Source: a virus
Lineage: Duplodnaviria; Caudoviricetes
Length of the DNA: 38,089 nucleotides
Virus record (IMG/VR): IMGVR_UViG_3300033067_000471
Location: 1-38,089 of that record
Direction: 5' to 3' (one strand)
This document shows positions 1-38,089 of the stretch, in pieces. The first letter of the stretch is position 1, and every line of letters starts with the position of its first letter. The notes under the pieces were generated by a model, which was not told the DNA's origin, did not search any database, and was given only the letters and a program-made list of their open reading frames with translations. The translations under genes were made by a program, and so were the position numbers.

Positions 1-2874
1 GATAATGTTTTCAGCCTGAGCTTGTACTACTTTTCTCGGTGGAGTTCTTTTAATTAAAGATTTAGCCATACCTTTAACAGCAGAACTAGTTTTTTTCATT
101 AAGAAGTCCATTTGCATACGCAATACTTTTTCGCGTTGGTCGCCATGAACCGCGCGAACTGCGTCTTCTGATAGATCAAATACTGGATATAGGTCTGGAT
201 AACTTCTAGCTATTTCATTTTGAGTTTCATCAAAAATCCATGCACCTTTGTCTGGGTTATCCACAATATCTTTTAACATTTCAAACTCTGAATTATAGCC
301 ATAAACACTAGCTAATCCAGAGATAGGAGTTCCACCTTTTTTCATGTACTGCTTAGGGAATGAATCTCCTAAACCTAATTTTTCAATATCTGCTGAGTTA
401 AATTTACCAAGCATATCTTTGTTTTTAATGTCTTCAATAACTTTGAAAACCATCATGCGATCTGCTTCTTGAGTTTTTTCTTTCTCAATCAATGAACGTA
501 CCTCTTTAAATTCAGAAGACAACTCTTTATTAACCTTTTCAATAGCAGACTTTTCCATAGCATCAGCTACAGACTCGCGAGCTTCAGTTAATTGTTTGTT
601 ATATTTCTCTAACTCTTTACCTTCCATACCAAGTAATTCACCTGATGAGAAGATAGTGTTATCATAATTTTCTCTTAACTCATCCATCTCTTCTTGAGTA
701 GCAAGCATACGATCAAATACACCTCTGATCTCTGGACTTACTTCTGGGTTAGTACGCATACCTTTGTACACAGATAAGAGCCAATTCTTAAAAGATAAAA
801 AAGCTTTTTTAAGAGCCGACGATGGAGCTTTTCCAGTTTGTAAATAATTAACAAAAGCTTCTGTGAATTTCTCGTGTTGGTCGTTAGTTAATTTACCATC
901 TTTAGAACCAACGTATTTTTGTATTAATTGAAAGTCATTCTTAATAGAATCACTCGCATTAGCATCAGCTTGTACTTTCTGCATAATATCTAAAAAGAAA
1001 TGTCCTGACTCATGGACAAAAGTCGAAAAGTCTCTTGCTTGTGATAACTGGATAACTCGGCCTTCTGGAGTGTATGAACCTTGGATATTATCTTTTAACT
1101 TTGAAACAAATCCTTGTTTCTGTGGGCCAGATGCGGCCTTAATAATCTTAGGCGCATACTTCTGATATAGGTCTTCTGCTTTAGTGCCTTCACGAACCGC
1201 TAATTGATTGAAAAATGACGATACGGCTTGAGCATTAGTTCTTGCATCAGTTGGATTATATAAACCAGTATCAACTAATTGTTGAGTTACGTCTTGAGTA
1301 ATTCTGGTTCTTACTTGTTCTTGAGCTACAGCTTCTGAGTTAGCTTGCTCTTGTATTTCTTTTGGAATATCCGCTAAAGCCTCTTTGTCAGCTTTAATAT
1401 CGTTAGCAGACTTTTCCATGCCTTTAGATTTAAAATCGCTAGATAAGGCCTTAATGACTTCGTCAGATACTTTTGACATATCTTGTGGAGTTAATACTAA
1501 ATCAGTTCCAGACTGTTGCGCTAATTCCCATTTCTCTAATATACCAAGGCTTGCAGCAACTTCTGATGGTGACTTAGTTTTATCTTGATTAAATACAGCT
1601 TCATTAAACTTTTCTACGTCAACGTGCAGTTCTTCTAATGGAGTACCTTTGACTTGTTCATTATGAGCTTCAGCATACTTCTCTGGCATACGCTTGTATG
1701 TCTTAGATTCTTTGCGATCTTCGACGTATGAGTTAATGTAATTCTTAAGCGATTCAGCTTTTGATAAGTCTGAAGCTGCTTTAGTAGATGCCTCAATAGA
1801 ATAAGATCCACCAGCAGTTATCCCACCAGCACCAGCTCCAACGATACCAGCATTAACGGCTCTTTGAGCAATGCCTTCTAAAGCTTTATCATTAACACCC
1901 ATACCATAGTCTGTAATATCTTGAGCTACGCTTGTGACAAACTCTTCTAAACCTTCTTCTCCAGCAGTTTTAAAAATATGTTTTAATCCATTTTTAAATA
2001 CTTCTTTAGCTGTTGATTCCCCAAGCTGAGCAACTGTGTTTTTAACCATGTTTTTAAAAGCAGGATTACCAATACCAGAAATAGATTCTATTCCAGTTTC
2101 AATACCTGAAGTAACTACAGCATTGGCGGCAGCTTTATCTAAAGGAACACCAGCTTTAACATTTTGTTCCATCTTTTGACCAGTTCCTGAAGCGCCTAAC
2201 ATAGTTAAGCCCAATGGTCCAGATACTGCTATTAATCCTAATTGCGGAATGTTAGAAGCGATCTGCATAGCTGCAACTCGTGAAGCTTTTTTTAAATTAC
2301 CTTGTCTAGCCTCATCCACTATATCGCCAGACATTTCTTTTGGAGCCATATACTCAGCACCAGTTTGAAGTGATCTAGTTAATGGATTAGAAATAAAAGC
2401 TTGTACTTGTTCTTGTTGTGCAGGATTTTCTATACCCATTAATCTATTAGCCAATGGAGCAATGATAGCAGGAGCTTGAGAAATTCCTTTAACTAATGAT
2501 AAAGTTCCAGAGGCGGCAGATGAAAACAAATCACCTATAAAAGAATGATCGTCAACATTGTCTTCCATTTTTTTTAACGTCTCAAGATCGTCTTTTGAAA
2601 CTGAGGCGTTGTCTGGGTTAGATAGATAACTACTAGTTTTTCTATAGTTTTTAATTAAATTTATGTATTCATTTTCTTGTTCTTTAACTGACGCTTGCTT
2701 AAATGCCTCCTCTTTTACAGGCTCAACAACAGATGGGGCTACTTGTAATTTGTTAGCTACTTTTAATACGTTTGCATATTCGTCTGGCTGACGCTGAGAA
2801 GCTGCATACTGAGAAGCTGCAAATGGATCTTGTGGAGGATTTTCTTTATATAACTCAGTATATTTATTTTGCAT
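1..2874 (-). CDS. Large internal virion/DNA-ejection protein (Bbp10-like large polyvalent protein) with zincin-like HExxH domain; truncated at window edge
   Basis: Not in the ORF track because no stop lies in the window. ATG at 2874 overlaps the upstream gene's end and reads MQNKYTELYKENPPQDPF...; the same frame contains STFVHESGHFFLD...HEKFTEAFVNYLQTGKAPS...FKNWLLSVY (HESGH at 1000-1014), typical of this family. It lies after the tail and internal virion genes. Confidence 0.8.
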   Translation of the reverse strand, partial: MQNKYTELYKENPPQDPFAASQYAASQRQPDEYANVLKVANKLQVAPSVVEPVKEEAFKQASVKEQENEYINLIKNYRKTSSYLSNPDNASVSKDDLETLKKMEDNVDDHSFIGDLFSSAASGTLSLVKGISQAPAIIAPLANRLMGIENPAQQEQVQAFISNPLTRSLQTGAEYMAPKEMSGDIVDEARQGNLKKASRVAAMQIASNIPQLGLIAVSGPLGLTMLGASGTGQKMEQNVKAGVPLDKAAANAVVTSGIETGIESISGIGNPAFKNMVKNTVAQLGESTAKEVFKNGLKHIFKTAGEEGLEEFVTSVAQDITDYGMGVNDKALEGIAQRAVNAGIVGAGAGGITAGGSYSIEASTKAASDLSKAESLKNYINSYVEDRKESKTYKRMPEKYAEAHNEQVKGTPLEELHVDVEKFNEAVFNQDKTKSPSEVAASLGILEKWELAQQSGTDLVLTPQDMSKVSDEVIKALSSDFKSKGMEKSANDIKADKEALADIPKEIQEQANSEAVAQEQVRTRITQDVTQQLVDTGLYNPTDARTNAQAVSSFFNQLAVREGTKAEDLYQKYAPKIIKAASGPQKQGFVSKLKDNIQGSYTPEGRVIQLSQARDFSTFVHESGHFFLDIMQKVQADANASDSIKNDFQLIQKYVGSKDGKLTNDQHEKFTEAFVNYLQTGKAPSSALKKAFLSFKNWLLSVYKGMRTNPEVSPEIRGVFDRMLATQEEMDELRENYDNTIFSSGELLGMEGKELEKYNKQLTEARESVADAMEKSAIEKVNKELSSEFKEVRSLIEKEKTQEADRMMVFKVIEDIKNKDMLGKFNSADIEKLGLGDSFPKQYMKKGGTPISGLASVYGYNSEFEMLKDIVDNPDKGAWIFDETQNEIARSYPDLYPVFDLSEDAVRAVHGDQREKVLRMQMDFLMKKTSSAVKGMAKSLIKRTPPRKVVQAQAENII

Positions 2875-4501
2875 TTTTTTCCTGCATATCGTTATACATT
2901 TTAAGAATAAGAGCTGGAGAACTTGTTAGCTTTAGATAATCAATAGCTGCATTTATCTCCGACAACTCTGATGCTGGTATCTCTTTTATTTTTTGATCTG
3001 GTTTAATATTAAATCCATAATCAGAGCTAAACCAACCAGTCGATTGTTTTAATGCAAGCTTATCAATAATCTTTTGCTTTTCTTCTGTTTTAAGTTTTCG
3101 ACCAATTAATTCTTCTTCTGCTTTGATTTCAGCTTGAGCAGAAGTTCTAAAAGCTCCAATATATTTTTGATTTTTGATACCAAGCTCTTTAGCCTTGTTA
3201 CCAATCATATCTTTTTCTGAACCATACTCACCGATCATTTTTTGATACTTTTCAGAGTTAGCTTTTTTCTCGTCGTTAAGTTCGTATAGTTGAGTTTTAG
3301 TAGTGGTCGATAACTTTGATTCTCTGATTTCGGAATCATCTACTTCAACATTTGGATCAAGAAGTTTATCTCTTAGTGCATTTTTAACTTCTGGATCATC
3401 ACGTTTAGCAAATCCATTCTGAACAAGATCACCGTAATTAGTCCAAGCTTGGCGTTGCGAACTATCGGCATTATTCCAATACTTAGCTACAAAAGCTGGA
3501 TCAGTTACGTTTCCACCATTCTTATCAAGATAATTAGATGCTGATATATCAACTTGTTTTTTACCATTCTCAATTCCATTTTTCTTGTCTTGAAACATAG
3601 CTCCAAATTGAGATCTAGCAAATACACGCGCATCTGCGTTGTCTCCAAATTTTTCTTTAAAATATTTTTCAGCCTGAGATTCATTTAAACCTTTTGCCAA
3701 AGCCTCGTCAGCAGCAGTTAATGCTATTGATCTAGTTGCTCCAGTTTCTAAATCCTTAATAATTCCCTTAGCAGCTTCCTTGTCTATCTGATCTTTAAAA
3801 GTATTGAAGTACTTTTTAGCGTCCATGTCTAAGCCGCGAGATAATAAGTCTTGCAAAACGCCTGAGTGCGTCTGTGTAGATGCCTCTAGCTTTAATAATT
3901 TATCTTGCTCTGATCCTATTCCATAGCCTTCAGAAGTAGCAAGAGTGTCTAGGATAGCATTTTGCTTTCCAAGATTTTCTTGCACCAGCTTTATATCAAT
4001 TCCACCTTGATCTGTAAGGTAGCGATTAATAGTATCTTTTTGAGCTGTTTTAATTCCAGCCATCTTGGTATTTTTTTCCCAAGATTTTAATTCAGAATTG
4101 GTATGATCTTGAACTGATGAATATATTTGTTGCCATCCTTGACTAGCAAGTCCTGCAAACTTTTGCTGTTGTCTTGGATTAAGATTTCCATTGATTTTTT
4201 CAATCTCTTTATCCCAAGCTTCTTGAGCTATGTCTTGTGCTCCAGCAGCATCTTTTCCTTTAACTTGGCGAACTTTATTTAAGATATTATTTTTAGCTTC
4301 TGTTAAAGCATTATCCGCTTCAATAACAGCAGTAGTATCAATACGTTTTTCAATGTCTTGAACTAAACCTTGTGCTGCTTGATAAGCTCCAGCAACAGCA
4401 TCACCACCACCAAAAGCAGATAATGGAGCTTCTTGCGCTACTCTATTTGTAGGTATTCCAACTTCTTGTACGTTGCCTGTGTATTTAGGTATGCTTGGCA
4501 T
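2864..4501 (-). CDS. Internal virion (ejection) protein
   Basis: 545 aa helical protein starting MPSIPKY, placed between the small and large internal virion genes as in T7/BPP-1-like podoviruses. Confidence 0.65.
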   Translation of the reverse strand: MPSIPKYTGNVQEVGIPTNRVAQEAPLSAFGGGDAVAGAYQAAQGLVQDIEKRIDTTAVIEADNALTEAKNNILNKVRQVKGKDAAGAQDIAQEAWDKEIEKINGNLNPRQQQKFAGLASQGWQQIYSSVQDHTNSELKSWEKNTKMAGIKTAQKDTINRYLTDQGGIDIKLVQENLGKQNAILDTLATSEGYGIGSEQDKLLKLEASTQTHSGVLQDLLSRGLDMDAKKYFNTFKDQIDKEAAKGIIKDLETGATRSIALTAADEALAKGLNESQAEKYFKEKFGDNADARVFARSQFGAMFQDKKNGIENGKKQVDISASNYLDKNGGNVTDPAFVAKYWNNADSSQRQAWTNYGDLVQNGFAKRDDPEVKNALRDKLLDPNVEVDDSEIRESKLSTTTKTQLYELNDEKKANSEKYQKMIGEYGSEKDMIGNKAKELGIKNQKYIGAFRTSAQAEIKAEEELIGRKLKTEEKQKIIDKLALKQSTGWFSSDYGFNIKPDQKIKEIPASELSEINAAIDYLKLTSSPALILKMYNDMQEKNAK

Positions 4502-5020
4502 CTAATCTCCCCAATCAGGAAGCTTCATTTTGCTAGTTTTGGTAGAACCCACATTACCTTGTATATACCTAGCCGCATTTAAGCCGCCAGTTAAAATAGT
4601 TCCAGCCTGATTAGTTCTTGCCGAAGCTTGCCCCATTTGCGCTACAATTTTATAATCTTGAGCTTGTTGGTTGAATCCTAATGATTCTCTAAAAGCATTG
4701 TTTTCAATAGTCTGAGCATCTTCATAGCCAAGGTCAAAAGTTTCTTGCTGTAGATCGGCAGCGGTTCCAGAGTTAACATCTATGCCTTGTCCAGCAGCAG
4801 CTACTTTTTGAGATCCAATTAAGCCTTGTACGCCATTTCTATACTTACTTGCAGCCTTAGCTCCTCTTACAAGCGCATCAGCTTCTTGAATTTTAGATCT
4901 GCGAATATTTATATCAGCCATAGCCGAGTTGTAATCAGCTTGAGCGCCCTGTGCGTTTGATTGGCCAACGGCAGATAAAACGCTTAATCCAGCCAAGATA
5001 CCAGTGGAAACTGCTGCCAT
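4502..5020 (-). CDS. Small internal virion protein (T7 gp14-like position)
   Basis: Ala/Gly/Gln-rich with hydrophobic N-terminus and GSQKVAAAGQGIDVNSGTAADL motif; directly after tail tubular B. Confidence 0.7.
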   Translation of the reverse strand: MAAVSTGILAGLSVLSAVGQSNAQGAQADYNSAMADINIRRSKIQEADALVRGAKAASKYRNGVQGLIGSQKVAAAGQGIDVNSGTAADLQQETFDLGYEDAQTIENNAFRESLGFNQQAQDYKIVAQMGQASARTNQAGTILTGGLNAARYIQGNVGSTKTSKMKLPDWGD

Positions 5021-7653
5021 TATCGGCCTCCTGCATATAATCCGCGAGGAATTATTGATAAGATAGACATCGGTTGAGGATCAATTTGTCTTATGAATAC
5101 TCTAGCGTTTTCTTCCCATGTTGCCACAGTACTATGTTTGAATTTTCCCTTAGATAAGTCAATGCCTTCAGTATAGTTTTCAAAATCTCTTTGTTTCATT
5201 TCTGTAAGATTATAAAGAGGGTCTTCATCTGAATTTAAAATATCATCTTCAGGGCACTTTGTTCCAATATACCCACCGCGAGTTTTTTCAACCTGTACAG
5301 TCACTTCAGTAGTTAACAAACTAGCCGCTGCTAATGTTTCACCTTGTACAACATCTATATTTAGCGTTTCAATATCTGAAACAAATGGAAGACCTATGTG
5401 ATAAGTTGTGTACCATTGATTGTTAAAAGTTAATGATCCATTTGTTACTATGTATGTTGTGTAGTTTTCATTCAACGCAGAACCAACTACATATCCATCA
5501 CCGATAACAGAAACTTCTTCGCCTTCTAAATGCCATAAGCCAGTAACCTCATCAACGGCTTCTGCCCATGTTGATATTGCCACCGATCTCATACTTGAAG
5601 GAACTGTTGTTGTCGGTCTACCTGTTGCTACTGTTGGAGATGTGTAGGCATCAATAGTAAATCTAATCAAAGAACCATCAGCTCCAACTAAGTGAATTTG
5701 ATTACCAACTTTTGCAGAAGTAAAATAACTAGCCGACGCTGTTAATGTTAATGTATCAGTGTAAGTCCAGCCAGAGCCACTCAATGTCATAGTCGTCGAG
5801 CCAGTATGTCTGCCATCATAACTCAAAGATGCATCTGTAAAATTATAATCTTTTAGGTCTGAGAAAAATCTATCAGTAAATCTTTCAACATATCTAACAG
5901 TGCGTCCGTTTATAGTTCTTTTAATGCAAAAATAAACATCATTTTTTGATCCATTAGGAACGCTACAAACATTCTCAACTTCTCCACCTTCAAAGTCGTG
6001 GCGAGTCCAAGCAAGCATTTGTTGTTCTTTAATATATGTAAGACTTAATAAAGTTCCATCTGATCTTACAGCCCAAACAATTGAATTAGGAATCTTTTGA
6101 AAAGTCCAGTCTACAATTTCATATCCTTCAAAAAGATGACTTGAAAAATTAGTCAAATCATTTCCTCTATACCCATCAACTTGAAAATCAAAACCTAAAT
6201 CTCTTATAATTGAAGATCCATTTTGCAAATATAAAGCAGAATTATCAATTATGATTGGAGGTGGATTATTAGCAGACCCATTGTAAGAATACTGTTTTAA
6301 ATTAATTTCTGTAGGAGTTAGAACCCCATTTGCATTTCCTTGTGCTACCTTTTCGCCAGTCTCAGTTAATAATATTATGTTTCCCAGATCAATCATATGT
6401 CTTACTGAATTTACCTGATTACCAGATAATGAAAAATCAATAGCGTTGTTGTCCTGTATTGGGAATTCACGTTCAAAATTCTTATATAAACCAGTTTTCG
6501 ATCCCCAAACAGTTTCTGTACTTGTATTAGAATTGGCAAAAAATCTGCGTTGTTGAGAATACAGAACACAAGATGGATAGTTTGGATTAGAAAATAACCC
6601 TCTTGGAGTAAAAGCTGGTGCTGGATCTGAAATATCTGGAGTATATCCTATGTCATTAAAAGATAATGCATTAGTAGTCCCTATAAAACCATATGGGCCC
6701 GATGAATTATCTGATCTATAAATATTGTAATAGCCAGCGCCACTAGCAGCGCCCCATGATGTTTGAATATAATTTGCTACAGTTAATGGACTAACCCCAT
6801 TTGTAATTTGCAAAGTTCCTAAGCCTGTAGACAAGCTCTCTTCAAAAGTTGTGGCACTAACAGCAGTAACTAAATAATAATAGGCAACAGTACCCGCGGC
6901 GCCTACTCTTGTAATTGCTAAAGATGCCTGAGCCACTTGAGTAGGTGTAAAAGATGCATCTGCAATACTCCAGCTGGTATCAGCAGTACGAGAAACTTCG
7001 CGCACTGGATAGCTAGGATGAGCAATCGTAATAACATCAGCAGATTGTGCAAACTTTAGATTAGGCAAATCAGCTTCAGCATAAGTAGTAATTATTTCAT
7101 AAACTTCTTCAAACTGCCCACCAGAAGTATAAGCTGGCAAGCTTGTTGAATTGAAATTAGATCCATCCATATTTAACAGCTGAGCTGTATTAGCACCAGT
7201 ATTTACAGTTCCAATTTTGAAGTTTCTATTATTAAGATAAGTACCTAAAGATCCTGCAAAAGTACTTAGTGCTACTTCGTCGCCAGTAGCTATAGTATCG
7301 GCCCCTGTATAGGTAATAACGGCAGGATTAGCATTAGTTACGCCAGTTATTGCTTGAGCTGTAGTCTTTAATTGTACACCATCTTTGTGTACGCGCATGT
7401 AAAGATTGCCAAACTCTAAAACATAAGTCTGAGAATTGTTAAAAACAAAAGGAATAAATCTAACTGTCTTGGTGGAATCTTTTACTTCTGCAATAAACTC
7501 AGTACCAGATCTGTTCTCAGCTCCACCAGTTTTTTTGATATAAAAATTTCTACATTTTGCAAGTCCTGTAAAATAACGATTGAAATCTGTGCGACCATAC
7601 AAAGAAGGAGAAAGCTCTCCACTAGCCATTGATCTTTGCGCAAGATAAGACAT
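5020..7653 (-). CDS. Tail tubular protein B / nozzle (T7 gp12-like)
   Basis: 877 aa; N-terminal QRSMASGELSPSLYGRTD, YVLEFGNLYMR, AQSADVITIAHP and LAWTRH motifs; FCCH-like insertion ITGVTNANPAVIT. Confidence 0.85.
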   Translation of the reverse strand: MSYLAQRSMASGELSPSLYGRTDFNRYFTGLAKCRNFYIKKTGGAENRSGTEFIAEVKDSTKTVRFIPFVFNNSQTYVLEFGNLYMRVHKDGVQLKTTAQAITGVTNANPAVITYTGADTIATGDEVALSTFAGSLGTYLNNRNFKIGTVNTGANTAQLLNMDGSNFNSTSLPAYTSGGQFEEVYEIITTYAEADLPNLKFAQSADVITIAHPSYPVREVSRTADTSWSIADASFTPTQVAQASLAITRVGAAGTVAYYYLVTAVSATTFEESLSTGLGTLQITNGVSPLTVANYIQTSWGAASGAGYYNIYRSDNSSGPYGFIGTTNALSFNDIGYTPDISDPAPAFTPRGLFSNPNYPSCVLYSQQRRFFANSNTSTETVWGSKTGLYKNFEREFPIQDNNAIDFSLSGNQVNSVRHMIDLGNIILLTETGEKVAQGNANGVLTPTEINLKQYSYNGSANNPPPIIIDNSALYLQNGSSIIRDLGFDFQVDGYRGNDLTNFSSHLFEGYEIVDWTFQKIPNSIVWAVRSDGTLLSLTYIKEQQMLAWTRHDFEGGEVENVCSVPNGSKNDVYFCIKRTINGRTVRYVERFTDRFFSDLKDYNFTDASLSYDGRHTGSTTMTLSGSGWTYTDTLTLTASASYFTSAKVGNQIHLVGADGSLIRFTIDAYTSPTVATGRPTTTVPSSMRSVAISTWAEAVDEVTGLWHLEGEEVSVIGDGYVVGSALNENYTTYIVTNGSLTFNNQWYTTYHIGLPFVSDIETLNIDVVQGETLAAASLLTTEVTVQVEKTRGGYIGTKCPEDDILNSDEDPLYNLTEMKQRDFENYTEGIDLSKGKFKHSTVATWEENARVFIRQIDPQPMSILSIIPRGLYAGGR

Positions 7654-8306
7654 TATTCTCTCGCTCTCGTTAAAGCTGAATCGTTAGTCATTGTCGCTTG
7701 TTCTTCGTTATAACTATTAGCAGCAGCTTTATCTAGCTCTTGATAATACATTTGAAGCGCCATTGCACCCAGTTTATTAGGATCTCCAGAAGTCAAAGAA
7801 GGGGCTATAAAGTTAGCTATTCTATAAGAAAGACATATTGTAAAATCAGGAGGATAAAATGCTCCATCATCATTTAAAAAAGTATATTCTACTTGAGCGT
7901 CATCTAATGAACAGTAAATTAATCTACCCTCATCATCTGCACCTATTTTGTAAGGAACTTTGTTTTGTTCATAAAAACTATTAAGCAAACTCCACCCTTG
8001 AAAAGATGGGACATTGTCTATGAATCCAATTGGAATACCATTTAAAATTCTACGCATCTCTAAACAATCAGAAGGGTAGCGATATGAAAAAGCCCATTCA
8101 ATTGTTGGGTCTTCTTCTACCAATGCCAAGTCAGCAAACTTAGTAGCAAAAGGCCACTTGCGATCTCTTAATACCATTTTTCGAGCTTCAGAGAACCAAA
8201 TTTGAGCAAGTCTTGCTTCTTTTGAATTTTCAGTAAAACTTGCTATTTGTTTATCAACGCCTATATGAGAAAGCGCCATATTAAATATTTGAACATCAGA
8301 AGACAT
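7653..8306 (-). CDS. Tail tubular protein A / adaptor (T7 gp11-like)
   Basis: IFNMALSHIG...WPFATK...W.FSYRYPSDCL motifs; adjacent to tubular B; AGGAGG RBS. Confidence 0.85.
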   Translation of the reverse strand: MSSDVQIFNMALSHIGVDKQIASFTENSKEARLAQIWFSEARKMVLRDRKWPFATKFADLALVEEDPTIEWAFSYRYPSDCLEMRRILNGIPIGFIDNVPSFQGWSLLNSFYEQNKVPYKIGADDEGRLIYCSLDDAQVEYTFLNDDGAFYPPDFTICLSYRIANFIAPSLTSGDPNKLGAMALQMYYQELDKAAANSYNEEQATMTNDSALTRARE

Positions 8307-8317
8307 AAATCCTCCTA

Positions 8318-8749
8318 TTAATCTATTACTATCCCGTATACAAAAACGTCTGCCGTTAATGCACCAGTGTTTCCAGTACTTAAGCTTAAATATAAATTAA
8401 CACTAGATTGAGCATCAGTTCCAACTACAGCCGCTAAAGTCGCGTCTGCTATTTTCCCTGCTCCAGATAAGCCAACCCAAGATTGAGCTGCCGCAACAAC
8501 GGCATTACCGCCTTTACTTGTAGCTGTATAAACTCCACCCAAACAAGCTACACCATAGGCTCCAGTTTTCCTAACAGCTACTATTTTTGTAGCCATCCAG
8601 TTAGTTCCAGAGAACGCTTTAGTAAATGCTTGGTCGGTAGTAATCGCAAAATTTGCTGCCCTAATAACAAATAATAATTGCTGAATATTAACACCATCTG
8701 AAGGCATATTTGGAATATTTCCAACAGTAGAACCTCCAACGTGTATCAT
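8318..8749 (-). CDS. Putative virion structural protein
   Basis: Ala/Gly/Thr-rich beta-type 143 aa protein in the structural operon; ATGA overlap with upstream gene. Confidence 0.55.
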   Translation of the reverse strand: MIHVGGSTVGNIPNMPSDGVNIQQLLFVIRAANFAITTDQAFTKAFSGTNWMATKIVAVRKTGAYGVACLGGVYTATSKGGNAVVAAAQSWVGLSGAGKIADATLAAVVGTDAQSSVNLYLSLSTGNTGALTADVFVYGIVID

Positions 8750-9093
8750 AATCCAACGCCTCTAGAAATATAAACATTTGCAGTACCCGAAACAGCCTTA
8801 GCTGAAAAGTAAACTGTAGCTGTAGCATCTGCTGTAATAATTTCTACACCACCAGCAGGAAGATAATAGTTATATTGACCAGTTGCTCCAGAAGGGGTTG
8901 TATCAGCTTTAGTTTGAGCGTCTGCCGCGCTCGTTGAACTATAGGCATAAAAAACACCAACAGTTCCAGAATTTGCAATTCGATATTGATTCTCTGTCGC
9001 AACATCTCCACTTACCGCTGTTCCTGCTGGAGCAGTAGTAGCAGCAACAACAACAAATGCTTTTCCACATGGGTTAAAGGCTTTTCCTGCCAT
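8746..9093 (-). CDS. Putative virion structural protein
   Basis: Start moved to ATG 9093 (AAGGAG RBS at 9101-9106); Ala/Thr/Gly-rich beta-type sequence. Confidence 0.55.
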   Translation of the reverse strand: MAGKAFNPCGKAFVVVAATTAPAGTAVSGDVATENQYRIANSGTVGVFYAYSSTSAADAQTKADTTPSGATGQYNYYLPAGGVEIITADATATVYFSAKAVSGTANVYISRGVGL

Positions 9094-9106
9094 AATAATT
9101 CTCCTT

Positions 9107-9132
9107 AAAAATAGCCCCACTTAAGGGGCTAT
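9107..9132 (-). terminator. Rho-independent terminator after the capsid gene block
   Basis: Minus strand ATAGCCCC-TTAAGT-GGGGCTAT followed by a T-run. Confidence 0.8.
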
Positions 9133-9136
9133 AAAG

Positions 9137-9463
9137 TTAGATAACTTCTTGCTTAGAATCTGATACTTGGTCTTTGTTCTTTTTCTTTTTGTCTTTTTTT
9201 ACAATAACCACTTCTTCTTCGTCTTCATCAAAATCACCTTCTACAGTGATATTAACTTTTTTCCCGATATATGGTTTCATCCATTTATTAGAAAATTGAT
9301 CTTTGACAGTGAATATTCTTTTATTTCCATCTCGATCAAGACCTTCTTTTTCTTTTAATTCAAAAACAACACCTTCATCAATTCTTCTAAATCCATCGTG
9401 GCCTTTTTTAGTTGCCACGACTTTTAATGATTGTACGTCTAAATTAACTTTAACGTCTTCCAT
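9137..9463 (-). CDS. Hypothetical protein in head module
   Basis: 108 aa, GAGG RBS, FSNKWMK motif and charged tail. Confidence 0.6.
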   Translation of the reverse strand: MEDVKVNLDVQSLKVVATKKGHDGFRRIDEGVVFELKEKEGLDRDGNKRIFTVKDQFSNKWMKPYIGKKVNITVEGDFDEDEEEVVIVKKDKKKKNKDQVSDSKQEVI

Positions 9464-9486
9464 TTTATCCTCTCAAACTATCTCAA

Positions 9487-9930
9487 TTAAGAGATAGTGT
9501 AACCTTTAGGGTAGCTAGCGTATGCATCAATATTTTTAACGATTTGAGCAGTTACTGCGCCAGTAGTTAAGTTTCCATTAGCTACTGTATATTTTAACTG
9601 TGCATATCGTAAACCAAGTGGATACGTCGCGTTTTGATTTGGTTGGATACGAGCAATCAACTTAGATCCAGCAGCAGTTAATGCGCCGAAAACACCAACA
9701 CGCTGAGTTTGGTCAGGCGTAAAAGTTGTTGATGTATCGTATTCAATATCTACAGTTACAGTTGAATCTGAACCAGAGTCTGTAAATGCTGTATCAACAG
9801 TAACAACTAGGTATAGTTCTTCACCTACACCAATGTCTCTTGCTACTGACAAATCAATTGAGCTCGTAGATGCAGCAGTAGCTGTAATAGCCTGTGCATC
9901 TGAAAATAATAATAGTGCGTCTCCGATCAT
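9487..9930 (-). CDS. Capsid cement/decoration protein (Bbp16-like)
   Basis: LLFSDAQAITATAAST..IDL..ARDIGVGE...RYAQLKYTV motifs; immediately downstream of the major capsid gene. Confidence 0.8.
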   Translation of the reverse strand: MIGDALLLFSDAQAITATAASTSSIDLSVARDIGVGEELYLVVTVDTAFTDSGSDSTVTVDIEYDTSTTFTPDQTQRVGVFGALTAAGSKLIARIQPNQNATYPLGLRYAQLKYTVANGNLTTGAVTAQIVKNIDAYASYPKGYTIS

Positions 9931-9956
9931 ATAAATCTCCTTTTATAAATAAGTTA

Positions 9957-10958
9957 TTAAGATACTGTTGCTTCTGTTTCTAACAATTGGTCTACGATTT
10001 TAACAGGTATACCTCTGAACATTGCGATACGTTTACCATCAACAACTTCATAAGATAACTGACCGCCAGCCTGAACATCATCACGACGTTGAATATCAAG
10101 CATTTGGAAGCAAGTTCTGTTCATGTAGAATACTGGTCTACACATATTCAAGAAAGGAATACGATGAGTAGCTTTAATCATTAACTCAACTAAATCAGCA
10201 GCACTAGATTTTGCAATCAAGTTTGAAATGTCGATGTTACAGATACGAACTACATATCTCCAGTCTTTTAATGCGATACCAACTAACCATTTATAATGCT
10301 CGCGCAATACTTGTGATAAGTTACCAGCAACGCCACCAGTGTTCTCAGAAGTTTGTTGACCAAGATCTTCGTGAGTTAAACCAGCTTTAGTTCCTTTAGG
10401 GAAGATAAGATGGATAGATTGCTCACCCCAACCAATTAACCAGATTGATGAATTATCTGATCCCGAACCAGAACCAGAAATTACATTCGATGCATTCTGA
10501 GCTGATAAGCTAGAGTAACGAACTGATAAACCATTAAACTCTTCTTGAGCTAAAGATGAGTTACCATAGAACATTGTTTGCACAACTTCTTGGTTCATGG
10601 CTTCAATGAAAGGTTTTGCTTCAGATAAACGGAACGCGTTTACGTTACCATTTAATTCTGCTAAAGCTTTATCTACTTGAGAGTAAGCTTCTAACATTCC
10701 ACAACCCTCATCAACTTGTACAGTTACTGATTTAGATGATGGAATACCTTGATTCATTAGACGCCAGTAAACTGCTGGTAAGCCAACGCGTTGAGTGGTT
10801 CTGTGACCAGTTGTTAAATTACCTTCAAATGCTGGAGCATCTTGCAATACTTCATTTGTTTGATTTAATAATTCAACGATATCTGCGATCTTGCCATCTG
10901 GATCCATACGTTTTGCTACATCAAGTAGCGTTGGGTAATTTGCCGATAATAATGCCAT
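9957..10958 (-). CDS. Major capsid protein (BPP-1 Bbp17-like)
   Basis: TLLDVAKRMDPDGKI..IVELLNQTNE, FRLSEAKPF, DWRYVVRICNID and FRGIPV motifs; AAGGAG RBS. Confidence 0.92.
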   Translation of the reverse strand: MALLSANYPTLLDVAKRMDPDGKIADIVELLNQTNEVLQDAPAFEGNLTTGHRTTQRVGLPAVYWRLMNQGIPSSKSVTVQVDEGCGMLEAYSQVDKALAELNGNVNAFRLSEAKPFIEAMNQEVVQTMFYGNSSLAQEEFNGLSVRYSSLSAQNASNVISGSGSGSDNSSIWLIGWGEQSIHLIFPKGTKAGLTHEDLGQQTSENTGGVAGNLSQVLREHYKWLVGIALKDWRYVVRICNIDISNLIAKSSAADLVELMIKATHRIPFLNMCRPVFYMNRTCFQMLDIQRRDDVQAGGQLSYEVVDGKRIAMFRGIPVKIVDQLLETEATVS

Positions 10959-10975
10959 TTAAAAATCTCCTTTTA

Positions 10976-11599
10976 TTAGTTTGTTGTTTGTGTGCGAGTT
11001 TTGTCGTACATCTTGTCTGCTGTTGATTGTTGAGTTTGATGAGTTGCCCCACCACCATTTACAATCTTGTCAGGCTTAGACATATTCGCGAGTTTTAAAA
11101 CGAATTTAAAGACAGAAGGATTGTTTCCTAATCCAGTTTTATCTAGAAAGTCCATCATTCCCTGATCTGCGTGTTGCTTTAAGAAAAGATGCGCAGTCTC
11201 TGCATTCTCTTTCCACTTAGCTCCACCGACATCTTTGTCGCTTTCTAATTCTTTAAGCCAATTCGTTTTATTTGTTTCAAGCTGAGTATCTAATGCTTGT
11301 TTGTATCCAGAAACAGCTTTTTCTTCTCTTTGTAATAAACTTTGCGCTTGTTCGTTAGTTAGGCCGCTAGCCTTAGCTTCGGCTAAAATTTCGTCAATAC
11401 GCGTTTTATTTAATAGAGAACCTTCAGATAATTTCAAATCGTAAACGATCTCAGCCTTAGCTGGATCTGTTTCAACCTTTTTATCTTCTGGTTTTACTTC
11501 TGCCTCTGTCGTCACTTTGGCATCAGCTACAGGTGTTTCTGTTTGTTTTTGGTCTTCAACTGTAGTTGTGCTTTCAGCTGGTGTACCTTGGTCAACCAT
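10976..11599 (-). CDS. Capsid scaffolding protein (Bbp18-like)
   Basis: Start moved to ATG 11599 by RBS; acidic disordered N-terminus and TGLGNNP motif; directly upstream of the capsid gene. Confidence 0.75.
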   Translation of the reverse strand: MVDQGTPAESTTTVEDQKQTETPVADAKVTTEAEVKPEDKKVETDPAKAEIVYDLKLSEGSLLNKTRIDEILAEAKASGLTNEQAQSLLQREEKAVSGYKQALDTQLETNKTNWLKELESDKDVGGAKWKENAETAHLFLKQHADQGMMDFLDKTGLGNNPSVFKFVLKLANMSKPDKIVNGGGATHQTQQSTADKMYDKTRTQTTN

Positions 11600-11849
11600 T
11601 ATCAATCTCCTTCTTTGCTTTTAAAATATTAATATATGCATCTGGGTTAGCGTTGTTTATATCGTCCATTACGGCCAAACCAACAGCTCTACCACCTTCA
11701 TTAAAATAAACTTTAGAGCCAGAGTTATCGAAACTAGTTTTATAAAATCCGCACTGGTCTAAAAATCTTGCAAAAAAACGCAGACCTTGCTTTGTGCTTA
11801 GTAAGAACTGTAAGTCTTCTTTTTCCTGCGCTATTTGCTTTTCACTCAT
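11592..11849 (-). CDS. Bbp19-like head protein
   Basis: LLSTKQGLRF...CG.YKTSF...FNEGGRAVG motif and position between portal and scaffold. Confidence 0.75.
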   Translation of the reverse strand: MSEKQIAQEKEDLQFLLSTKQGLRFFARFLDQCGFYKTSFDNSGSKVYFNEGGRAVGLAVMDDINNANPDAYINILKAKKEIDNG

Positions 11850-11851
11850 GT

Positions 11852-11880
11852 TATTGTCCTATTGTCCTATTGTGCTATTG
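11852..11880. repeat. Short tandem repeat, about 3.6 copies of 8 bp
   Basis: TATTGTCC TATTGTCC TATTGTGC TATTG at a gene junction. Confidence 0.7.
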
Positions 11881-12331
11881 AGTTTTTCATACGAGCTTCA
11901 CAGCGGCTAACTGTTCCATCGTAAACAAATCTTGTTAAGTCACCTGAAGCAGTAACGATATCAGTAGTTCCGCAAATAATGTTTGAACTTGTAACGTCAA
12001 AAGTTACTACGCCTTGAGATAAGACTAAGAATTCTTGGCCTTGAAAAGCATTTGTAAAACCAGTGATTGTTACAGGATTAGCTGTAAAAGTTCTAAATAA
12101 TGGGCCAGCTCCAGACACGCTAGGAGTCGCATCACCAGAAGCAAAGGTAACTCCAGAACCAACTGAAGGCTTAATTAAAAGCTTACCTGATACTTGAGCA
12201 CAATCTAACCCGTAAGCACATTTAACATCTGCAAACTGACCAACTGATGCGTCTGCATTGTTATAAACGTGGATAGCATGAGCTGCTGTTGAGAACATTA
12301 ACATCATTAAAATTACTGTAATTTTTTTCAT
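11867..12331 (-). CDS. Signal-peptide-bearing beta-rich protein with tailspike C-terminal-like domain
   Basis: Start ATG 12331 with AAGGAG RBS; MKKITVILMMLMFSTAAHA is a Sec signal with AxA site; DATPSV...TITGFTNA..GQEF motif. Confidence 0.6.
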   Translation of the reverse strand: MKKITVILMMLMFSTAAHAIHVYNNADASVGQFADVKCAYGLDCAQVSGKLLIKPSVGSGVTFASGDATPSVSGAGPLFRTFTANPVTITGFTNAFQGQEFLVLSQGVVTFDVTSSNIICGTTDIVTASGDLTRFVYDGTVSRCEARMKNSIAQ

Positions 12332-12363
12332 ATAAACTCCTTTAAAGTTTTTAGTTTTAAAAA

Positions 12364-14079
12364 TCATTGTTGTGCTCCAGTTAAATTACTAACAACTCTG
12401 CCAAGAGCGTTATCATCTGAAACCTGAGCTTGAGATAAGTCTTTAGCAGCAGCAGCACCTTGTTGAATCATAGCCATTTGCTGCATTTGCTGTTGCTGTT
12501 GAGCTTTTTGCGCTCTAATAGCTGCTACTTCGTCATCTGTGCGAACTTGGTCTGGAGGTATAGATAAACCATCTGCGTAATTATCAATAGTCTGATCTAT
12601 GTTCCACTTATCAGCTGCACTTGGATCAATTCCTATTAATTGAGCCATAACATTCATAAATCTTTCTTGAGCACCCAATCCAATCATTTTTTGGGCTTGA
12701 GCCATAATAGAAATGTACTCAACTTTAAGATCAATACCTTGCAATTCAAGTGGAGGAGGAGGTAGTAAACCTTGGTCTAAGTGGTAAGCAAAAGCTAAAT
12801 CAATAAAAGGATCTAACAAGTCTTGCTCTAATTGAGACAAAACTGGGCCTAATACTAATAGTTTTTCCTGAGAAACTTCGTCAACAAAACGAGCTGTTAC
12901 ATCTTTACCATCTGGATTTGAAGCAAAAGCTATAAATAAGTTAGTAAAGAAACACTCTTTAATTCTGTTTCTTACTTGTTCGTTCTTAGCTTCCATCTCT
13001 TGGATGCGATAATTAACTTCATAGATAGGAGTAAATCCCTCAACATTACGATCAACATAAGTAACGCCACCTGAAACAATAGATCCAGATTGAGCTTTCA
13101 GTGAAGAAGGCCCTTTAAGTGGTGGGCGTACAATTTTATCAATCGCTTCTAATGTACGTTTTTCTCCTAATTGTAATTGCTTAACATCACCTAAACAAAC
13201 CATAGCAGGACAAGAAGTTGCATAAACGTCTTCGCCTGTTACTTGCCAGCGAGGAACTAATACTGGAAAATAATCATATCCCATCTCTCTAAGATATTTT
13301 TCTTTATCTAAGCCAGTAGCAGAAGGATCTGTCTCGTAATAACAAGAAGAAAACTTTTTGTATTTTGATTCTAATCTTTGAGGGTTCCAGTTTGCGTTTG
13401 GTTGAATAATATGACAAATTTCAATCCACAATTCAGTCTGACCTTGTTCGTAATAATTCTTAACCTTTAAAGAAATATTAGACCAATCAGTTATCTTACC
13501 ATCAGCTTCACGACGACCGAATTGCTCAACAATCTGTCTAACAGTCATTTTAAATTCACGAACAAAAACATTAATTCTTCCAAGATAATCTTTAGCTATC
13601 ATGTAAGAGCCGACAGGAAACGACTGACAATGGAAAACATTACCAGTTAAATCAGGCTCTACCGACATCGCAGCAGTTCCAAATACTCCAAGATCTCCGT
13701 AAGTAGTAGGTAAAATATTATATAAATTTGATTTTAAGAAAGTCGTATTCATTATGTTTGTGACTTGATACAACCATCTTTTAACGCTTCCGATTTCATT
13801 CAGCGCTGGATCTGGAGTAGATAATCTAAACCAAGGACGTGCTGGAGATGTAACTCCTGACATCATACCAGAAGCTAATATATTAGCCGATTGAGTAGCT
13901 GTAGAATCAATAATTTTAGTGTTCTTGCGTTGGCCTTTATTGATATCAGAAGTATAAAATCTTGGACGAGTTGGCAAAATATTATCACCTAGTTCTTGCC
14001 ATTGCTGTTTGAAAGAATCTCTTTCAATTCTTAACTGTCCTTTTAATTCGTCATCTTTTTGGCGTTGTGTTTTACTCAC
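12364..14079 (-). CDS. Portal (head-tail connector) protein
   Basis: 571 aa; LASGMMSGVTSPARPWFRL, PRWQVTGEDVY and VEYISIMAQAQK motifs; Gln-rich C-terminus. Confidence 0.92.
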   Translation of the reverse strand: MSKTQRQKDDELKGQLRIERDSFKQQWQELGDNILPTRPRFYTSDINKGQRKNTKIIDSTATQSANILASGMMSGVTSPARPWFRLSTPDPALNEIGSVKRWLYQVTNIMNTTFLKSNLYNILPTTYGDLGVFGTAAMSVEPDLTGNVFHCQSFPVGSYMIAKDYLGRINVFVREFKMTVRQIVEQFGRREADGKITDWSNISLKVKNYYEQGQTELWIEICHIIQPNANWNPQRLESKYKKFSSCYYETDPSATGLDKEKYLREMGYDYFPVLVPRWQVTGEDVYATSCPAMVCLGDVKQLQLGEKRTLEAIDKIVRPPLKGPSSLKAQSGSIVSGGVTYVDRNVEGFTPIYEVNYRIQEMEAKNEQVRNRIKECFFTNLFIAFASNPDGKDVTARFVDEVSQEKLLVLGPVLSQLEQDLLDPFIDLAFAYHLDQGLLPPPPLELQGIDLKVEYISIMAQAQKMIGLGAQERFMNVMAQLIGIDPSAADKWNIDQTIDNYADGLSIPPDQVRTDDEVAAIRAQKAQQQQQMQQMAMIQQGAAAAKDLSQAQVSDDNALGRVVSNLTGAQQ

Positions 14080-14392
14080 CTAGCAACACCTTTTTACCTT
14101 GATCCATTTGACTTGAACCAGATAACCCTGATGTAAGAATTGTTCCAGCGCGGCCACCAACTAAGCTCATTGCCGATTTTTGAGCATTACGTTTTTTCTG
14201 CATATCTAATGTTGCTGCATCTAAAACAGTTTTATTATACAAACGCTTTTCAACGTCTGATTGATAGGCTTGCTGATCTTTTTTTGCTTTATCGGCAGCT
14301 TCTCTAGCCGCCTGACCAGTTAAATTTTTACCTAGGTCGCTTGAAGATAATCCTAGAGTTGCAACACTTAATAAATCTGGAGCTCCTGCCAT
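14072..14392 (-). CDS. Small virion-associated protein (Bbp22-like)
   Basis: Start ATG 14392 after GGAGG; GRAGTILT...KKVLLG C-terminal motif typical of the gene before the portal. Confidence 0.7.
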   Translation of the reverse strand: MAGAPDLLSVATLGLSSSDLGKNLTGQAAREAADKAKKDQQAYQSDVEKRLYNKTVLDAATLDMQKKRNAQKSAMSLVGGRAGTILTSGLSGSSQMDQGKKVLLGE

Positions 14393-14844
14393 TAGCAAAC
14401 CTCCATGATAAAAGATTGCTCTCTAAAAATAAAACCTAATTTTTCTAATGTCTCGCGCTTAACTGGAGACTTGTCCAACAATGAAAAGGTAATCCAATCA
14501 ACGATCTCGCGACCGATACGGATAAATTCCTTTAATAATAAATATCCAGCTCTGCCTTCTCTGTGCTCTACTGATACCCACCAGAACTGCTCTGCTAATA
14601 CTTTAATTTTAGGGTTAAAATGATGAGGCGTAAGAAGACCACATACGAGACCAATCAACTGAGAACCAGCCTCTGCAACTAAGATAATATGATTATCTAT
14701 AATGTTTTGTAATAATGATCTGTTATAGTTTTCGTTATCTCCGAATAAAGATAACTTAGTACCATACATATGAGAAAATTGACGTAGTTGTCCCAAAATC
14801 CAATCAGCATCCGTATCATTTGCAGGACGTATAACTATCGACAT
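14392..14844 (-). CDS. GNAT-family acetyltransferase
   Basis: IRPA...ILVAE...LIG...EQFWWVSVEHREGRAG..LL...EKLGF GNAT pattern. Confidence 0.8.
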   Translation of the reverse strand: MSIVIRPANDTDADWILGQLRQFSHMYGTKLSLFGDNENYNRSLLQNIIDNHIILVAEAGSQLIGLVCGLLTPHHFNPKIKVLAEQFWWVSVEHREGRAGYLLLKEFIRIGREIVDWITFSLLDKSPVKRETLEKLGFIFREQSFIMEVC

Positions 14845-14880
14845 AAGTCAAGACTAGTGTTCTACAAGAGGTGTATGCAA
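14845..14880 (-). promoter_or_regulatory. Sigma70-type promoter, probably leaderless
   Basis: TTGCAT-18 nt-TAGTCT-6 nt-ATG(14844) with no Shine-Dalgarno. Confidence 0.5.
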
Positions 14881-14989
14881 ATAATTATTTCTTAGTCCAG
14901 TGAACAAAAGTAGAACGATATTAATTACTTAACGCACCATCACATAAGATTGACATACTTAAGTCTAGTGATAAACTGACACTGCAATC

Positions 14990-15175
14990 TCACTTCTCTC
15001 CAAGAAATGTATTTGCATAACCCCTAAAAAGGTATAAAGGCTGACAGGATGTTGGTCTTTTTTTTTGACATCTACTTGAGAACCTGTAAAAATAATTTGG
15101 CATACATGTTACTCCATACCAATCGGGCTGGCTAAGGCGGTAATCTTGGCTGGCAATAACTTTAACTCCGATCAT
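14990..15175 (-). CDS. Possible small hypothetical protein
   Basis: ATG 15175 overlaps the terminase 3' end; 61 aa; no recognisable motif. Confidence 0.3.
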   Translation of the reverse strand: MIGVKVIASQDYRLSQPDWYGVTCMPNYFYRFSSRCQKKRPTSCQPLYLFRGYANTFLGEK

Positions 15176-16620
15176 ACTCCTCAAACGGATCATACTCTTT
15201 CTGAACAACTGGTAACTTTATTCCCCACAAGTCTTCGATATTCAGTCCGCGCCCTTCCATCTCAGGTAATGCAAAAGTCAGCATCAGTGCATCTAATCTA
15301 TCAGGCGACCGACCAAGTTTAACTTTAATTTCATCTTTAGGTTCTAAGATCAGTCTTCCACGCTTATCAAAAGTATACTCAGGCGCACAGATCTCGGCTA
15401 CTAGTTCAGGGTCATCAACGATAACACCACCACGCTCTATCCATGCGCATAACCTAAAGTACATCTCAACTCTTATGTTTGCGTATCTATCGTCCATCGC
15501 GCTTTGACTAAAATGAACTTCCTGAACTGCGTGACCCTTTTGTAACATTCCATCGACAACGCCAGATCCAAAGCCGCCTGTGCCATCAATGAACTCCATC
15601 TCAGAACCAAACTTCTCTTTAGCTGCCATCAAGTGATGAACTTGCTCAAACGTCTTAAGATTACGCCACATCTTATAATTCCAAGACATCAACCCCTGAC
15701 GAGGAAAAATCACAGTACTATCATCTCCCTGCCTAGCACAGTCCATACCTAATCTTTTCTGAGCTCCAACATAATCACTAGGTCTAAGCACTCGTTGAGT
15801 TGCCTCTAAAACTTTCTCCCGACTTATCAAGCTGTTCATCGAGTTAGGAGGAAACTGACCAAAAACATTCACTAACACCCAAGGATTATCGCGACCATAC
15901 TTATCTATCTGTTGTTGAGCCCACTCTTTGCTGACCCGAGGAGTGCGCATAGGATCTTCAGGATCACTATTAATATTAATAACATTCCACATCTTCCGAT
16001 CACTAGTTGCAGCAGCATGTAATGGCCCACTTGTGTGAGTCGGGTTCCCTGCAATAACAATGCGACCCATCTTCTTGCCATCACCCATATCGTTCGCTAA
16101 TGCAGCATCGGCAGCAGCTAACACACCAGAAGGAATACCGCCAGCCTCGTCTACTAAGAACAAAATAAAGTCAGCATGAAGACCAGCCAACGTATCTGCC
16201 TGCTTAGTAGCATCTGCATCCTTAGCCCATGTACGAGCCGACATCCACCATGTCTCAGGGAACTCCTTACTAAAAATACGCTTCTTTGTCCAAGTGTACT
16301 GCTCCGACAATCTCTTAGATTTCTGCTGCCACTTCGCCATCTCTGTCCACAGACCATCCGATAAGTTCTGCTCACTAATAGAAGTCGCCGCTATCTTAGG
16401 ATGCGGATGACAGTCTAAAAAGTGCCAAGCAATAATAGCCAATGTTGCAGTCTTGCCTAGGACCCTTGCAGGCTACAAGTGCAGAACGCATGTTCTTCCT
16501 GTAACCGACAAGCGCGACCTTCTGCCACTCATCCAATTCAACACCTAACACATCTTTTGCCCATTTTACTGGGTCTTCTCGCCAGACTCTTATCATCTGC
16601 GGTACTGTTAATTTACTCAT
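15162..16620 (-). CDS. terL: Terminase large subunit, about 485 aa, needing a +1 frame change at 16458
   Basis: Joining ORF 16620-16459 (..ACKGP) to 16457-15162 (GKTATLAIIAW..) restores Walker A. Also present: Walker B LFLVDEA, coupling motif GNP, nuclease LGMDCAR.GDD and C-terminal SPDRLDAL. Confidence 0.9.
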
Positions 16621-16787
16621 GCATTCTCCCAAATAATAAAAATTCCAAAAACACCTAAATACATCACAAGCCTTGTGCTATACAAAGACTCTTCATTATC
16701 AAATCCAAATCTTAAACAAACTTTGTTATTCATAGACTTGCTAACAAAAAATCTAAAACTACTAGGAATAGTTAGGGGTATTATCAA
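16617..16787 (-). CDS. Small hypothetical protein, 56 aa
   Basis: Below the ORF-track cutoff. TTG start overlaps the upstream TGA after GGAGGT; stop overlaps the terL ATG (ATGA). MIIPLTIPSSFRFFVSK...IFIIWENA. Confidence 0.6.
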   Translation of the reverse strand: MIIPLTIPSSFRFFVSKSMNNKVCLRFGFDNEESLYSTRLVMYLGVFGIFIIWENA

Positions 16788-17035
16788 TTCATACCTCCAT
16801 TAACACGCTCAGCAGCCCTCTGGCTAACATCACGCAAATATTCTAATATCACTAAACCCTCGCCTTCTTTAAAACTATCTATAGGAACAGCTCCCATAAG
16901 ATTCGGATTACTGCTAAAAAGCCATCTGTCAACATCAGCATAAGTTCCGTACATCTTATACAAGATATGTATGCAAGCTAATAGCTCCTCAACATTAGTC
17001 TCTGGGATGCTAGCATCAATCTCACTCGGCGACAC
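16784..17035 (-). CDS. Stand-alone Xre/MbcA/ParS antitoxin C-terminal (DUF2384-like) domain protein
   Basis: MYG....VDRWLFSSNPNLMGAVPIDSF..GEG..ILEYL matches the WLxxPNxxLxGxxP pattern. Confidence 0.65.
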   Translation of the reverse strand: MSPSEIDASIPETNVEELLACIHILYKMYGTYADVDRWLFSSNPNLMGAVPIDSFKEGEGLVILEYLRDVSQRAAERVNGGMN

Positions 17036-17591
17036 TAAAGCTCTCCTCTATCATGCGACCCCAGCTAGAACTGCCATCAGACTCACGCTTTTCAGCAAAC
17101 ATCTTCAGATGCTTACCTATGGCCTCTAGAGTCTTATTCTTATCCCATGCATTAACACGCTTCATTTCGCCAACAACTTCTTCACCTTCGCGCACTTCCA
17201 TTATGTCAAACGTCTTAATACAAATAGACGCATACTTGGGCCACTCTGACACTGGCTTAAGCGCACCGCGATCATCTAACACATCCGCAATATCAAACTT
17301 CGAGATCGCCTGAAAAATTGCTAACGTCTCTTCAAACATCCACTCTTCACGAGCTCTTAGTGCCTCATCATAAGCAGCCTTGCGTCCAGCATCTTCCGAT
17401 ATCCACTTACGAGTCGCCATGTGTAAAGATCTAGCTCTGCCTTCGTCACCCTGACATTGCAGCCTACACAACTCTATTAAAGAGCCTCCACACGAAATAT
17501 GGGCCTCAACTTTAGACATACGATCTGGATCTGTGAAAATTGCAACCTCACGATTAATATCAACGCTACTAACTTCTATGTCTGTTGTCAT
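17022..17591 (-). CDS. terS: Terminase small subunit
   Basis: N-terminal HTH-like region, GALKPVSEWP and DKNKTLEAIGKHLKMF motifs; GAGGTG RBS; upstream of terL. Confidence 0.8.
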   Translation of the reverse strand: MTTDIEVSSVDINREVAIFTDPDRMSKVEAHISCGGSLIELCRLQCQGDEGRARSLHMATRKWISEDAGRKAAYDEALRAREEWMFEETLAIFQAISKFDIADVLDDRGALKPVSEWPKYASICIKTFDIMEVREGEEVVGEMKRVNAWDKNKTLEAIGKHLKMFAEKRESDGSSSWGRMIEESFSVAE

Positions 17592-17989
17592 AAGTAGAAC
17601 ACCTCATCGCGCATACGATTTTTTATTTTTTTGTAATAGGAAGACATTGTTGATAAAAATGAAACACCTAGTTGCGCTGAAAAAGTACCGCGGAGAGAAG
17701 GAGGGAGGTATTCAATCCCGCGCAGCAAAAGCGCGGGGGTGGGGGTGGCTCGACGTGTCACAGCTTTTTCATCTCCAATATATTGCTTATGAACATGAGA
17801 ATGATAATCATTTACACGCTCTAATTGAGAATTGTTATCAATTAAAAAGCGCGCAAAGTTATCCACATAAGTTATCCACATACTTTTTAAGTTATCCACA
17901 TGCCTCTGTAACGCTCTAATAAGCCCAAGGTTGAACGATAATATTAAAGTGTGTTCAGCATAAGGGTGTGTATTAGATCTTGCTACCAT
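17588..17989 (-). CDS. Possible 133 aa ORF overlying the regulatory boxes
   Basis: ATG 17989 overlaps the upstream gene end and its TGA overlaps the terS ATG; no recognisable domain. Confidence 0.3.
   Translation of the reverse strand: MVARSNTHPYAEHTLILSFNLGLIRALQRHVDNLKSMWITYVDNFARFLIDNNSQLERVNDYHSHVHKQYIGDEKAVTRRATPTPALLLRGIEYLPPSLRGTFSAQLGVSFLSTMSSYYKKIKNRMRDEVFYL
17717..17748. other. GC hairpin plus G-runs; candidate packaging-initiation or terminus signal
   Basis: CCCGCGC-AGCAAAA-GCGCGGG merging into GGGGGTGGGGGTGG; a GC-rich island about 125 bp upstream of terS. Confidence 0.4.
17797..17844. promoter_or_regulatory. Two Fur-family box-like sites
   Basis: GAGAATGATAATCATTTAC matches 16/19 of GATAATGATAATCATTATC; TGAGAAT-T-GTTATCA (17826-17840) matches 12/14 of the 7-1-7 form. 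Confidence 0.6.
17859..17900 (+). promoter_or_regulatory. Three perfect co-oriented DnaA boxes
   Basis: TTATCCACA at 17859, 17872 and 17892, each inside AAGTTATCCACAT. Confidence 0.8.
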
Positions 17990-18207
17990 AAGCCTATTAG
18001 CTCTATCTCGCATATGTGTGCTGTAGTGTAGTTTATACGGATTGTAAGTCTGTTGTGGCGATTGAATGAATTGACCGCTAAGGCTAGGCCGTTCTTAGCT
18101 TGTCCGTTTTGATAAACAATAACGAGTTTTTGGCCTATTACTTCTAGCATTCTAAAGATTTTATCTTTTTTCTTAAAGTCTTCCCATTTTACAAACTGAT
18201 TGCTCAT
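17983..18207 (-). CDS. Hypothetical protein, first gene of the leftward unit
   Basis: 74 aa ORF starting 6 nt after a -10 element. Confidence 0.55.
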   Translation of the reverse strand: MSNQFVKWEDFKKKDKIFRMLEVIGQKLVIVYQNGQAKNGLALAVNSFNRHNRLTIRINYTTAHICEIELIGLW

Positions 18208-18243
18208 GGGGTCAGCCTAGCAAAATAAAATTGCTAAGGTCAA
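18208..18243 (-). promoter_or_regulatory. Sigma70-type promoter, probably leaderless, with palindromic spacer
   Basis: TTGACC-18 nt-TAGGCT-6 nt-ATG(18207); TAGCAA-N7-TTGCTA inverted repeat across the spacer. Confidence 0.6.
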
Positions 18244-18358
18244 GTCTTGGTCTAGTACACTTCTTTTAGTCTCGCATTAGTGTTGCATTTAGTAGAACGA
18301 AAGTCAATAGCTCAATTTTGACGCGGTCTTACTTTAACATTACGCTAGGTTATTCTTT

Positions 18359-18371
18359 CAAGCTATTGATA
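18359..18371 (-). promoter_or_regulatory. IHF consensus site
   Basis: CAAGCTATTGATA is the reverse complement of WATCAANNNNTTR. Confidence 0.4.
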
Positions 18372-18447
18372 TTATTGATTTATAGCAAAAACCACTGAAA
18401 CTACGCTGATTCCCCAAGAGTCCTAAAGATTTTACATGTTTTATACC

Positions 18448-18718
18448 TAATTGTAACAATAACTAGTACAATTCAATAGTATATAACGTATTTACTTTTA
18501 TCAACTTTAATACTCTCTGATAATTACATATAATGTTGTAATGTTATTGATATCATTGAATAAAATTGCACTTTTGCTCAATAAATAGAGTGGTTTATTA
18601 CACTCAATATAGTAGTTTTTATTATTTATCCACATTGACCAGCTATTTTTGAGCGTATATATTTATTAGTAGTTGTCTTCAATAAGTTCTACACCAGTAA
18701 CAATTATTGTTACAATTA
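18448..18718. repeat. 15-bp perfect inverted repeat with operator-like palindromic arms
   Basis: TAATTGTAACAATAA (18448-18462) and TTATTGTTACAATTA (18704-18718); imperfect extension to about 30 bp. Confidence 0.7.
18626..18663 (+). promoter_or_regulatory. Rightward promoter with a DnaA box abutting the -35
   Basis: TTATCCACA (18626-18634) then TTGACC-17 nt-TATATT. Confidence 0.6.
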
Positions 18719-18728
18719 AGGATATAAT

Positions 18729-19025
18729 ATGACCGAAAAGACCCTAAAACAAAGAATTAAAAGACAAAAGCAATACGAAAAAGAACTTGATTTGGTTATT
18801 AAGCAACTAATTTATGTACGTTTTGACATGATTAAGTCTAATATTTTAGCCGATAGAACTGGTTTGAGTGTGGCTAAATGTGGTCGTCTGTTAAGTATTT
18901 TTGGGTATAGTTATAAAAATATAAGAGAGGGTAATAAAGTTGTTAAATTCTTTTATCACCCTTATTCTGAGCACTATAATGCTGGCATTCCAATAGGTTT
19001 TGATAGTTTTGGGGCTAAAACATGA
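18729..19025 (+). CDS. Putative winged-helix DNA-binding protein
   Basis: LADRTGLSVAKCGRLLSIFGY..KNIREGNKVVKFFY has a helix-turn-helix plus beta-hairpin pattern. Confidence 0.55.
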   Translation: MTEKTLKQRIKRQKQYEKELDLVIKQLIYVRFDMIKSNILADRTGLSVAKCGRLLSIFGYSYKNIREGNKVVKFFYHPYSEHYNAGIPIGFDSFGAKT

Positions 19026-19234
19026 AAAGAATAAGTTTAGATTCTGAAATAATAATCCCCACCGAGGCACAGCTAGTAAGTCGCGAGTACGACCTTTTAA
19101 TGCGTAATTTAGGCTATTATAAGGTATTGAACCAATTAAAAGGCTGGGTTTATGTTAAAAAAGAGCATAAATACGTTAAAAATCTTAATATTGTAGAGAT
19201 TAATCTTACATTTAAGGGTATAAAACGTCGTTAA
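19022..19234 (+). CDS. Small protein with partial winged-helix-like motif
   Basis: LMRNLGY...KGWVY; ATGA overlap. Confidence 0.5.
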   Translation: MKRISLDSEIIIPTEAQLVSREYDLLMRNLGYYKVLNQLKGWVYVKKEHKYVKNLNIVEINLTFKGIKRR

Positions 19235-19278
19235 ATATACCAAAACAGAGAATAATCAAAATAAAAGTAAATAGGGTA

Positions 19279-19307
19279 TTGACTTATTAATCTAGATAGC
19301 CGATACT
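19279..19307 (+). promoter_or_regulatory. Early promoter
   Basis: TTGACT-17 nt-GATACT with A-rich upstream sequence, then GGGAGAG RBS and ATG 19341. Confidence 0.65.
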
Positions 19308-19340
19308 TATATCAAGTCGCAGATGCGCAAGGGAGAGAAT

Positions 19341-19490
19341 ATGGCAGAACAAATCAGAGCTGAAAAGCTCGCAAAACTAAAAGCATTAAGACAAGAAGCA
19401 ATCAACCAAGGTAATATCTTTATGGCTAATCGTATCGGTGGCTGGATAAATGCTTTTATCTTATTAGTACCGAAAGAAAGAGGGTTTTAA
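19341..19490 (+). CDS. Small early protein, 49 aa
   Basis: Below cutoff; strong RBS; MAEQIRAEKLAKLKALRQEA...ERGF; abuts next gene. Confidence 0.7.
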   Translation: MAEQIRAEKLAKLKALRQEAINQGNIFMANRIGGWINAFILLVPKERGF

Positions 19491-20003
19491 ATGAAACAAT
19501 CAGTAAAACTAACTAACGTCGAAAAGATCAATAAAGTTATAGGTCATAATCGCAGCTATATATCAGTTAGACAGGCTGACAGTGTTTTAAGCTCTGAGTA
19601 TCAAATTCAGGCCGTTGAATTTTTACTATCTACTAACACTATTTGCGACATCGTATTTAAAGGTGTTAGATCTTCAAGTTGGGACAATAATCGCAATGTT
19701 AATACCTACGACGTAACGCTTAAAAACTCTAAGCATAGTTATACTTTTGAGTTTTTCGATTCAATCAATAACACTGAGAAAGGCAAAAGTGCTGTATTAG
19801 ATTTTTATTCAGTCTTAGCTTGTATGGGTCATTACACGCCTGAAAGTTTCGATGAGTTTTGCTCTGATTATGGTTACACATTTGCTAATGAAACTGAATA
19901 CATCAAAGCTAAAACCACTCATTTAGCTTGTTTAGATCAAGATAAGAATTTGCGCAAGTTATTCACATCAGAACAATTAGAGAAATTACAGGAGATTAAC
20001 TAA
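19491..20003 (+). CDS. Phage early hypothetical protein
   Basis: 170 aa with SFDEFCSDYGY motif seen in phage early proteins. Confidence 0.7.
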   Translation: MKQSVKLTNVEKINKVIGHNRSYISVRQADSVLSSEYQIQAVEFLLSTNTICDIVFKGVRSSSWDNNRNVNTYDVTLKNSKHSYTFEFFDSINNTEKGKSAVLDFYSVLACMGHYTPESFDEFCSDYGYTFANETEYIKAKTTHLACLDQDKNLRKLFTSEQLEKLQEIN

Positions 20004-20004
20004 C

Positions 20005-20214
20005 ATGAGCACAAAACAAACGACGCAAAAAACACAGTCAGATATTAGAATGATAGAGGAATTAACCAGCACTCTCGAAAATCTCTACAACGCATGGAAA
20101 AAAGAAAATGAAGGTTGGGATAAACCAGTAGTTGCGCACGTAATTGCAAAAGCTAAGAAGCATCAGCAATTTGACATTGATGAAAAGAATGAGGCCCAAA
20201 ATGCCAACAACTAA
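20005..20214 (+). CDS. Hypothetical early protein
   Basis: AGGAG RBS; tightly packed. Confidence 0.65.
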   Translation: MSTKQTTQKTQSDIRMIEELTSTLENLYNAWKKENEGWDKPVVAHVIAKAKKHQQFDIDEKNEAQNANN

Positions 20215-20479
20215 AACACAAATCGAAGCAATACTAAAAGATCAGTTCAGAAATCCCGAAGTTGTAGAGTTTTGCACGAATGACTTTAAACCGAGATTAG
20301 ACGATCAAGGCGAGTGGTCTGGAGATTATACCTCATTAGCTAAACTTGACCTAAACGGATTCAATGGCACTGGCAATCTGCACGCTTACGGCGAAACTGC
20401 ACAAGAGCAATACTTTTTAGATATTAAATTTAAAAATGGTGAGTTAATCGGCTTTGAAGTTGAGGTTCAAGATGTCTAA
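20201..20479 (+). CDS. Hypothetical acidic early protein
   Basis: Start moved to ATG 20201 (GAGG RBS). Confidence 0.65.
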   Translation: MPTTKTQIEAILKDQFRNPEVVEFCTNDFKPRLDDQGEWSGDYTSLAKLDLNGFNGTGNLHAYGETAQEQYFLDIKFKNGELIGFEVEVQDV

Positions 20480-20681
20480 TTTAACAACTAAACCAACTAA
20501 GAAACCATGGAAGCTAAGCGGATTGCGTGACAATAGCTTTTCAGTCGGAGCAATTAATCACAAAGACGATTTAGAAATGGCTAACGATTTAGATTTTATG
20601 TTGGCCAATCCAGAACCTAAGAACCCAAACAAAAAGACACCTATGCAAAGAGCTATGGAAAAGGCGGCCTCTAATGTCTAA
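20472..20681 (+). CDS. Hypothetical early protein
   Basis: Start moved to ATG 20472 (GAGGT RBS). Confidence 0.6.
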   Translation: MSNLTTKPTKKPWKLSGLRDNSFSVGAINHKDDLEMANDLDFMLANPEPKNPNKKTPMQRAMEKAASNV

Positions 20682-20898
20682 ACCAGAAAGTAAAGCGATA
20701 GCGATATTTAAGACACGACCTGAAAACACTATTACAGTTATTAAGCACTATAATGAAACAGAAATAGTCGAAAGAGTTGTGAGCATTGGAGCGTTCGGAA
20801 TCAATATTCCAGATGATAGTTTAGACCAGCCAATTGCAGCTCTCGTAAAAATTCAAACAGATTTAAAAATACAGAAAATGTATGAGGTGAACCAATGA
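20674..20898 (+). CDS. Hypothetical early protein
   Basis: Overlapping start/stop packing. Confidence 0.6.
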   Translation: MSKPESKAIAIFKTRPENTITVIKHYNETEIVERVVSIGAFGINIPDDSLDQPIAALVKIQTDLKIQKMYEVNQ

Positions 20899-21215
20899 CC
20901 CCAGAAGATAAACCAGTGAGTACGGCGAATTGGAAGCACGCATTGACTGAGGGATTAGATTTTAGAAAGCCTAATGAATACGACGCTAAAGATCGCATGA
21001 TTATTGATTCAGAGGGTAATTGCGTTGGTATAATTTGGGAATATGAAGGTCGTGAAAAAACCAACGCCGAGTTAATCGTGAGAGCCGTTAATTGCCACGA
21101 GCGATTGATTGAAAAATGCGAGCAAATGAAGACTGCACTCATGCGACTAGAATCAATTACACCAGAATATCAAATAGAAGTTAATCAACTATTGAAAGAG
21201 GCCAAAGGTGAGTAA
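20895..21215 (+). CDS. Hypothetical early protein
   Basis: GAGGTG RBS; NAELIVRAVNCHERL motif. Confidence 0.7.
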   Translation: MTPEDKPVSTANWKHALTEGLDFRKPNEYDAKDRMIIDSEGNCVGIIWEYEGREKTNAELIVRAVNCHERLIEKCEQMKTALMRLESITPEYQIEVNQLLKEAKGE

Positions 21216-21504
21216 TTCAGAAGTGAAGCCGAGAGCACATGAAGTATGGATACACAAATCAACTTGCGGCTGGAAAAGCGCAAAACCAGACCCAGATTTT
21301 GGTGAGGTAGAAGAAGAATACACTCATTACATAGAGGTCACGCCAGCCGTAAAGCTCGCCGTTGAGAACTTTGAGGCGGTGGTTAAGGCGTTAGATTTAG
21401 TTTTCTTTGCATACAATCAAAGTTGTCAATTAACAGACCCAAACCATGTTTATGAACTATTAGAAAAGACAAAGTGCTCTATAAACGCAGAGTCAGAGGG
21501 GTAA
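21208..21504 (+). CDS. Hypothetical early protein
   Basis: GTG start with GAGG RBS; KLAVENFEAVVKAL motif. Confidence 0.6.
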   Translation: MSNSEVKPRAHEVWIHKSTCGWKSAKPDPDFGEVEEEYTHYIEVTPAVKLAVENFEAVVKALDLVFFAYNQSCQLTDPNHVYELLEKTKCSINAESEG

Positions 21505-21507
21505 GAA

Positions 21508-21699
21508 ATGTGGCCACATAAACCAAGACCAATAATTTATTTGTACTCATATATCTGCAAGAAAACAGGAGTAGTTCTAGAGACAAGGCGTATTCAATCG
21601 CAATATTGGTGGGCTAAACAAGCTGGAGATATTTGCGAGAACAAACATTCTAGTTATGAATACAACACCAGATATGATGGGGTTTTAAATGGCAACTAA
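21508..21699 (+). CDS. Hypothetical early protein
   Basis: GAGGGG RBS; packed between neighbours. Confidence 0.55.
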   Translation: MWPHKPRPIIYLYSYICKKTGVVLETRRIQSQYWWAKQAGDICENKHSSYEYNTRYDGVLNGN

Positions 21700-21922
21700 C
21701 CCGAATGATAAACTTAAAAAAGAATTAAAAGCCGTCAAAAAATTACTAGGCAGTAGATTTGAACAAAACAAAAAATATGTCCTATTTACTTATGAGTATG
21801 ATTTGAAAAAATCTAAAGAGCGATTTTTAAACAAACTTCATGATCTAGGGCTGTCTAGAGGACAAGCGTCTTACTACGCTAAAAAGGTAGAAAAAAAGTT
21901 TAGTAAAGAGGTTAAGCCATGA
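21689..21922 (+). CDS. Basic hypothetical protein
   Basis: Lys-rich 77 aa, overlapping neighbours. Confidence 0.6.
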   Translation: MATNPNDKLKKELKAVKKLLGSRFEQNKKYVLFTYEYDLKKSKERFLNKLHDLGLSRGQASYYAKKVEKKFSKEVKP

Positions 21923-22182
21923 GTGAGAAGTACAGTATAGTTAAAAGTGGCGATGTTAATTATTGGATTCGCATGGACGACAAAATAAGATTTCAGACTG
22001 TCGGTGCAGATGATGAGAAAAACGCGAAGTTATTAGTTAAAGCCCTCACAGCCTACGAGCTGCTTCCGAGTGTAGTTGAGGATTTAGAAAAGGTCTTATT
22101 ATATGTACACAAAGAGCATTTAATGGAAGATCAAGCAATAGATTTTGAGCAGATAATCGCCAAGCTTAAGGGGTTGTTATGA
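21919..22182 (+). CDS. Hypothetical early protein
   Basis: GAGGT RBS; NAKLLVKALTAYELL motif. Confidence 0.65.
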   Translation: MSEKYSIVKSGDVNYWIRMDDKIRFQTVGADDEKNAKLLVKALTAYELLPSVVEDLEKVLLYVHKEHLMEDQAIDFEQIIAKLKGLL

Positions 22183-22406
22183 AAGGCGTGACACTTGAGT
22201 TAAATGATTTAGGCAAGAAACATCTTAAAGACTGTTTAAAAAAGCTTTTAAGACCTAACACAAAAACATTTCAAGAAATGCTTGATAAGGCCAATTTAAA
22301 TATTGAGTATGACGATAACTTTTTAGTCATTAGTATGCTTTATACTAAATCTGGAAGATCTGAAATAATTGATTTTAATCCAAGTCATTTGAAATTTAAG
22401 GAGTAG
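22179..22406 (+). CDS. Hypothetical early protein
   Basis: ATGA overlap; AAGGGG RBS. Confidence 0.6.
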   Translation: MKGVTLELNDLGKKHLKDCLKKLLRPNTKTFQEMLDKANLNIEYDDNFLVISMLYTKSGRSEIIDFNPSHLKFKE

Positions 22407-22411
22407 TGAAC

Positions 22412-22879
22412 ATGAAAAAACTAATAATATTATTGATCGCCATACCATTATTTTATCTAGGTTGCTGTCAACCAAAACCTACAGGTCAGCCCGATTATGC
22501 ATTAGCCGAAAGTCTTAAAGCTAGGTTAAATACTGACCTTAATCAATGTGGCCTAAAACCTCTTAATCTTAGCAAGGTTGAGTTGTATTTCACACCGAGT
22601 AGTTTCATCAGTAACCAAGGAAACTTAGCAAATGGTGAGTGTATTGTGTTTATAGGTGCTAACAACAAGATAAGTCTAAGAACTGAATACCCAGAGATTA
22701 AAGACGTTCAATTATACGTTAATTTTGTCCATGAGGTTGTTCATTGCCAGTTAGGGTTTTCAGGCCATGACGACACTCACATAAACCTGATGCAATCGAC
22801 CGCAAATCGTGGGCTTGTGGATTATTTTTACCTTAATCACCCTAAAAAATGTGAGTTTTTAAGTGAATATTTCAAGTAA
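22412..22879 (+). CDS. Predicted lipoprotein zinc metallopeptidase (metzincin-like)
   Basis: AAGGAG RBS; MKKLIILLIAIPLFYLGC lipobox-like signal; HEVVHCQLGFSGH followed by LM (possible Met-turn). Confidence 0.7.
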   Translation: MKKLIILLIAIPLFYLGCCQPKPTGQPDYALAESLKARLNTDLNQCGLKPLNLSKVELYFTPSSFISNQGNLANGECIVFIGANNKISLRTEYPEIKDVQLYVNFVHEVVHCQLGFSGHDDTHINLMQSTANRGLVDYFYLNHPKKCEFLSEYFK

Positions 22880-23132
22880 TTTACCAATAGGGCTAAAAGT
22901 TGAGACTGAGAAAGTTTGCCCTTTAGAGGCATTCTTCAAAAAAGCTGAGAGCTTAATCAATAATGAAACCGAAAAAATGCGTTTTACTTTCAGAAGTTGT
23001 GAAAATGTAAGATTGTCTTACTTGCCTTTTGAAGTTCAGAAAATAGCTGTAACTCTTAAGATTGATGAGTCGGCCATAAGTGGATTAACTGGCGTTAAGA
23101 AAAAAACAATGATTATAAAAAGGACAAAATAA
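22863..23132 (+). CDS. Hypothetical protein
   Basis: 89 aa ORF filling the operon gap. Confidence 0.5.
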   Translation: MNISSNLPIGLKVETEKVCPLEAFFKKAESLINNETEKMRFTFRSCENVRLSYLPFEVQKIAVTLKIDESAISGLTGVKKKTMIIKRTK

Positions 23133-23396
23133 ATGAAAGAAATAGATGCACACAATAGAAAACTAGCGGCTGACTATGAAAAGAACTTGGCGCCAGTTGT
23201 TGACGAGCCAGTTTTTAGTGAGAGGTTGCGCTTAGAGTTGATAGCAATTCGTAAAGCTAGCGGTTTGAACCTAGAACAATTTGCTTATGCTTGCGGCCTT
23301 GGCAGTAAACAACATGTATGGGGCGTTGAAAATGGCGCTGGCATTACTATGGAGTACATTGACAAAGTTGACAGGACTTTTGGGGTTTGGAGATAG
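23133..23396 (+). CDS. XRE-family helix-turn-helix regulator
   Basis: LIAIRKASGLNLEQFAYACGLGSKQHVWGVENG. Confidence 0.8.
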   Translation: MKEIDAHNRKLAADYEKNLAPVVDEPVFSERLRLELIAIRKASGLNLEQFAYACGLGSKQHVWGVENGAGITMEYIDKVDRTFGVWR

Positions 23397-23409
23397 CCCC
23401 TTTCGGGGC
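23396..23409. terminator. Hairpin between convergent units, likely terminator
   Basis: GCCCC-TTTC-GGGGC between the XRE stop and the recT stop; weak U-tracts. Confidence 0.55.
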
Positions 23410-23416
23410 GTATATT

Positions 23417-24241
23417 TTAGATCGGCATTTCATCATCAGACAAAGTTTCAGTTTCGGCCTCGGGTTCAACCTCGGGGCTTTTTTCTTCTGTTTTCGCCTT
23501 GGCCGCTGATTTTACAATCTTATCTAGGCGGCTCTCGGTTTCTTCCGCTGGCGTTTTTTGAGTTGGTTCAAATTCGTAATCATCATTATCTGACGCAAAA
23601 ACTTGATCCAAATCAGTGCTTGAAGGCATTTTTTTAGATATGCGACGAATAGAAGTCTTAAGCCACATTTGATCCCAGAAAGCGCCATTCCAAGGTGAGT
23701 ACTGAGATTTTGCAGACTTCGAGCTGGCTTTAACCGCTTCAACTTGCGCTTTTGTCATAACATCAATGTACTGACCACCATCTTTAGTAAGTCCTAAGCT
23801 GAAAACTCCAATAGCTTCACCTCTGTCAGAGAACATGTTAGGTTCAAACTCTAAATGCTCACCAGTTTCATCAAAAAAATATCTAAATTTATCGTTTTTA
23901 TAGATAATTTGAGACTGAATCGACTTCAATTCACCCGAATTTCTCATCTTTTTAAGGATTCCTGCAAACATCGGTTGGTACTGGGCTTTATCTCCGTAAG
24001 TTACAATCGCAGCTTCTCTTCCATCTGGCAAAAGACCATCGGCAGCAGCTTTTAACATTGATGCAAACAAAGTGTTTTTATCTGCCTTAACTAAGTCTGG
24101 ATTACCTGATAAAGCTGTCATCACTACTCGGTTGAACTTTTCAACTGATACATGCGCAGGAAGTGCTGCTTTGATTTGTGTTTTCATCGCGTCTGATGAG
24201 ATAACCTGTTTTAGTTGGTCAATAGGTGTTAAATTAGACAT
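23417..24241 (-). CDS. recT: RecT-family single-strand annealing protein
   Basis: QIKAALP.HVS.EKF, AAADGLLPDGREA, RNSGE, SPW...W.QMWLKT.IRR motifs; acidic tail. Confidence 0.9.
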   Translation of the reverse strand: MSNLTPIDQLKQVISSDAMKTQIKAALPAHVSVEKFNRVVMTALSGNPDLVKADKNTLFASMLKAAADGLLPDGREAAIVTYGDKAQYQPMFAGILKKMRNSGELKSIQSQIIYKNDKFRYFFDETGEHLEFEPNMFSDRGEAIGVFSLGLTKDGGQYIDVMTKAQVEAVKASSKSAKSQYSPWNGAFWDQMWLKTSIRRISKKMPSSTDLDQVFASDNDDYEFEPTQKTPAEETESRLDKIVKSAAKAKTEEKSPEVEPEAETETLSDDEMPI

Positions 24242-24458
24242 TGATATCTACTCCTGTTGTTGGTGCTGTGTTCCAACTTTTAACTGTATAAATCGTGTTG
24301 TTAGTTTCTACTATATCTCGATTAATGTGAACGTCTACTACAGGCGAAGTGGCAATTTCTGCTCCATCTGCAATAGTTGGATGTCCATACACAGTCCCAA
24401 ATAGTCTGTTATTAATAATTTGCGCGTTTTCAATAGTTGCTGTTTGTTTAGTTTCCAT
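24234..24458 (-). CDS. Hypothetical protein
   Basis: LFGTVYGHP...DG.EI.TS.V....VETNNT.Y pattern of a common small phage family. Confidence 0.7.
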   Translation of the reverse strand: METKQTATIENAQIINNRLFGTVYGHPTIADGAEIATSPVVDVHINRDIVETNNTIYTVKSWNTAPTTGVDINV

Positions 24459-24594
24459 TTTTCTTTCTACCTTTCTTTTTCTTAGCTGCTGACAAAGCGA
24501 TTGCTACTGCTTGAGCTTGTGGACGACCAGCCGCAATTTCTTTCTTAATATTAGCTGCGATTGTTTTCTTGGAACTTCCTTTTTTTAGTGGCAT
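24448..24594 (-). CDS. Small basic phage protein (MPLKKG family), 48 aa
   Basis: Below cutoff; MPLKKGSSKKTIAANIKKEIAAGRPQAQAVAIALSAAKKKKGRKKNGN; GAGGA RBS and TAATG overlap. Confidence 0.8.
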   Translation of the reverse strand: MPLKKGSSKKTIAANIKKEIAAGRPQAQAVAIALSAAKKKKGRKKNGN

Positions 24595-24812
24595 TACTTT
24601 AATCCTCTCTTATTAATTTCTTTTGCTACAAAATCTAATTGTTTTAATGTTTTTTGACCTTGAACTGTTAAAGCTAGAAAAAACTTCTTAAGTTTCTTAT
24701 CTGAAAGTTTTGCTAGGAAATCTGCATCTTTCATTTGTTCGTATTTTTCAAGGCTATCGGCAGCTTGATCGTATTCTTTTTTGTTCCACCAGTTTTTTAA
24801 CCAAGTTATCAT
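24594..24812 (-). CDS. Hypothetical protein
   Basis: 72 aa with overlaps at both ends. Confidence 0.6.
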   Translation of the reverse strand: MITWLKNWWNKKEYDQAADSLEKYEQMKDADFLAKLSDKKLKKFFLALTVQGQKTLKQLDFVAKEINKRGLK

Positions 24813-25228
24813 TTTACCGCCAATACTAAAAGAACTAAAGCAATGCCTGCCAAAAAAGGGACTAAAGATTCTCTTTTTATTAATAAACCATAGAAAGGCT
24901 CTTGCGGTTTTTCCGCTAACTTATCAAATATAGTTGTGGTATCTCCGTTTAAGTTATGGATTTTTGCTTTGTGTTCGTTAAGTATCTCAGCGACGAATCC
25001 GACCTGCTTTGAAATTCTATTTAGCTCCGTCCATATCTTTTTTTCCGCTTCAAAACTGATTTTAGTTCCACTTTCTTTTGTTTTCACTTTCTTCTTTCTC
25101 ATCATCCCTCCTTGTTGGGTTTTGTTAAATTCTTTTAATGTCATTAATCGTTCTAATTTTGCATGATCTTTTCCATACATGAGATCTTTCTGCATCGTCA
25201 TCGCTAGTTTATCTGCTACTGTGATCAT
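24809..25228 (-). CDS. Coiled-coil protein with C-terminal transmembrane segment; internal start at 25105/25102
   Basis: GAGGT RBS before ATG 25228; AAGGAGG before in-frame ATGATG; LVPFLAGIALVLLVLAV tail. Confidence 0.6.
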   Translation of the reverse strand: MITVADKLAMTMQKDLMYGKDHAKLERLMTLKEFNKTQQGGMMRKKKVKTKESGTKISFEAEKKIWTELNRISKQVGFVAEILNEHKAKIHNLNGDTTTIFDKLAEKPQEPFYGLLIKRESLVPFLAGIALVLLVLAVK

Positions 25229-25229
25229 T

Positions 25230-25517
25230 TTAATCAACCTCATCGGCTAAATCTTCATCCCAATTCTTCATCTTTCTTGCAACCCTGTAAAGTTGTTTCC
25301 ATATATCAGAAAAAATCAAAGCATCGTTTAAACCGCAAAAATGAGCTAAATTAGTTCCATCGTTAGGATAATATTTAACATTAGCGCAAGAATCCCACTT
25401 AATTGTACCTTCAAGCATTAATTCTTCGTCATTATTATTAAAAACTTGAAAATCATAGAAATAATCTTGCAACTCATATTTAATTGTGAATTTTTCTTTA
25501 GTTAGAATTTGTTGCAT
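25230..25517 (-). CDS. Hypothetical protein
   Basis: GGGGAG RBS; LEGTIKWDSC.N...HFCG motif. Confidence 0.65.
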   Translation of the reverse strand: MQQILTKEKFTIKYELQDYFYDFQVFNNNDEELMLEGTIKWDSCANVKYYPNDGTNLAHFCGLNDALIFSDIWKQLYRVARKMKNWDEDLADEVD

Positions 25518-26448
25518 CTTTCTCCCCTTTCACAAACACTCGAAAATCCCTAAATCCTTCCCGAGTATGAGCTGCAACTTCGACAGGTCCACGCATTCCA
25601 GCAGAGATAGAAAATCCTTCGCCTTTTACTTTTTCGTAAGTACCGATCAATGTTAATAGTTCAGCTTTGCAGGCTTTCTTTCTTGCTTGTGCTTTTTTCT
25701 CATCTTCAGAAGCTAGCTTATAAGATGATACTAGGTCTGCAATATTAGCTGATGGATCTTTCAATACAGTATTAGGCTCTGCATGATTATGCAAAGATGC
25801 TACAAACTCTGCATCTCTTTCAAAATCTATAGGAGGCGCTTCAGTCCGCGCCCAGAATTCTTCTACAGTAGACAAAATGGCATCTTGTACGCCTTTATTA
25901 GCTTTTCTATGCAATATTCTTAGGTCGTTGCCGCCGACTAGTACTGCCAAGTAAGCTTTTGATAGGCCGCTAACTAACATTTGTGTTTGAACTTGAAGCT
26001 CAATGTGGGGAGGGGCTTCGATGTCATCTTCCGAGTGTTCAATCCATTTATCGCGAAATTGTAAGTAGTCTACGTTTTTGATTTCGAGGAGGTTGCTAAG
26101 TCCATATGGTTCTTTTCTATTTGCATCATAATCTATGATTTGAAAGTCAAAACTACTACCAATTTTTAAGTTATCATGACAGAAATAATCTTTCATTGGC
26201 TGTATCTGCCAACCCATCTTCTTCGCCGCCATATTTGCAATAGCAGTTTCAAGACCTGATCCAATGAACATACGCTCATTTTCTTCGATCTCTACTATAG
26301 TTCCTTCTTTTTTCTGATGCCATAACTCAAAATCTGTTAAGTACGGATTAACTCCGAACAATGCAGATACTTCAGTAGAATTAATATTCTTACTCCGAAG
26401 CTCTAGCCAATGCTGTTTGTCTTTTGGGGTTGTTATTACTAACGCCAT
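25498..26448 (-). CDS. YqaJ-like (lambda-exonuclease family) recombination exonuclease
   Basis: WLELRSKNINSTEV.ALFG..PY, GSSFDF, LLEIKN and LQVQTQM motifs; same operon as recT; start set by AAGGAG spacing. Confidence 0.88.
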   Translation of the reverse strand: MALVITTPKDKQHWLELRSKNINSTEVSALFGVNPYLTDFELWHQKKEGTIVEIEENERMFIGSGLETAIANMAAKKMGWQIQPMKDYFCHDNLKIGSSFDFQIIDYDANRKEPYGLSNLLEIKNVDYLQFRDKWIEHSEDDIEAPPHIELQVQTQMLVSGLSKAYLAVLVGGNDLRILHRKANKGVQDAILSTVEEFWARTEAPPIDFERDAEFVASLHNHAEPNTVLKDPSANIADLVSSYKLASEDEKKAQARKKACKAELLTLIGTYEKVKGEGFSISAGMRGPVEVAAHTREGFRDFRVFVKGEKDATNSN

Positions 26449-26484
26449 TATCATTCTCTCCTTTAAATGTGCTTTGTGTTTCAT

Positions 26485-26513
26485 ATTCCACAACATGACT
26501 TTCGACTTGTCAA
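26485..26513 (-). promoter_or_regulatory. Promoter of the recombination operon
   Basis: TTGACA-17 nt-TGGAAT upstream of the RBS. Confidence 0.5.
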
Positions 26514-26573
26514 CTAGCTAGACCAAAGAATTATTTTTTGCCTAATTGTGTTGCTCTTGTCAGGATTGTTGTA

Positions 26574-27302
26574 ATGAGTAGAAACGCTAGCATTTTAGTA
26601 ATCAGCGATAATCAGCTACCTTACGAACATCAAGACGATATTTCATTTATAAAAGCAGTTGCAAAAAAATATGACATAGATCTATCAGGTAAAAAATCCA
26701 GAATCATACATATAGGTGATGAAGTTGATAACACAGCTATCAATGATTATGGGACAGATCCAGATATGGCTAACGATGGACAAGAATTAGAATTAGCCAT
26801 ATTAAAGTTTAAACAGTATCAAAGAATTATTCCAAAGATGGATATAATGTTATCCAATCATTTAGTTAGATATTATAAAAGAGCCAAGAAATCAGGATTT
26901 TCACAAAAAAGATTAAAAAGTTTGCATGATTTATATGGTGTAAAAAAATCATACGTTTGGCACAAGCGGCTAATTCTTGAATTGCCGAACACTGGCAAAT
27001 GGTTATTCCAACATGGACATCAAGGTGATGCTTTTAAAATAAGTCAGCTATTAGGATTTAGCGTTGTTTCAGGGCACACTCACACTAAGGCATACATTCA
27101 CGCATGGAAGACTCTATTATATAAGTTAGTTTTTGCATGTCAGACTGGTTGCTTGATAGATAACAAGTCAGGAGCATATGCTTACGACAAAGATAATAAG
27201 CAAGCGCCAGTTCATTCTTTATTAGTAATTATTAATGGAATCCCACACTTAGAATATATGTTAATGGATAAAAACCAGAGATGGATCGGTAAACTTATAT
27301 GA
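26574..27302 (+). CDS. Calcineurin-like metallophosphoesterase
   Basis: VISDNQ, IGDEVD, SNH, QHGH and GHTH motifs; start moved to ATG 26574. Confidence 0.85.
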   Translation: MSRNASILVISDNQLPYEHQDDISFIKAVAKKYDIDLSGKKSRIIHIGDEVDNTAINDYGTDPDMANDGQELELAILKFKQYQRIIPKMDIMLSNHLVRYYKRAKKSGFSQKRLKSLHDLYGVKKSYVWHKRLILELPNTGKWLFQHGHQGDAFKISQLLGFSVVSGHTHTKAYIHAWKTLLYKLVFACQTGCLIDNKSGAYAYDKDNKQAPVHSLLVIINGIPHLEYMLMDKNQRWIGKLI

Positions 27303-27550
27303 ACAACTACACAACAGAACTAATCAAGCTAGCTAAAAAATTAGACAGACCTTTAGAAGTTCAATATGCAGATGAGACGTTTAAGTATCTAGTATCTATT
27401 AACAATGTTGTATTTAAGGATAAACATTTACGTCAATCAATTCATGGAATAGGTTTCACAATTGAAGATGCTTGTTACGATTACATCAGAAAATGTCGTG
27501 GCGGCGAGTTAGATAATTATATGACTAATAAAGTTATAGAGGTTGTATGA
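27299..27550 (+). CDS. Hypothetical protein
   Basis: ATGA overlaps at both ends. Confidence 0.65.
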   Translation: MNNYTTELIKLAKKLDRPLEVQYADETFKYLVSINNVVFKDKHLRQSIHGIGFTIEDACYDYIRKCRGGELDNYMTNKVIEVV

Positions 27551-27894
27551 GAGAGCCAGTTTATTATTTTGAAGAGTTATTTATGCAGAACTATTGGTTT
27601 TTTAATGGTTGGAATCCAAAAGATGTAAAAAAATTAATGACAAAAAGATTTAAAGAAGACTTCGATGTAGAATTTTATGGCGATGGTAAGACTATATTAT
27701 ATAAGCATCCTAGCAGATCTCCTTTAATATTATTATGGTGTAGGCACAAAAATGATTATTCAGTTATTTCTCATGAAGCCGATCATGCTGCAAATTTTTG
27801 CTTAGACATGGTTGGAGTAAAAGCGAGTTTTAAAAACGATGAGACACACGCTTATTTAGTAGGCTTGTTAGTTAAAAAAATGATAAAAAAATAA
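27547..27894 (+). CDS. Small HExxH zincin-like protein
   Basis: ISHEADHAANFCLDMVG...DETHAYLVG. Confidence 0.65.
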   Translation: MREPVYYFEELFMQNYWFFNGWNPKDVKKLMTKRFKEDFDVEFYGDGKTILYKHPSRSPLILLWCRHKNDYSVISHEADHAANFCLDMVGVKASFKNDETHAYLVGLLVKKMIKK

Positions 27895-27918
27895 TTTTTG
27901 TAAAGTCCAGAACGAATG

Positions 27919-27947
27919 TTGACAAACTTTGGTCGCGCTGTTTTGAT
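27919..27947 (+). promoter_or_regulatory. Promoter of the replication operon
   Basis: Perfect TTGACA with only a weak -10; intergenic, before a GGGGAG RBS. Confidence 0.4.
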
Positions 27948-27974
27948 AAATAAAACACATCAAGGGGAGAAGAT

Positions 27975-28211
27975 ATGCACTTAAGTCCAAGCGAGTATTT
28001 AATTTTGTTAGCTGGTGGAATCAGACCATTAGCTAGATTAGTCGGTCGTGAAGCATCTAATGTTTACAAATGGAAAAAATACACTAATAAGTCTGGCGAA
28101 ACAGGCTGTGTTCCTCAACAATTACATAAAAAATTACTTTTAATAGCTAAAGAAAAATCTTGGGATCTAACTCTTGAAGATCTTTTAAACGGGAAAACTC
28201 TACAGAAATAG
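27975..28211 (+). CDS. Cro-like HTH regulator
   Basis: GGIRPLARLVGREASNVYKW...G.VP...LL..A...LT.EDL. Confidence 0.75.
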   Translation: MHLSPSEYLILLAGGIRPLARLVGREASNVYKWKKYTNKSGETGCVPQQLHKKLLLIAKEKSWDLTLEDLLNGKTLQK

Positions 28212-28220
28212 GAAGTTGTC

Positions 28221-29606
28221 GTGAAAGGAAGGCCGTATCAGTTAGAAATTATTTCTAATGTAAGATCTCTTATTCAAAAAAAAGAGAAGCGAGTTCTTAT
28301 TCAGCTCCCTACAGGTGGCGGTAAGACATTTATCGCTTCTGATATAATTAGATCAGCGCAAGCAAAAGGTACAAAGTGTTGGTTCATAGCTAATCGAGTT
28401 GAATTAATAGATCAAACTGGAAGAGCATTATATAAAGCTGGTGTTCCATTCGGCGTTGTAGCAGCAGGATATCAACCTGAGCGCAAAAAGTTAGTACAAG
28501 TTTGTTCAATCCAAACATTAGTTAGACGTTTACACCAAGTTGAAAAACCAGATCTAATCTTTTGGGATGAAGCTCGCGGAATAGCAGCTAAAACTTGGAC
28601 AGATGTTTTTAACAACTTCCCAAATGCTTACCACATAGGTTTAGATGCTACTCCAGAACGCGCTAGTGGCGAGCCATTGAACAAATATTTCAATCAAATG
28701 GTGCAAGGCCCATCAGTCAGAGAACTAATGGATATGGGCTTTTTATGTGATTACAGAATCATAGCTCAACCTACGGCAGACTTCTCAGACGTTAAAGTCA
28801 AGATGGGTGACTACTTAATTTCAGACTTAGATGCTCTTATGAACACTAAAAAGATCGTCGGAGATGCGGTTAAAGAATATCAAAAGTATGCTATGGGTAA
28901 AAGGAATTTAGTTTTCTGTAATTCAATAGCTCATAGCGAACACATGTGCCAACAATTCAACGAAGCTGGAATACGAGCTGAACATATTGATGGTAAGACA
29001 GATAAAAATGAAAGGTCAGCAGCTTTGAAGCGTTTTGAGCGAGGGGAAACGCTTGTATTAACATCGGTAAACTTGGTTACTGCTGGCCTTGATATTCCAT
29101 CTATCCAATGTGTTACTTTAGAGCGAGCCAGCAAGAGCGTGGCATTAGTTAAACAGATGATAGGTCGCGGGCTTAGACCTCATCCTTTAAAAGATAAACT
29201 TTTAATTTTTGACCATGTTAATGCTTGGCGCGATCATGGGTTGCCAGATGATCCTTATCCTTGGACGTTAGAAGGTAGAAAAAAAGATGATAAGCCAAAG
29301 GTTTTAGCTAATAGACAATGCGAAAAATGTTACGCAGCTTTTAAACCATTCATTCAAGTATGCCCTGAGTGTGGTCATGTATTAGCTGTAAAACATAGAG
29401 AGCAAGACTTTACTGGATCAGACGATGAATTAGTAGAATTAGATTTAAACGCAATTAGAAAAAAGAAATTAACAGAGCAAGGTATGTGTAAAACTCATGA
29501 TGAGTTAGTTGAATTAGGTCGTTCGCGTGGCATGAAAAACCCTCATGGTTGGGCGAAACACATATTAAATGCGAGACAGGCTAAGAAGAATGAGAGGGGA
29601 TTGTAG
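28221..29606 (+). CDS. Superfamily 2 (DExH-type) helicase with C-terminal zinc finger
   Basis: RPYQ, LPTGGGKT, DEAR, DATP, GLDIP, QMIGRGLR and CxxC..CxxC. Confidence 0.9.
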   Translation: MKGRPYQLEIISNVRSLIQKKEKRVLIQLPTGGGKTFIASDIIRSAQAKGTKCWFIANRVELIDQTGRALYKAGVPFGVVAAGYQPERKKLVQVCSIQTLVRRLHQVEKPDLIFWDEARGIAAKTWTDVFNNFPNAYHIGLDATPERASGEPLNKYFNQMVQGPSVRELMDMGFLCDYRIIAQPTADFSDVKVKMGDYLISDLDALMNTKKIVGDAVKEYQKYAMGKRNLVFCNSIAHSEHMCQQFNEAGIRAEHIDGKTDKNERSAALKRFERGETLVLTSVNLVTAGLDIPSIQCVTLERASKSVALVKQMIGRGLRPHPLKDKLLIFDHVNAWRDHGLPDDPYPWTLEGRKKDDKPKVLANRQCEKCYAAFKPFIQVCPECGHVLAVKHREQDFTGSDDELVELDLNAIRKKKLTEQGMCKTHDELVELGRSRGMKNPHGWAKHILNARQAKKNERGL

Positions 29607-30002
29607 ATGTCTGAAAAAAACCTAATAAACGAAGTCGGATTATATTTTACTTCTATTGGTGGCAGGATTTTCCGCAATAATATCGGACAAGCTTGGCAAG
29701 GCAGAGGAAAACCATTCAGAGCACAGATGCCAGTTTCAGTTAGACTTAACGCTGGAGATATAGTTTTAAGATCAGCAGTACCTATTAAGTATGGGTTATG
29801 TGTAGGTTCTGGAGATCAAATAGGTTGGAGACCTTTAAAAATAACTCAAGAAATGGTTGGAACTACTATTGCTCAGTTTGTTAGTATAGAATCTAAATAT
29901 GGTGGTACACTAACAACGCCTGAACAAATAACATGGAGAGATAATGTAAACAAAGCTGGAGGCTTCGCTCGAATCATACATTCGATTGAGGAGTTGAAGT
30001 GA
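29607..30002 (+). CDS. VRR-NUC domain nuclease
   Basis: FRNNIG, GLCVGSGDQIGW, IESK, EQ..W...V..AGG. Confidence 0.8.
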   Translation: MSEKNLINEVGLYFTSIGGRIFRNNIGQAWQGRGKPFRAQMPVSVRLNAGDIVLRSAVPIKYGLCVGSGDQIGWRPLKITQEMVGTTIAQFVSIESKYGGTLTTPEQITWRDNVNKAGGFARIIHSIEELK

Positions 30003-32167
30003 ACTTAGTAATCGACTTCGCATCAATAAGACAAGACTTGCTTAATCTTCAAGGATCAGTGCTGCCAGAATTATTACCATCGGGTAAACTTATCGGTGAG
30101 CATTGGGTTTGTGGCGACATTTATGGGGGCTCAGGAAATAGTTTTAAATTCAACACTTCTACTGGAAAATGGCGTGACTTTGCTCAAGAGGGCGTAAGTG
30201 GTGGAGATATTATAGCTTTGTTTGCTATGCAGAAAAATATCAACATGAAAGAAGCAGCTATACAACTAAAAGAAAAATACTTAGGAGTGGAAGTTGCTAA
30301 ATTTAATTATCCAGTTAAACCTAAAAAAGATCCGATAAGTGTTATAAAACCTCCTGTCACAGCAGCTAAACCTAAAATACCAAACAATTGTCAGTATTGG
30401 GAATACAGAGACCAATCTGGTGATCTTTGTTTTTATGTGGTTAAAGGCTTTAATGAAGATGGTAAAAAGTTTTTCTATCCTTTAACATTTAGTAATACAA
30501 ATGAGTGGGTTAAAAAGGGCTGGCCTGAACTAAAACCTCTTTATAATGTACAAAATTTAACTAATAAACCAGTTATGATAGTAGAAGGCGAGAAGTGCGC
30601 AGATGTATGTATTAAATTCTTTAATCAATATGACGTTGTTTCTTGGGCTGGTGGTGCTGGCGCATGGAAACAATCGGATTGGTCTATACTCAAAGATAAA
30701 AAAGTTCTTATTTGGCCTGATGCTGATGAGGTTGGGAATACAGTTGCTACTCAGTTAAGTCATTATTTGAGAGAAATATGTTCTCAGATTAAAGTTATAC
30801 ATACAGACAAAACAGATGGTTGGGACGCATATGATGCTATGGTTCACGAGAGTTGGAATTTTAGCAAATGGGCGTTGTGGGCCAAGCCTTTATTATCTCA
30901 GTGGGATAGACCAGTTGAAGTTCAAGTATTAGAGCCCGAACCACAAACAGTAGAGTCTAAAGAGATATCAACTGACGAGTTCCCAATTCAGCCCAACATG
31001 AAAATGCTTTTTGATAAGCTAGATTTACAGATTGGCCATAACGGACAAGTCGTAATGAATGCTTCAAATGTAGCTAAGATTCTTAAAAGCCAAATGGCTA
31101 ATCTTGTTTGGAGAGATACTTTTTACAATGCAAACATGACTAAGTGGCAAACAGGAGAAGATCGTATATGGTCAGATGAAGACACTAATAATTTATTTAT
31201 TAAAATGCAGATACATTACGGACTTGCAAAATTGACAAAGAATCACGTTGAAGATGCTATTAATTTTGTGGCAGCTCAAGATAAAAGAAATGAACCTAAA
31301 GATTGGGTTAATAGTTTAAAATGGGATGGAATTCATAGAGTTGATAATTTCTTTAGAGATGTTATGAAAGCAGTTGGCCCAGAGGACTATGTAAAATGCA
31401 CCAGTAAAAACTTTTGGATCTCATTAGTTGCTAGAATACTAGATGCTGGATGTCAAGTAGATGAAATGATAGTTTTAGAATCAAAAGAAGGAACTTATAA
31501 AACATCAGCATTATTAGCAATTGCTGGAAAATGGTACGGCAAAGCTGGAAAAGATTTAAAGAATAAAGATTTTGACCAAGGTTTAGTTGGTAAAATACTA
31601 GTAGACTTTTCAGAGTTATCATCATTAAAGAATTCTGACATCGAATTGGTTAAGGATATGATTACTTGCAGAGAAGATCAGTACCGACCATCTTATGGCA
31701 GGAGGACTGAGAAGTTTCCAAGAACTTGTGTATTGGCAGGGACAACTAATGAGTCCGATTATTTAAGGTCTATGACAGGAAATAGAAGATTTAATCCTCT
31801 ACCAGTAGGAAAAGTTGATTTAGCTTATATTAAAATGCACAGAGAACAACTTTTTGCAGAAGCTGCTTATAGATATAAAGCTGGTGAAACTTGGTGGGAG
31901 TATCCAGAGTCAGCAGAAAAGATAAGAGAGTCCAGAAGACAAGTAGATTCTTGGGAATCAATCATTGAAGATTCAGTTGGAAGAAGTCCTCTTAATACTA
32001 TATTTATGCAAACAAAAGACATTTGGATACATTGCTTTAATGGTGATATTGAAAAATTAGACAGAACGACACAATCCAGAATAGGAAAAATAATGAGAAA
32101 ATTGGGCTATGAAAACGTAACTACATCTTTAGGTGGAGTTTCAGTTAGAACATGGAGAAAATTATGA
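29999..32167 (+). CDS. Primase (TOPRIM) fused to VirE/VapE-type helicase
   Basis: GKWRDFA..GGDII N-terminus; VEGEKCAD, WAGG, WPDAD TOPRIM motifs; WDG..R, YRPSYGR, GTTN..YL...TGNRRF, QLFAEA VirE motifs. Confidence 0.9.
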   Translation: MNLVIDFASIRQDLLNLQGSVLPELLPSGKLIGEHWVCGDIYGGSGNSFKFNTSTGKWRDFAQEGVSGGDIIALFAMQKNINMKEAAIQLKEKYLGVEVAKFNYPVKPKKDPISVIKPPVTAAKPKIPNNCQYWEYRDQSGDLCFYVVKGFNEDGKKFFYPLTFSNTNEWVKKGWPELKPLYNVQNLTNKPVMIVEGEKCADVCIKFFNQYDVVSWAGGAGAWKQSDWSILKDKKVLIWPDADEVGNTVATQLSHYLREICSQIKVIHTDKTDGWDAYDAMVHESWNFSKWALWAKPLLSQWDRPVEVQVLEPEPQTVESKEISTDEFPIQPNMKMLFDKLDLQIGHNGQVVMNASNVAKILKSQMANLVWRDTFYNANMTKWQTGEDRIWSDEDTNNLFIKMQIHYGLAKLTKNHVEDAINFVAAQDKRNEPKDWVNSLKWDGIHRVDNFFRDVMKAVGPEDYVKCTSKNFWISLVARILDAGCQVDEMIVLESKEGTYKTSALLAIAGKWYGKAGKDLKNKDFDQGLVGKILVDFSELSSLKNSDIELVKDMITCREDQYRPSYGRRTEKFPRTCVLAGTTNESDYLRSMTGNRRFNPLPVGKVDLAYIKMHREQLFAEAAYRYKAGETWWEYPESAEKIRESRRQVDSWESIIEDSVGRSPLNTIFMQTKDIWIHCFNGDIEKLDRTTQSRIGKIMRKLGYENVTTSLGGVSVRTWRKL

Positions 32168-32355
32168 TTAAAAAAGAATATGGAAATTTATATTTCACTC
32201 TAAGAGATGGTGATTCGATAGTTGTTGGCGATGGATTAGTAGTAGTTAGGCAGTTGAAAAATAAAGAGTTACGTTTATTATTTAGATTCCCTAAAGAAAC
32301 AAAAATACAACGCGTAGTTTCAGAAAAGAAAGTTGTTGTAACTAATAAAAAATAA
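32164..32355 (+). CDS. CsrA/RsmA-like RNA-binding protein
   Basis: LYFTLRDGDSIVVGD.LVVV..LKNKELRL.F.FPKETKIQR aligns with CsrA LILTRRVGETLMIGD...VRIG..APKEVSVHR; GGAG RBS, ATGA overlap. Confidence 0.65.
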   Translation: MIKKEYGNLYFTLRDGDSIVVGDGLVVVRQLKNKELRLLFRFPKETKIQRVVSEKKVVVTNKK

Positions 32356-32380
32356 CTTAGCATACATACATGGAGAGAAT

Positions 32381-32698
32381 ATGAAGTCAGTTGCAGTCAC
32401 ACATGAACGCATACTTATAGATCGTCATAATAAAAAAATAGAACCTTACGAATATAAAAAGATAATCAGAAAAGAATTTTATTTTAACCCTGAAGATTGC
32501 GCTATGCACATACTTAAAGGTTTTATGTCTGTAGCAGATGGTGATTTTTGTTACCACTTAAGATTTATATTTCGTCAGGCTGCGGAAATTTTTGATAAGT
32601 TTTACAATAAAGAAATTACAACATTAGAAGCAAAACAACTAGCATTTGAACAAGGTCAGATGCTTTATTATAACAACTATGGAGAGAAATCACTATGA
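32381..32698 (+). CDS. Hypothetical protein
   Basis: GGAGAG RBS. Confidence 0.65.
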   Translation: MKSVAVTHERILIDRHNKKIEPYEYKKIIRKEFYFNPEDCAMHILKGFMSVADGDFCYHLRFIFRQAAEIFDKFYNKEITTLEAKQLAFEQGQMLYYNNYGEKSL

Positions 32699-32895
32699 AG
32701 ATGTCAATGTTTAACCCAGTAAAAGTTCGTACTTTGCAACAGATCCAAGCGATGAGACAAGAGTTAGGATTAGCTCCTATCGTAATGGGATTTCTAAATT
32801 GCTTTAAATGTGCTAAACACTTCTTTAGTGAAGACGTTAAAAATCAAAGATCATGCGATCATTGTCGCGGGAATGCTGATGGGGAAGCCAAATGA
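32695..32895 (+). CDS. Small zinc-finger protein
   Basis: CFKC...F.S....R.CDHC. Confidence 0.65.
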   Translation: MKMSMFNPVKVRTLQQIQAMRQELGLAPIVMGFLNCFKCAKHFFSEDVKNQRSCDHCRGNADGEAK

Positions 32896-33077
32896 AACTA
32901 ACCACAGTCCTAACACTACTAGCGTGTAGCTTGATAATAATCTCTTTCGAGATATGGCAGTACAGAGAAGCTAATACGAAAATGATAATCAAAAACTCAT
33001 ACATCGAAAACGGCAAAGTAATACATACAGATGTTTTTACGGCTAACTTGTCTGAACAATGTATTAAAAATAACTAA
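32892..33077 (+). CDS. Small membrane-anchored protein
   Basis: N-terminal hydrophobic segment LTTVLTLLACSLIIISF. Confidence 0.55.
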   Translation: MKLTTVLTLLACSLIIISFEIWQYREANTKMIIKNSYIENGKVIHTDVFTANLSEQCIKNN

Positions 33078-33095
33078 ACAACAAAGGAAGAAAAG

Positions 33096-34172
33096 ATGAT
33101 CGAAAAATTAACAAAAGAACAAGAGAAGAAAATAAAAGTTTACCTAAAAAATGGTGAGGCTATTGGTTATCGCACAAAAACTGTAGACAAGAAAAAAGCT
33201 ACTAAAGCGGTTAATTTCTTATACGAAAAAATAATGAAGCGAGATAAACCAAAATATATTATCTTTTTAGATTCGCCGATGGCTTGTAATCTGGCGTGTA
33301 ATTTAATTAAAGACACAAAGTTTGATAAAGAACAGTTATACTCGCAGTTAGACTCGCAGTTATACTCGCAGTTAGACTCGCAGTTATACTCGCAGTTATA
33401 CTCGCAGTTATACTCGCAGTTAGGCTCGCAGTTATACTCGCAGTTACGCTCGCAGTTAGACTCGCAGTTATACTCGCAGTTATGCTCGCAGTTATACTCG
33501 CAGTTAGACTCGCAAAACCTTGAATATTTTTACCCAGCGTCTAATAACTTATATTGGACTGGATACTATGAATTCTATAATTACATTTTAAATGAATTAT
33601 TGCCTAAAGAGAAAAAGAACTTTAAATTATTTCAAGAATATTTAGGACATTATAAAGAAATTCACATGAGTTATATGTTTCCTGAAATCGTTTTTATTTC
33701 AGACTTCCCTAAAGCTATACACACAAATGAAAGACATCAGCTACATAATTTTAATCAAGCTGCATTAGAATACAGAGATACTTATTCATTATACCGATCA
33801 AATAGTATTGAGATGAGTAAAGAGCAAATACTAACACCAGCTTATGAAATTACTAAAGAAATGTTTTTATCTGAAACAAATGTAGATAAACGCAGAGAAT
33901 TATCTCGAAAAATCGGTATTGAAAAAACAATCGAAATGCTAGGCGCAGAAGTTGTTGATACTTATAAATCTAAAGTCGGTGGATTGTATGAGCTTTTAAT
34001 GGTTGATTTTAACAACTCAGGAAACAAAAGACCTTATTTGAAAATGCCAAACCCATCAATGAAAGGTGTTTTTCATATTGAGGGTGTCTCAGCAAATGTA
34101 AAAACAGTTGAAGAAGCAATAATGTTTAGAAACGGATTAACAAAATTTATCGAGCCAGTGAGCTTGAGCTAA
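33096..34172 (+). CDS. DUF6745-like protein with internal QLxS repeats
   Basis: IEKLTKEQ N-terminus, LDSP.AC, repeat block, ISDFP..IH....LHN....ALEY.D.Y, ETNVD.RR, CP-equivalent MPNPS. Confidence 0.75.
   Translation: MIEKLTKEQEKKIKVYLKNGEAIGYRTKTVDKKKATKAVNFLYEKIMKRDKPKYIIFLDSPMACNLACNLIKDTKFDKEQLYSQLDSQLYSQLDSQLYSQLYSQLYSQLGSQLYSQLRSQLDSQLYSQLCSQLYSQLDSQNLEYFYPASNNLYWTGYYEFYNYILNELLPKEKKNFKLFQEYLGHYKEIHMSYMFPEIVFISDFPKAIHTNERHQLHNFNQAALEYRDTYSLYRSNSIEMSKEQILTPAYEITKEMFLSETNVDKRRELSRKIGIEKTIEMLGAEVVDTYKSKVGGLYELLMVDFNNSGNKRPYLKMPNPSMKGVFHIEGVSANVKTVEEAIMFRNGLTKFIEPVSLS
33333..33512 (+). repeat. 15 x 12-bp in-frame tandem repeat CAGTTA(NNC)TCG
   Basis: Variable codon order Y,D,Y,D,Y,Y,Y,G,Y,R,D,Y,C,Y,D; the other 10 positions are identical in all copies. 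Confidence 0.97.
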
Positions 34173-34181
34173 GGAGAATTT

Positions 34182-34541
34182 ATGAAGTATTATCAACAAG
34201 GTGACGTGATTTTAAAGCCAGTAGGAATTTTTGAAGCATCTTTAAAAGAATTTGCCTCAATTCCAAAGACAGCAAAACCAGTAAAAGGTAATTTAGTTTT
34301 AAAAGGAACTACTAACAGCCATGCGCTTTATGGTGGAAAGTTCCAATTATTAAAAGACAATGAAGTGTTATTCATTGATGTTAAAAAAGAAACTACTTTA
34401 GACCATGTTCAAGATCATAGAGTTGCAAAGCCAAAACACGCAGAACACCATGCTCAAAAGATCGCAGTAGGTCAGTATTTTTTAAGTCCTGTTATGGAGT
34501 ACGATCACGCCAAAGAAGAATCAAGAGTAGTAATAGATTAA
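34182..34541 (+). CDS. Partner of the DUF6745-like protein (QQGDV family), His-rich
   Basis: YQQGDV, GTTNSHAL, LDH...HAEHH, GQY, EYD; AAGGAG RBS. Confidence 0.7.
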   Translation: MKYYQQGDVILKPVGIFEASLKEFASIPKTAKPVKGNLVLKGTTNSHALYGGKFQLLKDNEVLFIDVKKETTLDHVQDHRVAKPKHAEHHAQKIAVGQYFLSPVMEYDHAKEESRVVID

Positions 34542-34572
34542 TCCCCCCACAGGGGAGCAAAGGAATGATGAG

Positions 34573-34743
34573 ATGAAAGAAGAAATACAAGAAATGTCAG
34601 TCAAATCAAAAGCTATCTTTAGAGAATTAGAAATCTTAGCCGTTAGTTTAAACGAGCTAGAGCAAACAGAAATTTGCGCCTCTATTGGTGGTTGGGAATT
34701 TCAATTAAAAAAGATTGCAGATATTAAGCCAGAGGTGAACTAA
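34573..34743 (+). CDS. Small hypothetical protein, 56 aa
   Basis: Below cutoff; MKEEIQEMSVKSK...KPEVN; TAATG overlap with next gene. Confidence 0.6.
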   Translation: MKEEIQEMSVKSKAIFRELEILAVSLNELEQTEICASIGGWEFQLKKIADIKPEVN

Positions 34744-35180
34744 TGACCCTATCAACCGAACTCGAGCAAGCGGCTAGAGAGTATTCAGAAACATTTGAAA
34801 CAAAAGAAGACATTGCGGATTATCACATTGAAGACGCGTATAAAGCAGGAGCCACCAAAGCCCTAGAGATCATTCGGGGGAGTGGTGGAGTAAAGATTGA
34901 TCGTTATTATGACTGGTATGAAGAGGGTTTACAATTAGATGAAGATGGTGATTACGTTAGATATGACGACCACATACACACCCTAGATTGTTTTAAGCTC
35001 AAGATTCGGGAGCTAGAGGAGAAGTTTAACAACTTAGACTTGGTTTTAATTAAAATTCAAAATTCAGTAGCTATGGCTTCTTGCAATGAAAATGAATTAT
35101 TTAAAGAATTGGCAATACAAATGACTACGATTATTGAAAACGCTCGCGGTGCAGAACTCACAAAGGCCGATCATGGGTAA
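34743..35180 (+). CDS. Hypothetical protein
   Basis: GAGGTG RBS; AYKAGA and EDGDYVRYDDH motifs followed by a coiled coil. Confidence 0.7.
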   Translation: MTLSTELEQAAREYSETFETKEDIADYHIEDAYKAGATKALEIIRGSGGVKIDRYYDWYEEGLQLDEDGDYVRYDDHIHTLDCFKLKIRELEEKFNNLDLVLIKIQNSVAMASCNENELFKELAIQMTTIIENARGAELTKADHG

Positions 35181-35493
35181 GAAAGAAGACGAAATGAGCG
35201 CGCAAGAAACCATAGAGCATTACGGAGCTGATTATATCTATGAAGAAGTTGGAAATCGTCGAATGGATAAAGACGAGACTTTTGTTAAGTCAGCCACTTT
35301 TAATTATCACACCGCTACCATAAAGTCCGAGCTATCAGCTCTTAGGGTTGAGAATGAGCGCCTTTCAAAGTATTTAGATAAAGCAAACAGTTTAATACAT
35401 TTTGATTTTGATAAAGCCTCAACAGGTGCAGTCATGAACCACTCTAACGAGCTGCAAGAGTATAGGCTCACCCACCCAAAGGAGACGAAGTAA
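35173..35493 (+). CDS. Hypothetical protein
   Basis: Start at ATG 35173 or 35194; coiled coil. Confidence 0.6.
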   Translation: MGKKEDEMSAQETIEHYGADYIYEEVGNRRMDKDETFVKSATFNYHTATIKSELSALRVENERLSKYLDKANSLIHFDFDKASTGAVMNHSNELQEYRLTHPKETK

Positions 35494-35663
35494 TGAAAGT
35501 GCATAAGTTAAAAGAAGTATACAGCGAGCTTGAGAATATTCTTGAGGACGTTATTTCACTTTGTGGAATCAAAATTAAAACACCACATAAGCAGCTTTCT
35601 ATAGACGATCAAGACGTAGATTGTAAGCGATGCCTTAAACTAATCGGAAAGAAGAAAGTATGA
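35493..35663 (+). CDS. Small putative zinc-binding protein, 56 aa
   Basis: Below cutoff; AAGGAG RBS; VH...SLCG...VDCKRC; overlaps at both ends. Confidence 0.65.
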   Translation: MKVHKLKEVYSELENILEDVISLCGIKIKTPHKQLSIDDQDVDCKRCLKLIGKKKV

Positions 35664-36094
35664 GTGAAGTGAAAGAAAAGCCACTAGGATTTGTTGGCGT
35701 AGTTTATGTTAAAATGGAGAGTATCCCATTTACAGGCGAACGACATTTAAAAGAGCCGACAGACTTAGTTGAGTTTAGCGCCTATCTCGAATCCCAGCAG
35801 CGCATTAAGAGCTTGGAAGAGGACGCAGATATAGCTCAAATTGCTTTTGACATTGTCGATGGGCAAAGACTAGCGGCTTTTGCAAGAAATAATGAACTCG
35901 AAAACAAAATCTCTGAACTCGAAGCGCAGAATAAGAAGCTGGGTGAGGCTTTGAAAGAGGCAGCGAGTGAGCTTTATACAACAAGTAGAGCGAATACTTT
36001 TGGTAATGAGTGGATTCAGAAAGAAAACGCAATAGCGTGTGGTGAGGCTCATTCAAAGGCGCAAGCAGTATTAAAAGAATTGGAGATAAAATGA
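35660..36094 (+). CDS. Hypothetical coiled-coil protein
   Basis: ATGA overlaps; heptad-rich middle. Confidence 0.65.
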   Translation: MSEVKEKPLGFVGVVYVKMESIPFTGERHLKEPTDLVEFSAYLESQQRIKSLEEDADIAQIAFDIVDGQRLAAFARNNELENKISELEAQNKKLGEALKEAASELYTTSRANTFGNEWIQKENAIACGEAHSKAQAVLKELEIK

Positions 36095-36477
36095 AACAGT
36101 ATCCGTTGATAGAGGATTGTGGTTTAGAAGTAGAAACATATTATGCTGGCGGTAAAGACGTTATTTATTATGTTAAAGCAGCTCCATTACAAAAGCTCTT
36201 GAGTGAGGGTGTTAAGGTAAATGGCGGCATAACTTCTTATAATTCTGACAAGCCAAAAGATAATTGGGGTTTTGACAGTCACTACAAAGACGATACTTCT
36301 ACTCACACAGGTTTAGTCATCAACATCAAGCCCATACAGAAAGAAGTTCCAATAACAATTACAAAATCGTTATTTATCGAAACTCTTAAAGAGATAGGTA
36401 TAGATCACCCAAATACGATTGCAGACGCATTAAGAAAAGCAGGTTTTGAGCGCATCGAATCACAAGGGGTTGAGTAG
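36091..36477 (+). CDS. Hypothetical protein
   Basis: GGAG RBS; ATGA overlap. Confidence 0.65.
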   Translation: MKQYPLIEDCGLEVETYYAGGKDVIYYVKAAPLQKLLSEGVKVNGGITSYNSDKPKDNWGFDSHYKDDTSTHTGLVINIKPIQKEVPITITKSLFIETLKEIGIDHPNTIADALRKAGFERIESQGVE

Positions 36478-36636
36478 GTGGAAGAAAAAGAAACAAAAAC
36501 AGCTAGAGAAATAGATCAAGTTGTTTGTAATTGGACTATAGACAATGGCGTTAGCTTAACAGAAAACCAGCTTAATAGTTTGGTTGATGTGTTGTGCGAT
36601 CTTTTTGAGATAGATGCCAAGGAAGAACTTAATTAG
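36478..36636 (+). CDS. Small acidic protein, 52 aa
   Basis: Below cutoff; GTG start after AAGGGG; MEEKETKTAREIDQ...EELN. Confidence 0.55.
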   Translation: MEEKETKTAREIDQVVCNWTIDNGVSLTENQLNSLVDVLCDLFEIDAKEELN

Positions 36637-36660
36637 CCCCATCGGGCGGAAAGAGGGGAT

Positions 36661-36798
36661 ATGATACCAATTCCTGAAAAGATAGAATTTAGATTTGTAA
36701 TAAGTAAAAATGATCCAAGAATTTGGTTTCATAGATACAAAGCTTTTAATGGTTTTGAAATAAAATTAGCTTGGTTTTATTTTCAAGTAACATTTTAA
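36661..36798 (+). CDS. Small aromatic-rich protein, 45 aa
   Basis: Below cutoff; GAGGGG upstream; MIPIPEKIEFRFVISK...WFYFQVTF. Confidence 0.55.
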   Translation: MIPIPEKIEFRFVISKNDPRIWFHRYKAFNGFEIKLAWFYFQVTF

Positions 36799-36818
36799 CC
36801 CCCAACAGAGAGGAATAG

Positions 36819-37223
36819 ATGATAACATTTAAAGAGTTAATGGGAGATATGAAAGCCCCGACCGATCACTTAATAAATGTTCATTCGACGCTTATTAAGC
36901 TAAATAAACTTAGAGATGCTTACGGCAAGCCTTTACGAGTTACTAGTGGATACCGATCAATGGCAAAACACTTAGCCATATACGCCGCTAAAGGCATCAC
37001 AGATCAATCTAAAATACCAATGCAATCTAATCACCTTAAAGGATTAGCTGCTGATGTAGTTCCGATTGAAGACGATATTAAGCACTTACAGGATTGGATA
37101 TTGGATAACGTAAAACTTATGGAAGAAATCGGGCTTTGGTTTGAGGATTTTTCAGCTACGCCTACGTGGTGCCATATTCAGGTTGTGCCGCCTAAGTCTG
37201 GAAAAAGGTTTTTTGTTCCATGA
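36819..37223 (+). CDS. Peptidase M15 family protein, probable endolysin
   Basis: VTSGYRS, SNHLKGLAAD and WCHIQ zinc-ligand motifs. Confidence 0.85.
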   Translation: MITFKELMGDMKAPTDHLINVHSTLIKLNKLRDAYGKPLRVTSGYRSMAKHLAIYAAKGITDQSKIPMQSNHLKGLAADVVPIEDDIKHLQDWILDNVKLMEEIGLWFEDFSATPTWCHIQVVPPKSGKRFFVP

Positions 37224-37465
37224 TAACCCCACTTAACCCATCAATTCCAGTTTTTGTAGTAGATCAAGGAACTGGAGAATGTATTGGATGGATTGACTAT
37301 GGACCAGAACATCACTTGCTTTGGATAGTTTCTATGGATAGTACAGGGGAAGTATGGCAAGTTCCAAATCCACAAATAAGACTATGCAGAAACCCATCAA
37401 TGTTACGTCATGTGAAAGAAGGAAAAATTGATAAAAAGTCCACAGATAAAAATACTAGTTCATAA
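37220..37465 (+). CDS. Conserved-looking phage hypothetical protein
   Basis: LNPSIPV...G...GWIDYGPEH.LLW.V....GE.W...N..IR. Confidence 0.7.
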   Translation: MITPLNPSIPVFVVDQGTGECIGWIDYGPEHHLLWIVSMDSTGEVWQVPNPQIRLCRNPSMLRHVKEGKIDKKSTDKNTSS

Positions 37466-37961
37466 TAGTTATTTAACTAACAATAAAGAAGAAGGATTTT
37501 CTGAAGCATATATGATTGGTTTAGACTGTAGAGATGGAAGCCATATTAGATTTACAGTTTATTTAAGTTCTGGAGCAATCTTCAGCGGACTACCTATAGA
37601 AGCTATTTACTGTGATAAGTTTAATGAAGTAAATAAAAAGGGTAAATTAACTAATCAGCATCTACAGCCTTATAGTTGTTTAGAAGGTGTTGTTTCATGC
37701 TTAGTGTACGACTTAATAAGAAATTGCGCTGTCTTAATTAAAAACTTAGGTGAAGCTAACTATCTTTTTACAATTAATTATCAAGGCTTTGGTTTGTCCG
37801 ACGATCCTGAACAGCACAAAACTCACAATATAGTTGTTCTTAAAAATGGACAGCTTGCGGCTATTCCAAATAATTATATGTTAGTTAAAGATAACTGGTT
37901 TTCAACTGGAAAAACTTTAAAGTATTCTAGAGTTAAAAAACATTACTTTGCAGGAGGATAA
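37428..37961 (+). CDS. Conserved-looking phage hypothetical protein
   Basis: GAIF.GLPI.A, YLFTI, SDDPEQHK, NGQLAA.PNN motifs. Confidence 0.7.
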   Translation: MIKSPQIKILVHNSYLTNNKEEGFSEAYMIGLDCRDGSHIRFTVYLSSGAIFSGLPIEAIYCDKFNEVNKKGKLTNQHLQPYSCLEGVVSCLVYDLIRNCAVLIKNLGEANYLFTINYQGFGLSDDPEQHKTHNIVVLKNGQLAAIPNNYMLVKDNWFSTGKTLKYSRVKKHYFAGG

Positions 37962-37988
37962 ATAAAAATGGCCCCTTTAAGAGGCCAT
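37961..37988 (-). terminator. Rho-independent terminator for a minus-strand unit entering from the right edge
   Basis: Minus strand ATGGCCTCT-TAA-AGGGGCCAT followed by TTTTATT. Confidence 0.7.
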
Positions 37989-38089
37989 GAGATTTGGTCT
38001 AAGGTTTCAAGCCTGATCCTACAATCCCTGTTAGAATATCCTAGTAGAATACTCCAGTTTGTACAATAGCTCTTTCTGATCTGAGTTAT

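Follow-up and report, generated by a model that had tools for sequence, protein, structure and literature searches.

Gene and frame layout of the terminase locus

We analysed a 38,089-bp phage contig, hereafter the window (36.6% GC, without terminal repeats and about 89% complete), which carries a podovirus-like structural module, RecE/RecT, a helicase and a primase. The large terminase gene, terL, lies on its minus strand (16620–15162; a first-pass annotation of this DNA did not give the strand). The gene is divided between two reading frames by one surplus base inside the Walker A motif. The features of the locus are as follows.

16396..16620, minus strand: terL ORF1, zero frame; codons 1–54 encode TerL through ACKGP and are followed by 20 unrelated codons and UAA; 74 aa
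15162..16457, minus strand: terL ORF2, +1 frame; Walker A GKT onward, 431 codons; 87% identity to the continuous relative P0125
16458..16458, minus strand: the surplus A of the mRNA, located between the Walker A codons for Pro and Gly
16455..16461, minus strand: putative +1 shift site CCU-AGG-C, with CCU in the P site, AGG in the A site and CUA then GGC as the +1 codons under the proposed mechanism
16462..16464, minus strand: E-site codon GGU (Gly53), reachable by two weaker extra hairpin pairs (probabilities 0.70 and 0.75)
16465..16512, minus strand: predicted mRNA hairpin core of 19 bp, whose 3' end is the last base of Lys52; extended to 16515–16462 it has 21 bp
16474..16518, minus strand: cluster of lineage-private amino-acid changes, codons 35–49, overlapping the hairpin
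16473..16475, minus strand: UAG closing the +1 frame upstream, which confines a shift to a few codons
17022..17591, minus strand: terminase small subunit gene (terS), intact

The mRNA across the junction reads GCC UGC AAG GGU CCU A GGC AAG ACU (CCU, 16461–16459; A, 16458; GGC, 16457–16455), letter for letter as the first-pass annotation gave it, and its account of the frames also held. Skipping A16458 yields a 485-aa TerL with ACKGP-GKT intact and the terminal stop as its sole stop, and this product is colinear with P0125 (486 aa). Read in the zero frame, the gene yields a 74-aa peptide that stops at 16396, and the +1 frame is shut just upstream by the UAG at 16475–16473, downstream of which it stays open for 431 codons to 15162. 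As is generally expected of a programmed frameshift, a single shift restores a full, conserved protein. The CCU/A/GGC junction is the only placement that restores ACKGP-GKT; the surplus base can also be parsed as U16459 added to CCA, with an identical product. By inspection we rejected shifts at AAG or AGG and a hop from GGU to GGC, because an invariant Walker A residue is lost, and we rejected an intron because the surplus is one base only.

The two chains could in principle work as a split terminase (74 aa plus 426 aa) that needs no recoding, with a TTG at 16442 as the start of the 426-aa product. However, that product begins past GKT, so the Walker A lysine is in neither chain, and no clear ribosome-binding site precedes the TTG. 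We give this arrangement almost no credence.

Between terS and terL lies an 83-aa ORF (16784–17035, minus strand) whose match to the Xre/MbcA/ParS antitoxin C-terminal domain is weak and does not reach the cut-off. Upstream of terS we noted copies of TTATCCACA, a motif that we take to be the DnaA box: three are clustered at 17859–17900 (plus strand) and a fourth is at 18626–18634, with another at 257–265. The five matches in the window compare with 0.81 expected, and none of 100 shuffles held as many. The cluster is a possible DnaA-dependent origin or titration site.

Assembly support for the extra base

The extra base is present in a second assembly. Logan contig 1 of run X1 (3,105 nt, depth 7.5) shows no other letters and no gaps across 13497–16601, although X1 is possibly the source run, in which case this contig is not independent; the comparison is of contigs only. 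The X1 contig terminates about 120 nt from the extra base, and contigs of run X2 give no cover there. Short foreign pieces matching near the site belong to other organisms and were discarded. A further X1 contig, over terS and its upstream region (16577–18412), has a depth of 14.7 versus 5–7.5 in other long contigs; this could reflect terminal redundancy, an origin, or words common to other organisms.

These data bear on two ways in which terL could be misread or dead. The first is an error of the library or the assembly where cover is thin, perhaps induced by an inverted repeat, in which case the true gene is continuous. A depth of about 6–7.5, several contig breaks (one at 16577–16601) and the possible non-independence of X1 speak for it; the presence of the base in both assemblies speaks against it, as does the sequence context, which is not a homopolymer, as first noted. 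The second is that the insertion is real and inactivates terL, the genome being defective or a prophage in decay; the agreement of the assemblies is compatible with this. Of 16 related records, 3 have an integrase above cut-off, so that temperate phages may be among the relatives, and the window, being 89% complete, could lack its own. On the other side, no integrase was found in the window, and no further lesion was seen in the genes checked: among window genes with relatives in the fetched loci, where cover outside the structural module is thin, no other gene is frame-split.

Reading frame of terL in relatives

We compared the junction with that of relatives. P0125 (87% identity, two contigs of up to 45,298 bp) and P0006 (75%) both encode ACKGPGK[TS] in one frame. 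The closest annotated terminases in the phage collection are PHROG 2 and 5902 and those of Xanthomonas CP2-like podoviruses (about 48% to P0125); the terL matches of the latter are in one piece, unlike the gene studied here. All 48 loci examined are in frame, 45 being continuous and three carrying an intein after the Walker A lysine (these were drawn from 49, with L038 excluded since its match begins past the site). Half-motif scans gave the same picture: 112 of 120 loci in the first were terL and all 112 were in frame, the remaining eight not being terL, and in the second every one of 120 terL loci was in frame. Overall, 245 distinct intact junctions were seen in 393 loci. The motif is intact in 119 of 121 proteins, the exceptions being this fragment and an apparent intein remnant. 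Among shorter TerL fragments, 51 of 118 begin before Walker A; 47 of them fit the motif and four are in-frame variants.

The break itself was not found again. A pattern with one extra base had no matches in viral contigs versus about 320 intact ones, and its 119 matches in genomes included no terL at E<0.1 (39 of the 119 had short flanks only; equally short terL control loci were detected in 120 of 120 cases). A pattern with a variable insert had two matches, neither of them terL. We set aside 15 further pattern matches as apparent mis-parses of intact GGG AAA codons (L023 was checked directly, and most others belong to sets found in frame). A metagenome scan with P0125 as query returned relatives at 29–52% only. 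No similar DNA was found in the phage collection, no Pfam family matched TerL, and the 74-aa peptide had no relative among proteins of 40–130 aa. In these searches no second genome with the hairpin-bearing allele described below was found, and the break was not conserved in independent genomes.

Taken alone, continuous relatives suggest an error or a dead gene. The first-pass annotation had proposed looking for homologous terL genes with the same break and had counted uniformly continuous close homologues against recoding; no such gene was found, and the close homologues are all continuous. This is not decisive, because in the published case of terL recoding no more than 3 of 100 related genes are affected (PMC10732093). 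Moreover, the protein collection contains no continuous copy of this allele, and the 90% protein cluster consists of only this fragment and P0125, which does not favour an error.

Broken singleton copies of terL are common. Nine of 31 other matches to the 74-aa peptide exit the TerL frame, at scattered places, and 503 other core-gene copies hold one other frameshift and possibly a second break; such isolated breaks add to the case for an error. One singleton, P0138 (66 aa, from a 1,497-bp ENA contig), is a TerL fragment that exits the frame directly past ACKGP, and decoding of its tail places it in the other shifted frame, opposite to that of this phage. Among portal genes, that of L005 has a frameshift at about 5189–5216 and that of L044 an apparent interruption. 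Intein-like inserts lie directly past the Walker A lysine in L031, L032, L041, L406, L468 and L487, with both ends visible in the first three only; the position is a known intein insertion site (PMC5050341). We considered a homing-endonuclease repair scar, as the inserts of these six relatives lie 6 nt downstream of the extra base, and rejected it since it leaves the hairpin unexplained.

A predicted mRNA hairpin abuts the E-site codon

An mRNA hairpin that the first-pass annotation had not seen is predicted immediately upstream of the extra base. The hand-chosen 54 nt at 16515–16462 have a predicted folding energy of –25.8 kcal/mol (z –4.27), which none of 200 shuffles attained, and a fixed 60-nt window over the hairpin gives –26.1 kcal/mol (z –3.9). 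The 7,947 other in-frame coding 60-mers tested are all less stable, the runner-up reaching –23.0; among 1,337 sampled coding windows z is –3.9 or lower in five, none of them more stable than –17.2 kcal/mol. Synonymous re-coding attains the stability of the hairpin in 0 of 3000 and 1 of 3000 trials, and re-coding of either relative's residues in 0 of 3000. The 19-bp core pairs codons 37–41 in register with codons 52–48, and codons 42–43 with 46–45, at pair probabilities of at least 0.93, and its stem includes G:U pairs and bulges. The core terminates on the last base of Lys52, which is directly 5' of the E-site codon when CCU occupies the P site.

The signal is specific to one strand and one chemistry. 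RNA of the opposite strand has z –1.24, and folding as DNA gives z –1.43 and 0.06 on the two strands, none of which is significant. These values suggest an mRNA structure rather than a DNA palindrome or an effect of sequencing chemistry. Downstream of the site no notable 3' structure was found (z –1.18), the region had no match in Rfam, and no terminator-like site was found near the break.

The equivalent place in 235 intact relatives has a mean z of +0.21, with one at or below –3.5. That one is L496 (72% GC, intact terL), where a hairpin with z –4.9 lies in a similar position upstream of Walker A, possibly as a precursor state or by chance. The 3' part of terS (17135–17076, minus strand) contains a second strong hairpin (–20.8 kcal/mol, z –4.6) and no break, so hairpins occur also without recoding.

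Two points here speak against an error: if unrelated to the hairpin, it would have had to strike no more than a few bases from the foot of the strongest one seen in coding sequence, and the structure is not significant as DNA on either strand. Under an error the hairpin would have some other role, such as RNase III processing or damping of terL translation. All in all, we judge an error in a continuous gene unlikely.

Lineage-private changes cluster in the hairpin codons

Changes private to this lineage are concentrated in codons that form the hairpin. We counted as lineage-private the positions where P0125 and P0006 agree and this phage's TerL differs; 7 of 12 such comparable positions at codons 35–49 are changed versus 25 of 362 elsewhere (Fisher P-value = 1e–5 for the chosen window; permutation P-value = 0.003 for any window). 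Over these codons the protein is identical to P0125 at 5 of 15 positions, against 368 of 421 downstream, and P0125 and P0006, though more distant, share 12 of 15. Paired hairpin codons hold six of the seven private changes. V38, G39, S46 and V49 each occur in at most 1 of 115 family proteins, and two others of the seven, L37 and K42, are common in the family. The changes sit in both arms of the stem and spare the conserved N43, R45 and A47. We infer that the lineage altered residues so as to pair with the fixed Walker A codons, and the hairpin is apparently under selection. Together, the predicted hairpin and the clustered changes provide what is expected of a stimulator of frameshifting, namely a suitable distance from the site and evidence suggestive of selection.

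Template switching can yield clustered changes plus an indel. A real inactivating insertion, as introduced above, could accordingly have arisen along with the inverted repeat by quasi-palindrome template switching. However, the stem, with its G:U pairs and bulges, reaches significance only as coding-strand RNA, and changes in both arms that spare conserved residues such as N43, R45 and A47 are better explained by selection on a translated mRNA than by a single copying event. An inactivated terL is in our estimate improbable.

The CCU-AGG-C site

The heptamer is only modestly unusual and by itself says little. With at most one mismatch allowed, 0.34% of 5,592 simulated single-base insertions in terL match CUUAGGC and 7.4% match any of eight known shift sites; 2.7% produce Pro followed by a slow codon. 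Any A between the CCN and GGN codons of the family yields CCN-AGG. The likeness to the Ty1 site proposed in the first-pass annotation extends to six of the seven bases of CUU-AGG-C, but the mismatch alters the P-site tRNA and leaves the likeness weak. The phage +1 shifts at Pro codons to which it also pointed use, in those described in a review, CCC then U, not CCU-A (PMC5009743).

In line with its remark that AGG is often rare, AGG makes up 13 of 151 AGR codons, versus 23–34% in other A/G-ending pairs, and is avoided in late genes, being absent from eight of nine structural genes, though terL itself has three in-frame AGG codons. Tandem AGG-AGG occurs at codons 568–569 of the primase-helicase gene (29999–32167, plus strand); this motif is shift-prone in E. 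coli (PMC5009743). The zero frame continues for 20 codons past AGG, so the A site holds no stop codon of the kind found in prfB. No internal Shine-Dalgarno (SD) sequence was found at the prfB spacing: pairing is worth +0.5 kcal/mol at 3 nt and –4.3 kcal/mol only at 0 nt, where it comes from the Lys-Gly codons of the family. Re-pairing of tRNA-Pro(UGG) from CCU to CUA, also proposed earlier, is kept as a step of the mechanism but would be weak, since it needs a G:U pair at the middle position.

Full-length TerL might also arise in other ways: tRNA-Pro could read CCUA as four bases, the hairpin could make RNA polymerase skip one base, or compensatory shifting could occur at a low level irrespective of AGG. 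All of these give the identical protein and fit the hairpin position, and mitochondria are known to offset single-base inserts by compensatory shifting (PMC5009743). On the other hand, there is no repeat for transcriptional realignment and no tRNA gene in the window. The window has 37 other in-frame CCU-A sites, all without AGG and one of them 20 codons downstream, which need normal reading, so CCUA cannot be a code-wide quadruplet. We consider these routes together very unlikely.

Proposed hairpin-stimulated +1 frameshifting as the best explanation

We propose that a programmed +1 frameshift at CCU-AGG-C, stimulated by the predicted 5' hairpin, gives rise to the full 485-aa TerL, and we assign this reading a probability of about 0.68. 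Recoding at this site, as the first-pass annotation suggested, thus stands as the best explanation, but its main ground is the hairpin next to the E site. In the proposed sequence of events, the ribosome would pause with peptidyl-tRNA-Pro on CCU and a presumably slowly read AGG in the A site. As Lys52, the last stem codon, leaves the E site, the stem would zip up against the E-site codon and push the ribosome forward, a role analogous to that of the internal SD duplex in prfB. The tRNA-Pro(UGG) would then re-pair on CUA and GGC would be read next, giving the exact family motif. Unshifted ribosomes would make the 74-aa peptide, without the Walker A lysine.

There is experimental precedent for such an action. 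On CUUUGA in a 70S system, and only when RF2 was absent, a stable hairpin placed upstream next to the E site brought the +1 shift to about 60% of the level driven by an SD; a destabilised stem fell far short of this (PMC6321510). In yeast, an upstream hairpin stimulated +1 shifting at a weakened Ty1 site, and the stem was proposed to reform once its last codon exits the E site (PMC3639245).

Several observations weigh against a +1 shift: the continuous terL genes of the relatives read, the weak re-pairing, the lack of an A-site stop, of an SD at prfB spacing and of notable 3' structure, the three in-frame AGG codons of terL, the frequency of broken singletons, the L496 and terS hairpins in unbroken genes, and the single genome that carries the break. 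The effect of the shift would likely be a low terminase output, and a coupling to Arg-tRNA supply is possible. Sensing of Arg-tRNA and evasion of Avs defences, offered earlier as purposes, are guesses; Avs2 is able to recognise some terminases (PMC11564622). A fuller version of our proposal has a natural bacterial-type +1 shift driven by a hairpin that refolds behind the ribosome, arising recently in one lineage through amino-acid rewriting and gating packaging on Arg-tRNA supply. We advance it tentatively, at slightly short of even odds.

Comparison with known recoding systems

In Streptomyces, Hau3, prophage StrepC.1 and an S. catenulae prophage have UUA-triggered translational bypassing in terL, with 7–10 non-coding nt at UUA in three genomes (3 of 100 related genes) and some experimental support (PMC10732093). 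As in Hau3, an essential terL is interrupted here (there between KGWG and K, a junction that probably corresponds to Walker A), with a rare codon at the break, RNA structure nearby and rarity among relatives. Unlike in the bypassing described for Hau3, the surplus here is one base at CCU-AGG rather than a 7–10-nt insert starting with UUA, the TerL family is a distant one, and the case is a prediction from one genome.

The prfB (RF2) site CUU-UGA shares with the proposed one a short zero-frame ORF, an obligatory +1 shift and a duplex abutting the E site, and a slow A site would be a further parallel (PMC5009743). It differs, as described there, in that its duplex is an SD-rRNA pair and not an intramolecular hairpin, and our site has a sense codon in the A site and CCU in the P site. 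Engineered and SARS-CoV-derived upstream hairpins, which act with 70S ribosomes and, in yeast, at a site derived from Ty1, resemble the predicted stem in ending at the E-site codon and in their +1 direction; the natural role of the SARS-CoV hairpin is to damp a –1 shift (PMC3639245, PMC6321510). Those reported were synthetic reporters, whereas ours would be natural, obligatory and in a phage gene.

With Ty1 and ABP140 (CUU-AGG-C) the site shares six of seven bases, AGG in the A site and GGC as the +1 codon (PMC5009743), but it has a Pro rather than a Leu P-site codon and a bacterial host, and Ty1 by that account needs no structure. Listeria phages PSA, A118 and A500 (CCC-UGA, CCC-UCC) are likewise phages that shift +1 with peptidyl-tRNA-Pro (PMC5009743). 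Unlike here, their reported sites are CCC plus U, and the shift extends a structural protein that is already complete, whereas CCU-A shifting would be needed for the enzyme itself. A further report (PMC12846349) has tail chaperones as its subject. Overall, the proposed mechanism resembles that of prfB, with a hairpin replacing the SD duplex, and that of Hau3 in its target, but is a member of neither; the P-site features of Ty1 and the Listeria phages are absent.

Implications

A 2016 review states that 5' mRNA structure 'perhaps' stimulates +1 frameshifting, and refers to synthetic tests only (PMC5009743). Our search of the open-licence literature turned up neither a +1 shift at CCU-AGG in terL nor a bacterial case in nature of +1 shifting with a 5' hairpin. 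If true, the present reading would supply such a natural and obligatory case within about 60 nt, directly testable with one reporter. It would also be a warning against dismissing single-base 'errors' in essential phage genes, since these can reflect genuine recoding, and would mean that RNA structure together with local protein divergence can make recoding detectable from even one genome. For terminases, it would add CCU-AGG as a new shift site and a second route, after Hau3 bypassing, by which their synthesis is throttled at the P-loop. Together with Hau3, the P-loop of the terminase would then be a repeatedly invented translational checkpoint.
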